Virus record (IMG/VR): IMGVR_UViG_3300013104_000038
Location: 1-42,516 of that record
DNA length: 42,516 nucleotides
Source of the DNA: a virus
Strand: one strand, 5' to 3'
The translations under genes and the position numbers were made by a program. A model generated the notes under the pieces. The model had not been told where the DNA came from, made no database searches, and worked only from the letters and a program-made list of their open reading frames with translations. Of this stretch, positions 1 to 42,516 are shown one piece after another (positions within the stretch are counted from its first letter, which is position 1; each line of letters begins with the position of its first letter).

Positions 1-130
1 CTGGTGATGCGCCTGCCCTGGTGATGCGCCTGCCCTGGTGATGCGCCTGCCCTGGTGATGCGCCTGCCCTGGTGATGCGCCTGCCCTGGTGATGCGCCTG
101 CCCTGGTGATGCGCCTGCCCTGGTGATGCG
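1..130. repeat. 17-bp tandem array CTGGTGATGCGCCTGCC. Seven full copies plus an 11-nt partial copy. It runs off the left edge of the window.
   Basis: Read directly. Units start at 1, 18, 35, 52, 69, 86 and 103, with a partial copy at 120-130. nt 1-86 are identical to nt 42431-42516. Confidence 0.97.
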
Positions 131-385
131 GGGCGCGGCGTTGTGCTGCCTGCGGTTGCACCAAGATGGTGCAAAGCGGTGCACTGGATTGGTGCGTGAG
201 CCTGTGGGTGACTTATGGATCGAGCGGTGGATAAGCCTGTGGGTAACTTCGGGCCTGCCAGGCGTGCTGCGGGCTATGGGGAGGGCGGGTAGATTGTTCG
301 GGCGATCGGCGCCGGGGACCGCGTGGGCAACTAAACTTTCGCGTCCGCAAATGAAACTTTCGATGGCCCGAGGCTGATTTTGAGC
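131..385. promoter_or_regulatory. Repeat-rich non-coding segment. Function unknown; candidate packaging, origin or regulatory region.
   Basis: Inverted repeat TTGCACC-aagat-GGTGCAA at 156-174. Direct repeat AGCCTGTGGGT(G/A)ACTT at 199-214 and 234-249. Direct repeat AAACTTTCG at 333-341 and 354-362. The only ORF here (123..377) starts inside the tandem array and looks non-coding. Confidence 0.5.
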
Positions 386-409
386 AATAAAAAGCCGCCC
401 GAAGGCGGC
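386..409 (-). terminator. Rho-independent terminator for gene 430..810.
   Basis: On the minus strand: GCCGCC-TTCG-GGCGGC hairpin (394-409) followed by TTTTTATT (393-386), 20 nt after the stop codon. Confidence 0.8.
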
Positions 410-429
410 CTGACGCCGGATTGTTGCGT

Positions 430-810
430 CTACGCCTTGCGTATCCTCGAGTACGACCGCCTGGAAGATGCCGCCGCGCACAGAACGCAGCCCCCGGTGA
501 CCGTATAGCGCTCCGGCTCGCGGTGTCCTCGTTTGCAAGCCCGCAAGCTACGGTACTTCGTCGCCGACGTGCTGCGGGCGACCTCGCGTAGAGCACGATC
601 AGTTTCCATGAGGGCGCGCCGAGCTTGCCGGGCGCCTCCAGCAGCCGTCGGCTTGAGCCCGTTCCGCTTGCGCGACTCATCGTCCGAGCGTTCATAGGCG
701 CGCCGACGGCTGCACGCGACGCATTGGTAATTAGCGCGGTAGATGAGCTTATCTCCGCAAATCTTGCAGGGGAAGTCGGCTTCGAGCATCGCAGCGACGC
801 GTTTGACCAT
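430..810 (-). CDS. Zinc-ribbon protein of unknown function, possibly a regulator.
   Basis: 126-aa ORF with two Cys-pair motifs (CKICG..x12..CVAC and CKRGH..x13..CVLC). AAGGAA lies 6 nt upstream of the ATG. A terminator follows downstream. Confidence 0.7.
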   Translation of the reverse strand: MVKRVAAMLEADFPCKICGDKLIYRANYQCVACSRRRAYERSDDESRKRNGLKPTAAGGARQARRALMETDRALREVARSTSATKYRSLRACKRGHREPERYTVTGGCVLCAAASSRRSYSRIRKA

Positions 811-1202
811 TTTGGGTTCCTTTTCGTCTTTAGTTGTGTATGATTTTGTGTAGACTCTAAGCTAACGCCAGAGCCAATACAAGAGTCAAATACCCAAAAG
901 CCTGTAAATAAACGAAGAAAGCTGGGCGCGGCGGCGCGGGCCGTAGAATAAATAATAAAGATTACAGCGCGCAAAATCCGTCCAGTAATATTTATAGATG
1001 AAGCGGCGGCTACCTTTCTTCTATTATTTATGGTTTTTTAGGTAAAAGTAGAAGAAGTAGAGTAGTATCAAAGACTTAGAGTACCCAAAAGTCTACCCAT
1101 AATTTACCCAGAGTCACCCAAAGTCCTCAAGGCTACCGAACCGCCGAGTACAGTTAATGCCAGCTTGACAGCCCCGTAACGGAACGCTACCTTCGCGCCA
1201 CC
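811..1202. promoter_or_regulatory. AT-rich intergenic island carrying phased TACCCA repeats and divergent gene starts.
   Basis: Hand count over 841-1140 gives about 41% G+C, against visibly GC-rich flanks. ACCCA occurs at 1083, 1095, 1106 and 1116 (10-12 bp phasing). AGAGT..ACCCAAA(A)G-type motifs lie at about 882-900, 1077-1090 and 1111-1123 (the third copy reads ACCCAAAG). Confidence 0.6.
1165..1193 (+). promoter_or_regulatory. Sigma70-like promoter candidate at the head of the rightward lysis/structural operon.
   Basis: TTGACA (1165-1170), 17-nt spacer, TACCTT (1188-1193). The predicted transcript start is only a few nt before the ATG at 1203. Confidence 0.45.
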
Positions 1203-1436
1203 ATGTGGCCATTCCGAGGGCATCCCGTGAACGATTCAGCTACCCCCGAGGCAGCTCCGCCGCGCACGGACCTTGGTGCCCTGCCGGCCGAGCGTCGTTC
1301 GCTCCGCGTCGAGCCCCGTCCTTCGCCCGAAACCGAAGCGCATCTCACCGCGATCGAGGCGGAAGCGGCGAAGTGGCTGGGCGGCAGGCACTCACTCATC
1401 ACCCGGCACGTCGCCGCGCTGCGAAAGCTCGTCTGA
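1203..1436 (+). CDS. Hypothetical protein (77 aa), possibly translated leaderless.
   Basis: ORF with GC-rich third codon positions. Its TGA (1434-1436) overlaps the endolysin ATG (1436). No Shine-Dalgarno sequence. Confidence 0.4.
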   Translation: MWPFRGHPVNDSATPEAAPPRTDLGALPAERRSLRVEPRPSPETEAHLTAIEAEAAKWLGGRHSLITRHVAALRKLV

Positions 1437-1960
1437 TGGACGCCGAAAAGCTCGACGCCGCCACGGGCTGCGGCATGCTCCGCGCGCGGCTCTGGGCGGC
1501 GCCCTTGACCGCGGCGATGGCCGAGTACGACGTCGACACGAAGTTCCGCCAAGCCGCTTTCCTCGCCCAGGTGGCGCACGAGAGCGGCCGGTTCATGTAC
1601 GTCCGCGAGCTATGGGGGCCGACGGCGGCGCAGGCGGGCTACGAGGGCCGCGCCGATCTCGGCAATACCCTTCCCGGCGACGGCCCCCGGTTCCGCGGCC
1701 GCGGCCTGATCCAGGTCACCGGGCGGGCCAATTACGCGGCGTGCGGCAAGGCGCAGCGCCTGGATCTCCTCGCACACCCCGAGTTGCTGGAGGAGCCCGA
1801 GAACGCGGCGGACTCGGCGGGCTGGTTCTGGCAGTCGCACAACCTCAACGCGCTGGCCGATCAGCAGCTTTTCTCCGCGATCACGAAGCGGATCAATGGC
1901 GGCCTCAACGGGCTGGAGGAGCGCACCGCGCTCTATCATCGGGCGCTGGAAGCGCTGTGA
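1436..1960 (+). CDS. Endolysin, glycoside hydrolase family 19 (chitinase-like).
   Basis: FLAQVAHESGRF...GRGLIQVTGRANY...RINGGLNG are GH19 endolysin signatures. I chose the internal ATG of ORF 1205..1960 because it overlaps the upstream stop. Confidence 0.9.
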   Translation: MDAEKLDAATGCGMLRARLWAAPLTAAMAEYDVDTKFRQAAFLAQVAHESGRFMYVRELWGPTAAQAGYEGRADLGNTLPGDGPRFRGRGLIQVTGRANYAACGKAQRLDLLAHPELLEEPENAADSAGWFWQSHNLNALADQQLFSAITKRINGGLNGLEERTALYHRALEAL

Positions 1961-2322
1961 TGCAGACGCTCCCGCCGCCACCGGACCCGCATGAAGCGCT
2001 CTGGTGGTGGTCCGCCCTGCGCGGCGCGGCCTACGCCTTTTTCGCCTCGGTCGCCGGCTTCCTCGGCTATCTGCTGCGCACGCTCGACGCGCATCACCGC
2101 GTGTCGTGGGGGCGTGCCGTGCTGGAGTCGATCTCGGCCGGCATGGTGGGGCTGCTGGTGATGTGGATCTGCCAGGCGATGCACCTGACGCAAGAATGGA
2201 CGGCAGTATCGGTGGGCGTTTCGGGCTGGCTCGGCGCAAACGCCTCAATCCAGCTCTTGCAGCGCCTCGTGTGGAACAAGCTCGGCCTCACTCGGAGCCA
2301 AGTCAATGACGATCACCAGTAG
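1960..2322 (+). CDS. Holin with three predicted transmembrane segments.
   Basis: 120 aa with three hydrophobic stretches (AAYAFFASVAGFLGYLL, ISAGMVGLLVMWICQAM, VSVGVSGWLGANASIQLL) and a charged C-terminus. The ATG overlaps the endolysin stop (TGATG). Confidence 0.8.
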   Translation: MQTLPPPPDPHEALWWWSALRGAAYAFFASVAGFLGYLLRTLDAHHRVSWGRAVLESISAGMVGLLVMWICQAMHLTQEWTAVSVGVSGWLGANASIQLLQRLVWNKLGLTRSQVNDDHQ

Positions 2323-2812
2323 CGTAGGCGCTATCGCCAAGGGCCTCGGGGGCGGCCTTTGGGGCGCAGCGGGCACCTTTTTCGCGTGGGTCTTCAGCCA
2401 CGTCCGGCTCGTCATTGAGTACCTGATGATCGTGGCGCTGGTCGCGCTGGCTGGGCTCTACGTGGCGCAGCGTATCCATGCGCTGCAGCTCGATACCCAG
2501 GTGCAGAAGCTCCAGAATGATTCGGCGCTGGCCGACGGCACGATCAAAGTGCTGGCCAGTGCCAATGTCGAGCAGGACGCCGCGATCGCCAGCCTCAAGG
2601 AATTGCGCGCCAGGGATAGCCGGCAGATACAATCGCTGCAAAAGGACTTCAAGAAAACTGACGCTGCGAGCATGCAGGTCAAGGCCAAACTCGTCGAGCT
2701 GGAGAAAACCAATGTTCAGGCTAAGTCTCTGCTGGATACCGCTGTGCCTGACGTTGCTCGGTGCGTGCTCGACGGTACGCCCTGTCCCGCCGCCCGTAAC
2801 CACCAAAATTGA
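2306..2812 (+). CDS. Inner-membrane spanin (Rz-like).
   Basis: N-terminal transmembrane segment (LVIEYLMIVALVALAGLYV) followed by a coiled-coil-like region. GGAG lies 8 nt upstream. Position in the lysis cassette fits. Confidence 0.75.
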   Translation: MTITSSVGAIAKGLGGGLWGAAGTFFAWVFSHVRLVIEYLMIVALVALAGLYVAQRIHALQLDTQVQKLQNDSALADGTIKVLASANVEQDAAIASLKELRARDSRQIQSLQKDFKKTDAASMQVKAKLVELEKTNVQAKSLLDTAVPDVARCVLDGTPCPAARNHQN

Positions 2813-3011
2813 GAGGCCGACCCCGGGAGACGAGCTGCTGGTGCTTTGCGAGGCCCCGATCCACGTCAAGTCGACGACGGTAGGCGCCATCGTGACCAAT
2901 GCGCTTGAAGCCCAAGCCGCCTACGACCATTGCGCGGCACGGTTGTGCCGCTTGGTCGAATGGTTCAAGCCGGTACAGTGCGATGCCAAGCCGGCCGCCC
3001 GTACACCGTAG
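2712..3011 (+). CDS. Outer-membrane lipoprotein spanin (Rz1-like), overlapping the i-spanin gene in another frame.
   Basis: MFRLSLCWIPLCLTLLGAC carries a lipobox (LLGAC). The mature part is Pro-rich. GGAG lies 7 nt upstream of the ATG at 2712. Confidence 0.75.
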   Translation: MFRLSLCWIPLCLTLLGACSTVRPVPPPVTTKIERPTPGDELLVLCEAPIHVKSTTVGAIVTNALEAQAAYDHCAARLCRLVEWFKPVQCDAKPAARTP

Positions 3012-3336
3012 CGGCCTCGCGCGCACCGCGCCGGTCGCCGGCAAGCCGAAACCCCGGGTGCATGAGGCGCGCGGCTCGGCGCACGCGAGGGGCTACGGGC
3101 GCAAGTGGCAAGCGGCGCGGCTTGGGTACTTGCAGCGCCATCCGCTCTGCGTGCATTGCTTGGCCAAGGGGCATGTCGTCGCGGCGACTGACTTGGATCA
3201 TATCGAGCCGCATGGCGGTGACCCCGTGAAATTCTGGGACTTCGAAAATAACGTTCAAAGTTTATGCCATGCTTGTCACAGTGCCAAAACCGCGCGGGAA
3301 GACGGCGGCTGGGGCAATACTAGGAAGCAGCACTGA
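2983..3336 (+). CDS. HNH endonuclease, terminase-associated type.
   Basis: The motifs ARGYGRKW...CVHC...DLDHIEPH...NNVQSLCHACHSAKT are present. The gene lies directly upstream of, and overlaps, the small terminase gene. The start is uncertain; the ATG at 2983 gives 117 aa. Confidence 0.85.
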   Translation: MPSRPPVHRSGLARTAPVAGKPKPRVHEARGSAHARGYGRKWQAARLGYLQRHPLCVHCLAKGHVVAATDLDHIEPHGGDPVKFWDFENNVQSLCHACHSAKTAREDGGWGNTRKQH

Positions 3337-3752
3337 TGCCTGCGATCAAGAAAACCGCCGATATTCTTCAGCTCAATGGCAGCGCCGCGCACAATCGCGG
3401 GCGCTACGCTGACCGGGTGAACGGCGCGGTGACCGATGAGCGGCCCATCGGCGCCCCGCCGCGGCAGACCCTCATCACCTTTGAGGAGGCGTGGGCTGAG
3501 ATCATCGACATGTGCCCCGAGGGCGTGCTGCGGCACAGCGATCGGCTGTTCGTCGAGCAGGCGGCGCGGCTGCATATGATGCTGCGCAATGTGGCCGCGA
3601 TGGACGCGTTGGAATATCGCTCGATCCCGCGGCTGGAAGTGAAATACGTCAAGCAATTCGAGAGCCTGATGGCTCGCTTGGGCGCCAGCCCGGCCGACCG
3701 CGGCAAAGTGACCGCCCCGAAGCCCAAGGCGCCCACCGATGATTTTGATTGA
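3336..3752 (+). CDS. Terminase small subunit (P27-family-like).
   Basis: 138 aa. Position between HNH and the large terminase fits. The C-terminal LGASPADRGKV motif is typical of P27-type small terminases (from recollection). Confidence 0.75.
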   Translation: MPAIKKTADILQLNGSAAHNRGRYADRVNGAVTDERPIGAPPRQTLITFEEAWAEIIDMCPEGVLRHSDRLFVEQAARLHMMLRNVAAMDALEYRSIPRLEVKYVKQFESLMARLGASPADRGKVTAPKPKAPTDDFD

Positions 3753-3767
3753 CCCGACAGGGAGACG

Positions 3768-3947
3768 ATGATGGACGTCGAATACAAAACAGCCCGCGAG
3801 CGGGAACTGGAAGATTTGCTGGTTTCGGCGAGGGCAATCGCGCAGCGCAAAGGTGAAAACGTTAATTGGGAGCGGTTCGACGCGCGTATTGCTTCCTTCG
3901 GCATCGGGTCGGTAACAGCGAAAGTCTTCAAGAACGATCGCCCGTGA
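3768..3947 (+). CDS. Hypothetical protein (59 aa), below the ORF-track cutoff.
   Basis: GGGAGA lies upstream of the ATG at 3768. Translation: MMDVEYKTARERELEDLL... Its TGA overlaps a GTG at 3944 (GTGA). Confidence 0.5.
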   Translation: MMDVEYKTARERELEDLLVSARAIAQRKGENVNWERFDARIASFGIGSVTAKVFKNDRP

Positions 3948-5647
3948 TCCTGATTGACCCGTCGAAATATCCGCACTGCGCGTCGGCCCAAAGCTACGTC
4001 GCGGGCGTGCTCGACGGGTCGATCCTCGCGTGCGAATGGATTCGCCTCGCCTGCGAGCGCCACCAGCGCGATCTGGCGCGGGTCGAGAATGCCGATTGGC
4101 TCTATCGCTACGACTTCGACGCTGCCGAGCGCGCAACGCGATTCGCGACGCGCTTCCCGCACGTCAAGGGCAAATGGGCCGCCAAGCACGAGCTGTTCAA
4201 GCCGGAGCCCTGGCAGTGCTTTTGGTACTGCTCGATCTTCGGCTGGCTCAACAAGACGACGGGCAAGCGCCGCTTCCGCAAGGCGCGCGGGTACATCCCG
4301 CGCAAGAATGGCAAGTCGCTCATGGTCGCGCCGATCGGGCTTTATATGCTCACGGCGGACAATGAGCCCGGCGCCGAGGTCTTCAGCGGCGCCGCAAACG
4401 AAAAGCAGGCTTGGGAGGTCTTCGGCCCGGCGAAGCAGATGGCGATGCTCCGCCGCGACTTCCGCGAGCGGTTCGGCGTCCAGGCCAATGCCAAGAGCCT
4501 CACCATCCCTGGCAGCATGGCGAAGTTCGAGCCGGTCATCGGCAAACCCGGCGACGGCAGCAGCCCGCATTGCTCAATCACTGACGAGTACCACGAGCAC
4601 ATCACTGACGAGCAGCTGGCGACGATGGAGACGGGCATGGGCGCCCGCGAGCAGCCGCTCAGCATCGTGGTCAGTACCGCGGGCGACAACACTGCGGGCC
4701 CGTGTCGCGCTGACTGGCTGGAATGCCAAAAAGTGCTCCAAGGCACCACGAGCGACGAGACATTATTTGCGCTGATCTTCACGATTGATGCGAAGGATAT
4801 GGACTGGACGAGTGAAGCCGCGCTGCGCATGGCCAACCCGAACTTCGGCGTCAGCGTCTCGGCCGAGTTCCTGCTCGCGCAGCAGCAGGATGCGATCAAC
4901 AATCCGCGCAAGCAGGGCCACTTCAAGACCAAGCACCTGAACATCTGGGTCCAGGCGCGCGACGCGTTCATTGACCTGCTGAAATGGCGCGCATGCGCCG
5001 ATGAGTCGCTGCGGATACAGCAGTACCACGGCCGGCGCTGCTACCTCGGGCTGGATCTGGCCTCGAAGATCGACTTGTGCGCGCTGGAGCTGCTGTTCCC
5101 CGAGACCGACGGCACGTTCACCCGATTCGGCAAGTATTACCTGCCGCGCGCGACGGTCGACCTGCCGCAGAACGAGCATTACCGGGAATACGAGGCGCTG
5201 GGGCTGCTCACGGTGACCGAGGGAAACATTACCGACTACTCGCTCATCTTCGAGGACATTTGCGCGCTGGCCAAGGTCGTCGATCTGGCGGAGATTGCAT
5301 ACGACCCGCACAATGCTACCATGCTGGTCACTGCGCTGACCGATGAGGGGTTGCCAGTCGTAGAGTTCGGGCCTACCGTGCTGAATTTCTCCGAGCCGAT
5401 GAAGCAAATCGAGGCGCTGATTCTGAATCTGCAGTTCCACCACAACGGGGACAAGGTGATGGAATGGGCCATGTCGAATGTTGTCGCCAAGGCGGACAGG
5501 AAGGACAACGTGTACCCGAACAAAGAGACCAATGACAAGAAGATTGATCCCTTTGTCGCGCTGTGCATGGCGATGGGGCGGTACATGGCCAGCGGCGAAA
5601 AGCCGGATGACTGGTCGGGCTTTCTCGCCTCTCCGGTGACCGGGTGA
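3944..5647 (+). CDS. Terminase large subunit.
   Basis: Walker-A-like IPRKNGKS. Terminase_1-type layout. A C-terminal nuclease region follows. I propose a GTG start at 3944, coupled to the upstream stop. The ORF track begins at a TTG at 3866. Confidence 0.92.
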   Translation: MILIDPSKYPHCASAQSYVAGVLDGSILACEWIRLACERHQRDLARVENADWLYRYDFDAAERATRFATRFPHVKGKWAAKHELFKPEPWQCFWYCSIFGWLNKTTGKRRFRKARGYIPRKNGKSLMVAPIGLYMLTADNEPGAEVFSGAANEKQAWEVFGPAKQMAMLRRDFRERFGVQANAKSLTIPGSMAKFEPVIGKPGDGSSPHCSITDEYHEHITDEQLATMETGMGAREQPLSIVVSTAGDNTAGPCRADWLECQKVLQGTTSDETLFALIFTIDAKDMDWTSEAALRMANPNFGVSVSAEFLLAQQQDAINNPRKQGHFKTKHLNIWVQARDAFIDLLKWRACADESLRIQQYHGRRCYLGLDLASKIDLCALELLFPETDGTFTRFGKYYLPRATVDLPQNEHYREYEALGLLTVTEGNITDYSLIFEDICALAKVVDLAEIAYDPHNATMLVTALTDEGLPVVEFGPTVLNFSEPMKQIEALILNLQFHHNGDKVMEWAMSNVVAKADRKDNVYPNKETNDKKIDPFVALCMAMGRYMASGEKPDDWSGFLASPVTG

Positions 5648-5808
5648 ATCCGGCCGCCTTCGTGGGGCTGCTCCTGGTGCTCGGCGCCGGGCTGATCGTC
5701 TCCGGCGTCGGCCTGCTGCTCGGCGCGCCTTGGGCGCTCATCGCTGCCGGCAGCCAGCTGCTCGGCCTCGCCCTACTCTTGCGCGGAGGCCGCCCGCATG
5801 GCGCTTAA
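5644..5808 (+). CDS. Small two-transmembrane-segment protein (54 aa), below the ORF-track cutoff.
   Basis: The GTG at 5644 overlaps the terminase stop (GTGA). Translation: VNPAAFVGLLLVLGAGLIVSGVGLLLGAPWALIAAGSQLLGLALLLRGGRPHGA. Third codon positions are very GC-rich. The ORF ends 8 nt past the 3' end of the portal ATG. Confidence 0.4.
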   Translation: MNPAAFVGLLLVLGAGLIVSGVGLLLGAPWALIAAGSQLLGLALLLRGGRPHGA

Positions 5809-7069
5809 AGATCCCTTCGTCCATTTCTTCGACGGCATCCAGGGCGTCCTCGGCTACCTCGGAAGCGGCTGGTATCCCAGCGGCGCCCGGGACGGCATGG
5901 CGCCCTTTCGTTCCGTCGGCTCCGACTCCGGCGTGCAGGTCAGCTCCGGCGCCGCGCTACAAGTGGCAGCCGTCTACGCCTGCGTGCGGCTGATCTCCGA
6001 GACGGTCGCGACGCTGCCGCTGGAGCTGAAGCAGCCGGACGCCGCCGGGAAGCTGGTCAAGGCCACCAGCAGCCCCGTGTACCGCATGCTCCGGTACTCG
6101 CCGAACGCCTACATGACGGCGGTTGAGTTCTGGGAAATGATGGTCGCTTCGTTGTGCCTATGGGGCAATGCCTACGCGGTCAAGGTGCGCGTCGCCGGCC
6201 GCGTCGTGGCGCTCGATCCGCTACGCCCCGAGTTTGTGACGGTTTACCGGGAGATGGCAACGGGGCAAATCCGTTACGCCTATCTGCGGGGCAACCAGCG
6301 CCAGGAGTTCCCGGCGAGCGACATTCTGCATATCAAGGGCTTCGGCGTGGATGGCCTCGTGGGCCTCTCGCCGATCGCGATGGCCCGGCAGACCATCGGT
6401 CGCTCGATTGCAACCGACCAAGCCAGCGGCAAGGTCTTCGGCTCGGGGCTGTCGGCCGGCGGCTTCATCACCTATGAAAAGTCCTTCACGACGCCAGAGC
6501 TGCGGGAGGACGTGCGCAAGTCGATCGAGCAGTTCACGGGCAGCTCCAACGCCGGCAAGACGATGGTGCTGGAGAACGGCATGGGGTATACCCCCATCAC
6601 TATGAACCCGGTCGACGCCCAGATGCTCGAATCTCGGCTGTTCAATGCCGAGGAAGTGTGCCATTGGTTCGGCACGCCGCCACCGCTCGCGGGCTACATG
6701 TCGAAGGCCAGCTCATGGGCGTCCAGCCTCGAAACGCTGATCCTGCTCTGGATCAAGACGGGCCTGCGGGCCTACCTGACCCGCATCGAGCAATCGGTCT
6801 CGCGCGCGCTTGCGCTGCCGACGACGAGCGTGCTGGCCTTCGACCTCGACGAGCTGGAACGCGGCGACAGCGCGGCGCGGGCCGCGCTGTATTCGGGCGC
6901 GGCGCAGAACGGCTACATGACGCGCAACGAGATCCGCGCGAAGGAAGGCGACCCGGCGATCGAGGGCGCCGATGAACTGACCGTCCAGTCCAATCTGGTC
7001 CCCCTTTCAAAGCTGGGCGAACTCGGCGCCAAGCCGACCGCGCCGGCGCCCGGAGACGCGCTGCCATGA
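5798..7069 (+). CDS. Portal protein (HK97 family).
   Basis: 423 aa. Position and sequence character fit the Phage_portal family. Confidence 0.92.
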   Translation: MALKDPFVHFFDGIQGVLGYLGSGWYPSGARDGMAPFRSVGSDSGVQVSSGAALQVAAVYACVRLISETVATLPLELKQPDAAGKLVKATSSPVYRMLRYSPNAYMTAVEFWEMMVASLCLWGNAYAVKVRVAGRVVALDPLRPEFVTVYREMATGQIRYAYLRGNQRQEFPASDILHIKGFGVDGLVGLSPIAMARQTIGRSIATDQASGKVFGSGLSAGGFITYEKSFTTPELREDVRKSIEQFTGSSNAGKTMVLENGMGYTPITMNPVDAQMLESRLFNAEEVCHWFGTPPPLAGYMSKASSWASSLETLILLWIKTGLRAYLTRIEQSVSRALALPTTSVLAFDLDELERGDSAARAALYSGAAQNGYMTRNEIRAKEGDPAIEGADELTVQSNLVPLSKLGELGAKPTAPAPGDALP

Positions 7070-7734
7070 AGATGAAATTCCTCAATCAGGCCTTGGACCT
7101 GAAAGACGCCGAAGTCCAGGCCGACGGCACATTCTCCGGCTACGCCTCGATCTGGGGCGAGGTCGACAGCTACAACGAGGTCGTCGCCAAGGGCGCGTTC
7201 ACTGCATCGCTGAAGGATTACGCCAAGCGCGGTAAGATGCCGAACCTGCTCTGGCAGCACCGCTCGGACAAGCCCATCGGCGTGTGGCTGACGATGGTCG
7301 AGGACGCCAAGGGCCTGAAGGTCACCGGACGACTGGCGCTCGACACGGCGCAGGGCGCCGAAGCCTATGCGCTGCTCAAGCTGGGCGCCATCGACGGCCT
7401 CTCGATCGGGTACGTGGCCACGAAGTGGGAGGAAGATACCAAGACCGGCATCGTGACGCTGACCGAGATCAATCTCTGGGAAGTGTCGCTGGTCACTTTT
7501 CCCGCCGGCCCCGGCGCGCGGGTCGACGGGGTGAAAAATGCGTTGGAACATGGCAAGCTACCCACATTGAAGGATTTCGAGGCGTTCCTGCGAGATGAGG
7601 CAGGCTTCTCGAAAACTCAGGCCGCGGCCATCGCGGGCAAGGGCTTGAGCCACCTTCTACGTCAGCGTGAGGCTGACAGCCAGAACCGCGATCTGAAACT
7701 GGCCGACCTTCTGGCCGTCATCAACCCACGCTGA
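7066..7734 (+). CDS. Prohead maturation protease (HK97 / S78 family).
   Basis: The N-terminal region reads DGTFSGYASIWGEVDSYNEVVAKGAF...LWQHRSDKPIGVW. ATGA overlap with the portal gene. Confidence 0.9.
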   Translation: MKMKFLNQALDLKDAEVQADGTFSGYASIWGEVDSYNEVVAKGAFTASLKDYAKRGKMPNLLWQHRSDKPIGVWLTMVEDAKGLKVTGRLALDTAQGAEAYALLKLGAIDGLSIGYVATKWEEDTKTGIVTLTEINLWEVSLVTFPAGPGARVDGVKNALEHGKLPTLKDFEAFLRDEAGFSKTQAAAIAGKGLSHLLRQREADSQNRDLKLADLLAVINPR

Positions 7735-7744
7735 GGAAGCACTC

Positions 7745-9040
7745 ATGAACATTTTCAACCTTTTCGCCCTCGGCATCCGCCGCGGCGAGCAGTCCGGCAA
7801 GATCAAGCACACCGGCTACCGCGTCGGCCGCAAGGATGGCGTCGATCCCGAGCAGTTGAAGACCGCCCTCGCGGCCGCGCTGGAAAAGCGGGATGCCGAG
7901 ATCAAGGGCCTGGTCACCAAGTCGAACGAGGAAATCGAGAAGCTGGGTAAGGCCAGCAAAGAGACGATCGAGGCACTGCAAAAGGCGGCGACCGAGGGCG
8001 TGGCCCTGCGGGAGCGCCTGAATGGCGTCGAGCAGGAGATTGCCGAGATCAAGTCCATGAAGGGCACGGGCGACGCGCAGGCGCAGAAGTCGGCCGGCAC
8101 CCAGCTCTGCGAGTCCGAGGACTTCAAGAACTTCGCCGCGAAGGGCAAGGGTACGGCGGTCCTGCAGCTGAAGGCGGTCACCAGCGTCACCAGCGCCACG
8201 ACCGGCACGGGTGCTGCGGGCGGCGCCATCCAGCCGGATTGGCTGCCGGGCATCATCACGCCGGCGCTGCGCCCGTTCACCATCCGCGACCTGCTGATGC
8301 CGGGCCGCACCGGCTCGAACGTGGTGCGCTACGTTCGTGAGTCGGGCTTCCAGAACATGGCCGCCTCGGTGGCGGAAGCCGCGCTGAAGCCGCAGTCTGA
8401 TCTAAGCCTGACCCAGGTCGACACGGCAGTGAAGACCCTGGCCCATTGGCTGAAGGCGTCCAAGCAGATCCTCGCCGACGTGCCGATGCTGTCGAGCTAC
8501 ATCGACACCCGCCTGACCTACGGCCTGAAATATGTCGAGGAGACCCAGCTCTTGGCCGGCGACGGCACGGGCGAGAACCTGCTGGGTCTCATCCCGCAGG
8601 CGACCGCTTTCGACGACGCGCTGCGCTCGGCCGGCGACAACAAGATCGACACGTTGCGCAAGGCGATCCTGCAGGTCCGCATCGCCGAGTACCGCGCCAG
8701 CGGCATCGTGCTGAACCCGATCGACTGGGCGGATATCGAGCTGACCAAGAGCACCACGGGCGAGTACGTCTGGGTGAACGTCGGCACGGGCGCCAGCCCG
8801 CAGCTGTGGCGCTTGCCCGTCGTGGATACCAACGCGATCCCGGCCGGTCACTTCCTGGTCGGCGCGTTCAACATGGCGGCCCAGGTGTTCGACCGCGAAG
8901 ATGCCAACGTCCAAGTCTCGACCGAAGACGGCGACAACTTCGTCAAGAACATGGTGACGATCCGCGCCGAGGAGCGTCTGGCGCTGGTCGTGTACCGGCC
9001 GGAATCGTTCGTCTACGGTCCGTTCACCGCGGCCACCTGA
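7745..9040 (+). CDS. Major capsid protein (HK97 fold) with an N-terminal delta/scaffold-like coiled coil.
   Basis: 431 aa. Charged coiled-coil N-terminus followed by an HK97-type body. Position after the protease fits. Confidence 0.92.
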   Translation: MNIFNLFALGIRRGEQSGKIKHTGYRVGRKDGVDPEQLKTALAAALEKRDAEIKGLVTKSNEEIEKLGKASKETIEALQKAATEGVALRERLNGVEQEIAEIKSMKGTGDAQAQKSAGTQLCESEDFKNFAAKGKGTAVLQLKAVTSVTSATTGTGAAGGAIQPDWLPGIITPALRPFTIRDLLMPGRTGSNVVRYVRESGFQNMAASVAEAALKPQSDLSLTQVDTAVKTLAHWLKASKQILADVPMLSSYIDTRLTYGLKYVEETQLLAGDGTGENLLGLIPQATAFDDALRSAGDNKIDTLRKAILQVRIAEYRASGIVLNPIDWADIELTKSTTGEYVWVNVGTGASPQLWRLPVVDTNAIPAGHFLVGAFNMAAQVFDREDANVQVSTEDGDNFVKNMVTIRAEERLALVVYRPESFVYGPFTAAT

Positions 9041-9071
9041 TCTTCGCTGGCAGGAATGGGGATGTTGGAGG

Positions 9072-9095
9072 GCGGGGCGTCTTAGGGCGCCCCGC
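9072..9095 (+). terminator. Stem-loop after the capsid gene; possible attenuator.
   Basis: GCGGGGCG (9072-9079), 8-nt loop, CGCCCCGC (9088-9095). No clear U-tract. Confidence 0.45.
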
Positions 9096-9123
9096 TCACC
9101 TTCCAGCCAAGGAGAGTAGCGTC

Positions 9124-9324
9124 ATGCGCCATACGCACCAAGTCATCAAACCCTTCGATGCGACCGAGCGCGGCCGTATCGTCAATGCGGGCGAACTTTT
9201 CACGCCGGCCAGCGAGAGCCGCGGCAAGGAGCTGGAGCGTGCCGGCCTGATCGCCCCGCGCGCGAAGATGGTCCCCGCTGCCCCGCAGAACAAAGATGCG
9301 GCCAAGCAGCGGCGCAACAAATGA
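9124..9324 (+). CDS. Hypothetical small head-region protein (66 aa).
   Basis: AAGGAGAG lies 7 nt upstream of the ATG at 9124. Its stop overlaps the next ATG (ATGA). Confidence 0.6.
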   Translation: MRHTHQVIKPFDATERGRIVNAGELFTPASESRGKELERAGLIAPRAKMVPAAPQNKDAAKQRRNK

Positions 9325-9959
9325 GGATCGGCCTCGGGGTCATCACCTGCGGGCTACGGCCATTGCACGACCTGCTCGCGCCGCCCGGCGCCGTCCAGGT
9401 CACCTTTACCGATATGGGAAGGCGCGGGGTCGCATATTCCCGAAATGAAGTCCTGCGCCAGCTCTGGGCCGAGGGCTGCGACTACTTCTTTCTGTTCGAC
9501 GACGATTGCTACCCGGTCATGCCGGGCTGGGCCGAGTATTTCATCGCCCAGCACCACGAGTCAGGGCTCGATTTCCTCGGGCTGCCCGAGATTTTCAAGA
9601 GCAAGCTGCTCAGCACCACGGGGGAGATCCAGCTCTGGGACTCGGCGGTCGGTTGCTTTAGTTTCCAGACGCGGACGCTGATGGAGCGCGTCGGCTACTA
9701 CAACGAGGCCTACCGGACCTATGGGTACGAGGACACCGGCCGCAACGATCGCGTCCGGCGGGTGCTGGCGCTAGGTGGCTTCCCGTCCCCGGTGCGGGCC
9801 TCGGCTTATATCCATAGCCAGGACGTTTTCGGCGAGCACCCGACGCCGAACCTGAGCACCGAGGCGAAGACGGCGTGCATCGCGGCCAATCGCGGCGCAT
9901 GGCTGGCCGAACTCGGCTCGTCGCAGCTCTATTACCCGCACCCGAGGGCGCCGGCATGA
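9321..9959 (+). CDS. Glycosyltransferase, GT-A fold (GT2-like).
   Basis: DxD region FFLFDDDCYP and the GT2-like YGYEDTGRNDR motif. No transmembrane segment. ATGA overlaps at both ends. Confidence 0.8.
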   Translation: MRIGLGVITCGLRPLHDLLAPPGAVQVTFTDMGRRGVAYSRNEVLRQLWAEGCDYFFLFDDDCYPVMPGWAEYFIAQHHESGLDFLGLPEIFKSKLLSTTGEIQLWDSAVGCFSFQTRTLMERVGYYNEAYRTYGYEDTGRNDRVRRVLALGGFPSPVRASAYIHSQDVFGEHPTPNLSTEAKTACIAANRGAWLAELGSSQLYYPHPRAPA

Positions 9960-10867
9960 GCCATCTGGAGCTGCAGGGCAGCCCGGATACGTCCTGCGGT
10001 TATCACCGCATCTTCCTGCCTTTCCAGCAATTGAAGACCGACGTGAAGGTGCCGACGCTGGTCTTCAACCGCTCGGTGCCCGGCGGCGTCACGCAGCTGC
10101 GGCAAAAGCGCCGCGAGGGGTATCGCATCCTCGCGGACCTCGACGACTTCTGGGATTTGCCGCCGGATCACTACCTCTCGGCCAGCTGGATCGCTGCCGG
10201 TACGCCGGCCCGCATCCGCGCCTGCCTGGCAGAGGCCGACGTGGTGATGGTCACGAACGCGGAGCTGGCCGGGCACGTCGCGACGGTCAACGCCCGAGTG
10301 GTCATCGTGCCCAATGCGCTGCCCTTTGACTCGGGGCAATTCACCCAGGCCAGCGCCGAGCGGGCCGCTACCTTCGTCTATGCCGCGGGGCCGAGTCACC
10401 GCCCAGATGTGGCCCCGGTGGCGGCTGCCCTCGACTCCGAGTCGGTCGTTTTCGCCGGGCACGACGACCGGCATCCTGAATGGCAGCGCATCCGCCAATT
10501 GACGCCGCGCGCGGCTCGGCACCCACCGCGGCGGATCGGCGAGTACATGGGGTTGTATGACGGGCATCTCGCCGCGCTGGCGCCGCTGGCCGACAACCCG
10601 TTCAACCGCTGCAAGTCGAATCTGAAGATGCTCGAAGCCGGTGCCAAGGGCCTGCCGCTGCTGGCGTCCGACGTGCGGCCCTACCGTGAGCCCGGCGTGC
10701 TGCTGGCGCGGGACGTTGCCGGCTGGCAAGCCAACATGCGGACGTGCCTGGCGTACCCGCGGCTGGCGGCCGAGATGGGGGCTGCATTGGCGGCGCACGT
10801 TCGCGCCCACTTTCACCTCGATCAGGCGAACGCCATCCGCCGGCAAATCTTGGATAGCTTCCAATGA
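9956..10867 (+). CDS. Glycosyltransferase, GT-B fold (GT1/GT4-like).
   Basis: VVIVPNALPFD and the C-terminal NRCKSNLKMLEAGAKGLPLLASD resemble GT1-family donor-binding regions. I chose the internal ATG at 9956 for its ATGA coupling. Confidence 0.7.
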   Translation: MSHLELQGSPDTSCGYHRIFLPFQQLKTDVKVPTLVFNRSVPGGVTQLRQKRREGYRILADLDDFWDLPPDHYLSASWIAAGTPARIRACLAEADVVMVTNAELAGHVATVNARVVIVPNALPFDSGQFTQASAERAATFVYAAGPSHRPDVAPVAAALDSESVVFAGHDDRHPEWQRIRQLTPRAARHPPRRIGEYMGLYDGHLAALAPLADNPFNRCKSNLKMLEAGAKGLPLLASDVRPYREPGVLLARDVAGWQANMRTCLAYPRLAAEMGAALAAHVRAHFHLDQANAIRRQILDSFQ

Positions 10868-11397
10868 TCCATCACGTCGTGCCCTGGATGACCGGCAACA
10901 TCGGCGGCGGTTTGAACGCGGCGATCGCATTGCTGCCCGACGACGCGTGGATCTGCGTGCGCGACGGCGACACCCTGTTCCTGGCGCCGCAGTGGGGCAA
11001 GCAGATCGAGGCCATTGTGGAAGCTCAGCGCGAGCACTACGCGGTCATCGGCGCCATGACGAATCGCCTGCGCTCGCCCGAGCAGCTGCACGGGGGCCGG
11101 ATCAGCGAGGAAGCCGATATCGGCGTCCACATCGCCATCGCCAAGCAGCGCTGGAACGAATACGGCACGGCGGTGCGCCCGCTGCAGGACGTTGCCGCCG
11201 GCATGCTGATGATCTTCTCGAAGCAGTCGTGGCTGGCGCATCCGTTCGTCGAGCACTCGGTGCATTTCGATCGCCTCTTCTGCGAGGCGGCGCGCGCGGC
11301 TGGCGGCCGGATCGGCGTAGCACTTGGCGCGTACGTGTTCCACCTGTATCGTTGGGGGCATCCGAACCCCGCCTCCTACGTAGGGCATCTCGCATGA
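10864..11397 (+). CDS. Small glycosyltransferase-like protein (GT-A-like).
   Basis: WICVRDGDTLF is DxD-like. 177 aa, soluble. ATGA overlaps at both ends. Confidence 0.6.
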   Translation: MIHHVVPWMTGNIGGGLNAAIALLPDDAWICVRDGDTLFLAPQWGKQIEAIVEAQREHYAVIGAMTNRLRSPEQLHGGRISEEADIGVHIAIAKQRWNEYGTAVRPLQDVAAGMLMIFSKQSWLAHPFVEHSVHFDRLFCEAARAAGGRIGVALGAYVFHLYRWGHPNPASYVGHLA

Positions 11398-11876
11398 GCC
11401 TCGTCACGCTCGAACAAGCCAAGGCCCAGGGCCGCATTACGTGGACGAGCGAGGATACCCTGCTCCAGGCGTACCTCGATGCCGCCGAGCTGCACGCTTG
11501 CCGGTTTCTCAACCGGAACGTCTATGTCGACGCGACAGCGCTCGATACGGCCAAAGCTGCAGCGCCCACCGCACTCGGCACGGCCAAAGCGGCCTACGAT
11601 GCCGCCTACGCCGCATGGCAACTGCTGGACGCGGGCGACGTGGCGGATATCGCGCTCGAAAAGCTCAATCAGGATTGGGCCGAAGCCAAGCTCGCCGCGC
11701 GCATGACCTATTTCGGCATGGTCGCCAACGCTGCTTTCGTGCAGGCGATCGTACTGCTCGTCGCTGGCTGGGCGGTCAATCGCGAGTACGTCATCACCGA
11801 GCTGAGCAATGCGATCGAGCTGCCGATGGGCTTCACGGCGCTGCTGTTCCCGTTCCGCGTGCGGCAAGGAGTTTGA
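11394..11876 (+). CDS. Head-tail connector (gp6-like).
   Basis: The N-terminus MSLVTLEQAKAQGRI...DTLLQAYLDAAELHACRFLNR is typical of gp6-like connector proteins. Confidence 0.75.
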   Translation: MSLVTLEQAKAQGRITWTSEDTLLQAYLDAAELHACRFLNRNVYVDATALDTAKAAAPTALGTAKAAYDAAYAAWQLLDAGDVADIALEKLNQDWAEAKLAARMTYFGMVANAAFVQAIVLLVAGWAVNREYVITELSNAIELPMGFTALLFPFRVRQGV

Positions 11877-11877
11877 G

Positions 11878-12105
11878 ATGGCCGAGCAGAAAGTTCACGT
11901 TAAACTGACTGGGCACGGTCGCGGGCAGGTCTGGGTGGACGGCGTCGAGGTGAAAGTTCGCGCAGTCACCTTGAGCGCCGCGGTCGATACGGTCAACATC
12001 TGCACGATCGAACTTATTGCGGACTCAGCCGATGCGGAAGGTCTGTTCGAGGTAACAACGGTTGGAAGTTCCACACGCGAATATGCAAAAGGGAAGCCCG
12101 GCTGA
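11878..12105 (+). CDS. Hypothetical protein (75 aa).
   Basis: ATG 1 nt after the upstream stop. Lies within the head-tail joining block. Confidence 0.55.
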   Translation: MAEQKVHVKLTGHGRGQVWVDGVEVKVRAVTLSAAVDTVNICTIELIADSADAEGLFEVTTVGSSTREYAKGKPG

Positions 12106-12458
12106 TGCGCGCCGCCGGCCGCCGACAGCACGAGATCATCCTGGAGCAGCTCACCCAGAGCGGCACGGACGAATACGGCACGCCGATCACCTCGTGGACG
12201 GCGCTGCCGGCGGTTTGGGCGTCCATCGATCCGCCGAGCCTGCGGTCGATGCGCGGCGGGGGCGAGAAGATTCTGGCTGGTGCGGACACCGCGCTCGATC
12301 TCGTGCAAGTGACGTTGCACCCAGTGCCGGGCTTGGAGCCCGAGAAGTGGCGCTTCCGGTACGCCGGGCGTGTCTACGATATCAAGACGGCCCGGCTGAC
12401 GAATGACGGCTCCGAGTTGTCGCTGCTGGCCCTCATCGGAGCGTCCGATGGACTTTAG
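12105..12458 (+). CDS. Head closure / head-tail adaptor protein.
   Basis: 117 aa. Pattern EIILEQ...DEYGTPITSWTALPAVWASIDP...RFRYAGRVYDI is typical of the SPP1 gp16-like family. Confidence 0.75.
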   Translation: MRAAGRRQHEIILEQLTQSGTDEYGTPITSWTALPAVWASIDPPSLRSMRGGGEKILAGADTALDLVQVTLHPVPGLEPEKWRFRYAGRVYDIKTARLTNDGSELSLLALIGASDGL

Positions 12459-12867
12459 CTTCGAGACGCCGAACCTCGCCGTCTTCGAGCAGCATTTGCT
12501 GCGGATGGGCACGACGACCGCCCGCGCCGCCGGGCGCAAAGCGCTGCGGCAGGGCGCCAACGTCATCTTGCACGAATCGAGGCGCTTGGTGAAAGCGGGC
12601 CATCCGGCGTTCCCCGAGAAGGTCACCGGGCTCATGGCGCGTTCGCTCTATACGCACGACCGCGGCATCATGGGCGACAACATCGTTTTCAGCGTGGATC
12701 TGAAGCGGCTGGCGTTCTACGGTCGCTTCGTCGAGTTCGGCACGTCGCGTTCCAAAGCCTACCCGTTCATGCGACCGGCGGCGGAGCAAATGGCGCCGGA
12801 GGCGGTGCGGGTCATCGCCAACACGCTGCAGGGCATCATCGAACTGGAATGGAGCCGGCCGCTATGA
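12448..12867 (+). CDS. HK97 gp10-like tail-component protein.
   Basis: FVEFGTSRSKAYPFMRPA motif. Internal ATG at 12448. Confidence 0.72.
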   Translation: MDFSFETPNLAVFEQHLLRMGTTTARAAGRKALRQGANVILHESRRLVKAGHPAFPEKVTGLMARSLYTHDRGIMGDNIVFSVDLKRLAFYGRFVEFGTSRSKAYPFMRPAAEQMAPEAVRVIANTLQGIIELEWSRPL

Positions 12868-13199
12868 ACCTGGAGACGCAGATCGTCGCCGCGCTCACGC
12901 CGCTGGCGCCCACGACGCCGTTCGGCGATGCGGATCCGACCGTGAGCCCGCGGATCACCTACCAAATCGTGGCCGGCGGGTACAACGAGACCTTGCGCGG
13001 CGCCGGGCCATATCGCGGCCGCCGGCAGATCGACGTGTGGGCGCTGACCTATGCCGCCGCCCGTGGACTTGCCGATCAGGCTAAGGTAGCCTTGCGATCG
13101 GGGCTGAATGTCGGGGCCATTACTGACAATCCAGATGATTACGAAGCGGACACGAAACTCCATCGCGTCAGCTTCGACGTGGCAGCCTGGCTCTCTTAA
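12864..13199 (+). CDS. Tail completion/terminator-like protein (DUF3168-like).
   Basis: 111 aa. ATGA coupling and position before the major tail protein. Confidence 0.6.
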   Translation: MNLETQIVAALTPLAPTTPFGDADPTVSPRITYQIVAGGYNETLRGAGPYRGRRQIDVWALTYAAARGLADQAKVALRSGLNVGAITDNPDDYEADTKLHRVSFDVAAWLS

Positions 13200-13217
13200 C
13201 CCACCGAGGACTTCGAC

Positions 13218-13763
13218 ATGAAATTGCTCTCCTACATCTACGCCATGATCGTTCTGGCCCTCGTGATGCTCGTCGAGCTGATCGTCGGCAAGCCGTCGCA
13301 TATCGTGCGCCACACCGGCCTGCGTTATGGCACCAAGAATGATGCGGTCAGCACCCAGGGCTTCCTGCTGGAAGTCAGTGTTGACGACGGGACGACTTAT
13401 CTGGAAGTCAGTCAGAATACTGATATCCCCGACGTTTCTCAGGAAGCTTCGGACCTGGACGCGACCAATTTGCAGTCGACCGCCAAGGAGTACATTGCGG
13501 GCCTGCAGGACAGCCAATCGGTGACCCTGACCGGCCAGCGTGTCGTGCTCAGCGAGGGCCAGAATGCGCTGCGCGACAATGCCGGCGCGACCAGCACCTT
13601 CAAGTTCCGCAATACCTATTCGGACGGCTCGATCCTCTCCTACTCGGCGACGATCAAGAAGTTCGGCGTGACCGGCGGCACCGACGCGGTGATGATGTTC
13701 ACCGCGACCATCCGCCCGTCCGGCGCGCAGGTCTGGAGCGGTACGGGCGCCCCGACCACCTGA
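13218..13763 (+). CDS. Major tail (tube) protein with an unusual hydrophobic N-terminal extension.
   Basis: GAGGA lies 7 nt upstream of the ATG. The body from about residue 45 (QGFLLEVSVDDGTTYLEV...DATNLQSTAKEYIAGLQD) is tail-tube-like. A hairpin follows. Confidence 0.72.
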   Translation: MKLLSYIYAMIVLALVMLVELIVGKPSHIVRHTGLRYGTKNDAVSTQGFLLEVSVDDGTTYLEVSQNTDIPDVSQEASDLDATNLQSTAKEYIAGLQDSQSVTLTGQRVVLSEGQNALRDNAGATSTFKFRNTYSDGSILSYSATIKKFGVTGGTDAVMMFTATIRPSGAQVWSGTGAPTT

Positions 13764-13776
13764 TCCTTCGCGACGA

Positions 13777-13796
13777 TCCGGCCCTTCGGGGCCGGA
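13777..13796 (+). terminator. Hairpin after the major tail gene; terminator or attenuator.
   Basis: TCCGGCCC-TTCG-GGGCCGGA (8-bp stem, tetraloop) followed by GTTCTATT. Confidence 0.55.
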
Positions 13797-13828
13797 GTTC
13801 TATTACCTTCCCCTGACCGGAATCCGAC

Positions 13829-14239
13829 ATGACTCGTCTCACGCGCGACCAGCTGCTCGCCGCAGCCCAGAATTTGGCCACCGTCCCGGTGCCCTGCCCC
13901 GAGCTGGGCGGCGATGTGGTGCTCACCATGCTCACCGCTAACGCCAAGATCGACTGGGCGGCCGAGGCGTATCCCGACGGCAAAGTGGACATGAAGCAGT
14001 ACACCTTCGGTCTGCTCGCGCGCTCGATCCTCGACGACAAGGGCGTTCCGATGCTCACCGCCGAGGAGATCGGCAGTTTCGGGGATGACCTGGTGCTGCG
14101 GTTGCACGCGGCGGCCTCCAAGCTCAACGCCATCGGCGCGCAAGAGGTCACCAAGACCGAGGGAAAATCCGACGCGGCCCCGGCTTCGCCTGGCGATTCC
14201 AACTCGCTTGGCGACTCGGATACCCCCATCCCGACCTGA
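13829..14239 (+). CDS. Tail assembly chaperone (gpG-like).
   Basis: 136 aa with an acidic C-terminus. Lies between the tube and tape-measure genes. Confidence 0.75.
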   Translation: MTRLTRDQLLAAAQNLATVPVPCPELGGDVVLTMLTANAKIDWAAEAYPDGKVDMKQYTFGLLARSILDDKGVPMLTAEEIGSFGDDLVLRLHAAASKLNAIGAQEVTKTEGKSDAAPASPGDSNSLGDSDTPIPT

Positions 14240-14430
14240 TGCTGGCGGGACTCAGCTCGACACAATTGGCCGAGATGGAGGCGTACAGCGCGATCGAGGC
14301 GGACCCAGAGGGCGAGGAAAAGCGGCAGGCGCGCAAGCAGCAGGAGGAAGCGGATCGGCTGGCGAGGCAGAAAAACGTCTTCATCAATGCAGTAAAGGAA
14401 TCAGCCGATGGCAACCGTAGCGACGCTTGA
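13829..14430 (+). CDS. Tail assembly chaperone G-T fusion (about 200 aa), made by a -1 frameshift at 14161-14167.
   Basis: The downstream ORF (14239..14430) is in the -1 frame relative to G and overlaps the tape-measure start. Confidence 0.6.
14161..14167 (+). promoter_or_regulatory. Programmed -1 ribosomal frameshift slippery heptamer G_GGA_AAA.
   Basis: The heptamer is in the X_XXY_YYZ register of the G frame. I checked by hand that the -1 frame stays open from here to 14430. Confidence 0.65.
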
Positions 14431-17400
14431 CACTGTAATGCGGCTCAATTCCACGGCCTTCCGGCAGGGAATGGTGCAGGCCGCGGCGCAGGCCAACTCG
14501 TCGCTCTCCTCGATCAGCAAGAAAGCCAGCGAGACGGCCAGTGTGCTGCTCTCGCTGAAGCGGGCCGCCGAGACCTTCGGCAGCTTCTACCTGCTCAAGC
14601 AGGGCCTCGGCTCGCTGCTCGAAGCGCAAGTCCAGCTGCAGGCCATCCACTACACCCTGATCGCCGCCACCGGCTCCTCGACGAAGGCTGCCGACGCCTT
14701 CAAGTTCGTGAGCGATGAGTCGGCCAAGCTCGGCCTGATCCTGCCGGATGCCGCCCAAGGCTTCGCCAACCTCTCGGCGTCGGCCACCGCGGCCGGCGTG
14801 AGCATGAAGGACCAGCAGCAGCTTTTCGACGCCTACGCCAAGTCGGCAACGTCGCTGCATCTGAGCACTGTGCAATCGAATCGGGCGCTGCTGGCGTTGG
14901 AGCAGATGTTCGCCAAGGGTAAGATCCAGGCCCAGGAGTTGCGTCTGCAGCTCGGCCAGGCCATCCCCGGTGCGGCGCAGCGCTTCCAGAACGCGGTCAT
15001 GGGAATGACCAAGGGCACCGACCTAGCCGGCAAGTCCTTCGACCAGCTGCTCGAAGCCGGTGCGCTTACCACGTCGAAGTTCCTGCCGGCGCTCGTCACT
15101 GCGCTGCAGCAGTCGGGGCGCGGCTGGGAACAGGCGAGCGAGGGCCTGAACGCCAACCTCAATCGAGTGCAGACCGCTTGGTTCAACCTCAAGACCGAGA
15201 TCACTAATGGCCTGTTCACCGACGTGGCGACGGCCGGTGCTGGCGCGCTCGCGGACAACCTCTCGCGCATCGCCGGGCTCATCACCCTGATCGGTGCCGG
15301 CGGCCTCGCCAAGATCAGCGGCACGGCGCTCGGCTCGGGGGCGGATCGGGTAACGCGGTTGCAGCAGGAGTACCAAGGCGCCCGGATGGCCGCCGCCGCC
15401 GAGGCGGCCTACGCCAAGAAGATCGCCGACACTGCCGTCCAAGAGGCGGCGCTGGCGGCAACGCAGAAGAAAATGCTGGCGGATCGGCAGGCGGCCAGCG
15501 CCGCCTTGATTGCCGAGAACCAGCAGATCAAGTTCAACGCGCAAGCCCAGGTTGACTCGGCACTGGCGCTGCAGGTCAAGCAAAAGGCACTGGGCGCCGC
15601 GGCGCAGTCGGCGATGGTGCTGGAGGCTGCAGAGGAGCGTCTCGGCGTGGCGCTGGCGGCCCAAGCGCAGGCGCAGGCCCGGGTCAACGCGGAGATGGCT
15701 TTGGCCGGCCCGTTGTCCGCCAAGTACGCCGCGGCGCAGGGTCGCTTGGCGGTTGCCGAGACGGCTGTCGCTACGGCGCAAGCCCGAGTGGCCGAGACCC
15801 GGGCGGCAGAAGCGGCGCTCGGCGGCTTTGCGGCCGCAGCCGGACGCGCGGCGAAATCCTTCGGCGCTTTTGCCCTGTCGCTAGTCGGCGGTCCTTGGGG
15901 CCTGGCCGTCGCGGCGATTGGCGGATTGGGCTATGCGATCTATTCGGCGAACAAGCGGTGGGGCGAGTACATCGCCAAGGCAGACGAGGTTGCCAGGGCC
16001 AACGAGGACGTAACGGCGACGCTGAAAGACCTCGCCTCGGCCTACGCCAGCGTGAATACTCGGCCCGACGCGGGTGCCCTAAAAGCGGGCTTGGATAGCG
16101 CGGGGGAAGCCGCCGGGAAGGCCCGCAAGGAACTGGACGACCTGATCGCCAAGCGAGCCGAGCTGCAGGATCAGCGTGATCGTTCGACCGCGCGCGGCGG
16201 CCTGGGGTTCCTGATCGACCCGAAGATCGGCGAGCTGGACGCGAAGATCGCGCACGCGCGGTCGACGATGGACGACCTCACCGCCGCGGCCTCTCAGACG
16301 CAAGCGGAGCTGGTTGCCGAGCTGACGCCGGCCATCCTGAATAGCGCGAACCCCGCACTCGATTTCCTGGCGACGAAGGTCTATGGCGCGCGGGATGCGC
16401 TGGCCGCGCTGCACAATCTCGCTTCGCTGCCGAGCATGTTTCAGGACTTCATCCCGCAGGCGATCGAGGCAAGCAAAGCGTTCAAGGCGTACACCGCGGC
16501 CACGGATGCCTCGACGGCAGCGGCGCTGAAATCCATCCAGACGCACGGCAAGTCGAACGAAGGGCTCGCGCAGGTACGATACGAAGTGCTGCAGTCCTCG
16601 GCGGCCTACCAGAACATGACGGCCGACCAGAAAGCCGCGGCCAAAGCCGCCTATGAGTCGGACGCGGCGCTGGGCCGCGGATTGGATGCGCTGGCGAACA
16701 AGACCAAAACGCGCAAGACCGGCATCGACCAAGAGGCCGAGGCGTACAAGTCGCTCATCGCCCAGATCAATTCCCGCATCCAGCAGGACAAGGAAGCCGC
16801 CGCTTCGACCAGTACGCTGACCGAGGCGCAGCGGTTGCAGATCAAGGTGCAGGAGGAGTTCAAGGTCGGCAAGACCAAGCTCACCGCGGCGGATCAGGAG
16901 CGCGCCAAGCAGCTGCTCGCTACCGCGGTGGCGCAGAGTCTCGTGACGCGCGCGACGCTGCAGCAGCGCGATGCGGACAAGGCGCTGCTCGACCTCGACA
17001 GGCAGCTCGCCGAGCAGGCGCAGCAGCAGGCACGCACGAACGCGCGGGTGCTCGAAGGCATCGGGCACGGCTCGCAGTGGAACGAGCAGCGCGCCGGCAT
17101 CGAGTCGATCCAGGACGCCTACCGACGGCAGCGCGAAGAGGCCGACAAAGCCTACGAATCGGCGAAGCTGCAGCAGGGCGCCAGCGTTATTCTCGACAAC
17201 CAGCATGCTGCCGCGCTGGGCAAGATCACCGCGGCCGAGCAGGAGGCCATCGCCGCCCAGCAGCAGTTCTATGACGCGCAGAAAGCGGCGAATGCCGATT
17301 GGAGCAAGGGCTTCCAGTCAGGCATCGAGAACTTCATGACCGAGCAGCAGAACAACGCGGCCGCCGCGCAGCAGATGGTTTCCGATTTGACCACCGGGTT

Positions 17401-17926
17401 CTCGGGGGCCTTCGTCGAGTTCGCCTCGGGCGCCAAGTCGGCCAGCGACGCCTTCGGCGGCATGATCGACGACGTGTACAAAAAGGCGCTCGCTTTCGTG
17501 GCGGACAAGGCGATCCAAGCGTTCTTCGATTCGTTCGGCATGTCGGGCAAGGCTGCGACCCCGGGCAGCTCGGCGGGCGGTTGGGCGAGCCTTGCGACCA
17601 ATTTCGCCGTGGCGCTTTTTGGCGGCGGCAGCACCGGCCCGGGTACGATCGGTGCCGGCCTGGCCAATGGTGGCCCCGCGGCCCCCGGCTCGGTGCATCC
17701 GATCGTCGAGAAAGGCCCCGAGATGCTCAGCATTGGCGCGCGGAGCTACCTGCTCATGGGCGACAAGCCGGGTCGCGTGACGCCGCTTGGCGAGGGCGGC
17801 GCGGGGCGCAGCGTGACCAATATCACCAATATCAACGTCCAGCCGACCAGCACGCGGCGCACGGCGGATCAGATCGCTGCGGCCAACGCGCGGACGCAGC
17901 GCATGGCGACCACGAGGAACGGATGA
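14408..17926 (+). CDS. Tape measure protein.
   Basis: 1172 aa, Ala/Gln-rich and helical. AAGGAA lies 7 nt upstream of the ATG. Confidence 0.93.
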   Translation: MATVATLDTVMRLNSTAFRQGMVQAAAQANSSLSSISKKASETASVLLSLKRAAETFGSFYLLKQGLGSLLEAQVQLQAIHYTLIAATGSSTKAADAFKFVSDESAKLGLILPDAAQGFANLSASATAAGVSMKDQQQLFDAYAKSATSLHLSTVQSNRALLALEQMFAKGKIQAQELRLQLGQAIPGAAQRFQNAVMGMTKGTDLAGKSFDQLLEAGALTTSKFLPALVTALQQSGRGWEQASEGLNANLNRVQTAWFNLKTEITNGLFTDVATAGAGALADNLSRIAGLITLIGAGGLAKISGTALGSGADRVTRLQQEYQGARMAAAAEAAYAKKIADTAVQEAALAATQKKMLADRQAASAALIAENQQIKFNAQAQVDSALALQVKQKALGAAAQSAMVLEAAEERLGVALAAQAQAQARVNAEMALAGPLSAKYAAAQGRLAVAETAVATAQARVAETRAAEAALGGFAAAAGRAAKSFGAFALSLVGGPWGLAVAAIGGLGYAIYSANKRWGEYIAKADEVARANEDVTATLKDLASAYASVNTRPDAGALKAGLDSAGEAAGKARKELDDLIAKRAELQDQRDRSTARGGLGFLIDPKIGELDAKIAHARSTMDDLTAAASQTQAELVAELTPAILNSANPALDFLATKVYGARDALAALHNLASLPSMFQDFIPQAIEASKAFKAYTAATDASTAAALKSIQTHGKSNEGLAQVRYEVLQSSAAYQNMTADQKAAAKAAYESDAALGRGLDALANKTKTRKTGIDQEAEAYKSLIAQINSRIQQDKEAAASTSTLTEAQRLQIKVQEEFKVGKTKLTAADQERAKQLLATAVAQSLVTRATLQQRDADKALLDLDRQLAEQAQQQARTNARVLEGIGHGSQWNEQRAGIESIQDAYRRQREEADKAYESAKLQQGASVILDNQHAAALGKITAAEQEAIAAQQQFYDAQKAANADWSKGFQSGIENFMTEQQNNAAAAQQMVSDLTTGFSGAFVEFASGAKSASDAFGGMIDDVYKKALAFVADKAIQAFFDSFGMSGKAATPGSSAGGWASLATNFAVALFGGGSTGPGTIGAGLANGGPAAPGSVHPIVEKGPEMLSIGARSYLLMGDKPGRVTPLGEGGAGRSVTNITNINVQPTSTRRTADQIAAANARTQRMATTRNG

Positions 17927-17927
17927 C

Positions 17928-18530
17928 ATGACTTTCTACGCCATCCAGATCGCCCCTACGCCCGGCTTCGGCTTCATGGGCGGCCCCGAGTTCCAGACGA
18001 ATATTCAGAACATCGCCTCGGGCCGCGAGAAGCGCAACGCCGACTGGTCGATCTGCCGGCATAAATACTCGGCGCCGTTCCGCAACATTACGGAGCAGGC
18101 GTACCGCGCGATCAAGGAAGTCTTCCTGATCTGCCGCGGGCGAACGCATACTTTCCTTCACCGCGATTGGGGCGACTTCACCGCGACCGATGAGCCCTTC
18201 GGCACGGGGGACGGCGCCACGACGCTATTTTATCTGCGCAAGGTTTCGACGCTCGGCGCCGGGAGCTATACGCGGCTGATCGACAAGCCCGACGCGGGCG
18301 TAACGGTCAAGGTGAATGGCGTCGTCACCGCGGCGAGCGTGTCGCAGCTGGACGGCAGCGTGGCCTTTGGCAGTGCCCCGGCCAACGGCGCCGTGCTGAC
18401 CTGGACCGGCGAGTTTTTCGTGCATGTGCGTTTCGATATGGACTACCTGCCGTTCAGCCTGGACGACAAGAACGCGGGCGGCTTCGTGACCAATGGCAGC
18501 ATCGACTTGATCGAGGTACTCGACGAATGA
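17928..18530 (+). CDS. Distal tail protein (DUF2460-like, RcGTA g12-like).
   Basis: The N-terminus FGFMGGPEFQTNIQNIASGREKRNADWS...FRNI is characteristic of this family (from recollection). Confidence 0.78.
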   Translation: MTFYAIQIAPTPGFGFMGGPEFQTNIQNIASGREKRNADWSICRHKYSAPFRNITEQAYRAIKEVFLICRGRTHTFLHRDWGDFTATDEPFGTGDGATTLFYLRKVSTLGAGSYTRLIDKPDAGVTVKVNGVVTAASVSQLDGSVAFGSAPANGAVLTWTGEFFVHVRFDMDYLPFSLDDKNAGGFVTNGSIDLIEVLDE

Positions 18531-19654
18531 GCCGCAACGTCCCCGCCGCGTTGGCCGCGCATCTTCAGCAGCCGGCGACGACCATCTGCTATCTGCTCAA
18601 GGTCATGCCGAAGCGGGCGGGCGTGCCGACGTTCGGGCTCATCACGCTGGACGCCGACCGAGATTACGATGACGGCACCGGGTTGCTGACGTACCGGGCG
18701 AAGCGAGGCTACACCGCGTTCGACCTCGATACGAAGGCCGATCTCAGTGTGGACAGCAGTGAGGCGGCAGGCCTGCTCGCCGAGTATCCGGCCGACGGTG
18801 TGACCGCGGAGGGCATTGCTCGCGGCGACTACGACGGCGCGCGGTTCGTGCAGTATCTCGTGAACTACGAGGATCTGACGATGGGCCACGTCATCCTCAA
18901 CTCGGGCCAGGTCGGCCAGGTGAAGATGATCGATGATCTGACCTGCAAGATCGAGCTGCGCAGCCTGACCCAGATCCTCAAGCAGAACTCCATTATCGAG
19001 CTGACCTCGATCACCTGCCGCGCGCAGTTCGGCGATGCGCGCTGCAAGATGGCGCTGATTTGGTACGGCGGCGCGGTCGGCACGGTGGGCCTTGAATCGG
19101 ATCGGGTCTTCACTGCCGATGCCGGCGTAGGCTTCGTCGATGCGTTCACCAATGCGTCGATTGGCGTCGGCGACGGGGCGACGGTCGCCTTCCAGCTCAA
19201 GGACTCCCAGGGCGTTGCGGTGACGGCGAATTACGTCATCACCGAGATGCATGTAGGCGGCGCTGCGACGACTGCCTACACCGACAACGGCGCCGGCCTG
19301 CTGACCTTTACCACAGCTCCCGCCTCGGCTGCCGATATTGCTTGGGACGGCAGTGTTACCTTGCCGTCGCCGGCCGACGGTTACTTCGTGCCGGGCGTTG
19401 TGCATTGGGAGACGGGGGCCAATGCCGGCCGCGAGAACGAGATCGAGGAGTACGTCGCGGCCACGCGGCAAGTGACGCTTGTCATCCCGACGTACCAGAC
19501 GATTGCCGAGGACGATCTCTTCACGATCCGGCGCGACTGCGACAAATCGAAGGCGATGTGCATTGCCTACGGCAACCTGCTGAACATGCGGGCCGAGCCG
19601 GAACTACCGCGCGCCGACGGCTCCGATCTGCAGTCACCGACGAAGGTGGGCTGA
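18527..19654 (+). CDS. Tail hub protein (DUF2163 / BR0599-like, RcGTA g13-like).
   Basis: C-terminal RRDCDKSKAMCIAYGNLLNMRAEPELP motif. ATGA coupling. Confidence 0.78.
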   Translation: MSRNVPAALAAHLQQPATTICYLLKVMPKRAGVPTFGLITLDADRDYDDGTGLLTYRAKRGYTAFDLDTKADLSVDSSEAAGLLAEYPADGVTAEGIARGDYDGARFVQYLVNYEDLTMGHVILNSGQVGQVKMIDDLTCKIELRSLTQILKQNSIIELTSITCRAQFGDARCKMALIWYGGAVGTVGLESDRVFTADAGVGFVDAFTNASIGVGDGATVAFQLKDSQGVAVTANYVITEMHVGGAATTAYTDNGAGLLTFTTAPASAADIAWDGSVTLPSPADGYFVPGVVHWETGANAGRENEIEEYVAATRQVTLVIPTYQTIAEDDLFTIRRDCDKSKAMCIAYGNLLNMRAEPELPRADGSDLQSPTKVG

Positions 19655-19655
19655 G

Positions 19656-20102
19656 ATGCGCGCCATCGGACCTCCGCTGTCGCCGCAGGAGCGCCTCGCG
19701 TTCATCGCCGAGGCGCGTACCTACCTCGACCCGCCCGTGCGCTTCCGGCACCAGGGGCGCAGCCGGCGTGGCGTCGATTGCGCGGGGCTGCTGCTGGTCA
19801 GCATGGCCGCCATCGGCCGGCCCATCGTCGACCTGGAAGCCTACGGCCGCGAGCCGTTGGGCGATGGACTGCGCGGGATGCTCGTCGCCAATCTCGGTGA
19901 GGCATTGCCGAAGTCCGAGATGCAGCCCGGCGATGTGGCGCTGATGCGCTTCCGCGGCGAGCCAACGCACGTCGCGTTGCTCGGGGATTATATGTACGGA
20001 GGGTGTTCCCTGATCCACGCCTACGCTGCAGTGAAAAAAGTCGTCGAGCATCGGGTCGACGCTGAGTGGTTCGGCAATATCGTGGAGGTATTCCGTCCAT
20101 GA
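19656..20102 (+). CDS. NlpC/P60-family cell-wall peptidase (tail-associated).
   Basis: RRGVDCAGLLL contains the catalytic Cys and PTHVALL the His. 148 aa. Confidence 0.85.
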   Translation: MRAIGPPLSPQERLAFIAEARTYLDPPVRFRHQGRSRRGVDCAGLLLVSMAAIGRPIVDLEAYGREPLGDGLRGMLVANLGEALPKSEMQPGDVALMRFRGEPTHVALLGDYMYGGCSLIHAYAAVKKVVEHRVDAEWFGNIVEVFRP

Positions 20103-22534
20103 GCGGCCAGCAGATAGGCACAGTCATTGGCGGCGCGATTGGCGCGTACTTCGGCGGCCCGGCCGGCGCGCAGCTCGGCATGGCTATCGGCGGCATGATC
20201 GGCGGCGCGGTCGACCCGACGCACATCAATGGGCCGAAGATCGGCGACGGCCAGCAGCAGACCGCGACGGATGGCGCGCCGATCGCGTGGGTGCAGGGCA
20301 CGGCGATGATTGCTGGCACCATCTGCCAGGTTGGGCCGCGTCGCCAGATTCGTCACAAGGACAACGGCAAGGGTAGCGGCACGGTCGCGGTGACCTATAC
20401 CGCCGTGCAGGACTTCGCGATTCTCGTGTGCGAGTCGAGCGAGCTGCGCGATAGCACGATCAATTCGATCCTGATGGTGATCCAAGACGGCAAGCTCGTT
20501 TATGACGTGCGACCCGGGTCGGGCATGCTGGCCGATTCCTATAAATGGAAGGCCAATGTTGACTTCCTTTTTGGGGGCGAAGATCAGCTTCCGCATCCTA
20601 CGCTCGAAGCGATTACGGGAGTCGGCAACACAGCCGCCTATCGCGGAAGTTGCATTGCCGTATTCAAGAGTTTCGACGTGAGCCAAGCGGGCGATCGGAT
20701 TCCGAATTTTCAGTTCGTCGTTTCCAGTTCATCGGGCTTCACCGAGCTGCTTACGGCCGATACGGCTTTTGACGCGTTACAAGGGTCATCCGCGCCGACT
20801 CCGGGCAACAGCTATACCTACGAGCTGAACCCGACGGATACTTTGATGTTGGAAGTGTTCGACGGGATGCGGTACCGGGGCTGGCGGTACGACACTTTCA
20901 CGAACAAGGCTAATTGGTCGAATCGTATTGCGGTGTCAAAAGACGGTGCGGATTCGTTGTATTTCACCGACTTCGCGACGACCCAAGAGGCGGCCTTCGC
21001 CGCGGCTAAAGCCGCCTCGCCCCTCTACATTACGGGAGGCTCAACCTACGTAGCTTGGCTGAGTGATTTCCCCGTTTCGGACAATATAGGCGGTGCGTCC
21101 GTTCGTATTAGTCGGGTCCATGCAGGGGGCAGCATCCCGACACTGGCGGGCATCATTCAGCGCATTTGCCTGCGCGGCGGCCTGAGCGCTGAAGATTTCG
21201 ATCTCGGGGACATGGACTCGGTAGCCGTAATGGGTTACCCAATCGCGCGCCAGGCTAATGCGGCAGACTGCCTGCTACCGCTGCTCCAGGCGGACTTCGG
21301 TTTTGCTTCGGAGTATGACGCAAAGTTGCGCTTCAAATTTTACGGGGAGGATGCGGTTGTCGTTGTCGATCGCGCTGATTTGATCGAAGGCAACGACTCT
21401 AACAACGGCGCCATCGTCAGTAACCTGCGCAACCAAAGCACCGAGTTTCCTCGACGCATCGTGGGTAGCTACATGGACCCTGCGCAGAATTACACCGTTG
21501 TCGACGTAGCCGCAGAGCGACGTGCCGTCGACGTGATCGCCATCGGCGACCAGTCGTTTCAGATCCCGGTCGTTATGGCGGCTGACGACGCAGCGAAGGC
21601 GGTCGATAAGGCATTGAAGGTCGCATACGCCACACTGGAGGGGACACTTGAGTATTCCACGCCGTTTGCCGGTTCAGACGTCTATCTGAGCTTGGCTGCT
21701 GGCGAACCCTTGCAGTTCCAGGGCAAGCGGTATGTGCTCGACGAGCTGATCCTCGGCAACGGCAATCTGAAGCTAGACACTCGATACGATCGTCAGAGTG
21801 CCTATACGTCGAACGTGCAAGCTATCCTCGGCAATGCCCCGACGCCTCCCGTTTCGCCGTACTCAGGTCCGACCACGCTCATCCCGATGAATCTGCCGGC
21901 GCAGCGGCCGCAGGATAGCGTCGGGGTCTACATTGCGGCGGCCGCAAGCTATGGGAGCGATAGCTGGCGCGGGTGCAACGTGCAGGTTTCCTATGACGGT
22001 TTGGCGACTTGGCAAAATGCATTGCAGATCGTTATGGAGTCGACAATCGGAACGATCGACTCAGCGGCCACAGTGGATAGTGAGCCGGTGGTAGTCGACA
22101 CTGTAAAATACGACTTGGAGAATGCTACGAGTGCGCAGCTCTCGGCCGGAGCGAATGCTTTCTCGGTGACTGACTCAACGGGGAGTACTACCCAACTCGG
22201 GCAATTTGGCGCGGCTACTGAAACGGCAACGGCGCACCAATTTGAGCTGACTTCGATTTCACGTTCGCTGGGCGGGACGGCTGCCGCGCCGATGGCCGCG
22301 GATGATAAATTCGCGCTTATGGACGCTGCTTATTTTCTGCCGATCGACCCGAGTTTCGCCGGGCGCACCCTCTATTTCAGGGGCGTGGGCTTTGGCGAGA
22401 TCGCAGAGGATGCGCAAATCTTCTCGCTCGTTTACACCGCACTCATTGCGGCGGCGGGCCAGCAGCGCATAGCTGAAGATGGGACGCCACGCATAGCTGA
22501 AGACGGCTTCAACTTGAGATTTACGGAGAACTGA
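20099..22534 (+). CDS. Large host-specificity / central tail protein (gpJ- and RcGTA g15-like).
   Basis: 811 aa with a Gly-zipper N-terminus (GGAIGAYFGGPAGAQLGMAIGGMIGG) and a duplicated C-terminal RIAEDG. ATGA coupling. Confidence 0.85.
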   Translation: MSGQQIGTVIGGAIGAYFGGPAGAQLGMAIGGMIGGAVDPTHINGPKIGDGQQQTATDGAPIAWVQGTAMIAGTICQVGPRRQIRHKDNGKGSGTVAVTYTAVQDFAILVCESSELRDSTINSILMVIQDGKLVYDVRPGSGMLADSYKWKANVDFLFGGEDQLPHPTLEAITGVGNTAAYRGSCIAVFKSFDVSQAGDRIPNFQFVVSSSSGFTELLTADTAFDALQGSSAPTPGNSYTYELNPTDTLMLEVFDGMRYRGWRYDTFTNKANWSNRIAVSKDGADSLYFTDFATTQEAAFAAAKAASPLYITGGSTYVAWLSDFPVSDNIGGASVRISRVHAGGSIPTLAGIIQRICLRGGLSAEDFDLGDMDSVAVMGYPIARQANAADCLLPLLQADFGFASEYDAKLRFKFYGEDAVVVVDRADLIEGNDSNNGAIVSNLRNQSTEFPRRIVGSYMDPAQNYTVVDVAAERRAVDVIAIGDQSFQIPVVMAADDAAKAVDKALKVAYATLEGTLEYSTPFAGSDVYLSLAAGEPLQFQGKRYVLDELILGNGNLKLDTRYDRQSAYTSNVQAILGNAPTPPVSPYSGPTTLIPMNLPAQRPQDSVGVYIAAAASYGSDSWRGCNVQVSYDGLATWQNALQIVMESTIGTIDSAATVDSEPVVVDTVKYDLENATSAQLSAGANAFSVTDSTGSTTQLGQFGAATETATAHQFELTSISRSLGGTAAAPMAADDKFALMDAAYFLPIDPSFAGRTLYFRGVGFGEIAEDAQIFSLVYTALIAAAGQQRIAEDGTPRIAEDGFNLRFTEN

Positions 22535-22535
22535 A

Positions 22536-23012
22536 ATGGCCTTGAAAGATTCAGCCGCCCCCGCAGCCGGTGCCCTCGACGGAACCGAGATCGTTGTCGT
22601 GTCTCAAGTCGTATCGACGGTCTTGACCAGCGTCAGGACGACGATAGCGGGCTTGTTCGCGTACTTGCGCACCACGCTCGGTGTGTGGTCAAAGAATCAG
22701 TCGGTCACGCCTTTCGCGCTGACCTCGGGAACGACGGTAGCTATCGACGCGAGCAAATCGAACAACTTCAAGCTGACGATGGGGGCTGCGTGCAAGTTGT
22801 CGAATCCGACGAATCTCACGGAAGGCATGGTGCTGAACTTCGCGATCGACCAAGACGCTACGGGCGGCCGCGTGCTCACCTTCGACACGATGTTTAAATT
22901 TCCGGGCGGAACGGCGCCGACGTGGGTTACAACTGCCTCGGCGAAAAACTTCCTTAGCTGCTATTACGACGGGACAATCCTTCGTTGCAGCGGCGGCGCG
23001 GGGTACGCCTGA
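22536..23012 (+). CDS. Hypothetical tail/fibre-associated protein.
   Basis: 158 aa. Tightly packed between the J-like gene and the LamG gene. Confidence 0.6.
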   Translation: MALKDSAAPAAGALDGTEIVVVSQVVSTVLTSVRTTIAGLFAYLRTTLGVWSKNQSVTPFALTSGTTVAIDASKSNNFKLTMGAACKLSNPTNLTEGMVLNFAIDQDATGGRVLTFDTMFKFPGGTAPTWVTTASAKNFLSCYYDGTILRCSGGAGYA

Positions 23013-24022
23013 TGTTCGCCATGGGTCCGGCCTTTTTCAATCGATCCTCCGCCTACGCCGCGCTGGCGGTCACCGGCACGTTCGCCGCAGCTACCGTTGG
23101 GGTGGCATACTCATCCAGCCTCCCGATCACGGGTGGTCTTGAGCCGTACTCGCTGACGGGCGGCACGGGCATTGCGTCCGGCTCGCTCGATACCGGCTTT
23201 GCGCTGTCGATCACCGGAACGACGGGGGCGCGCTTCCTGACGCTCGCCTGTGCCTCGCCAACGACGGCGGACACGATGAGCTTCACCGCTTCCGTTGACT
23301 CGGCGGACTCACAGTCGGTGACAAGTGCGCAGAGCGTGACGGTAGCTGCAAGCCCCACGGTGTCGCTTCTGCATTTCGATGGCACGAACGGCAGCACGAC
23401 GTTCACCGATGCAGTGGGGCACATCTGGACGCCGCTCGGCAGCGCGTCTATCAGCACGGCCCGATCGAAGTTCGGCAGCGCCTCGGGCCTGTTCCCGGGC
23501 AACGGGGCAATCAGTACGCCATACCATAGCGATTTCGATCTGCTGTCGGCGAGCGCTTCCACGGTGGAAGGATTCGTATATCAGACCACCGGGGGCGACC
23601 GTCGCATCTTCACGTTGGGGGGGTCGGTAACCGCGGCCAATAATACGACGGGGTATCATCTGCTCTTGCAAGTAAACTCCTTAGGCCAGTTCGTCGCGAC
23701 GGTATCCAACGGCACGAGTGCGCCCATCTCCTTCAATTCGGGAAGTGCGCATATCGTGGCGAACGCCTGGCAACACGTAGCGATGTGCATTGACTCCACT
23801 TCGATTCGCCTATACGCCGAGGGCAACCTATTGGGATCTACGTCATCGAGCACTATCGTGCGGCCCTCGGGAAATCCGCTGCCGAGCATTGGGCGTATTA
23901 CGTCGCAAGGCACGGGTAACGACTGGATCGGCAACATAGACGAGTTCCGCGTCACCAAGGGCGCCGCCCTTTACACGGGTAGCGCGTACACCGTGCCGAC
24001 CGCGCCGTTCACATATCCCTGA
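23012..24022 (+). CDS. LamG / concanavalin-A-like lectin-domain protein; putative receptor-binding or fibre protein.
   Basis: The Laminin_G_3-like pattern runs LLHFDGTNGSTTFTD...WQHVAMCIDSTSIRLYAEGNLLG...GNIDEFRVTKGAALY. The N-terminal half is Ser/Thr-rich. Confidence 0.7.
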   Translation: MFAMGPAFFNRSSAYAALAVTGTFAAATVGVAYSSSLPITGGLEPYSLTGGTGIASGSLDTGFALSITGTTGARFLTLACASPTTADTMSFTASVDSADSQSVTSAQSVTVAASPTVSLLHFDGTNGSTTFTDAVGHIWTPLGSASISTARSKFGSASGLFPGNGAISTPYHSDFDLLSASASTVEGFVYQTTGGDRRIFTLGGSVTAANNTTGYHLLLQVNSLGQFVATVSNGTSAPISFNSGSAHIVANAWQHVAMCIDSTSIRLYAEGNLLGSTSSSTIVRPSGNPLPSIGRITSQGTGNDWIGNIDEFRVTKGAALYTGSAYTVPTAPFTYP

Positions 24023-24031
24023 GCTTCCAGT

Positions 24032-25480
24032 TCACTTCCGGTATCGCCGCCCGCGCCAGCCGCCCTTTGCCTTGATCGGCCAACCGGCGGCCCAGGGCGG
24101 CATGACGTTCATCTCGGCCTCGAAGGCTTCGATCGAGCCGAAACCCTTGGGCACCTCGGAGGCGTTCTCGTCGTAGACATGCAGCACGACGGGATAGCCG
24201 GCGGCTTCGAGCCGGTGCTGCCCGTGGCGTAGGATGCGGTTGGCCGTCGCTTGGCAAGCATTTTCCAGCAGCTTGCCCGAGTACGTGGTCATCGCGCACC
24301 AGCCGTAGGCGCCCATCTTGGGGTTCGTATTGTACCCCTCGTAACTGATCTGCAGTCCGCGCCAGTCGTCCTTCCCCGGCTGCAGGCGCGGCCGATGGTA
24401 GGGGATATAGCTACCGTCCGGCAGGAACATGTAGAGCACGTCGTCATGCACGTACATCGTGAGCCCCGAGAACGCGCCGTCCAGGCGCATGACTGGGTAC
24501 TGCGTCTCGGGGTTCTGGATCGCTAGCACCGCCATCCCTTCCAGCCCATGCAGATACGGCACGCCCTTCCAAGGCGGCACGCCGTCAGCGCGCGCGCGGC
24601 ACCATTCCCATTCCTCGCCCGCATTGACCAAGCCGCCGACGGCTACCGCTGCTTGATGCCATGCGGCCGTCGACTGCGGGCAGCTCTGGCCGCCGCCGAG
24701 GAAGACGATGTTCGGGCTCGCGGCGCGCCAGCGCAGGATCAGATCGCGCGCTTCGTTGTCGTCGCCCTCGAAACCCATCGCGCGCAATGCGCCGATCCAG
24801 CCAAGGAAGCCCAGCGCCAGTTCGGTCACTTTGCCTTTCTTGCGCAGGGGATGGTGGTTGCCGGTGGTCTGCTTATATTCCAGCAGCTCGGCCAGCGGCA
24901 CCTTGAACGTCTCGGCCGCTGACGCTTCGTAAATCTTGCCATGCGTGCGGAATACGTCGATGCGCCACTGCTCGCCGGCCAGCATCGCGTTCACGACGGC
25001 CTCGATCGCCGAGTAGTCCGAGCAGATAAACTCGTGCTCCTCGTCGGTGCAGAGCAGCGAGCGGAGCGATCCGCCCATGACCGCCAGCGCATCGCCCCAG
25101 ATGCCCTCAACGAAGTCCAGGTCGCGCGTCGCAATCGCCGCCAGGCCATCCTCGGCCGCCGCCGCGTTCCATTCCTCGGCCTTGCTGGCCGGCCCGCGTA
25201 GCTGGAAGCACCACGGGCAGGCGACGCGCAGCGCGGGGTGCCAGTGGCCGCAATGGGCGCACTGGCGCACCTCGGGGCCGGAGTTCGGGAAATTGGTGGG
25301 CTGCGGCCCGCTACCCGTCGGACGGCCGGTTCTCGCGCCGTCCACGGTGAACAGGTCGTGCACCCGGTTGGCGGCGGTCATCTGGCCGCGCAACGCGTAG
25401 ACTTTCTTGACGCTGGCGCTCCCGACTGCCTGGCGGATCTCCAGCGCGCGAATGCAGGCTTTGAGGTCGGTTTGGTTCAT
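24032..25480 (-). CDS. DNA polymerase family A, polymerase (fingers/palm) fragment.
   Basis: Motifs seen: TGRPTGSGPQPTNFP; motif A ICSDYSAIEAVV; motif B RKKGKVTELALGFLGW; motif C VVLHVYDENASEV. No exonuclease domain. The ATG overlaps the MTase stop (ATGA). Confidence 0.9.
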   Translation of the reverse strand: MNQTDLKACIRALEIRQAVGSASVKKVYALRGQMTAANRVHDLFTVDGARTGRPTGSGPQPTNFPNSGPEVRQCAHCGHWHPALRVACPWCFQLRGPASKAEEWNAAAAEDGLAAIATRDLDFVEGIWGDALAVMGGSLRSLLCTDEEHEFICSDYSAIEAVVNAMLAGEQWRIDVFRTHGKIYEASAAETFKVPLAELLEYKQTTGNHHPLRKKGKVTELALGFLGWIGALRAMGFEGDDNEARDLILRWRAASPNIVFLGGGQSCPQSTAAWHQAAVAVGGLVNAGEEWEWCRARADGVPPWKGVPYLHGLEGMAVLAIQNPETQYPVMRLDGAFSGLTMYVHDDVLYMFLPDGSYIPYHRPRLQPGKDDWRGLQISYEGYNTNPKMGAYGWCAMTTYSGKLLENACQATANRILRHGQHRLEAAGYPVVLHVYDENASEVPKGFGSIEAFEAEMNVMPPWAAGWPIKAKGGWRGRRYRK

Positions 25481-25956
25481 GCGACGTAGCCTGGCAGCCC
25501 GCAGTCCCGCAACACCAGTGCGTTATACGTGCCGTAGGCAATCAAGACAATCGGGCCGCCGCTATTACCTTTGGCTTTCGTGCCGTCTTGGTGGCGGAAA
25601 TGCGGGCGCCCCTTTAGAAATAGCACCCCGGAAGCCCGGCCCCACACCGAGCGGTGAAAGCCAGCCGTATCGGTACGCGCGAAAGCAAGTGCGATGCCGT
25701 TGCCGTGCGCCGCCATCTTTTCAAGCCAAGGCCACGTATGTTCGCCAAACGGTGGATTGAGCCATACCCGACCGCTCCACTCGGCATGCAGGCCGTCCTC
25801 GGGCAGTTCGATATGACGCAGCGCAGTCGGCCAAGGCCTAGGACTTGGAGCCGCACACGGATCGAGGTCGAAGACACCGAGGGCATCCAAAATTTCAGGC
25901 GGCGTCAGCCATGTATGCGTCGCGGCAACTGGCCGATTTGCATAGGGGTGTTTCAT
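25477..25956 (-). CDS. DNA N6-adenine methyltransferase (phage Dam-like).
   Basis: FDLDPCA and VWLNPPFG motifs. 159 aa. GAGGAA lies upstream of the ATG. Confidence 0.82.
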   Translation of the reverse strand: MKHPYANRPVAATHTWLTPPEILDALGVFDLDPCAAPSPRPWPTALRHIELPEDGLHAEWSGRVWLNPPFGEHTWPWLEKMAAHGNGIALAFARTDTAGFHRSVWGRASGVLFLKGRPHFRHQDGTKAKGNSGGPIVLIAYGTYNALVLRDCGLPGYVA

Positions 25957-25967
25957 TCAGGTGTTCC

Positions 25968-26987
25968 TCAGAATGGAATCTCATTGTCATAATCGAAGTC
26001 AGGTAACGGCGCTCCCTCAGCGGGGGCGGCCTCCGCTCGGCCGAGTAGTGCGCGTAATTCTTGCAGCTTCCCCGTCACGTTCTCTTCGTCCAGCGAATCG
26101 ACGTAACACCCCTTCCCCGCAAGCCACCCGACGAGACGCTGCACCTCGGAGGCTTTCTTGACCGCGCCGCCGGTCAGCGCCGCCAGTTCGGCGTTGTAGC
26201 GTTCGAGCGCCTGCTCCAGCACGACGATGCAATTCTCGACGCCCGCGCGGTCCACCGGAATGCCGCGGCGATTGATCGCCAGGTCGAGCAGCCAGTAGGC
26301 GCGGCGGTCGGCGGGCATGTCGGGCGTCGCGGCGCTCACTTCGTCCTCGGCCAGCACGTCGCGGGCGTTGTACGAGTAGAGCCGCGGGCCATCGACCGGA
26401 TCTTCCTCGGGGCGGATGCGCTTGCGCGGATCTTTCTTGGTCGGCTTGCGCGGCACGCTGAACTTGTCGAGCAGGCGCTTGCCCTCGGCATCCTTTTGGT
26501 GCTCGATGCCCAGCACGTCGCCGACGTCGGCCAGGGCAGGCGGCAGCGACCACGCGCGGGCCTTACCCATCGAACAATAGAGCTGCGCCGGGTCGATGCG
26601 CGGGAAGCCGTGCTTTGGCACCGCGACGTGCTCCCAGATCCACAACTCGAACTTGGCGCCATGTGCCTCGATCTCGCCGCCGTTGCCGATGTGATTGCAG
26701 AAGTCCGCCGGCAACGGTTGGCCCGGTAGCCAGAGCCGAGGGCCGGCGCCATCTTTCAGGTCGTAGACCATCGAGAGGATTTCCGTCGTCGGGTGCTGCG
26801 CGTAGACCGCCGCCCCGACCGCGGGCAACCCGCCGCGGCCCTTCGCGGCGGTCGCCGTCTTGAGCCACTTGCCGTCGGCTTCCGACCACTCGAAACCCGC
26901 CTCGCTGTACGTCTCCAAGTCGAAACTCGGGCGCACCGTCGAGTAGCCGAGCCCGACGCGAAGTTTGGTGCCGGCGAGATGGGTCAT
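25968..26987 (-). CDS. DNA polymerase family A, 3'-5' exonuclease (N-terminal) fragment with an SSB-like acidic C-terminal tip.
   Basis: ExoI is FDLETYSE, ExoII-like is HGAKFELWIW, and ExoIII is YNARDVLAED (Yx3D). The protein ends ...PLPDFDYDNEIPF. Confidence 0.85.
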   Translation of the reverse strand: MTHLAGTKLRVGLGYSTVRPSFDLETYSEAGFEWSEADGKWLKTATAAKGRGGLPAVGAAVYAQHPTTEILSMVYDLKDGAGPRLWLPGQPLPADFCNHIGNGGEIEAHGAKFELWIWEHVAVPKHGFPRIDPAQLYCSMGKARAWSLPPALADVGDVLGIEHQKDAEGKRLLDKFSVPRKPTKKDPRKRIRPEEDPVDGPRLYSYNARDVLAEDEVSAATPDMPADRRAYWLLDLAINRRGIPVDRAGVENCIVVLEQALERYNAELAALTGGAVKKASEVQRLVGWLAGKGCYVDSLDEENVTGKLQELRALLGRAEAAPAEGAPLPDFDYDNEIPF

Positions 26988-27190
26988 GCTCCAACCTCGG
27001 CAGCATCGCGAACCGAAGCGTCGATTTCAGCCCCCATCGCCTTCGCGAGCCGACAGATATGCAATGCGGCTTCGGTACGAAAAATAACGCGAATGTCGGC
27101 GGACGCCTCGCATCCGACACGCTCGCCGGAATTAAGCGCTTCAAAAAGCGCATTCTGCAATCGAGCCTCCCAGCTACGCGTCAGAGCCAT
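26984..27190 (-). CDS. Hypothetical protein (68 aa).
   Basis: ATGA overlap with the exonuclease gene start. Confidence 0.5.
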   Translation of the reverse strand: MALTRSWEARLQNALFEALNSGERVGCEASADIRVIFRTEAALHICRLAKAMGAEIDASVRDAAEVGA

Positions 27191-27401
27191 ACGGAAGCAA
27201 TCCTTCGTAAAGTGAGCGCATCGCCAGGCGGTCGATCAGCGTCGGTTCCTTGGCGATGCGGCGGTAGAACGTCCCGTTCGGTAGCCCCAGTTCGCGGCGG
27301 GCGTCGGCATGCGTGTAGGCGCTCTCAGCCATCCAGCGCGCCCACTCGGGATGCACTGGCCGCTCGATGCGCACCTTCGGGACGATGAGTTCGATGGTCA
27401 A
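27174..27401 (-). CDS. Small HTH-like protein. Start uncertain (TTG at 27401 or an internal ATG).
   Basis: RRELGLPNGTFYRRIAKE resembles a helix-turn-helix. Confidence 0.5.
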   Translation of the reverse strand: MTIELIVPKVRIERPVHPEWARWMAESAYTHADARRELGLPNGTFYRRIAKEPTLIDRLAMRSLYEGLLPYGSDA

Positions 27402-27577
27402 AACGGGCAGTCGTCAGGGTGGAGCGCGGCCAGCCGATCTTCAACGCGTTTTTGCATGCGCCGCGCAACCTCACGGGCGTGCGGGTGCGCATCTTCGGCT
27501 TGGGCGAGACTAGCTTCATCGCGCCAGAGTTTCAGTTCGACCAGTTCTTTCAATACCGCTTGCGGCAATTGCGCCAT
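27398..27577 (-). CDS. Hypothetical protein (59 aa), below the ORF-track cutoff.
   Basis: The ATG at 27577 lies 1 nt after the upstream stop. Translation: MAQLPQAVLKELVELKLWRDEASLAQAEDAHPHAREVARRMQKRVEDRLAALHPDDCPF. Confidence 0.5.
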   Translation of the reverse strand: MAQLPQAVLKELVELKLWRDEASLAQAEDAHPHAREVARRMQKRVEDRLAALHPDDCPF

Positions 27578-27578
27578 C

Positions 27579-27947
27579 TCAATTCTCCAAGTCCGTGCGG
27601 TACACGAATACCTTCAGGCCCATGCGTTCTGCGGTGGCGATCATGTGGCGCGTGCCGGGGCTCTTTCCGTCCCACACGGCAATGAGCGCATCGGCATAGA
27701 CGGCCATTTGCAAGTTGCGCTGCCGGCCGGCAGCTTTCCCATAGCGCTTCCAGTCGGCGGGGAACTGGCGGACGGGGCGCCCGCGGCATCGCGCCCATTC
27801 TTCGCCGAGCTGATCCGGGCCGTCGGCGCAACCACTGACCACTTCGGTGATGCTGCCGCCCCAATGAGACCCGGTAATTGCACGAACGACAGTTCCGAAT
27901 CGCTTCTCGGCGCGGCTACCGGCGATGATGGTTTTCATTCGCGCCAT
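27579..27947 (-). CDS. DUF2493-like (SLOG superfamily) protein.
   Basis: IIAGSR...VVSGCADGPDQLGEEWA...FPADWKRYGKAAGRQRN...WDGKSPGTRHMI matches my recollection of DUF2493. Confidence 0.6.
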   Translation of the reverse strand: MARMKTIIAGSRAEKRFGTVVRAITGSHWGGSITEVVSGCADGPDQLGEEWARCRGRPVRQFPADWKRYGKAAGRQRNLQMAVYADALIAVWDGKSPGTRHMIATAERMGLKVFVYRTDLEN

Positions 27948-28135
27948 TTGCCCGTGACGGAATTGAAGTTTTGCAGCTCGCGTTTGAGCTGGCGTAGCGC
28001 GCGGGGGCCGACTTCCGCCATCCGTAGTCGTCCGGCGGCGAGTTCAGCAGCGTACCGCGTCGCTTGGTCGGCACGACGGATCGTAGCCTGCGCTTCATCC
28101 CATGCTTCTTGAATCTGAAACCAATTCAGGCTCAT
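27935..28135 (-). CDS. Hypothetical protein (66 aa).
   Basis: GGAG lies 9 nt upstream of the ATG. Confidence 0.6.
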   Translation of the reverse strand: MSLNWFQIQEAWDEAQATIRRADQATRYAAELAAGRLRMAEVGPRALRQLKRELQNFNSVTGKWRE

Positions 28136-28152
28136 GGCGTGTTGCTCCGTCT

Positions 28153-28185
28153 GAAAGAAGCACCCGGCTCATCGCGAGCCGGGTG
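28153..28185 (-). terminator. Rho-independent terminator/attenuator after the SSB-like gene.
   Basis: On the minus strand: CACCCGGCTC-gcgat-GAGCCGGGTG (10-bp stem) followed by CTTCTTTC. Confidence 0.6.
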
Positions 28186-28201
28186 AAGTGCCGCCGCCCA
28201 A

Positions 28202-29074
28202 TTACGCCTGCATCATCCCGTGCTGGACGAGCAGTTCGTCGGTCCACTGGCCGGTCGCCATGAACGCCTCGTAGGTCGCACCCTGCGCGGCCGGCAGCAT
28301 CACGCGTTGCTTGGCGACGGGCGGTGTCGGAATGGCCGGCGGCCCGGCGAGGATCGCGGTGTGCGGCACGGTCGGCACCGGAGTGGCGGGCGCTGCGGGA
28401 GCCGCCGGGGGCGTCGGTGCGGCTCCGGGTACGGCGGGGGCATTGAGCGCCGGCGCCGGCGTGGTGGTCGCGCCCGGCGGCAGCGCGGCCTGGCCGAAGC
28501 CGACGCTCGTCGGATCGGGGCCGACGTAGATTTCCGGGCCGAAGCCGCTGTGCGCGACGAATTGATGATTGATGTAGATGCCTGGCTGCTGCGCGCTACC
28601 GTTGCCGTCCACGTTGCACAGCACCTCGACGTAATGGCCGAGCTTGATCGTTGCTGGGTCGACCGGGGCGCTGCCGTTGGCGGTCAGCGTCTTGGGCGCG
28701 AAGCCGCTGCCGAGACGAACGATGAAGTTGCCCGGGAAGCCCTCGCGATCGCAGGGCTTGTTGCCCTTCGTGTTCGGCACGGTCGAGTCGCCATCCTCGA
28801 TCTTCCAGGCGAACTTCGGCGACTGGCATTGGTTCGGGAAGGCGGCCTGGCCGACGGCGAGGATCTTCGCGCCCCACGGCGTATCCCACCAGTTCGCAGC
28901 GCCATTCTTCGGCACGGCGACGGCGAAAAAGTAATTCGTCCGCGGCTGGCCGGTCTGCGGGCCGCTCTTGATGAGTAGCGGGTTGCCATCCGCGTCGGTG
29001 GTCTGCGGTTCGGTCAGCGAGCCCATGACGAGGCGGCCGACGGGGAGGAGTACGTCTGTCTTGTGATTGCTCAT
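28202..29074 (-). CDS. ssDNA-binding protein candidate (DUF2815-like) with a Pro/Ala-rich linker and an extra C-terminal domain.
   Basis: Synteny fits: next to a DUF2800-like nuclease and PolA. The N-terminal 190 aa or so are family-like (from recollection). A PA-rich stretch of about 60 aa follows. No acidic C-terminal tail. Confidence 0.6.
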   Translation of the reverse strand: MSNHKTDVLLPVGRLVMGSLTEPQTTDADGNPLLIKSGPQTGQPRTNYFFAVAVPKNGAANWWDTPWGAKILAVGQAAFPNQCQSPKFAWKIEDGDSTVPNTKGNKPCDREGFPGNFIVRLGSGFAPKTLTANGSAPVDPATIKLGHYVEVLCNVDGNGSAQQPGIYINHQFVAHSGFGPEIYVGPDPTSVGFGQAALPPGATTTPAPALNAPAVPGAAPTPPAAPAAPATPVPTVPHTAILAGPPAIPTPPVAKQRVMLPAAQGATYEAFMATGQWTDELLVQHGMMQA

Positions 29075-30189
29075 TGTCCGAATACCTTTTTAGTGGCGGT
29101 GAAGTCCATCGGCACGAGTTTGATCGCGCCTTTTGGACGGTCAGTGTATTGGCTAATGACGGACTCGTCAATACCAAGTTTGCGAGCGGCGGCGATGCCG
29201 ATCGGTTGCGGCGGGGCGCGCAGATCCTTGCCGAACAGATCGCCCAACGTGAACAACTCGGACACGTCGCCGATCCAACGTTCCCGCGGCTTCGTCGAGT
29301 CAAGCGCAAAGCCCGGAACGTGTTGGCCTTTCAGCAGCGCCTTGATGAGTTGTTCCTCCAAGCCGGTCGCCATTGCGGTGAGTTGGCCCTGCGCACGTTG
29401 GACGAGCGCGAGATAACGCGCGGCTTCCGACAGGCTCAGATCGAAGGGAACGGAAGTCCCCGCCACTGCGCAAGCGTCCATTCCCGCTGCCTGCGCAGCG
29501 TCGCATCGAGTACGCGCTCGACAATCTCGGCAATTATCCGGCGTTGCAGTCGTTGCAGCCCCCGGTGCGAGAGCGGCAGCGGCAGCACCTTGAAGTCGAT
29601 TGATGAGAGGTCGAAGATCGGACCCCTTGCACTCCCAGGCTCGAATGGGCCCGCTGCGATGGAAACTGCGGGGCTGAATGATATGGAAGCGCACTCGGAC
29701 GAGCTGGTCCCCGAGCCCGTCGAGAAGTGCGAGACGGTCGGCGGCGTAGCAGATGAGTTGCTCATTCTCGAAGACCTCCACGTAGCGATGGCCATACTTA
29801 TAATCAAAGACGTCGAGGATATTGCCCTCGAAGTGATCGGCGTCCGGCGTGCCCCAGCAAGCCTCATGGATCGCCCCGCCAAGCGTGCGTTGCTCGACGT
29901 GCTCGGGAGCCTTGCCGAGCACGCCGCGAATATAGCCGACGTACAACTCCGCGCCGTCCCGCATCTCGACGTCGATGACGACGCCATTGGGCGCCACTTC
30001 GCCAACGTCCGGTAGCCAACCGGCGACGAGAAGCATCTGGCAGACCCAATGCGCCGCGTGCCCCTGGCGGACGTCCTCGCTCTCTTCGTCCTCGGGGATG
30101 GCGGCCTCTACCGCCACGCTGCCGGCGCACGGCGCCGGGCCACCCCAGCGATGCGCGGCGCTCGGCTGTAACACCGCGTGGTCAGCCAT
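29071..30189 (-). CDS. PD-(D/E)XK nuclease with a Cas4-like Fe-S cysteine motif (DUF2800-like).
   Basis: LQPSAAHRWGGPAPCAGS at the N-terminus plus C-terminal CRDCRARTRC (Cx2Cx5C). I chose the internal ATG at 30189, which overlaps the upstream stop. Confidence 0.7.
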   Translation of the reverse strand: MADHAVLQPSAAHRWGGPAPCAGSVAVEAAIPEDEESEDVRQGHAAHWVCQMLLVAGWLPDVGEVAPNGVVIDVEMRDGAELYVGYIRGVLGKAPEHVEQRTLGGAIHEACWGTPDADHFEGNILDVFDYKYGHRYVEVFENEQLICYAADRLALLDGLGDQLVRVRFHIIQPRSFHRSGPIRAWECKGSDLRPLINRLQGAAAAALAPGAATTATPDNCRDCRARTRCDAAQAAGMDACAVAGTSVPFDLSLSEAARYLALVQRAQGQLTAMATGLEEQLIKALLKGQHVPGFALDSTKPRERWIGDVSELFTLGDLFGKDLRAPPQPIGIAAARKLGIDESVISQYTDRPKGAIKLVPMDFTATKKVFGQ

Positions 30190-30889
30190 CGACGTGCTCC
30201 AGGGATTCGATGGGCACCCACCGGTTCTCGATGAACGCCAAGATCGGCGACTCACCATCGGCCGCGGCGTCCTCGGTGAGAGCGAACTCCCGGCCGATTA
30301 AGGCGTCCATCTCGTCCATCCAGCCGCCCCAAAGTGCGCGACGGACGACGCGAACCTTATCGCCGGCTTTGAACGCGCGCGGCTCGCTCTCAGGTTCGCA
30401 CGCGCGCTCGGCCATCTCGCGGGCAACCTCAGCCTGCATTTCCAGCGATGCGCGACGCTCCGCACGGATCAGCCGATCCAGCTCGCAGAGCGCCAGCGCG
30501 ATGCCCTTGGTCAGCTCTTTCTTGCGGTCATCGGGGCTGGGCTTCCACCCGCGCCGGTCCCAATTTTCGGGCCAGTAGGCGCCGGCGTCTCGAATGAGGT
30601 AGCAGGCTGCCGCATCCGCCAACTCGCCGTCGATGTAGAGATCGTCCCGCTCCTCGCTGAAGCCCTTGACGTTGCGGATGCGGCCGACCTCAGCGGTGGC
30701 CAGGTCGATCGCGGTCAGCTCCGGCATCGGCTCGCCCGGTTCGATGAGCTTGGCGCCCATCGCCGCGTCGAGCGCAGCGCGGCCTTTCAAGCCGAGCATG
30801 AGAGCGCCTTGGACGCGCTCGGCCGCGGCTTCGTCTTGCGTTTCCATGGCTTGCAGCAAAAAGTCCAGCCTCTCGGTATCGGTGCGCAT
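30182..30889 (-). CDS. Hypothetical protein (235 aa).
   Basis: GGGAG lies upstream of the ATG at 30889, which sits 1 nt after the preceding stop. Confidence 0.6.
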   Translation of the reverse strand: MRTDTERLDFLLQAMETQDEAAAERVQGALMLGLKGRAALDAAMGAKLIEPGEPMPELTAIDLATAEVGRIRNVKGFSEERDDLYIDGELADAAACYLIRDAGAYWPENWDRRGWKPSPDDRKKELTKGIALALCELDRLIRAERRASLEMQAEVAREMAERACEPESEPRAFKAGDKVRVVRRALWGGWMDEMDALIGREFALTEDAAADGESPILAFIENRWVPIESLEHVDG

Positions 30890-30890
30890 C

Positions 30891-31733
30891 TCAGGCTCCC
30901 AGCGTGTCGAGGATTTTCTGCCACATGTCGGGGCGCGCGTTGACCGTGTGCAGGCCATCCGGGAAACCCAGTTCGGCCAGTTTCACCGAGAGCACATTGC
31001 CGCTCAGGGTGCCTGCCGTCACGGCCTTACCGATACGCGACGCGACGACGCCGAAGGTTAGCGCCGGGGGGCCGGGCGGCAGCGGCGGGGCCGACGGTGC
31101 GGGAACAGGCGCTCCATTGGCCGGAGCTTCCGCCCGCGTCACAGGGACGTTCGGTGCGGGAACCTGACCGCGCAGTTGCGCTTCGACCTCGGCGACCAGT
31201 TCCGGGGCGACGTTGCGCTTCATCCGCCAGCTGCCGTCGGCGATCTTGGCGCGATTGCCCGAATGAATGCGCTCGTCCCACGGCAGGCCGTTCTTATCCG
31301 TTTCGACCGAGCCGGGCGGGGGCGGCGGCGCCACGGAAGAAACAAGCGGAGCCGCGGGGGCAGTCATAGATGGTGCGGCAGCCGCAGGGGCCAAAGGGAG
31401 GTCGGTCGGCTCCGCACCCGGCGGCAACGGCTGGGCGCCAGCAGGCAGCGGCTGCTTGCCGAACTGCGGGTTCTCGGCTTCGAGCTTGGCGAGCGTTTCG
31501 GCTTCGACCAGCTCGACTTCCAGTTTCTCGCCGACGCTTTCGAGGACGTCAAGGCGGCCGACCGCGCGCTTGAACTTCTCCAGTTCGAGGATCGCGTTGT
31601 CGGAGTTGACGCGCAGCTCCAAGTTTACTTCTCCGACCTTGGAGGGCTTGCCGGCGTAGGCGCTCAGGGCGGCAACGCAGCGGTTGATCTGCTCGGGCGT
31701 TTCGTTGCCGTGCAGTGTGATCTCGAATTGCAT
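30891..31733 (-). CDS. Hypothetical protein with Pro/Ala-rich linkers and a GLPWDERIH motif.
   Basis: AAGGAGA lies 6 nt upstream of the ATG. First gene of the leftward replication operon. Confidence 0.7.
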   Translation of the reverse strand: MQFEITLHGNETPEQINRCVAALSAYAGKPSKVGEVNLELRVNSDNAILELEKFKRAVGRLDVLESVGEKLEVELVEAETLAKLEAENPQFGKQPLPAGAQPLPPGAEPTDLPLAPAAAAPSMTAPAAPLVSSVAPPPPPGSVETDKNGLPWDERIHSGNRAKIADGSWRMKRNVAPELVAEVEAQLRGQVPAPNVPVTRAEAPANGAPVPAPSAPPLPPGPPALTFGVVASRIGKAVTAGTLSGNVLSVKLAELGFPDGLHTVNARPDMWQKILDTLGA

Positions 31734-31760
31734 CTGACTCTCCTTGCGTGGGCTTGGGTG

Positions 31761-31789
31761 TTGACGGATGCTGACGGTACTCGCATACT
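31761..31789 (+). promoter_or_regulatory. Sigma70-like promoter for the rightward helicase operon.
   Basis: TTGACG (31761-31766), 17-nt spacer, CATACT (31784-31789). Confidence 0.55.
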
Positions 31790-31803
31790 ATCGGCACTGT
31801 CAA
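31774..31803 (-). promoter_or_regulatory. Candidate leftward promoter, interdigitated with the rightward one.
   Basis: Minus strand: CCTATTGACA (-35 at 31803-31798), 18-nt spacer, TACCGT (31779-31774). The -10 is weak. Confidence 0.35.
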
Positions 31804-31814
31804 TAGGGTTATTT

Positions 31815-33554
31815 ATGCCAACGCTCCGACCGTACCAGCAGCAACTCGAAGACGATGTTGACGCCGCTTGGTCTCGCGGCGCGCGAGTCGTGATGGCTAT
31901 CGCTCCGACAGGGGCAGGCAAGACCATAACTTTCACCAATATCCTCGCTCGCGAACGCGGCGCCTCCGCCGCCATCGCGCATCGACGGGAGCTGGTCACA
32001 CAGATGAGCTTGGCACTCGCGCGCAACGGCGTGAGGCACCGCGTCATCGGGCCGAAGTCGGTAGCGCGGGATGCAGCAAGTATCCACCTCGACGAGTTGG
32101 GCCGCAGCTATATCGACCCCAACGCCCGCTGTGGCGTGGTCGGCATTGACTCACTCCCCGGTCTCAACGAACGAGACCCTTGGCTCGGTCAGGTGCAGAC
32201 GTGGGTCGGCGACGAGGGGCATCATTTCCTGCGCGAGAACAAATGGGGCCGCGGTATCGCCATGTTCCCCAATGCCCGGGGGTTGCTGGTCACGGCGACG
32301 GGCTTCCGGTCGGACGGCTGCGGGCTCGGCCGAGGCGTGTTATTGCCGTCGGGCAAGTGGAGCAACGATGGCTTGGCGGACGCGCTGGTCGAAGGGCCGA
32401 CGATGCGCCAGCTGATCGAGATGGGCTATCTGACGGATTACCGTGTCGTCGCGCCGCCAAGTGATGTGGACTACTCCGACGTACCCGTGACGGCGATGGG
32501 CGACCTCTCGCCCGCGAAGCTGCGCGCGGCGGTGCATCGCTCGACGCGGATCGTCGGGGATGTGGTGAAGCATTACCTGAAGTTCGCGGCCGGCAAGCGC
32601 GGGGTGACCTTCGCCGTCGACGTGGAAGCCGCGACCGAGATTGCCAAGGCGTATAACGCGGCGGGGGTACCGGCGGAAGTCGTCAGCGCCAAGACGCCGG
32701 ATTTATTGCGCCAGCGCATCCTCTCGCGCTTCCGGCGCGGCGAATTGCTGCAGCTGGTCAATGTCGATCTGTTCGGCGAAGGCTTCGATTTGCCAGCGAT
32801 CGAGGTCGTGTCGATGGTGCGCAAGACGGAGAGCAAAGGTCTGTTCGACCAGCAGTTCGGCCGGGCGCTGCGGCTCATGGTAGCCGACGAGCATATGGCA
32901 CGTTGGGATACCTACGACGATGCGCAGCGACGGGCGGTTATCGCGGCATCGGGTAAGCCCAAGGCGCTCATCATCGACCACGTTGGTAACGTCGAGCGGC
33001 ATCGGCCGCCGGACGCGATCCGCTTCCATACGCTCGACCGACGCGAGCGCCGCGCCAAGCCGAAGCCCGGCGACGAGATCCCGCTGCTGACCTGCTTGAA
33101 CCCCGAGTGCCTGGCGCCCTATGAACGCTGCCAGCCCGCATGCCCCTACTGCGGCGCGAGGCCGCTGCCAAGCAACCGCACGGCCCCCGAGTATGTGGAC
33201 GGCGACCTGGCCGAGTTGGACCCGGCGGCGCTGGCTGCGCTGCGCGGTGAGGTCGCGCGGATCGACGGCGCAGCACGCGTGCCGGTCGGATTGGAGGGGC
33301 CGGCGGCGCAGGCGGTCAAGAATCGCCATGTCGAGCGGCAGCATGCGCAGAATGAGATGCGGGCGGCGTTGGCGCTCTGGGCCGGGCGGCGGCGCGACAC
33401 GGGCCAAGGCGACTCGGAGATCATGCGGCGCTTCTACCATACCTTCGGCTGCGACGTGCTGAGCGCGCAAGCGTTGGGCCGCGCCGAGGCCGAATTGCTC
33501 CATGCGCGAATTGTGGAACGAAACGCTATTGACGGCACCGTCAGCGCGGAGTAA
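31815..33554 (+). CDS. SF2 DEAD/DEAH-box helicase with a C-terminal zinc ribbon.
   Basis: Motif I is APTGAGKT and motif II is VGDEGHHF. Also CLNPECLAPYERCQPACPYCG. The true start is the ATG at 31815; the longer track ORF overlaps the divergent gene. Confidence 0.88.
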   Translation: MPTLRPYQQQLEDDVDAAWSRGARVVMAIAPTGAGKTITFTNILARERGASAAIAHRRELVTQMSLALARNGVRHRVIGPKSVARDAASIHLDELGRSYIDPNARCGVVGIDSLPGLNERDPWLGQVQTWVGDEGHHFLRENKWGRGIAMFPNARGLLVTATGFRSDGCGLGRGVLLPSGKWSNDGLADALVEGPTMRQLIEMGYLTDYRVVAPPSDVDYSDVPVTAMGDLSPAKLRAAVHRSTRIVGDVVKHYLKFAAGKRGVTFAVDVEAATEIAKAYNAAGVPAEVVSAKTPDLLRQRILSRFRRGELLQLVNVDLFGEGFDLPAIEVVSMVRKTESKGLFDQQFGRALRLMVADEHMARWDTYDDAQRRAVIAASGKPKALIIDHVGNVERHRPPDAIRFHTLDRRERRAKPKPGDEIPLLTCLNPECLAPYERCQPACPYCGARPLPSNRTAPEYVDGDLAELDPAALAALRGEVARIDGAARVPVGLEGPAAQAVKNRHVERQHAQNEMRAALALWAGRRRDTGQGDSEIMRRFYHTFGCDVLSAQALGRAEAELLHARIVERNAIDGTVSAE

Positions 33555-33557
33555 AGT
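33529..33557 (+). promoter_or_regulatory. Sigma70-like promoter of the CTATTGACGG family.
   Basis: TTGACG (33529-33534), 17-nt spacer, TAAAGT (33552-33557). The -10 contains the helicase stop codon. The -35 lies in the palindrome TGACGGcaCCGTCA. Confidence 0.55.
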
Positions 33558-33581
33558 CGGCGGTAATTACCGGAGATGACG

Positions 33582-33893
33582 ATGGGCAATCCCCTTAAGC
33601 AAGCCTTCGAGCGCGGCGAGATTATCGAGTTCCGGTTGCGGGGCGGCGAGGGCGACTGGTTGCTTTGCCCGAACGTATGGGACGAGTCGGTCTATGAGTA
33701 CCGCGAGTATCATCCGTTGACGCTGCCGCCGCTGGTGCTGTCGAGCGCGCAGCAGGCCGCCGTCGACTTGGCGAACAAGCTGATCGCGCAGAAGCTCGCA
33801 GCGGACCAAGCGGCCGCTGCGATGCTTCGTTTCAGCAAAGCGTACAAGCCGCTGCCTTGGTGGCGGCGGGTGCTGCGGGGGATGTGGAAATGA
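33582..33893 (+). CDS. Hypothetical protein.
   Basis: GGAG lies 6 nt upstream of the ATG at 33582. The track ORF begins at 33576. Confidence 0.6.
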   Translation: MGNPLKQAFERGEIIEFRLRGGEGDWLLCPNVWDESVYEYREYHPLTLPPLVLSSAQQAAVDLANKLIAQKLAADQAAAAMLRFSKAYKPLPWWRRVLRGMWK

Positions 33894-34111
33894 ACGACAC
33901 TCAGATTATTGATTGGCTCGAAAACATGCACAATTTGCATACCAAAGTTGAGGCCCTTTACGTAGTGGACGGCTACGTGGTCTCACTGACTTGGGACGGC
34001 GAGCCTTTGCATGAGTTCAAAGGAGAGACGCTGCGCGAAGCTTATTCGACGGCGATAGCGGCTTTCCCTCGGTATGAAGGCCGACGCTTTGTCCCCGCTT
34101 CCGAAGCATGA
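33890..34111 (+). CDS. Hypothetical protein (73 aa).
   Basis: ATGA coupling at both ends. Confidence 0.6.
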   Translation: MNDTQIIDWLENMHNLHTKVEALYVVDGYVVSLTWDGEPLHEFKGETLREAYSTAIAAFPRYEGRRFVPASEA

Positions 34112-34395
34112 GCTGGCCGTGCCGCTGCCGACGCGCGGTTTGCCAAGCGCGGCAGAATACGCGCTTCAAGCCCGAGACGTATAAGCGGCCAAAGCGCTGC
34201 AAGAGTTGCGGCAAGGGATTGCTGCGAGTGGACTACTGGCGCAAGCGCAACGAACTGGGGCGGCCCGACAAGACCGGTCGCCCGGATCGAACGGGCTGCT
34301 GCGGGTACTACTTCCCGCATCGCCGCGGCAGCAAATGGTGCGATGGGAACCCTAAATTGACGATGGATATGCGAGAGGAGAGATCGAGATGGTAG
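34108..34395 (+). CDS. Cys-rich, probably zinc-binding protein.
   Basis: CKSCGKG...CCGYYFPHRRGSKWC. ATGA coupling. Confidence 0.6.
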   Translation: MSWPCRCRRAVCQARQNTRFKPETYKRPKRCKSCGKGLLRVDYWRKRNELGRPDKTGRPDRTGCCGYYFPHRRGSKWCDGNPKLTMDMREERSRW

Positions 34396-34619
34396 GTAAC
34401 GGCATTTGCGCAGACGACGTTGTTCTCGCAGTAAAGGCGCTGGCGCGCAGCGTGCCGGCGACAGAGATTGCGCACTGGTTGCGCTCGGACACGCGTTCCG
34501 TGGCCGCTGCGTCGCGTCGCGCGATCAAAGAGGGTCGCATCACGATCACGTACCGTCGAGGGGCGAAAGGCGAGCAGCGGCGCGGCTTCTACAGGTTCGT
34601 TCGCTGGACGGCGAAATGA
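34389..34619 (+). CDS. Small wHTH-like protein.
   Basis: 76 aa, basic, overlapping its neighbours. Confidence 0.55.
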   Translation: MVGNGICADDVVLAVKALARSVPATEIAHWLRSDTRSVAAASRRAIKEGRITITYRRGAKGEQRRGFYRFVRWTAK

Positions 34620-35089
34620 CCGTCCTCCATGAATGGGCGGCGCGCTGGAACGTGCCGGTCGCCGCGCTGAATGATCTGCGCGAGCGGCTGGGCGCGGGCA
34701 ACGAGGCACCGCTGGTCGGCGGCAAGAGCGAGGCGGCCGTGACGAACCTGGTGCGCGCCGAGGCGCCCCGTGTGGGCGCGCGGCTCTGGCGGAACAACGT
34801 CGGCGGCATGTACGACGAGACCGGGCGGTTCATTCGTTACGGCTTGGCGAACGAGACCGCGGCGATGAACAAGGTCATCAAGAGCGCCGATCTGATCGGG
34901 GTGCGCCCAGTGCTCATCACGCCTGCGCACGTCGGCACGACGATCGGCCAGTTCCTCTCACGCGAGGTCAAGGCCGGCGACTGGCGGTACACGGGCACCG
35001 AACGGGAGGTCGCGCAGCTGGCATGGGCGACACTCATCACATCGCTCGGCGGGGACGCTGGGTTCGCTACGGGGAGCGGGACGCTATGA
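34616..35089 (+). CDS. VRR-NUC domain nuclease.
   Basis: The LWRNNVGG...ADLIGV...SREVK...QLAW pattern is of PD-(D/E)xK type. ATGA coupling. Confidence 0.78.
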   Translation: MTVLHEWAARWNVPVAALNDLRERLGAGNEAPLVGGKSEAAVTNLVRAEAPRVGARLWRNNVGGMYDETGRFIRYGLANETAAMNKVIKSADLIGVRPVLITPAHVGTTIGQFLSREVKAGDWRYTGTEREVAQLAWATLITSLGGDAGFATGSGTL

Positions 35090-35334
35090 GCTGCAAGCAC
35101 ATCATTACGCGAGGCCGCAAGGGCGAAAAGGGTAGCTGGTGCGTCGATTGCGGCTTGAAGATTTACGACGTTGACTCGCGCACCTGTGATGGCTGCGTGC
35201 ATTACCGAAGGTTGCCTAACGGCTCGATTTGTCGAAAACATCTGATGTCGGTCAGCGCGTCAATGCATGTTACGTTCAAGATCACCGAGGGGACGTGCTG
35301 GTCTCCTATTGACGCCCCCGACAGCAAGCGCTAG
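35086..35334 (+). CDS. Cys-rich zinc-ribbon protein.
   Basis: CVDCG...CDGC...C. 82 aa. ATGA coupling. Confidence 0.6.
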   Translation: MSCKHIITRGRKGEKGSWCVDCGLKIYDVDSRTCDGCVHYRRLPNGSICRKHLMSVSASMHVTFKITEGTCWSPIDAPDSKR

Positions 35335-35337
35335 GCT
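35309..35337 (+). promoter_or_regulatory. Sigma70-like promoter of the CTATTGACG family, upstream of the TetR-like gene.
   Basis: TTGACG (35309-35314), 17-nt spacer, TAGGCT (35332-35337; it contains the upstream stop codon). The palindrome CTGCGCGCAG follows at 35336-35345. Confidence 0.5.
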
Positions 35338-35364
35338 GCGCGCAGTTACTATAGGAACGCAACG

Positions 35365-35676
35365 ATGAAAGAACGTATCCGCCGGCTGCCGAAGGATCGC
35401 AAAGAGGAGCTGCTGAAGGCCGCCCTGGCGCTCGCCGAGAAACAGGGCTACATGAACGTGTCGCGGGCGGCGATCGCGCAGCGTTGCGGCGTGAGTGAGG
35501 CGCTGCTCTCGCATCACTTCGGCACCATGACCGAGTTCCGCCGCACCCTGATGCGCTACGCCGTGGCGCACGAGAACCTGTCCGTGGTGCTGCAGGGGCT
35601 CGTCGACGGCAACCGCTACGCCCTCAAGGCGCCCGAGGCGCTGCGGGCGCGGGCGTGCGCGGGGCTGCCGTCGTGA
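35365..35676 (+). CDS. Short TetR-family-like HTH protein (103 aa).
   Basis: RKEELLKAALALAEKQGYMNVSRAAIAQRCGVSEALLSHHFGTMTEF matches the TetR N-terminal HTH pattern. No full ligand-binding domain. Confidence 0.65.
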   Translation: MKERIRRLPKDRKEELLKAALALAEKQGYMNVSRAAIAQRCGVSEALLSHHFGTMTEFRRTLMRYAVAHENLSVVLQGLVDGNRYALKAPEALRARACAGLPS

Positions 35677-35765
35677 CCCGACTGGAGCGAATCGTTGGAG
35701 TAATCTGCGCGTGCTGCGTAGTCTGGGCGCTTATCAGGATTGCTGCACTTTAATCAGGGGATACC

Positions 35766-38132
35766 ATGCAAGTCTTGCCGCCTGCCCTGGCGCCCCTTGG
35801 CGCGTATCGGCAATTTATTCTCTATCGCCTGGTGCCGGATGGCGTCAAGACGCAGAAAAAGCCGATCGACCCGCGCACGTTGACTGTTGCCGATCCGCAC
35901 AACCCCGAGAGCTGGGTGTACTTCCATGAAGCCGCGGCGCTGCTGCCGGCACTCGGTCCGTCGCACGGCGTGGGCTTCGTGTTTACCGAGCATGACCCCT
36001 TTTGGTTCCACGATATCGACTCGGCGTGGGACGGCACCGCATGGAGCGCCGTCGCGCAGCAAGCGTGCGCCGAGCTGGCCGGGTGCGCCGTCGAGGTATC
36101 GAGCAGTGGGCGCGGCCTCCACATTTTCGGCACGGGGCCGGTGCCGCCGCACGGCAGCCGCAATGCAACGCTGCACACCGAGTTCTATTCGTCCAAGCGC
36201 TTCGTTGCGCTAACCGGGCTGAATGCCGTCGGCGACGCGAGCCATGCGCCGGCCAATCTCGGCGCCTACGTGCAGCGCCACTTTCCCGTCGCAACCGGCG
36301 GCAACGGCGACATTGACGCGGGCTGGTGGAGCGACGCGCCCGTGGCGCAGTGGCGCGGGCCGACCGATGACGACATGCTCATTACTCGGGCGGTGCGCTC
36401 GAAGTCGGGCGCGAGTGTCTTCGGCAGCAAGGCGGCTTTCGTCGACCTCTGGGATGCTGACGCGACGGTGCTTGGCGAGGCGTTCCCCGCGGATCGTGCC
36501 GGCGATCCGTACAATGCGTCGAACGCGGATGCTGCCCTGGCGCAGCATCTTTGTTTTTGGACGGGCAATGACGCGGCGCGGATCGAGCGGCTGATGCGCG
36601 CGAGCGCGCTGCACCGCGACAAATGGGACGACCGCGACGACTACCTGCCGCGCACGATCCGCAAGGCGTGCTCGATGCAGACCGAGTTTCTGGCCGATGC
36701 GCCACCGAGCACGAGCCCGTTTGCCGAGGCGGTCAAGGCCGCGCCCGTCGCCATCGGCGCGCTGCCGGTGACGGATAGCACGTTCCTGTCGCCGGCCGAG
36801 CAGGTCGACTTTTTCGCCGGGTGCGTCTACGTGCTGGATGAGGACAAGTTCATGCTGCCGACCGGCATGCGCGTGGATGCGACCCGCTTCAATCGCGTCT
36901 TCGGCGGTCGCACCTTCGTCATGGACCACGGCAACGAGCGTACCACGCGCAAAGCGGCCGAGGCGTTCACCGAGAGCCAGGCGTTCCGCTTCCCCCGCGT
37001 CGACTCGACGTGCTTCCGGCCGCTGCTCGGCCCAGGGGTGATCGTCGTCGAGGGCGGGCGGTCACTGGTGAATACGTGGGTGCCAGTCGATGTGCCACGC
37101 GCTGCGGGTGACTCGACGCGCTTTTGGCAACACCTGGCCAAGATGCTGCCCGACGAGGAAGACCAGCGCATCCTCGCCTACTATCTCGCCGCGTGCGTCC
37201 AGCGGCAGGGGCTCAAGTTCCAATGGGCGCCACTGGTGCAGGGCACGACGGGAAACGGAAAAAGCATGCTTTCCCAATTTGTGCGCAAGGCGATCGGGCG
37301 CGAGTATTGCCACACGGCCCGGGCCAAGAATATCGACAACGATTTCAACGCTTGGATGGCGGGGCGCACCTTCGTCTCAGTCGATGAGATCTACATTCCC
37401 GACAAGCGGCTCAATATCCTCGAAACGCTCAAGGAGATGATTACCAGCGACGAACAGGAAGTCACGCTGAAGGGCATCGACTCGGCGACGCGGGAAATCT
37501 GCTGTAACTTCGCGTTCTTCACGAATCACAAGGACGGCATCCGCAAGAACCGCCACGAGCGCCGCATCGCCCCGTTCTACACCGCGCAGCAAGATCCGGC
37601 GGACCTGGCGCGCGACGGGCTGACCGAGGACTATTTCCGCGATCTCGTCGATTGGCTCAAGGGGCATGGCGGGTATGCTGGCGCGGTGCCGGGATACCAC
37701 ATCATCGCGGACATGCTCTGGACGATTGAGATTCCCCCAGCCTACGACCCCAGCAAGAGCCCGCGCGCCCCGCGCACGAGCAGCACGGAGGCTTCGATAC
37801 GTGCCAGCCGCGGCCCGGCGGAGCAGGAGATTCTGGAAGCGGTCGATCAGGACGAGCCGGGCTTCCGCGGCGGCTGGATTAGCTCGGTGATGCTCAAGCG
37901 GCTGCTGGCCAACTCCTCGCACCGCGTGGCGCTGGGATTGCAGGGCGAGCTGGTCGAGGGCCTGGGCTACCTGCTACACCCCGCGCTCAAGGAGGGCCGC
38001 GTGAATAACACGGTGATGCCCGACGCGGCCAAGCCGAAACTCTACGTGCGGGAGGATGCGGCGGCCCTGCTGGCGCTACCGACCGCAGCCGAAGTCGCGC
38101 GGGCCTACAGCGCGGCGCAGACGGGGCACTGA
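35766..38132 (+). CDS. Bifunctional AEP primase-polymerase / D5-type SF3 helicase.
   Basis: The AEP motifs are FHDIDS and SSSGRGLHIFG. Walker A is GTTGNGKS and Walker B is FVSVDEI. Confidence 0.88.
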   Translation: MQVLPPALAPLGAYRQFILYRLVPDGVKTQKKPIDPRTLTVADPHNPESWVYFHEAAALLPALGPSHGVGFVFTEHDPFWFHDIDSAWDGTAWSAVAQQACAELAGCAVEVSSSGRGLHIFGTGPVPPHGSRNATLHTEFYSSKRFVALTGLNAVGDASHAPANLGAYVQRHFPVATGGNGDIDAGWWSDAPVAQWRGPTDDDMLITRAVRSKSGASVFGSKAAFVDLWDADATVLGEAFPADRAGDPYNASNADAALAQHLCFWTGNDAARIERLMRASALHRDKWDDRDDYLPRTIRKACSMQTEFLADAPPSTSPFAEAVKAAPVAIGALPVTDSTFLSPAEQVDFFAGCVYVLDEDKFMLPTGMRVDATRFNRVFGGRTFVMDHGNERTTRKAAEAFTESQAFRFPRVDSTCFRPLLGPGVIVVEGGRSLVNTWVPVDVPRAAGDSTRFWQHLAKMLPDEEDQRILAYYLAACVQRQGLKFQWAPLVQGTTGNGKSMLSQFVRKAIGREYCHTARAKNIDNDFNAWMAGRTFVSVDEIYIPDKRLNILETLKEMITSDEQEVTLKGIDSATREICCNFAFFTNHKDGIRKNRHERRIAPFYTAQQDPADLARDGLTEDYFRDLVDWLKGHGGYAGAVPGYHIIADMLWTIEIPPAYDPSKSPRAPRTSSTEASIRASRGPAEQEILEAVDQDEPGFRGGWISSVMLKRLLANSSHRVALGLQGELVEGLGYLLHPALKEGRVNNTVMPDAAKPKLYVREDAAALLALPTAAEVARAYSAAQTGH

Positions 38133-38133
38133 G

Positions 38134-38376
38134 ATGCAACCCAAACGGCAAGATGAGATCGATCTGTATGCGACGCTACGCCGACCGGCGTACCGGCTCG
38201 TGCTGCGCCTCGACGTAGCGGAGGCGGCTGAAAGGCTCGGCATCAACGAAAACCGAGCATATCGATTGCTCGAAAAGTGGGATCTGAAAGGTTGGTACCA
38301 ATTTAGCAGCTTTCCGCCGGGCGGCTGGTTCACTGAGGTTGCGCCGGATCATCTCGACGCGGAGATGCCGGGGTGA
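38134..38376 (+). CDS. Small wHTH-like protein (80 aa).
   Basis: The ATG lies 1 nt after the primase stop. VAEAAERLGINENRAYRLLEKW is HTH-like. Confidence 0.6.
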   Translation: MQPKRQDEIDLYATLRRPAYRLVLRLDVAEAAERLGINENRAYRLLEKWDLKGWYQFSSFPPGGWFTEVAPDHLDAEMPG

Positions 38377-38651
38377 CGCTCTGGCCGCGGTTGCTCGAAG
38401 TGTTGAAAGACGGCCCAGGCACCGCGGCCGAGATCGCCTTGGAGCTGGAGTTGGATTCCCGGCGCATCGCGGTGAACCTGCGCGAGATGTGGCTGGCCGG
38501 CTACCTGACACGCGAGAAGCATCATCCCGTGTCGCAGCTATACGCGCGCCGAGGCTCAAAGACGCTCAGCTCGCGCCGACGGCGGGTGCTCTGGCGATAT
38601 GGGCTCGACGCTGATTTGGTCAGAGCACCGATAGTCGAGGCTCGACGCTGA
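38373..38651 (+). CDS. MarR/wHTH-like protein whose 3' end lies inside the 37-bp repeat array.
   Basis: The GTG start overlaps the upstream TGA. GTAAEIALELELDSRRIAVNLREMWLAGYL is wHTH-like. The last 16 codons or so are encoded by repeat units. Confidence 0.55.
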   Translation: MTLWPRLLEVLKDGPGTAAEIALELELDSRRIAVNLREMWLAGYLTREKHHPVSQLYARRGSKTLSSRRRRVLWRYGLDADLVRAPIVEARR

Positions 38652-38732
38652 TTTGGTCAGAGCACCGATGGTCGAGGCTCGACGCTGATTTGGTCAGAGC
38701 ACCGATGGTCGAGGCTCGACGCTGATTTGGTC
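38604..38732. repeat. 37-bp tandem repeat, 3.5 copies (CTCGACGCTGATTTGGTCAGAGCACCGAT(A/G)GTCGAGG).
   Basis: Units at 38604, 38641 and 38678, with an 18-nt partial copy at 38715. Each junction forms the palindrome GTCGAG-G-CTCGAC. Confidence 0.95.
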
Positions 38733-38735
38733 GCG

Positions 38736-38942
38736 CTACCGGCGGGCAAGCCCCTTGGCGCGTCGGTTTTCGCGGGACTTCGCCTGGCTGCCCGCTACGC
38801 ATCGCTTGCAGATCACGCTGGCGTGACTCGCGCGCTCCGCTGCCGGCCGAACCGTCGCACACTTCGGACAGAAAAAGTGACCGGCCGGTAGCGGCGGGAA
38901 CGGCGTACGCTTGCCGCTGAAATTGCGCTTGCTAAAGAGCAT
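38736..38942 (-). CDS. Zinc-ribbon protein (68 aa), last gene of the leftward early operon.
   Basis: CPKC...CKRC. Confidence 0.6.
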   Translation of the reverse strand: MLFSKRNFSGKRTPFPPLPAGHFFCPKCATVRPAAERASHASVICKRCVAGSQAKSRENRRAKGLARR

Positions 38943-39189
38943 CGGGCGGAGCCTCTAATTTGCCAGTGAAGCCGTTCGCGTCATAGCCCGCCGCGTACAG
39001 GCGTTCAAAGCGTGCGACGCCAGCGGCCGATAGCAGGTAACCGCCGGCACGGTGCACCCAGCGGCCGCCGCAGGCTTCCGCCAGGTGCGCGGCGCGCGTT
39101 TTCCAGCCGCTACCATCGGCGGCCGGGCGCACGCATTGTTTGCCCTTCGCGTAGCGATAAGGGGTGATGACGTAGGCGGGCGCGGTCAT
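38932..39189 (-). CDS. Hypothetical protein (85 aa).
   Basis: The internal ATG at 39189 overlaps the upstream stop (ATGA). Confidence 0.55.
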   Translation of the reverse strand: MTAPAYVITPYRYAKGKQCVRPAADGSGWKTRAAHLAEACGGRWVHRAGGYLLSAAGVARFERLYAAGYDANGFTGKLEAPPDAL

Positions 39190-39347
39190 ACCTGCACGCA
39201 AAGGTATTCGGCGAAGTATCCGTCTGCCGCCAACCGTGCGAGATCTTCGCGGGTAATGGGGGCGTACTGCCATTCTGAAAACACAACGCCAGCGCCGGCA
39301 ACGCGCCAAGCGATAATTTGCAGCTTCACGGCAGCAACGCCGGGCAT
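39186..39347 (-). CDS. Hypothetical protein (53 aa).
   Basis: Internal ATG at 39347, in the same operon. Confidence 0.45.
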   Translation of the reverse strand: MPGVAAVKLQIIAWRVAGAGVVFSEWQYAPITREDLARLAADGYFAEYLCVQV

Positions 39348-39565
39348 TCGCCGGTTTGAATGTACGTCGCGCGCTGCAGGAACGTTAGGGAATGATCGTA
39401 CTCGCCGCGCAAGGCAGCGGCCGCGCTTTCCTCGCGCCAAGCGATGTAGGCCGGCAGATCGTTAACGCGCACGGTGCCGCTTTGCGCTTCCGCGATGCAA
39501 GCGTGCTCATTATCGGCGAACCATTGCCGCGTCGCGCGGATAGTTTCTTGAGTTAGCAGGATCAC
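39326..39565 (-). CDS. Hypothetical protein (79 aa).
   Basis: GGAG, 8 nt, then GTG at 39565 (cassette GGAGTGCCTACCGTG). Confidence 0.55.
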   Translation of the reverse strand: MILLTQETIRATRQWFADNEHACIAEAQSGTVRVNDLPAYIAWREESAAAALRGEYDHSLTFLQRATYIQTGECPALLP

Positions 39566-39708
39566 GGTAGGCACTCCACGTTATGCGCCGGTTCGCACGG
39601 ATGGCAACGCGCGTGCAAAACAAGCGCTTGTTCCGCGCTCCAGGTGGCGTAGGTGCAAGCGCTCGCGCGGCCGTCGGCTCGCGAGTAGTTGACGCGGTAA
39701 AGGTGCAC
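39562..39708 (-). CDS. Hypothetical Cys-rich protein (48 aa), below the ORF-track cutoff.
   Basis: The identical cassette GGAGTGCCTACCGTG precedes the GTG at 39708. I translated it by hand: VHLYRVNYSRADGRASACTYATWSAEQALVLHARCHPCEPAHNVECLP. The stop overlaps the next GTG (GTGA). Confidence 0.45.
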   Translation of the reverse strand: MHLYRVNYSRADGRASACTYATWSAEQALVLHARCHPCEPAHNVECLP

Positions 39709-39726
39709 GGTAGGCACTCCCATTGC

Positions 39727-39786
39727 AGCGGGACGGATCGCCCGTAACTGCGCCCTGGTGCAAGGCGCAGCGGCTGGCGGTCAATC
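39727..39786. repeat. 60-bp intergenic repeat, copy A.
   Basis: 59/60 identical to 40016-40075. Contains the hairpin TGCGCC-ctggtgcaa-GGCGCA. Starts at the stop codon of gene 39786..39998. Confidence 0.95.
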
Positions 39787-39998
39787 TAGCAGCGCATGGT
39801 GGCCGCGAAATTCGGCAGAGCGCCGTCCATAACGCGCGTTTCGGTGAGCCGGTGAAACCCGTTTGACTCTGCCCATACGCGAGCCTTAGCAACGTCCGCG
39901 CGTCCGGCCGCCGTATCCGGCCGAGCGGTAATCAGGTCCGCTTGCCAATCTTCCGTCGCGCCTTTCGCCAAGGCGTGTAGCAGTATCGTGGCGGTCAT
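39786..39998 (-). CDS. Hypothetical protein (70 aa).
   Basis: GAGGTG lies 5 nt upstream of the ATG. Confidence 0.6.
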   Translation of the reverse strand: MTATILLHALAKGATEDWQADLITARPDTAAGRADVAKARVWAESNGFHRLTETRVMDGALPNFAATMRC

Positions 39999-40015
39999 AT
40001 TGTCACCTCACGTTA

Positions 40016-40075
40016 AGCGGGACGGATCGCCCGTAACTGCGCCCTGGTGCAAGGCGCAACGGCTGGCGGTCAATC
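40016..40075. repeat. 60-bp intergenic repeat, copy B.
   Basis: See copy A. Starts at the stop codon of gene 40074..40331. Confidence 0.95.
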
Positions 40076-40331
40076 AAAGGGGGAGCCCGCGCGAATCACA
40101 GAATCGGCCGGGATTGCGCTTCACCAACGTGCGCGCCCATGCGTACAACACTTTACGATCGGCAAAAGGCGCAACGCATGCGCTACGGTCGGGAAACGTC
40201 ACAATCAGGTCGGCACCGATGATGCGCAGTGTTGTTTGCCCGCACCCCATGCGGCGCGCTCGGTCTTTTATGCACCGCAGATTTTTCCCGCGCGCAACGG
40301 CAATGTTGTCGGCGTCATAGATAACGATCAT
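40074..40331 (-). CDS. Hypothetical protein (85 aa).
   Basis: GGAG lies 8 nt upstream of the internal ATG at 40331. Confidence 0.6.
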   Translation of the reverse strand: MIVIYDADNIAVARGKNLRCIKDRARRMGCGQTTLRIIGADLIVTFPDRSACVAPFADRKVLYAWARTLVKRNPGRFCDSRGLPL

Positions 40332-40411
40332 CGGAGCCACTCCACGTTAAGCGGGCAAGTCGCCCGGCGGAACCGTCCGCGCTAGGCGGACGGCTCGACC
40401 TGGTGAACTGC

Positions 40412-40612
40412 TCAGTCGGCTACGACCTCGAACGCGTCATAAGGATCGGTGAACTTAGAATCACGGCTCACTTCATCCATTTTACGCAAGGCCGTCCGGC
40501 GCACCCATGTGCAGCGGCCCTTGTCGGAAAGAACGCACCACGTCCCGGCGGGCGTTGATCCGTTTTGCTTTGACAAGCGCATGCGAACGTAGAAACGATC
40601 TAGGGTACTCAT
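40412..40612 (-). CDS. Hypothetical protein (66 aa).
   Basis: GGAGTAATTGACC then ATG at 40612. An 8-bp hairpin CCGTCCGC-ctag-GCGGACGG follows downstream. Confidence 0.6.
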   Translation of the reverse strand: MSTLDRFYVRMRLSKQNGSTPAGTWCVLSDKGRCTWVRRTALRKMDEVSRDSKFTDPYDAFEVVAD

Positions 40613-40618
40613 GGTCAA

Positions 40619-40771
40619 TTACTCCGGTGAATGGGCGATAGCGCGCAGAATGCGCAATGCGGCGAAAGCTTCGCGGGCCGATGGCAAGTCGCGCGTCCAA
40701 GCGAGGCCGGTATTGTCCGCGATGTAGTACCAGCGGCCGCGCGTACGGCGGGCAACGTGGAATGCGCTCAT
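40619..40771 (-). CDS. Hypothetical protein (50 aa), below the ORF-track cutoff.
   Basis: GGAGTAACTGACC then ATG at 40771. Translation: MSAFHVARRTRGRWYYIADNTGLAWTRDLPSAREAFAALRILRAIAHSPE. Confidence 0.5.
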   Translation of the reverse strand: MSAFHVARRTRGRWYYIADNTGLAWTRDLPSAREAFAALRILRAIAHSPE

Positions 40772-40773
40772 GG

Positions 40774-40908
40774 TCAGTTACTCCTGGTGGCGACGCGACG
40801 GCAGACGATAGACCAGCCGTGCGGAATGCGATCAAAGGGGCCGATGAACGGCAGATATTGCACGTGTCCATCGAGAAAGCGGGCAATGCGGCAACGGTAG
40901 GTGCGCAC
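40774..40908 (-). CDS. Possible small protein (44 aa, GTG start).
   Basis: This frame fills the gap between 40910 and 40771. No clear Shine-Dalgarno sequence. Weak call. Confidence 0.3.
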   Translation of the reverse strand: MRTYRCRIARFLDGHVQYLPFIGPFDRIPHGWSIVCRRVATRSN

Positions 40909-40909
40909 G

Positions 40910-41272
40910 TTAGCGATACCGGCAAGGCGGGCAAAGGGTGACGCCCTTGACCGTGTAGCGAACCGGCCAGCCGCGCGGATCGCGATTAATCTCCAGCCGT
41001 TCGGCGCCGATGCCGGCGCAAAGCGTTTCGATCCGCTTGCGCGCGCTGGGCTCGGGGTTCGGCGCGGGATAGTAGGTGCGGCTGCCGTCACGACGGATGA
41101 TGGGCCGCGACGCTTTGCCCGCTTCATCCACTTCGATATCACCATTGCAATATTGGATGTAGAACGTATGCAAGCGTTGCGCATCTTTGCGGATCGCATC
41201 GGCCGTTACCTGGTCGATGCCGGCGCGCTCGGCGAGGCGGGCATACTCGGCGCAATCTTTGGCGTAACTCAT
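40910..41272 (-). CDS. Hypothetical protein (120 aa).
   Basis: GAGGA lies 8 nt upstream of the ATG. Confidence 0.7.
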   Translation of the reverse strand: MSYAKDCAEYARLAERAGIDQVTADAIRKDAQRLHTFYIQYCNGDIEVDEAGKASRPIIRRDGSRTYYPAPNPEPSARKRIETLCAGIGAERLEINRDPRGWPVRYTVKGVTLCPPCRYR

Positions 41273-41275
41273 GGC

Positions 41276-41467
41276 TTAATTCCTCGTCCAAGTGTCATAC
41301 GCGCGGCTGCTAATGCGGCCCTCTTTGCAAAGCATGTCGGTCCAATTGTTCCACGCTTCATCCAGCGCGGGGCGGTCATTCTTGCCGTAGTGCGCCACGA
41401 CGGCCGGCTTCACTTCCTCGTTGAAAATCTTGCGCGCTTCGCGCTGCGACGTTATGCGGTAACTCAT
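41276..41467 (-). CDS. Hypothetical protein (63 aa).
   Basis: The internal ATG at 41467 overlaps the upstream stop (ATGA). GGAG lies upstream. Confidence 0.6.
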   Translation of the reverse strand: MSYRITSQREARKIFNEEVKPAVVAHYGKNDRPALDEAWNNWTDMLCKEGRISSRAYDTWTRN

Positions 41468-41853
41468 TTGCTGAATACTCCGAGTAGATAAAGGGTGGCG
41501 GCCGTACACGCTTGGATCGCGAGCATGGTCAGAAGGTAACGTTGCCAGAAGCGGCGCGGGGTCATGACGGCATGCGCTCGGCGTAGCACTTGTCGCGCAT
41601 CGCAAAGTAGAACGCGCGCTCCGGTCCCGCCGGCCAGTGCATGACAGCCGTACGCGTCGATACCTTGCGCCAGATACTGCCGTTGCACTCGAATAATGCC
41701 GCGCGGAACATCGCGGAACGGTACGCAAGGCAGTCTGCGCCGCATGCTTCCGGCGGGTGTTTCGTGGCAATCGACGGCCGCCGATTCGCCGCGTTCTACC
41801 GCGCCGGTTACGTGGTGGCGCAATGCGCTCAACGCCAGATTATTAGTGGCCAT
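41464..41853 (-). CDS. Hypothetical protein with a C-terminal transmembrane segment (129 aa).
   Basis: GGAG lies 8 nt upstream of the ATG. The C-terminus is YLLTMLAIQACTAATLYLLGVF. Confidence 0.6.
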   Translation of the reverse strand: MATNNLALSALRHHVTGAVERGESAAVDCHETPAGSMRRRLPCVPFRDVPRGIIRVQRQYLAQGIDAYGCHALAGGTGARVLLCDARQVLRRAHAVMTPRRFWQRYLLTMLAIQACTAATLYLLGVFSK

Positions 41854-42004
41854 GATTGCGGCTCCAATGGTCTACGTTGCGAGCGTCGAGGGTGACGTGC
41901 GCGCCGTCGGTATGCGGCGCATCGGTAAGCGGTTCAAGCGTGGCGTTCGCGAGGCTGCCGATATGCAAGGCGACGGCATCGGTTTGTGTGGCGTTATCGG
42001 GCAT
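41843..42004 (-). CDS. Hypothetical acidic protein (53 aa).
   Basis: AGGA lies 9 nt upstream of the internal ATG at 42004. Confidence 0.5.
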   Translation of the reverse strand: MPDNATQTDAVALHIGSLANATLEPLTDAPHTDGAHVTLDARNVDHWSRNHGH

Positions 42005-42233
42005 GGCGTGCAGTCCTGTTACTAGCTGGGCCGGGACGTTCAACTGTCACGACATACCCTTTCTGTTTCCATTGCTTCACCTGCCAGTGCATTGCGTCGA
42101 TTGTGTCCGCGCGTTCAAAGCTACCGCGTGCCGCGAAGCTGGGTTGAACCCAGTTGACAATCTCGCCGAGATGGCGGGCAACGATAACGAAGCGTGCGAG
42201 CGGGCCGAACTCGGTGGACTGGCGGGCGTTCAT
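41994..42233 (-). CDS. Hypothetical protein (79 aa).
   Basis: The ATG overlaps the stop of the upstream micro-ORF (ATGA). Confidence 0.6.
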   Translation of the reverse strand: MNARQSTEFGPLARFVIVARHLGEIVNWVQPSFAARGSFERADTIDAMHWQVKQWKQKGYVVTVERPGPASNRTARHAR

Positions 42234-42310
42234 ACGTTGAAAAACCGGGCGATGGCGCGGCCCAGCAACAGGGCGGTGATGACGATTACGGCAAGGATCA
42301 AGGCGAGCAT
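42230..42310 (-). CDS. 26-aa hydrophobic micro-protein, first ORF of the early operon.
   Basis: GGAG lies 8 nt upstream of the ATG at 42310. Translation: MLALILAVIVITALLLGRAIARFFNV. The stop overlaps the next ATG. Confidence 0.45.
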   Translation of the reverse strand: MLALILAVIVITALLLGRAIARFFNV

Positions 42311-42343
42311 GTCGGTGGCTCCAGGTGCGTTGTCGATGGCGCT

Positions 42344-42372
42344 AAGTTACGCGCTACTGACGCGGCCGTCAA
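42344..42372 (-). promoter_or_regulatory. Sigma70-like early promoter of the CCTATTGACGG family.
   Basis: Minus strand: TTGACG (42372-42367), 17-nt spacer, TAACTT (42349-42344). It lies about 35 nt upstream of the first early ORF. Confidence 0.55.
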
Positions 42373-42419
42373 TAGGCAAAGCGAAACGATAGAGTTCAGT
42401 AACTCACTGCAGCAATCAC

Positions 42420-42516
42420 ATGCGCCTGCCCTGGTGATGCGCCTGCCCTGGTGATGCGCCTGCCCTGGTGATGCGCCTGCCCTGGTGATGCGCCTGCCCT
42501 GGTGATGCGCCTGCCC
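42420..42516. repeat. 17-bp tandem array, same unit as at 1-130. An 11-nt partial copy plus 5 full copies, running off the right edge of the window.
   Basis: Units start at 42431, 42448, 42465, 42482 and 42499. I calibrated coordinates against the stop of ORF 42194..42454. Confidence 0.97.

Follow-up and report, generated by a model that had tools for sequence, protein, structure and literature searches.

What do three consecutive glycosyltransferases modify when their genes lie between the capsid and head-tail connector genes of a tailed phage? The question is raised by the virus record IMGVR_UViG_3300013104_000038, whose 42,516 nucleotides (positions 1 to 42,516, here called the window) contain such a trio, and for which a first-pass annotation had suggested that the enzymes glycosylate virion proteins. 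To our knowledge, glycosylation of the bacteriophage virion has been demonstrated only for mycobacteriophages, and Freeman and colleagues reportedly judged in 2023 that it is rare outside that group. A literature search, outside which most subscription journals fell, returned no report of virion glycosylation in Gram-negative phages or of a C-terminal Thr tag. The host of the present phage is probably Gram-negative, an alphaproteobacterium; a near relative is carried by a Devosia MAG. Megablast and blastn searches of the region against isolated phages matched only the capsid gene and revealed no close isolate. The comparisons described below make it probable that the trio is a late-expressed cytoplasmic cassette that glycosylates the phage's own virion proteins, at the C-terminal Thr of the capsid and tail tube proteins.

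Anatomy and folds of the three enzymes

All of the features considered here lie on the plus strand. The major capsid protein gene (HK97-type, 431 aa; 7745..9040), whose homologues match Pfam Phage_capsid and are annotated as major capsid protein, encodes a C-terminus of ...YGPFTAAT, with the terminal Thr codon at 9035-9037. Beyond its stop codon, RNA folding reveals a GC-rich hairpin (9067..9099) with no T-run, in a region (9038-9126) that folds at -42.8 kcal/mol (z = -3.0); it was not called by a terminator scan, and may separate the capsid gene from those downstream as an attenuator or stabiliser. A small 66-aa ORF (9124..9324) follows, with a weak phrog_2616 match only, which is conserved whether or not a relative has the enzymes; the small ORF at the equivalent position in Mesorhizobium phage P1, matched by position alone, is annotated ‘DNA-packaging protein FI’.

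The glycosyltransferase genes come next: GT1 (212 aa; 9321..9959; phrog_2456 at 1.7e-45), GT2 (303 aa; 9956..10867; phrog_7162 at 3.6e-79) and GT3 (177 aa; 10864..11397; phrog_14179 at 4e-56), succeeded by the head-tail connector (adaptor Ad1; 11394..11876; Pfam Phage_connect_1 at 4.5e-6, phrog_40 at 4.8e-17). Further downstream lies the gene for the tail tube protein (181 aa; 13218..13763), which ends in ...WSGTGAPTT and was recognised through Pfam Phage_TTP_11/12 scores slightly under the cut-off (28.1 versus 28.4 and 23.5 versus 26.1 bits). The three ORFs were verified where the first-pass annotation had placed them, together with the motifs it had read in them (FFLFDDDCYP, YGYEDTGRNDR, VVIVPNALPFD, KSNLKMLEAGAKGLPLLASD and CVRDGDTLF), and all four junctions (9321, 9956, 10864 and 11394) are indeed ATGA stop/start overlaps, the first joining the stop of the 66-aa ORF to the GT1 start. 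The program-made ORF list begins GT2 at an upstream GTG (9875), but homologue lengths of 302-307 aa support the ATG at 9956. Third-position GC in the trio (0.83-0.86) matches that of the adjacent structural genes, with no compositional anomaly, indicating that the three ORFs are real genes. Their products appear soluble, with maximum Kyte-Doolittle values of 1.06-1.21 and no stretch of 19 residues showing transmembrane hydrophobicity.

The fold classes guessed for the three proteins were borne out: GT-A for the first and third by structure prediction, and GT-B-like for the second by profile searches. AF2 models of GT1 and GT3 (pLDDT 92.4 and 93.0, respectively) each consist of a single Rossmann-like alpha/beta/alpha domain of GT-A type, and Foldseek, the check that had been proposed, places both among GT-A enzymes, matching many such structures with probability 1.0 (TM about 0.45-0.6 on the query). 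Matches of GT1 include ppGalNAc-T, TarS and WrtF, and those of GT3 include the LH3 GT domain, ColGalT1 and ppGalNAc-T, so that protein O-glycosyltransferases are represented among them; the glycosyltransferase of Cellulophaga phage phi18:2 matches the GT3 model at TM 0.94. The DxD motif of GT1 lies within FLFDDDC(Y)P, where F59-D60-D61-D62-C63 is invariant in 21 homologues, and that of GT3 is formed by D34 and D36 (RDGDT), invariant in 30. GT1 is also homologous to the N-terminal domain of gp46, a glycosyltransferase from a Mycobacterium abscessus prophage (profile E = 6e-36).

GT2 is predicted to be GT-B-like, with a C-terminal half of GT1/GT4 type. Below the cut-off in each case, it matches Pfam Glyco_trans_1_2 (PF13524) at 5e-5 (23.7 bits, cut-off 25) and PF13692 at 17.2 (cut-off 27), a PF13524 match is precomputed for many close GT2 homologues, and its PDB profile matches to group-1 glycosyltransferases are weak (E = 0.05-0.1). 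Its length of 303 aa is low for a GT-B enzyme. GT2 is absent from cassettes of type ‘13’ and ‘3’ and, judging from sequence comparison, is dispensable in many related cassettes. Otherwise, single-sequence searches of the PDB with all three proteins produced no match, profile searches with them gave only marginal or spurious ones (prefoldin, a designed TIM barrel), and no NCBIfam family matches the trio. The GT3 family (phrog_14179) comprises about 825 clusters at 50% identity, in which the domain stands alone or is fused to a second domain, and its loci are found in Proteobacteria, Bacteroidota and low-GC metagenomic contigs lacking a host assignment.

Insertion and mobility of the cassette

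A synteny comparison of the kind advised by the first-pass annotation found that the connector gene begins 250-400 nt after the capsid gene in relatives lacking the trio, which identifies the trio as an insertion into the string of head-morphogenesis genes. The gene order in Mesorhizobium phage P1 is capsid, small ORF, connector; on its downstream side, the insertion ends at the Ad1 connector gene.

Related cassettes are sited differently from phage to phage: in head-tail modules (the window and loci L021 and L023), ahead of the terminase genes (L022 and L024) or within replication modules (L025 and phAPEC8). The only isolates in the phage collection searched that match all three families are phi92/phAPEC8-type myoviruses (Stephanstirmvirinae), with 40-45% identity, the order GT3-GT1-GT2 and a second GT2 copy. 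Unlike that of the window, their cluster is located between endolysin and primase genes (in phAPEC8, by the primase and polymerase genes) and not in the head module. The cassette is thus mobile, and its substrate cannot be identified from position alone. The earlier argument that the trio is built into head morphogenesis holds insofar as the genes are translationally coupled within the head genes of the window, but is weaker than claimed given where the cassette occurs elsewhere, and genomic position was rejected as evidence of substrate. The location among replication genes in L025 and phAPEC8 would suit a DNA-modifying role equally well, and counts against an action on virion proteins.

GT3 and the C-terminal threonine of virion proteins

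Major capsid proteins encoded in GT3-bearing loci end in Ser or Thr without exception (36 of 36 distinct proteins, 27 of them in TT), in contrast to none of 37 evaluable GT-free relatives (p = 1e-21). After dereplication, TT-ending genes account for 87 of 1061 genes (8.2%) in 89 GT3 loci versus 12 of 907 (1.3%) in enzyme-free control loci (Fisher p = 2e-13), counts that ignore kinship and in which the genes of metagenomic loci are simple ORF calls. The families with TT endings are major head, head-closure, major tail, portal and tail-completion proteins.

The same contrast is seen within individual lineages. Among capsid proteins of the window's own lineage, seven variants that occur with the enzymes have T or TT at the C-terminus, and about 35 enzyme-free relatives of similar divergence end in ..TP, ..AP, ..GP and similar sequences; the L155-type and L022-type capsid lineages repeat the pattern. 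All tail tube homologues in enzyme-bearing relatives end in ..PTT or ..TTT, and the sole homologue found without the enzymes ends in ..TTP. In the cultured Cellulophaga phage phi18:1, whose glycosyltransferase carries a GT3-like domain (tblastn with GT3 matches the phi18:1 locus, and the Foldseek match above is to its phi18:2 homologue), the capsid and the tail protein are the only T-ending proteins of the 37 examined. TT-ending genes are absent from loci with GT1 and GT2 only or with GT2 only, and a GT2-profile scan of genome contigs recovered mostly loci of these two kinds, lacking Thr tags, which shows that the tag follows GT3 and not GT2. Taken as a whole, this co-variation strongly backs the earlier idea that virion proteins are the substrate, and the tail tube C-terminus (..GAPTT), one of the candidates then named, fits the Thr-ending pattern. 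The other two fared less well: for the LamG protein no evidence was found, and the internal Ser/Thr-rich capsid stretch TSVTSATTGTGAAGG was rejected as an enzyme-specific substrate, being equally conserved in relatives without the enzymes.

The Thr rule does not extend to every phage with the cassette. Despite carrying all three glycosyltransferase families, phi92/phAPEC8-type phages have a capsid ending in ..LTTA, so that the rule that the capsid ends in T fails there, with Ser or Thr found at the end of only the decoration protein (..FTS) and a single tail fibre (..PTT). This exception, the disregard of kinship in the counts and the fact that a glycosyltransferase fold gives no reading of its substrate all lend something to the idea that the enzymes act on another target, such as a small molecule or a host protein (flagellin, pilin), and that the C-terminal Thr is an unrelated lineage trait travelling with GT3. 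We regard this as unlikely: the tag recurs across different capsid families, in at least 15 groups of capsids with <40% shared identity, and on several families of virion proteins; sister contigs without the enzymes also lack the tag in three separate capsid lineages; and in phi18:1 it marks exactly the capsid and the tail protein. Hitch-hiking would have to have occurred repeatedly, although the cassette moves between genomes and positions.

The proposed terminal modification of virion proteins has a counterpart in the mycobacteriophages. According to accounts of the Freeman 2023 study (PMC12619734, PMC12363180, PMC11256854), the capsid and tail tube subunits there bear glycans at their C-termini, and Che8 gp108-110 (with equivalents in Corndog and Myrna; Freeman et al. 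2023, Cell Host Microbe 31:1216) are described as a cluster of phage glycosyltransferases that, like the window's, is soluble and late-expressed. The Che8 capsid protein gp6 ends in ..KTGS and its major tail protein gp11 in ..SDGS; the capsid and major tail proteins of prophiFSQJ01-1, the M. abscessus prophage encoding gp46, also end in ..GS. Both systems therefore share a short C-terminal tag containing a hydroxy amino acid, common to capsid and major tail proteins (..GS and ..GS in Che8, ..AT and ..TT in the window), and the homology of GT1 to the N-terminal domain of gp46 links it to an equivalent actinophage cassette. They differ in that the host here is Gram-negative, that Thr or Thr-Thr takes the place of Gly-Ser in the tag, and that the cassette lies between capsid and connector genes rather than at the right end of the genome; moreover, glycans have been reported for Che8 and are predicted here from sequence. 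The Che8/Corndog enzymes (gp110/gp38) did not emerge as homologues: a GT3 profile detects no similarity to Che8 gp110 (E = 0.27), which is the essential enzyme in actinophages. GT1 profile values for Che8 gp109 and gp110 (1.6e-4 and 3.9e-4 in a 7-sequence search) do not establish homology, leaving gp46 as the only clear GT1 homologue in the actinophage comparison set.

Proposed reaction and competing targets

We propose that the acceptors are the free C-terminal Thr residues of the capsid (...FTAAT) and tail tube (...GAPTT) proteins. GT3 would most likely read this tag and add the first sugar from a nucleotide sugar supplied by the host, and GT1 (GT-A) and GT2 (GT-B-like) would then lengthen the glycan; because the trio is translationally coupled to the head genes, the enzymes would be made when their substrates are. 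No nucleotide-sugar pathway was found among the larger ORFs scanned, so the donor must be host-derived, a point that counts against the proposal. The advantage to the phage could lie in a shielded particle surface, the role reported in mycobacteriophages, or in stability or adhesion. Chloroviruses and giant viruses likewise use virus-encoded cytoplasmic glycosyltransferases to glycosylate their own major capsid protein, but these viruses infect eukaryotes, attach atypical N-linked glycans at internal sites, and employ unrelated enzymes and no C-terminal tag.

Serotype conversion is the classical association of phage glycosyltransferases, and the enzymes might instead alter an envelope glycan of the host, acting at the cytoplasmic face on intermediates of O-antigen, LPS core, capsule or EPS, thereby blocking superinfection or the re-adsorption of progeny to debris. 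A homologue is listed in one source as ‘glycosyltransferase involved in cell wall biosynthesis’; some related cassettes carry a nucleotide-sugar epimerase/dehydratase, and phAPEC8, in contrast to the window, has dTDP-rhamnose-type (rml) genes elsewhere in its genome, both of which are equally compatible with envelope glycan synthesis. However, gtrABC-type seroconversion modules include membrane components, and the trio has no hydrophobic segment. Pfam and PHROG scans of about 30 larger ORFs upheld the reported absence of a sugar-nucleotide enzyme, flippase and hydroxymethylase, returning only replication, lysis and structural functions and a Dam-like N6-adenine methyltransferase; bactoprenol-linked transferases, polymerases and serotype-specific membrane glycosyltransferases were likewise absent from the ORFs scanned. 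Furthermore, the genes are translationally coupled in a late head operon, not placed beside an integrase or immunity region, and the cassette occurs in strictly lytic large myoviruses. An envelope target, which would also give no reason for virion proteins to carry C-terminal Thr in step with GT3, is in our estimation improbable.

Glycosylation of phage DNA, in which sugars on hydroxymethylated pyrimidines protect against restriction, is exemplified by T-even glucosyltransferases and by the MT/5mYOX/GT clusters (Pyle et al.), which likewise comprise phage GT-A and GT-B enzymes, sometimes serial; such enzymes have been shown to glycosylate 5hmC, and their clusters can adjoin structural genes (bioRxiv 10.1101/2023.12.21.572611). 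GT1 faintly matches a TET-associated glycosyltransferase (E = 0.19) and the PHROG of beta-glucosyl-HMC glucosyltransferase (0.013). These systems need a source of hydroxymethyl-pyrimidine (ThyS-like, or 5mYOX with a methyltransferase), and none was found in the window: its replication-side ORFs are all otherwise assigned (split DNA polymerase A, Gp2.5-like SSB, DUF2800 nuclease, helicase, primase-polymerase, endonuclease and the Dam-like enzyme, the sole methyltransferase), and by Pfam and PHROG include no ThyS-like hydroxymethylase, TET/5mYOX dioxygenase or C5-cytosine methyltransferase. Since no precursor enzymes were found among the ORFs scanned, and phi92/phAPEC8-type phages, whose cluster of the same three families has been called putative dTDP glycosylation machinery, are nevertheless reported to be exceptionally sensitive to restriction-modification (PMC8594841), DNA glycosylation was rejected as the main reading. 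It also gives no account of the restriction of Thr-ending virion proteins to loci with GT3, and is very unlikely.

The link between GT3 and Thr tags across unrelated phages suggests, from the sequence comparisons, a widespread virion sugar-coating system in Gram-negative phages. We lean, somewhat cautiously, towards the broader proposition that GT3 defines such a hitherto undescribed system in tailed phages of Gram-negative hosts, in which a genetically encoded tag of one or two residues (-T or -TT) marks capsid, tail tube, head-closure and further virion proteins for O-glycosylation and GT3 is a new kind of protein O-glycosyltransferase reading a free C-terminal Thr, with a parallel -GS system in actinophages and some enterobacterial prophages. 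If this is correct, Gram-negative phages, including relatives of therapeutic coliphages, would commonly sugar-coat their capsids and tails by means of a separate enzyme family and a minimal C-terminal Thr tag. Phage immunogenicity and clearance during therapy would then be affected, as would the stability and adhesion of particles in the environment and, possibly, the evasion of bacterial sensors for capsid, portal or tail-tube proteins. A terminal Thr and a single enzyme of about 180 aa would, in addition, amount to a portable glyco-tag of very small size for the engineering of glycosylated particles.

The glycosyltransferase cassette and its genomic setting

The siphophage genome forms a complete contig (~42.5 kb, 64% GC), in which genes for the large terminase (3866-5647), portal (5798-7069), S78 protease (7066-7734) and major capsid protein (7745-9040) are followed by a 66-aa ORF (9124-9324), the three enzyme genes GT1 (9321-9959), GT2 (9956-10867) and GT3 (10864-11397), and the head-tail connector (Phage_connect_1; 11394-11876). 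Head-closure, tail terminator, tail tube (13218-13763), chaperone, tape measure and RcGTA-like distal tail genes lie 3' of the connector. The first-pass annotation had described this trio as translationally coupled glycosyltransferase genes; ATGA overlaps are indeed present at all four junctions (9321, 9956, 10864 and 11394), and every motif that it quoted is found in the three ORFs. Third-position GC in the trio (0.83-0.86) resembles that of neighboring genes, and none of the three proteins contains a hydrophobic segment.

GC-rich hairpins directly follow the capsid gene (9067-9099; 12-bp stem, region -42.8 kcal/mol, stable, without a T-run) and, more strongly, the tube gene (13777-13796; 8-bp stem, TTCG loop); these genes encode the two most abundant virion proteins, which are also the two predicted glycan acceptors. 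On the minus strand, DNA polymerase A is seemingly split into two ORFs (24032-26987), an N-terminal part (25968-26987; 339 aa, phrog_17) and a C-terminal part (24032-25480; 482 aa, Pfam DNA_pol_A), with a Dam-like N6-adenine methyltransferase gene (25477-25956, minus strand) between them.

The three proteins are glycosyltransferases, and the trio is real: GT1, GT2 and GT3 match PHROG families annotated as such (phrog_2456, 1.7e-45; phrog_7162, 3.6e-79; phrog_14179, 4e-56, respectively). Pfam is weak or silent (GT2 scores 23.7 bits against Glyco_trans_1_2, cut-off 25), and NCBIfam and PDB sequence searches with the trio yielded nothing useful. AlphaFold2 models built from alignments of database homologs are confident for GT1 and GT3 (pLDDT 92.4 and 93.0), and their Foldseek neighbors are GT-A enzymes, including ppGalNAc-transferases, TarS, WrtF, the LH3 GT domain and ColGalT1. 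Acidic motifs are invariant in the homolog alignments (FLFDDDC in GT1, RDGDT in GT3). Profile matches suggest that GT2 belongs to the GT-B group. The GT3 family comprises 825 clusters (E <= 1e-10), in which the domain stands alone or forms the C-terminus of 390-650-aa proteins.

Many low-GC loci (among them L161, L169, L177, L184 and L026 8848-10260) encode a longer GT1 of 450-500 aa, with an extra C-terminal domain ending W-x-KHK (WFKHK, YFKHK). Mycobacterium abscessus prophage gp46 ends likewise (..SVWKHK), as does the product of a stand-alone ORF 3' of GT2 in L024 (8933-9637; 234 aa, ..WWKHK). The domain that carries this ending is a conserved accessory domain.

Insertion and mobility of the cassette

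Mesorhizobium phage P1 has the gene order capsid, small ORF, connector, and no glycosyltransferase is present in ~35 IMG/VR contigs whose capsids share 58-66% identity with that of the window; there the connector, where found, starts 250-400 nt past the capsid gene. Close relatives of the window (61-89% identity) carry the trio at the same site. The cassette also lies between head-closure and gp10-like genes in a Paraburkholderia prophage, directly 3' of the capsid gene in a phage with another capsid family (Gp13-like), between endolysin and HNH/terminase genes in Enterobacter-type prophages (together with an NAD-dependent sugar epimerase/dehydratase), between ssDNA-binding protein and DNA polymerase genes in contig L025, and between endolysin and primase genes in phAPEC8/phi92-type myoviruses. 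Enzyme orders include 1-2-3, 3-1-2, 1-3, 3-1 and 3 alone. Gene-order comparison thus indicates that the trio is an insertion and the cassette mobile. Because its position and order vary, the substrate cannot be identified from position; the first-pass argument from placement among head genes is weakened, as the same families occur in other modules elsewhere, for instance in L025 and the phAPEC8/phi92-type phages.

On a contig of a Devosia metagenome-assembled genome (DATMTK010000188.1), GT1-GT2-GT3 and a tube gene share 73-89% identity with their counterparts in the window, which suggests Devosia or other Hyphomicrobiales as hosts of this phage group.

A C-terminal threonine on virion proteins

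Within the capsid lineage of the window, all capsids accompanied by the enzymes end in T or TT (FTAAT, FVQGT, FAAPTT, FTQAT, GTHPTT, FIKAT), whereas those without them end in ..TP, ..AP, ..GP, ..TG and similar, the final residue often being the sole difference (AAPTT vs ADPTP). Tube proteins of carriers end in ..GAPTT, ..GGPTT or ..TWTTT. The real genes ending in T in the window are those for the capsid, tube and tail assembly chaperone (13829-14239); the chaperone ends ..DTPIPT (relatives ..GSPTRT and ..GTPTPT; contig L006 ..DTPTPA), which may reflect either the tag or merely a Pro/Thr-rich tail. Elsewhere, tagged capsids are found in the Paraburkholderia prophage (..DAGGTT), in Enterobacter-type prophages (..GANTTT, ..GANATT) and in the Gp13-like phage (..TVAPTT), whose tube ends ..LLEPTT. 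In Paraburkholderia prophages the tail-completion protein is tagged (..EEQTT; L021 9470-9880, L111 11406-11816) and the long Ig-domain tail tube protein is not (..AEVQE / ..TEVQK), so that the set of tagged proteins varies between phages.

Scanning IMG/VR with a GT3 profile yielded 72 more loci, with genes taken from simple ORF calls. Among dereplicated genes encoding 100 aa or more, TT endings were found in 87/1061 from GT3 loci vs 12/907 from enzyme-free loci (Fisher p = 2e-13, without phylogenetic correction), several of the 12 lying on truncated contigs. The TT-ending proteins group into families identified as major head, head-closure Hc1, major tail, portal, tube and tail-completion proteins. 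All 36 distinct PF05065-type capsids in GT3 loci end in S or T (T in 34, TT in 27). A terminal T was seen in 2 of 39 such capsids from contigs without a detected enzyme; both contigs are cut at the expected enzyme site, leaving 0/37 evaluable (p ~1e-21, without phylogenetic correction). The result was repeated in two more capsid lineages that include sister contigs without the enzymes (..LLEATT with enzymes vs ..AALAV, ..ALLKP and similar without; ..GANTTT vs a range of other endings). That the tag merely hitch-hikes by coincidence is unlikely, since the pattern recurs across families, carriers covering at least 15 capsid groups with <40% identity between groups.

No TT-ending genes were found in Pseudomonas prophages with GT1 and GT2 only, nor in loci with only GT2-like genes, and the comparisons indicate that the tag follows GT3 specifically. 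In these prophages (L112, L113, L115, L120) the GT1+GT2 pair lies just upstream of the terminase genes and a capsid-sized ORF ends ..YFDNL; given this ending and the lack of TT-ending genes, the pair presumably serves a different target or tag.

The phAPEC8/phi92 capsid ends ..LTTA (phAPEC8 ..KLTTA) rather than T; S/T ends there are confined to the decoration protein (..FTS; phAPEC8 ..VVFTS) and one tail fiber (..PTT), in phAPEC8 the colanic-acid-degrading gp088 (..DVPTT). Vequintavirinae relatives without the enzymes have different endings. At a distance of ~70 kb from the glycosyltransferase cluster, phAPEC8 also has a gene set of the dTDP-rhamnose type, comprising a thymidylyltransferase, a 3,5-epimerase and two epimerases (regions for this set and the end residues: L108 37131-40409; L109 18104-19525 and 43138-46191). 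Relatives of the Enterobacter-type capsid lineage (L203, L205, L208, L220) have a GT1-like gene without GT3 and capsids recorded as ..GS (GSGQGS, SGQTS, VTAGS, AIGS); this adjacency hints that Gram-negative prophages may have a second, Gly-Ser tag system.

Probable virion glycosylation and its alternatives

Conversion of envelope glycans by the trio would leave the tag unexplained, and no membrane component was found among the ORFs scanned, about 30 of the larger ones. DNA glycosylation requires a source of hydroxymethyl-pyrimidine, and Pfam and PHROG scans of the replication-side ORFs of the window gave only the split polymerase A, a Gp2.5-like SSB, DUF2800 nuclease, helicase, primase-polymerase, endonuclease and Dam-like methyltransferase. 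In addition, high sensitivity to restriction is reported for phi92-type phages, which carry these enzymes too (PMC8594841). The core of the first-pass proposal, that the trio glycosylates virion proteins, is instead well supported by the new comparative evidence, which points to the C-terminal Thr tag as what identifies the substrate; of the three substrates it proposed, the tube C-terminus fits the pattern, and an internal Ser/Thr stretch of the capsid and the LamG protein were not supported. The reading relies on inference for the sugar donor, for the sequence in which the enzymes act and for exposure of the capsid C-terminus at the particle surface.

Among viral structures, the nearest to GT3 comes from Cellulophaga phage phi18:2, in which a 407-aa glycosyltransferase matches it through its C-terminal domain (TM 0.94). 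In the related cultured phage phi18:1, the glycosyltransferase locus gives a tblastn match with GT3, and the enzyme, gp41, is located in the structural module; a terminal T is confined to two of the 37 proteins examined, capsid gp49 (..LVSGT) and gp55, a tail protein (..RTVGT). In mycobacteriophages, capsid and tail tube subunits bear glycans at their C-termini, added by phage glycosyltransferases (Freeman 2023, as relayed in PMC12619734, PMC12363180, PMC11256854 and PMC10877033). Capsid and major tail proteins end ..KTGS and ..SDGS in Che8, and ..GAGS and ..GTGS in M. abscessus prophiFSQJ01-1; the window thus shares the logic of a C-terminal hydroxy residue, with a different tag (Thr vs GS). 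Profile comparison shows that GT1 shares homology with gp46 of prophiFSQJ01-1, in the N-terminal domain of the latter (E = 6e-36). GT3 has no detectable sequence similarity to Che8 gp110. No earlier report of virion glycosylation in phages of Gram-negative bacteria, or of a C-terminal Thr tag, was found in the searchable literature. The system, as predicted from sequence, is best filed under phage virion glycosylation, from whose known form it differs in its enzyme family, its tag and its Gram-negative hosts.

What the first reader, a model, noticed from the sequence alone, without database searches (positions are those of the whole stretch)
24032..26987. Family-A DNA polymerase split into exonuclease and polymerase ORFs by a Dam-like methyltransferase gene
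**What the sequence shows**
- The exonuclease motifs sit in ORF 25968..26987: ExoI is FDLETYSE, ExoII-like is KFELWIW, and ExoIII is YNARD.
- The polymerase motifs sit in ORF 24032..25480: TGR...PTNFP, DYSAIE, RKKGKVTELALGF and VYDENASE.
- Between them lies a 159-aa N6-adenine methyltransferase gene (FDLDPCA, NPPFG).
- That gene has its own GAGGAA ribosome-binding site, 11 nt after the exonuclease stop, and an ATGA overlap into the polymerase ORF.

**Inference**
- The polymerase is therefore probably made as two polypeptides that must associate.
- A DNA-modification enzyme would be co-translated with them.
- This could record a gene insertion (a mobile MTase) into an ancestral single pol gene. 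It could also be a functional arrangement coupling replication with methylation.
Basis: partly seen in the sequence, partly recalled or inferred. Interest (0 to 1): 0.62.

Follow-up and report, generated by a model that had tools for sequence, protein, structure and literature searches.

The report
Two-piece phage DNA polymerase with cargo slot
This soil phage encodes its DNA-copying enzyme as two separate genes with a DNA-methylase gene lodged in the gap; close relatives have the enzyme in one piece or carry other genes in the same gap, and the proofreading piece ends in a peptide that copies the docking tail of bacterial single-strand-binding protein.

Summary
On the minus strand lie three ORFs:
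- 25968-26987, the proofreading exonuclease half (339 aa)
- 25477-25956, a Dam-like methyltransferase (159 aa)
- 24032-25480, the polymerase half (482 aa)

They are in three different frames, with a GAGGAA ribosome-binding site and an ATGA overlap. The same 2956 bases are 100% identical in contigs from five independent assemblies, so this is not an assembly error.

The nearest relatives (88% DNA identity, 91-94% protein identity) have a single 795-797-aa gene. In the window, 626 nt replace 64 nt of an exposed loop between the two domains.

Other close relatives are split in the same loop but carry different cargo:
- an N6/N4 methylase
- a 201-aa protein of unknown function
- small ORFs
- nothing at all

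So the gap is a recombination-prone cargo slot, and the methylase is only one occupant.

An added finding is that the exonuclease half ends in ...DFDYDNEIPF, which copies the bacterial SSB C-terminal tip (DDDIPF). Such tails recur in at least three lineages of split exonuclease fragments. In two distant relatives the phage's own Gp2.5-like SSB carries the tail instead.

Exo/pol fission of family-A polymerases is already published (Czernecki 2023; OM43 phages). This scan has also noted methylase-bearing split polymerases and SSB-type tails on other DNA. The finding is therefore a new variant of a known kind.

The parts
25968..26987 (-). Gene for the 3'-5' proofreading exonuclease subunit (339 aa) of a split family-A DNA polymerase
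   Evidence: ORF found. phrog_17 positions 674-912, E = 5.7e-24. It aligns with residues 1-313 of the unsplit 797-aa relatives at 91-93% identity. The ExoI, ExoII and ExoIII residues lie on invariant columns.
25971..26048 (-). C-terminal extension of the exo subunit (LLGRAEAAPAEGAPLPDFDYDNEIPF): an Ala/Pro/Gly-rich linker followed by an SSB-Ct-like acidic tip, DFDYDNEIPF (25971-26000)
   Evidence: The unsplit relatives have no counterpart. It is the only ORF in the window ending in an acidic ...IPF. Similar tips occur on other split exo fragments and on Gp2.5-like SSBs of L158 and L160.
25457..26082 (-). The 626-nt segment that replaces 64 nt of the inter-domain linker of unsplit relatives. 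It holds the exo tail, stop codon, RBS, methylase gene and the first 8 codons of pol.
   Evidence: blastn against L005: window 26987-26083 matches 6001-6905 and window 25456-24032 matches 6970-8394, both at 88% identity.
25964..25969 (-). GAGGAA ribosome-binding site overlapping the exo stop codon TGA (25968-25970), 7 nt upstream of the methylase ATG
   Evidence: Sequence read.
25477..25956 (-). Cargo gene: Dam-like N6-adenine DNA methyltransferase (159 aa; FDLDPCA, NPPFG)
   Evidence: phrog_111 at 5.7e-37. PF05869 scores 26.1 bits against a cut-off of 28.1. 6759 homologues were found, most of the 120 listed carry PF05869, and the nearest is 79% identical. dN/dS is 0.12 against the L063 copy.
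25477..25480 (-). ATGA overlap: the methylase stop codon overlaps the pol start codon (translational coupling)
   Evidence: Sequence read.
24032..25480 (-). Gene for the polymerase subunit (482 aa). It carries the TGR motif, a CxxC...CxxC zinc ribbon, and motifs A, B and C.
   Evidence: phrog_10285 at 3.6e-44 and phrog_17 positions 947-1232. 94% identical to residues ~316-797 of the unsplit P0001. The catalytic residues are invariant.
27579..30258 (-). Upstream genes on the same strand, part of the replication module: YAcAr/SLOG protein (27579-27947), Gp2.5-like ssDNA-binding/annealing protein (28202-29074, no acidic tail), and DUF2800 PD-(D/E)XK exonuclease (29071-30258)
   Evidence: Pfam and PHROG hits. 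Relatives show the same gene order.

Best explanation
**Shown**
- The window is a complete 42.5-kb phage genome with direct terminal repeats.
- Its family-A replicative DNA polymerase has undergone gene fission exactly in the exposed loop between the proofreading and polymerase domains.
- Two proteins are encoded: a 339-aa exonuclease subunit and a 482-aa polymerase subunit.

**Inferred**
- The two subunits re-associate through the native domain interface into one enzyme.
- The new intergenic gap behaves as a recombination-prone cargo slot.
  - In this phage it holds a Dam-like N6-adenine methyltransferase gene.
  - That gene is expressed from the same transcript through its own GAGGAA site.
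  - It passes ribosomes to the pol gene through an ATGA overlap.
- The likely consequence is that methylase and polymerase are made together, so new phage DNA is methylated and presumably protected from restriction.
- The methylase is an exchangeable passenger. It is not a part of the polymerase, and it is not necessarily the cause of the split.
- The exo subunit has gained a flexible C-terminal tail tipped by an SSB-type docking peptide (...DFDYDNEIPF). I infer this tail is functional. It most likely tethers the subunit to the pol subunit or to another partner that reads SSB tails.
For: **Fission is real**
- The three ORFs are in three frames, and both junctions were read directly.
- The arrangement is identical in five independent assemblies.
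- No Rfam intron was found.
- No promoter or terminator lies inside 23800-27600.

**The split is derived**
- The nearest relatives P0001, P0002 and P0007 are single 795-797-aa genes.
- About 90% of 94 family loci are unsplit.
- In the window, 626 nt replace 64 nt of the linker.

**The break is structurally permissive**
- The AlphaFold2 model of the unsplit P0001 has pLDDT 93.6 and pTM 0.91.
- The break falls in coil 313-320, between helices 301-312 and 321-334, in the lowest-confidence block of the model.
- The model has the Klenow fold, TM 0.62-0.66 normalised by target length.

**Both halves are functional**
- All catalytic residues are invariant.
- dN/dS is 0.10-0.19 against unsplit relatives.

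**The gap is a cargo slot**
- At the same loop:
  - L006 and L008 hold a 201-aa phrog_12600 protein.
  - L011-13 hold a PF01555 N6/N4 methylase (177 bits).
  - L014 holds an 83-aa ORF.
  - L015 holds a 69-aa ORF.
  - L070 holds a 78-aa ORF.
  - L069 holds a PAPS-reductase-like gene.
  - L067 holds nothing.
- In L063 a 79%-identical Dam-like gene sits upstream of exo.
- The exo and pol trees disagree, and split and unsplit forms interleave inside a 100/99 clade.

**The tail**
- Acidic ...[IVT]PF ends occur on 6 of about 29 split exo fragments, against 7 of 6068 other ORFs (Fisher p = 1e-11, or 4e-7 counting lineages).
- The same tip occurs on Gp2.5-like SSBs of L158 and L160.
- DDDIPF is the conserved SSB-Ct docking motif (PMC5872125).
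Against: - No experiment shows that the two polypeptides associate, or that the enzyme is active.
- No multimer structure prediction was available.
- Methyltransferase activity and target site are unknown. The Pfam and NCBIfam scores are below the curated cut-offs.
- Most split relatives of the other junction type (...ELKEKLGE) and all unsplit relatives lack any IPF tail, so the tail is not required for the polymerase to work.
- The tail could be a by-product of the recombination that made the junction.
- The order of events (fission first, or insertion first) is not resolved.
Confidence: 0.8

Rival explanations
1. Adaptive coupling. The methylase is placed inside the polymerase operon because methylation has to be stoichiometrically or physically coupled to replication, for example as a third replisome subunit. 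On this view the split exists to accommodate it.
For: - Translational coupling on both sides of the methylase gene.
- Cargo at this and the neighbouring split site is enriched in DNA-modification genes: the Dam-like gene, a PF01555 methylase, and two PAPS-reductase-like genes.
Against: - The slot also holds small unrelated ORFs, or nothing (L014, L015, L070, L067).
- A 79%-identical methylase lies outside the split in L063.
- Homologues sit in unrelated contexts, for example after a VRR-NUC gene in L064.
- The closest relative, L005, is unsplit and has no Pfam-recognisable methylase in the 14-kb locus examined.
Confidence: 0.15
2. The interruption is removed at the RNA or protein level, by a self-splicing intron, an intein or translational bypass, so that a single full-length polymerase is made.
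For: - Introns and inteins are common in phage polymerase genes.
- Inteins do occur in relatives: in motif B of the L067 pol, and in the L006 helicase.
Against: - There was no Rfam hit in 23500-27500 apart from one weak, unrelated match (Chlorobi-1 sRNA, E = 0.074, 19 bits against a gathering score of 50) at 27442-27490, outside the insert.
- Only 11 non-coding nucleotides lie in the insert.
- The three ORFs are in three frames, which excludes an intein.
- The exo ORF has a conserved, selected tail and its own stop codon. The pol ORF has its own start codon.
- A bypass of 626 nt has no precedent.
Confidence: 0.02
3. The polymerase gene has been inactivated by the insertion and is decaying, and the phage replicates with host enzymes.
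For: An insertion into an essential gene is normally disruptive.
Against: - Both halves keep every catalytic residue.
- dN/dS is 0.10-0.19.
- The genome is found identical in five samples.
- Many relatives keep intact split halves.
Confidence: 0.03

Closest known systems
Exo/pol gene fission in S-SBP1-like T7-like cyanophage family-A polymerases (Czernecki et al., NAR 2023, PMC10201439)
   Same: [quoted passage not shown]
- The break lies between the domains, with solvent-exposed new termini.
- The complex is predicted to keep the native architecture.
   Different: - It is a different PolA subfamily. The family here has a zinc ribbon between the TGR motif and motif A, and sits in a DUF2800 / Gp2.5-like module.
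- The published fission arose by a frameshift with overlapping genes and no cargo.
- Here 626 nt with a methylase gene occupy the gap.
- Here the state is polymorphic among relatives that are 77-94% identical.
- Here the exo subunit has gained an SSB-type tail.
[quoted passage not shown]
   Same: A phage PolA split with an inserted ORF that is not a recognisable homing endonuclease.
   Different: - There the cargo is unknown and the authors suspected an intron.
- Here the cargo is an identifiable methylase, and an intron is excluded.
- Here relatives document many alternative cargos and an empty slot.
'Fractured genes' (Dassa et al., NAR 2009, PMC2677866), and the split gp43 and nrdA genes of T4-related phages (from my own knowledge)
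   Same: An essential replication gene is broken into two ORFs by an intervening free-standing gene.
   Different: No split intein lies at this junction, and the intervening gene is not a homing endonuclease, so neither trans-splicing nor homing explains the arrangement.
Bacterial SSB C-terminal tip (SSB-Ct, DDDIPF; PMC5872125), and the acidic Phe-terminated tails of T7 gp2.5 and gp4 that dock on T7 DNA polymerase (PMC12339929 for the T7 SSB-polymerase interplay; tail details from my own knowledge)
   Same: A flexible linker followed by acidic residues and a terminal ...IPF at the extreme C-terminus of a replication protein.
   Different: - The carrier here is the proofreading half of a split polymerase, not an SSB.
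- The binding partner is unknown.

Membership tests
Family A DNA polymerase (Pol I / T7 gp5 type) | Polymerase motifs A (D..E), B (R...K) and C (DE), plus the TGR motif | tested here: met
   DYSAIE, RKKGKVTELALGF, VYDE and TGR are present. The corresponding columns D470, E475, R528, K532, D752, E753, G367 and R368 are invariant, and T366 is nearly invariant, in 86 sequences.
Family A DNA polymerase (Pol I / T7 gp5 type) | Pfam PF00476 above its gathering score | tested here: not met
   27.9 bits against a cut-off of 34.3, and only motif A is matched. NCBIfam pola scores far below its cut-off. This is a divergent subfamily.
Family A DNA polymerase (Pol I / T7 gp5 type) | Klenow-like fold (exo plus palm, fingers and thumb) | tested here: met
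   The AF2 model of the unsplit relative has pLDDT 93.6. Foldseek gives probability 1.00 and target-normalised TM 0.62-0.66 to the Klenow and Bst large fragments, and the top hit is phage G20c Pol I.
DEDDy 3'-5' proofreading exonuclease | ExoI (DxE), ExoII (D) and ExoIII (Yx3D) carboxylates | tested here: met
   D23 and E25, Y206 and D210 are invariant. ExoII carries an invariant Glu (FE, E114) instead of Asp throughout the family. Activity was not tested.
Dam-like phage N6-adenine methyltransferase (PF05869 / TIGR01712) | Curated profile cut-off | tested here: not met
   PF05869 scores 26.1 against 28.1. TIGR01712 scores 22 against 97. However, phrog_111 hits at 5.7e-37, and most of the 120 listed homologues carry a PF05869 hit.
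Dam-like phage N6-adenine methyltransferase (PF05869 / TIGR01712) | Catalytic (D/N)PP(Y/F) motif and the FxLDPxA AdoMet-region motif | tested here: met
   WLNPPFG and FDLDPCA are present.
Dam-like phage N6-adenine methyltransferase (PF05869 / TIGR01712) | Methylation of adenine in DNA | not testable with these tools
   This needs SMRT or nanopore methylation calling, or an enzyme assay.
Fractured gene with split intein and homing endonuclease (Dassa 2009) | Split-intein halves at the junction, and a homing-endonuclease gene between them | tested here: not met
   The exo half ends in ...NEIPF and the pol half begins MNQTDLK, with no intein blocks. The cargo is a methylase.
Self-splicing group I/II intron carrying an ORF | A structured ribozyme core flanking the ORF | tested here: not met
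   No Rfam match in or beside the insert; the only match at E <= 1 in 23500-27500 is a weak, unrelated sRNA hit (Chlorobi-1, E = 0.074, far below its gathering score) at 27442-27490. Only 11 nt of the insert are non-coding.
Exo/pol gene fission of PolA (Czernecki 2023) | Adjacent exo and pol genes that together cover an uninterrupted homologue, broken at an exposed inter-domain site | tested here: met
   Shown by the alignment to the unsplit P0001. The break lies in coil 313-320, the lowest-pLDDT block.
SSB-Ct-type docking tail | An acidic run ending in (I/V)PF at the extreme C-terminus, after a low-complexity linker | tested here: met
   The tail reads ...GRAEAAPAEGAPLPDFDYDNEIPF*. For comparison, the SSB of L037 ends ...GMDDVPF.
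SSB-Ct-type docking tail | Binding to an SSB-Ct pocket of a partner protein | not testable with these tools
   This needs peptide binding assays or multimer modelling.

The most novel reading that the evidence does not exclude
The SSB-type tail (...DFDYDNEIPF) on the exonuclease subunit is a functional docking peptide.

- A family-A polymerase cannot carry such a tail on its own C-terminus, because in this family that end is a conserved basic RYRK motif.
- Splitting the gene creates a free C-terminus at the end of the proofreading domain.
- The tail could then clip the exo subunit to the pol subunit, in the way the T7 gp2.5 tail docks on T7 polymerase.
- Alternatively, it could plug the phage replisome into the host proteins that read SSB tails.
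- If so, gene fission would be adaptive rather than merely tolerated.
Probability: 0.3. Interest if true: 0.62.

Novelty: new variant of a known kind. Interest (0 to 1): 0.45.

Why it matters
- **A natural test series.** Near-identical phages carry the same replicase as one protein, as two proteins, or as two proteins with different passenger genes. This is a ready-made system for asking how an essential multi-domain enzyme tolerates fission, and how a new intergenic site becomes a hotspot for accessory genes, largely DNA-modification genes.
- **A testable handle on replisome assembly.** The recurrent SSB-type tail on the freed proofreading subunit points to how split replisomes are held together or wired into host machinery.
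- **An annotation lesson.** Exo-only and pol-only ORFs in this family should be annotated as subunits of one enzyme.

Tried and rejected
- **Intron:** the Rfam scan of 23500-27500 at E <= 1 found no intron and nothing in or beside the insert, only one weak unrelated sRNA match at 27442-27490.
- **Internal promoter or terminator:** none found.
- **Donor of the tail.** I tested whether the exo tail was copied from the 3' end of an ssb gene lying upstream of a donor methylase. Only 1 of 43 methylase loci (L037) has an SSB immediately upstream. L067 has the tail without any cargo. This origin is therefore not supported.
- **Identity of the 201-aa cargo of L006 and L008 (phrog_12600, which contains a PPCQ motif).**
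  - No Pfam or NCBIfam hit.
  - BLASTP against a phrog_757 methylase-like protein is not significant, E = 0.65.
  - The AlphaFold2 model from a 3-sequence alignment is unusable, pLDDT 36.
  - Its function remains unknown.
- **Solved structures:** the Dam-like protein has no sequence match in the PDB.
- **DNA-level search of GenBank phages:** only short methylase matches at about 66% identity and one polymerase fragment, so there is no close cultured relative.
- **Host:** not identified. MAG contigs carrying relatives have mixed labels and look like phage contigs binned with bacteria.
Full report
**1.

The ORF list shows three minus-strand ORFs.

| ORF | Coordinates | Length |
|---|---|---|
| Exonuclease half (exo) | 25968-26987 | 339 aa |
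| Methyltransferase | 25477-25956 | 159 aa |
| Polymerase half (pol) | 24032-25480 | 482 aa |

- The three ORFs are in three different frames: the start positions differ by 1031 and 1507 nt.
- The first junction reads ...GAGATTCCATTC-TGA-GGAACACCTGA-ATG. The spacer is 11 nt and GAGGAA overlaps the stop codon.
- The second junction reads ...GTCGC-ATGA-ACC, with stop and start overlapping.
- PHROG places the exo ORF on positions 674-912 and the pol ORF on positions 947-1232 of one DNA-polymerase profile, phrog_17. The middle ORF hits phrog_111, 'DNA methyltransferase', at 5.7e-37.
- Pfam scores are just below the curated cut-offs: Dam 26.1 against 28.1, and DNA_pol_A 27.9 against 34.3. Both proteins are therefore divergent members of their families.
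- The window is a complete virus record with direct terminal repeats.
- The same 2956 bases occur at 100% identity on contigs from five different samples and assemblers. This removes the assembly-error or frameshift explanation.

**2. The split is derived and recent**

- Annotated phages with about 40-45% identity (Shewanella SppYZU01, Stenotrophomonas B2, Acinetobacter Scuro) have one gene of 778-806 aa.
- In the large protein collection, the closest relatives of the pol half are full-length:
  - P0001, 94% identical, 797 aa
  - P0002, 90% identical, 795 aa
  - P0007, 78% identical, 797 aa
- Their contigs show a single gene in the same neighbourhood: DUF2800 nuclease, Gp2.5-like protein, YAcAr protein, polymerase, then convergent tail genes.
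- At the DNA level:
  - window 26987-26083 matches L005 6001-6905
  - window 25456-24032 matches L005 6970-8394, both at 88% identity
  - 64 nt of L005 are therefore replaced by 626 nt in the window
- Of the 80 best IMG/VR loci and 14 MAG contigs of the family, about 90% are unsplit.

**3. Where the break lies**

- An AlphaFold2 model of the unsplit P0001, built from 86 sequences, has pLDDT 93.6 and pTM 0.91.
- It shows helix 301-312, coil 313-320, then helix 321-334. The 311-320 block has the lowest confidence in the protein, 75.
- Exo homology in the window ends at ...ELRA, near residue 313. The pol ORF begins at about residue 316.
- The cut is therefore in the exposed inter-domain loop.
- Foldseek confirms a Klenow-type fold, with probability 1.00 and TM 0.62-0.66 normalised by the target.
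- All exonuclease and polymerase catalytic residues are invariant in the alignment.
- dN/dS of each half against unsplit relatives is 0.10-0.19. Both halves are under purifying selection.
- There is no Rfam intron, no room for one (11 non-coding nt), and no intein is possible across different frames.
- No promoter-like or terminator-like site lies within 23800-27600. The three genes are most simply one transcription unit.

**4. The gap is a cargo slot, not a methylase-specific arrangement**

Close relatives (77-94% identical) are split in the same loop with different contents.

| Locus | Content of the gap |
|---|---|
| L006, L008 | 201-aa phrog_12600 protein of unknown function |
| L011-L013 | 310-aa PF01555 N6/N4 methylase (177 bits) |
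| L014 | 83-aa ORF |
| L015 | 69-aa phrog_27185 ORF |
| L070 | 78-aa ORF |
| L069 (a more distant relative, 43% identical exo) | PAPS-reductase-like gene |
| L067 | nothing, only a 14-nt spacer |

- In L063, a 79%-identical copy of the window's methylase lies immediately upstream of the exo gene, while the phrog_12600 gene occupies the split.
- Other homologues of the methylase sit in unrelated contexts.
- Trees of the two halves place all these phages in one clade (100/99), with split and unsplit forms interleaved.
  - The window's pol groups with the unsplit L005 and with the differently split L014 (100/97).
  - The pol of L070 groups with L006 and L015 (100/100), although its exo junction is of the window's type.
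- The two halves therefore have different histories, which indicates recombination at the junction.
- A second split site, after the zinc ribbon, behaves the same way: L076 has about 2 kb of small ORFs, L068 has a PAPS-reductase-like gene, and L098 is also split there.

**5. The added finding: an SSB-type tail**

- The window's exo subunit carries 26 residues with no counterpart in unsplit enzymes: LLGRAEAAPAEGAPLPDFDYDNEIPF.
- The tip resembles the conserved SSB C-terminal hexapeptide DDDIPF (PMC5872125).
- Other split exo fragments end in the same way:
  - L067/P0245: ...CEDEDFIPF
  - L070/P0244: ...GEQDTTPF
  - P0254: ...SPIGDIPF (split after the zinc ribbon)
  - P0260: ...DLDDDVPF
  - P0266: ...TLDDDVPF
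- That is 6 of about 29 distinct fragments, in at least three lineages.
- The background rate is 7 of 6068 other ORFs of at least 80 aa in all fetched loci. Fisher p is 1e-11, or 4e-7 when only lineages are counted. The lineages are not fully independent.
- Of the 7 background ORFs, three are single-strand-binding proteins:
  - a classical SSB in L037
  - two homologues of this phage's own Gp2.5-like protein, L158 (...RTDDIPF) and L160 (...LDDNIPF)
- In the window's clade the Gp2.5-like protein ends ...GMMQA, without a tail.
- The exo ORF is the only ORF in the window with such an end.
- The tail is not universal. The other junction type (...ELKEKLGE) lacks it.
- I infer that the tail is a selected docking peptide. 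Its partner is untested: it could be the pol subunit by analogy with T7 gp2.5 and gp5, or host proteins that read SSB-Ct.

**6. Comparison with what is known**

- Exo/pol fission of family-A polymerases was reported for S-SBP1-like T7-like phages and called the first case in PolAs. It came with a predicted native-like complex (PMC10201439).
- OM43 phages have a polymerase split by a small unknown ORF (PMC10580990).
- A cyanophage lineage also has a split polymerase (10.1101/325100).
- 'Fractured genes' involve split inteins and homing endonucleases (PMC2677866). Neither is present here.
- This scan has already recorded methylase-bearing split polymerases and SSB-type tails on various phage replication proteins in other genomes. 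I treat those notes as leads only.
- New here:
  - a different PolA subfamily
  - population-level polymorphism: one piece, two pieces, or two pieces with at least seven cargo states
  - evidence for recombination at the junction
  - an SSB-type tail on the freed proofreading subunit

**7. Verdict**

The two polypeptides and the single-gene ancestor hold. The methylase is a passenger rather than the cause, and specific coupling is unproven.
- This is a new variant of a known kind, of moderate interest.
- The most novel reading that the evidence does not exclude is that fission is exploited to attach an SSB-type docking tail to the replicase.

Noticed in passing
L067:4999-7305: The pol gene of this cargo-free split relative is 768 aa because an intein of about 290 aa sits inside motif B. 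The sequence reads GKVTELA | CFTAETQ...LIVHN | CGFLGW.
   Followed up: partly
proteins P0249, P0252, P0257: These exo plus N-terminal pol fragments end about 100 residues into an intein-like sequence that starts right after the TGR motif (TGR|C(I/L)AEG...). They may be N-halves of split inteins, that is, true 'fractured' polymerase genes in the same family.
   Followed up: no
L076:6224-8208; L098; L068:4282-4995: The family has a second fission site, just after the zinc ribbon. It is also used as a cargo slot: L076 holds about 2 kb of five or six small ORFs, and L068 holds a PAPS-reductase-like gene. In L068 the upstream fragment ends in ...GDIPF.
   Followed up: partly
window 24032-25480 (pol residues ~74-91); P0001 C389, C392, C403, C406: An invariant CxxC...CxxC zinc-ribbon-like insertion lies between the TGR motif and motif A of this PolA subfamily. 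It is modelled as short strands. Its function is unknown.
   Followed up: no
L158:4106-4987 and L160:3850-4881: Gp2.5-like (Enc34-type) ssDNA-binding proteins of two distant, unsplit relatives end in bacterial-SSB-like tips, RTDDIPF and LDDNIPF. The homologue in the window's clade ends in GMMQA.
   Followed up: partly
L063:606-1088: A 79%-identical copy of the window's methylase lies upstream of the exo gene, with an ATGA overlap into it. This shows that the same cassette moves between intergenic sites of the replication module.
   Followed up: yes
L006:1-95 (919-aa helicase) and window 31176-33554: The helicase of L006 carries an intein (Hom_end_hint). The window's helicase ORF is 792 aa as listed from the first possible start codon, against 581 aa in L005 and L009. 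I did not check whether that reflects an N-terminal extension or simply a later true start.
   Followed up: no
L015:3375-4004: A 209-aa phrog_757 'DNA methyltransferase'-like gene lies immediately upstream of the exo gene in this relative. It is a further DNA-modification gene placed next to the polymerase.
   Followed up: no
L026:4965-7619: In a locus fetched for its methylase, an unrelated family-A polymerase of about 880 aa has an N-terminal UDG-like region and ends in ...GESGYTIPF.
   Followed up: no
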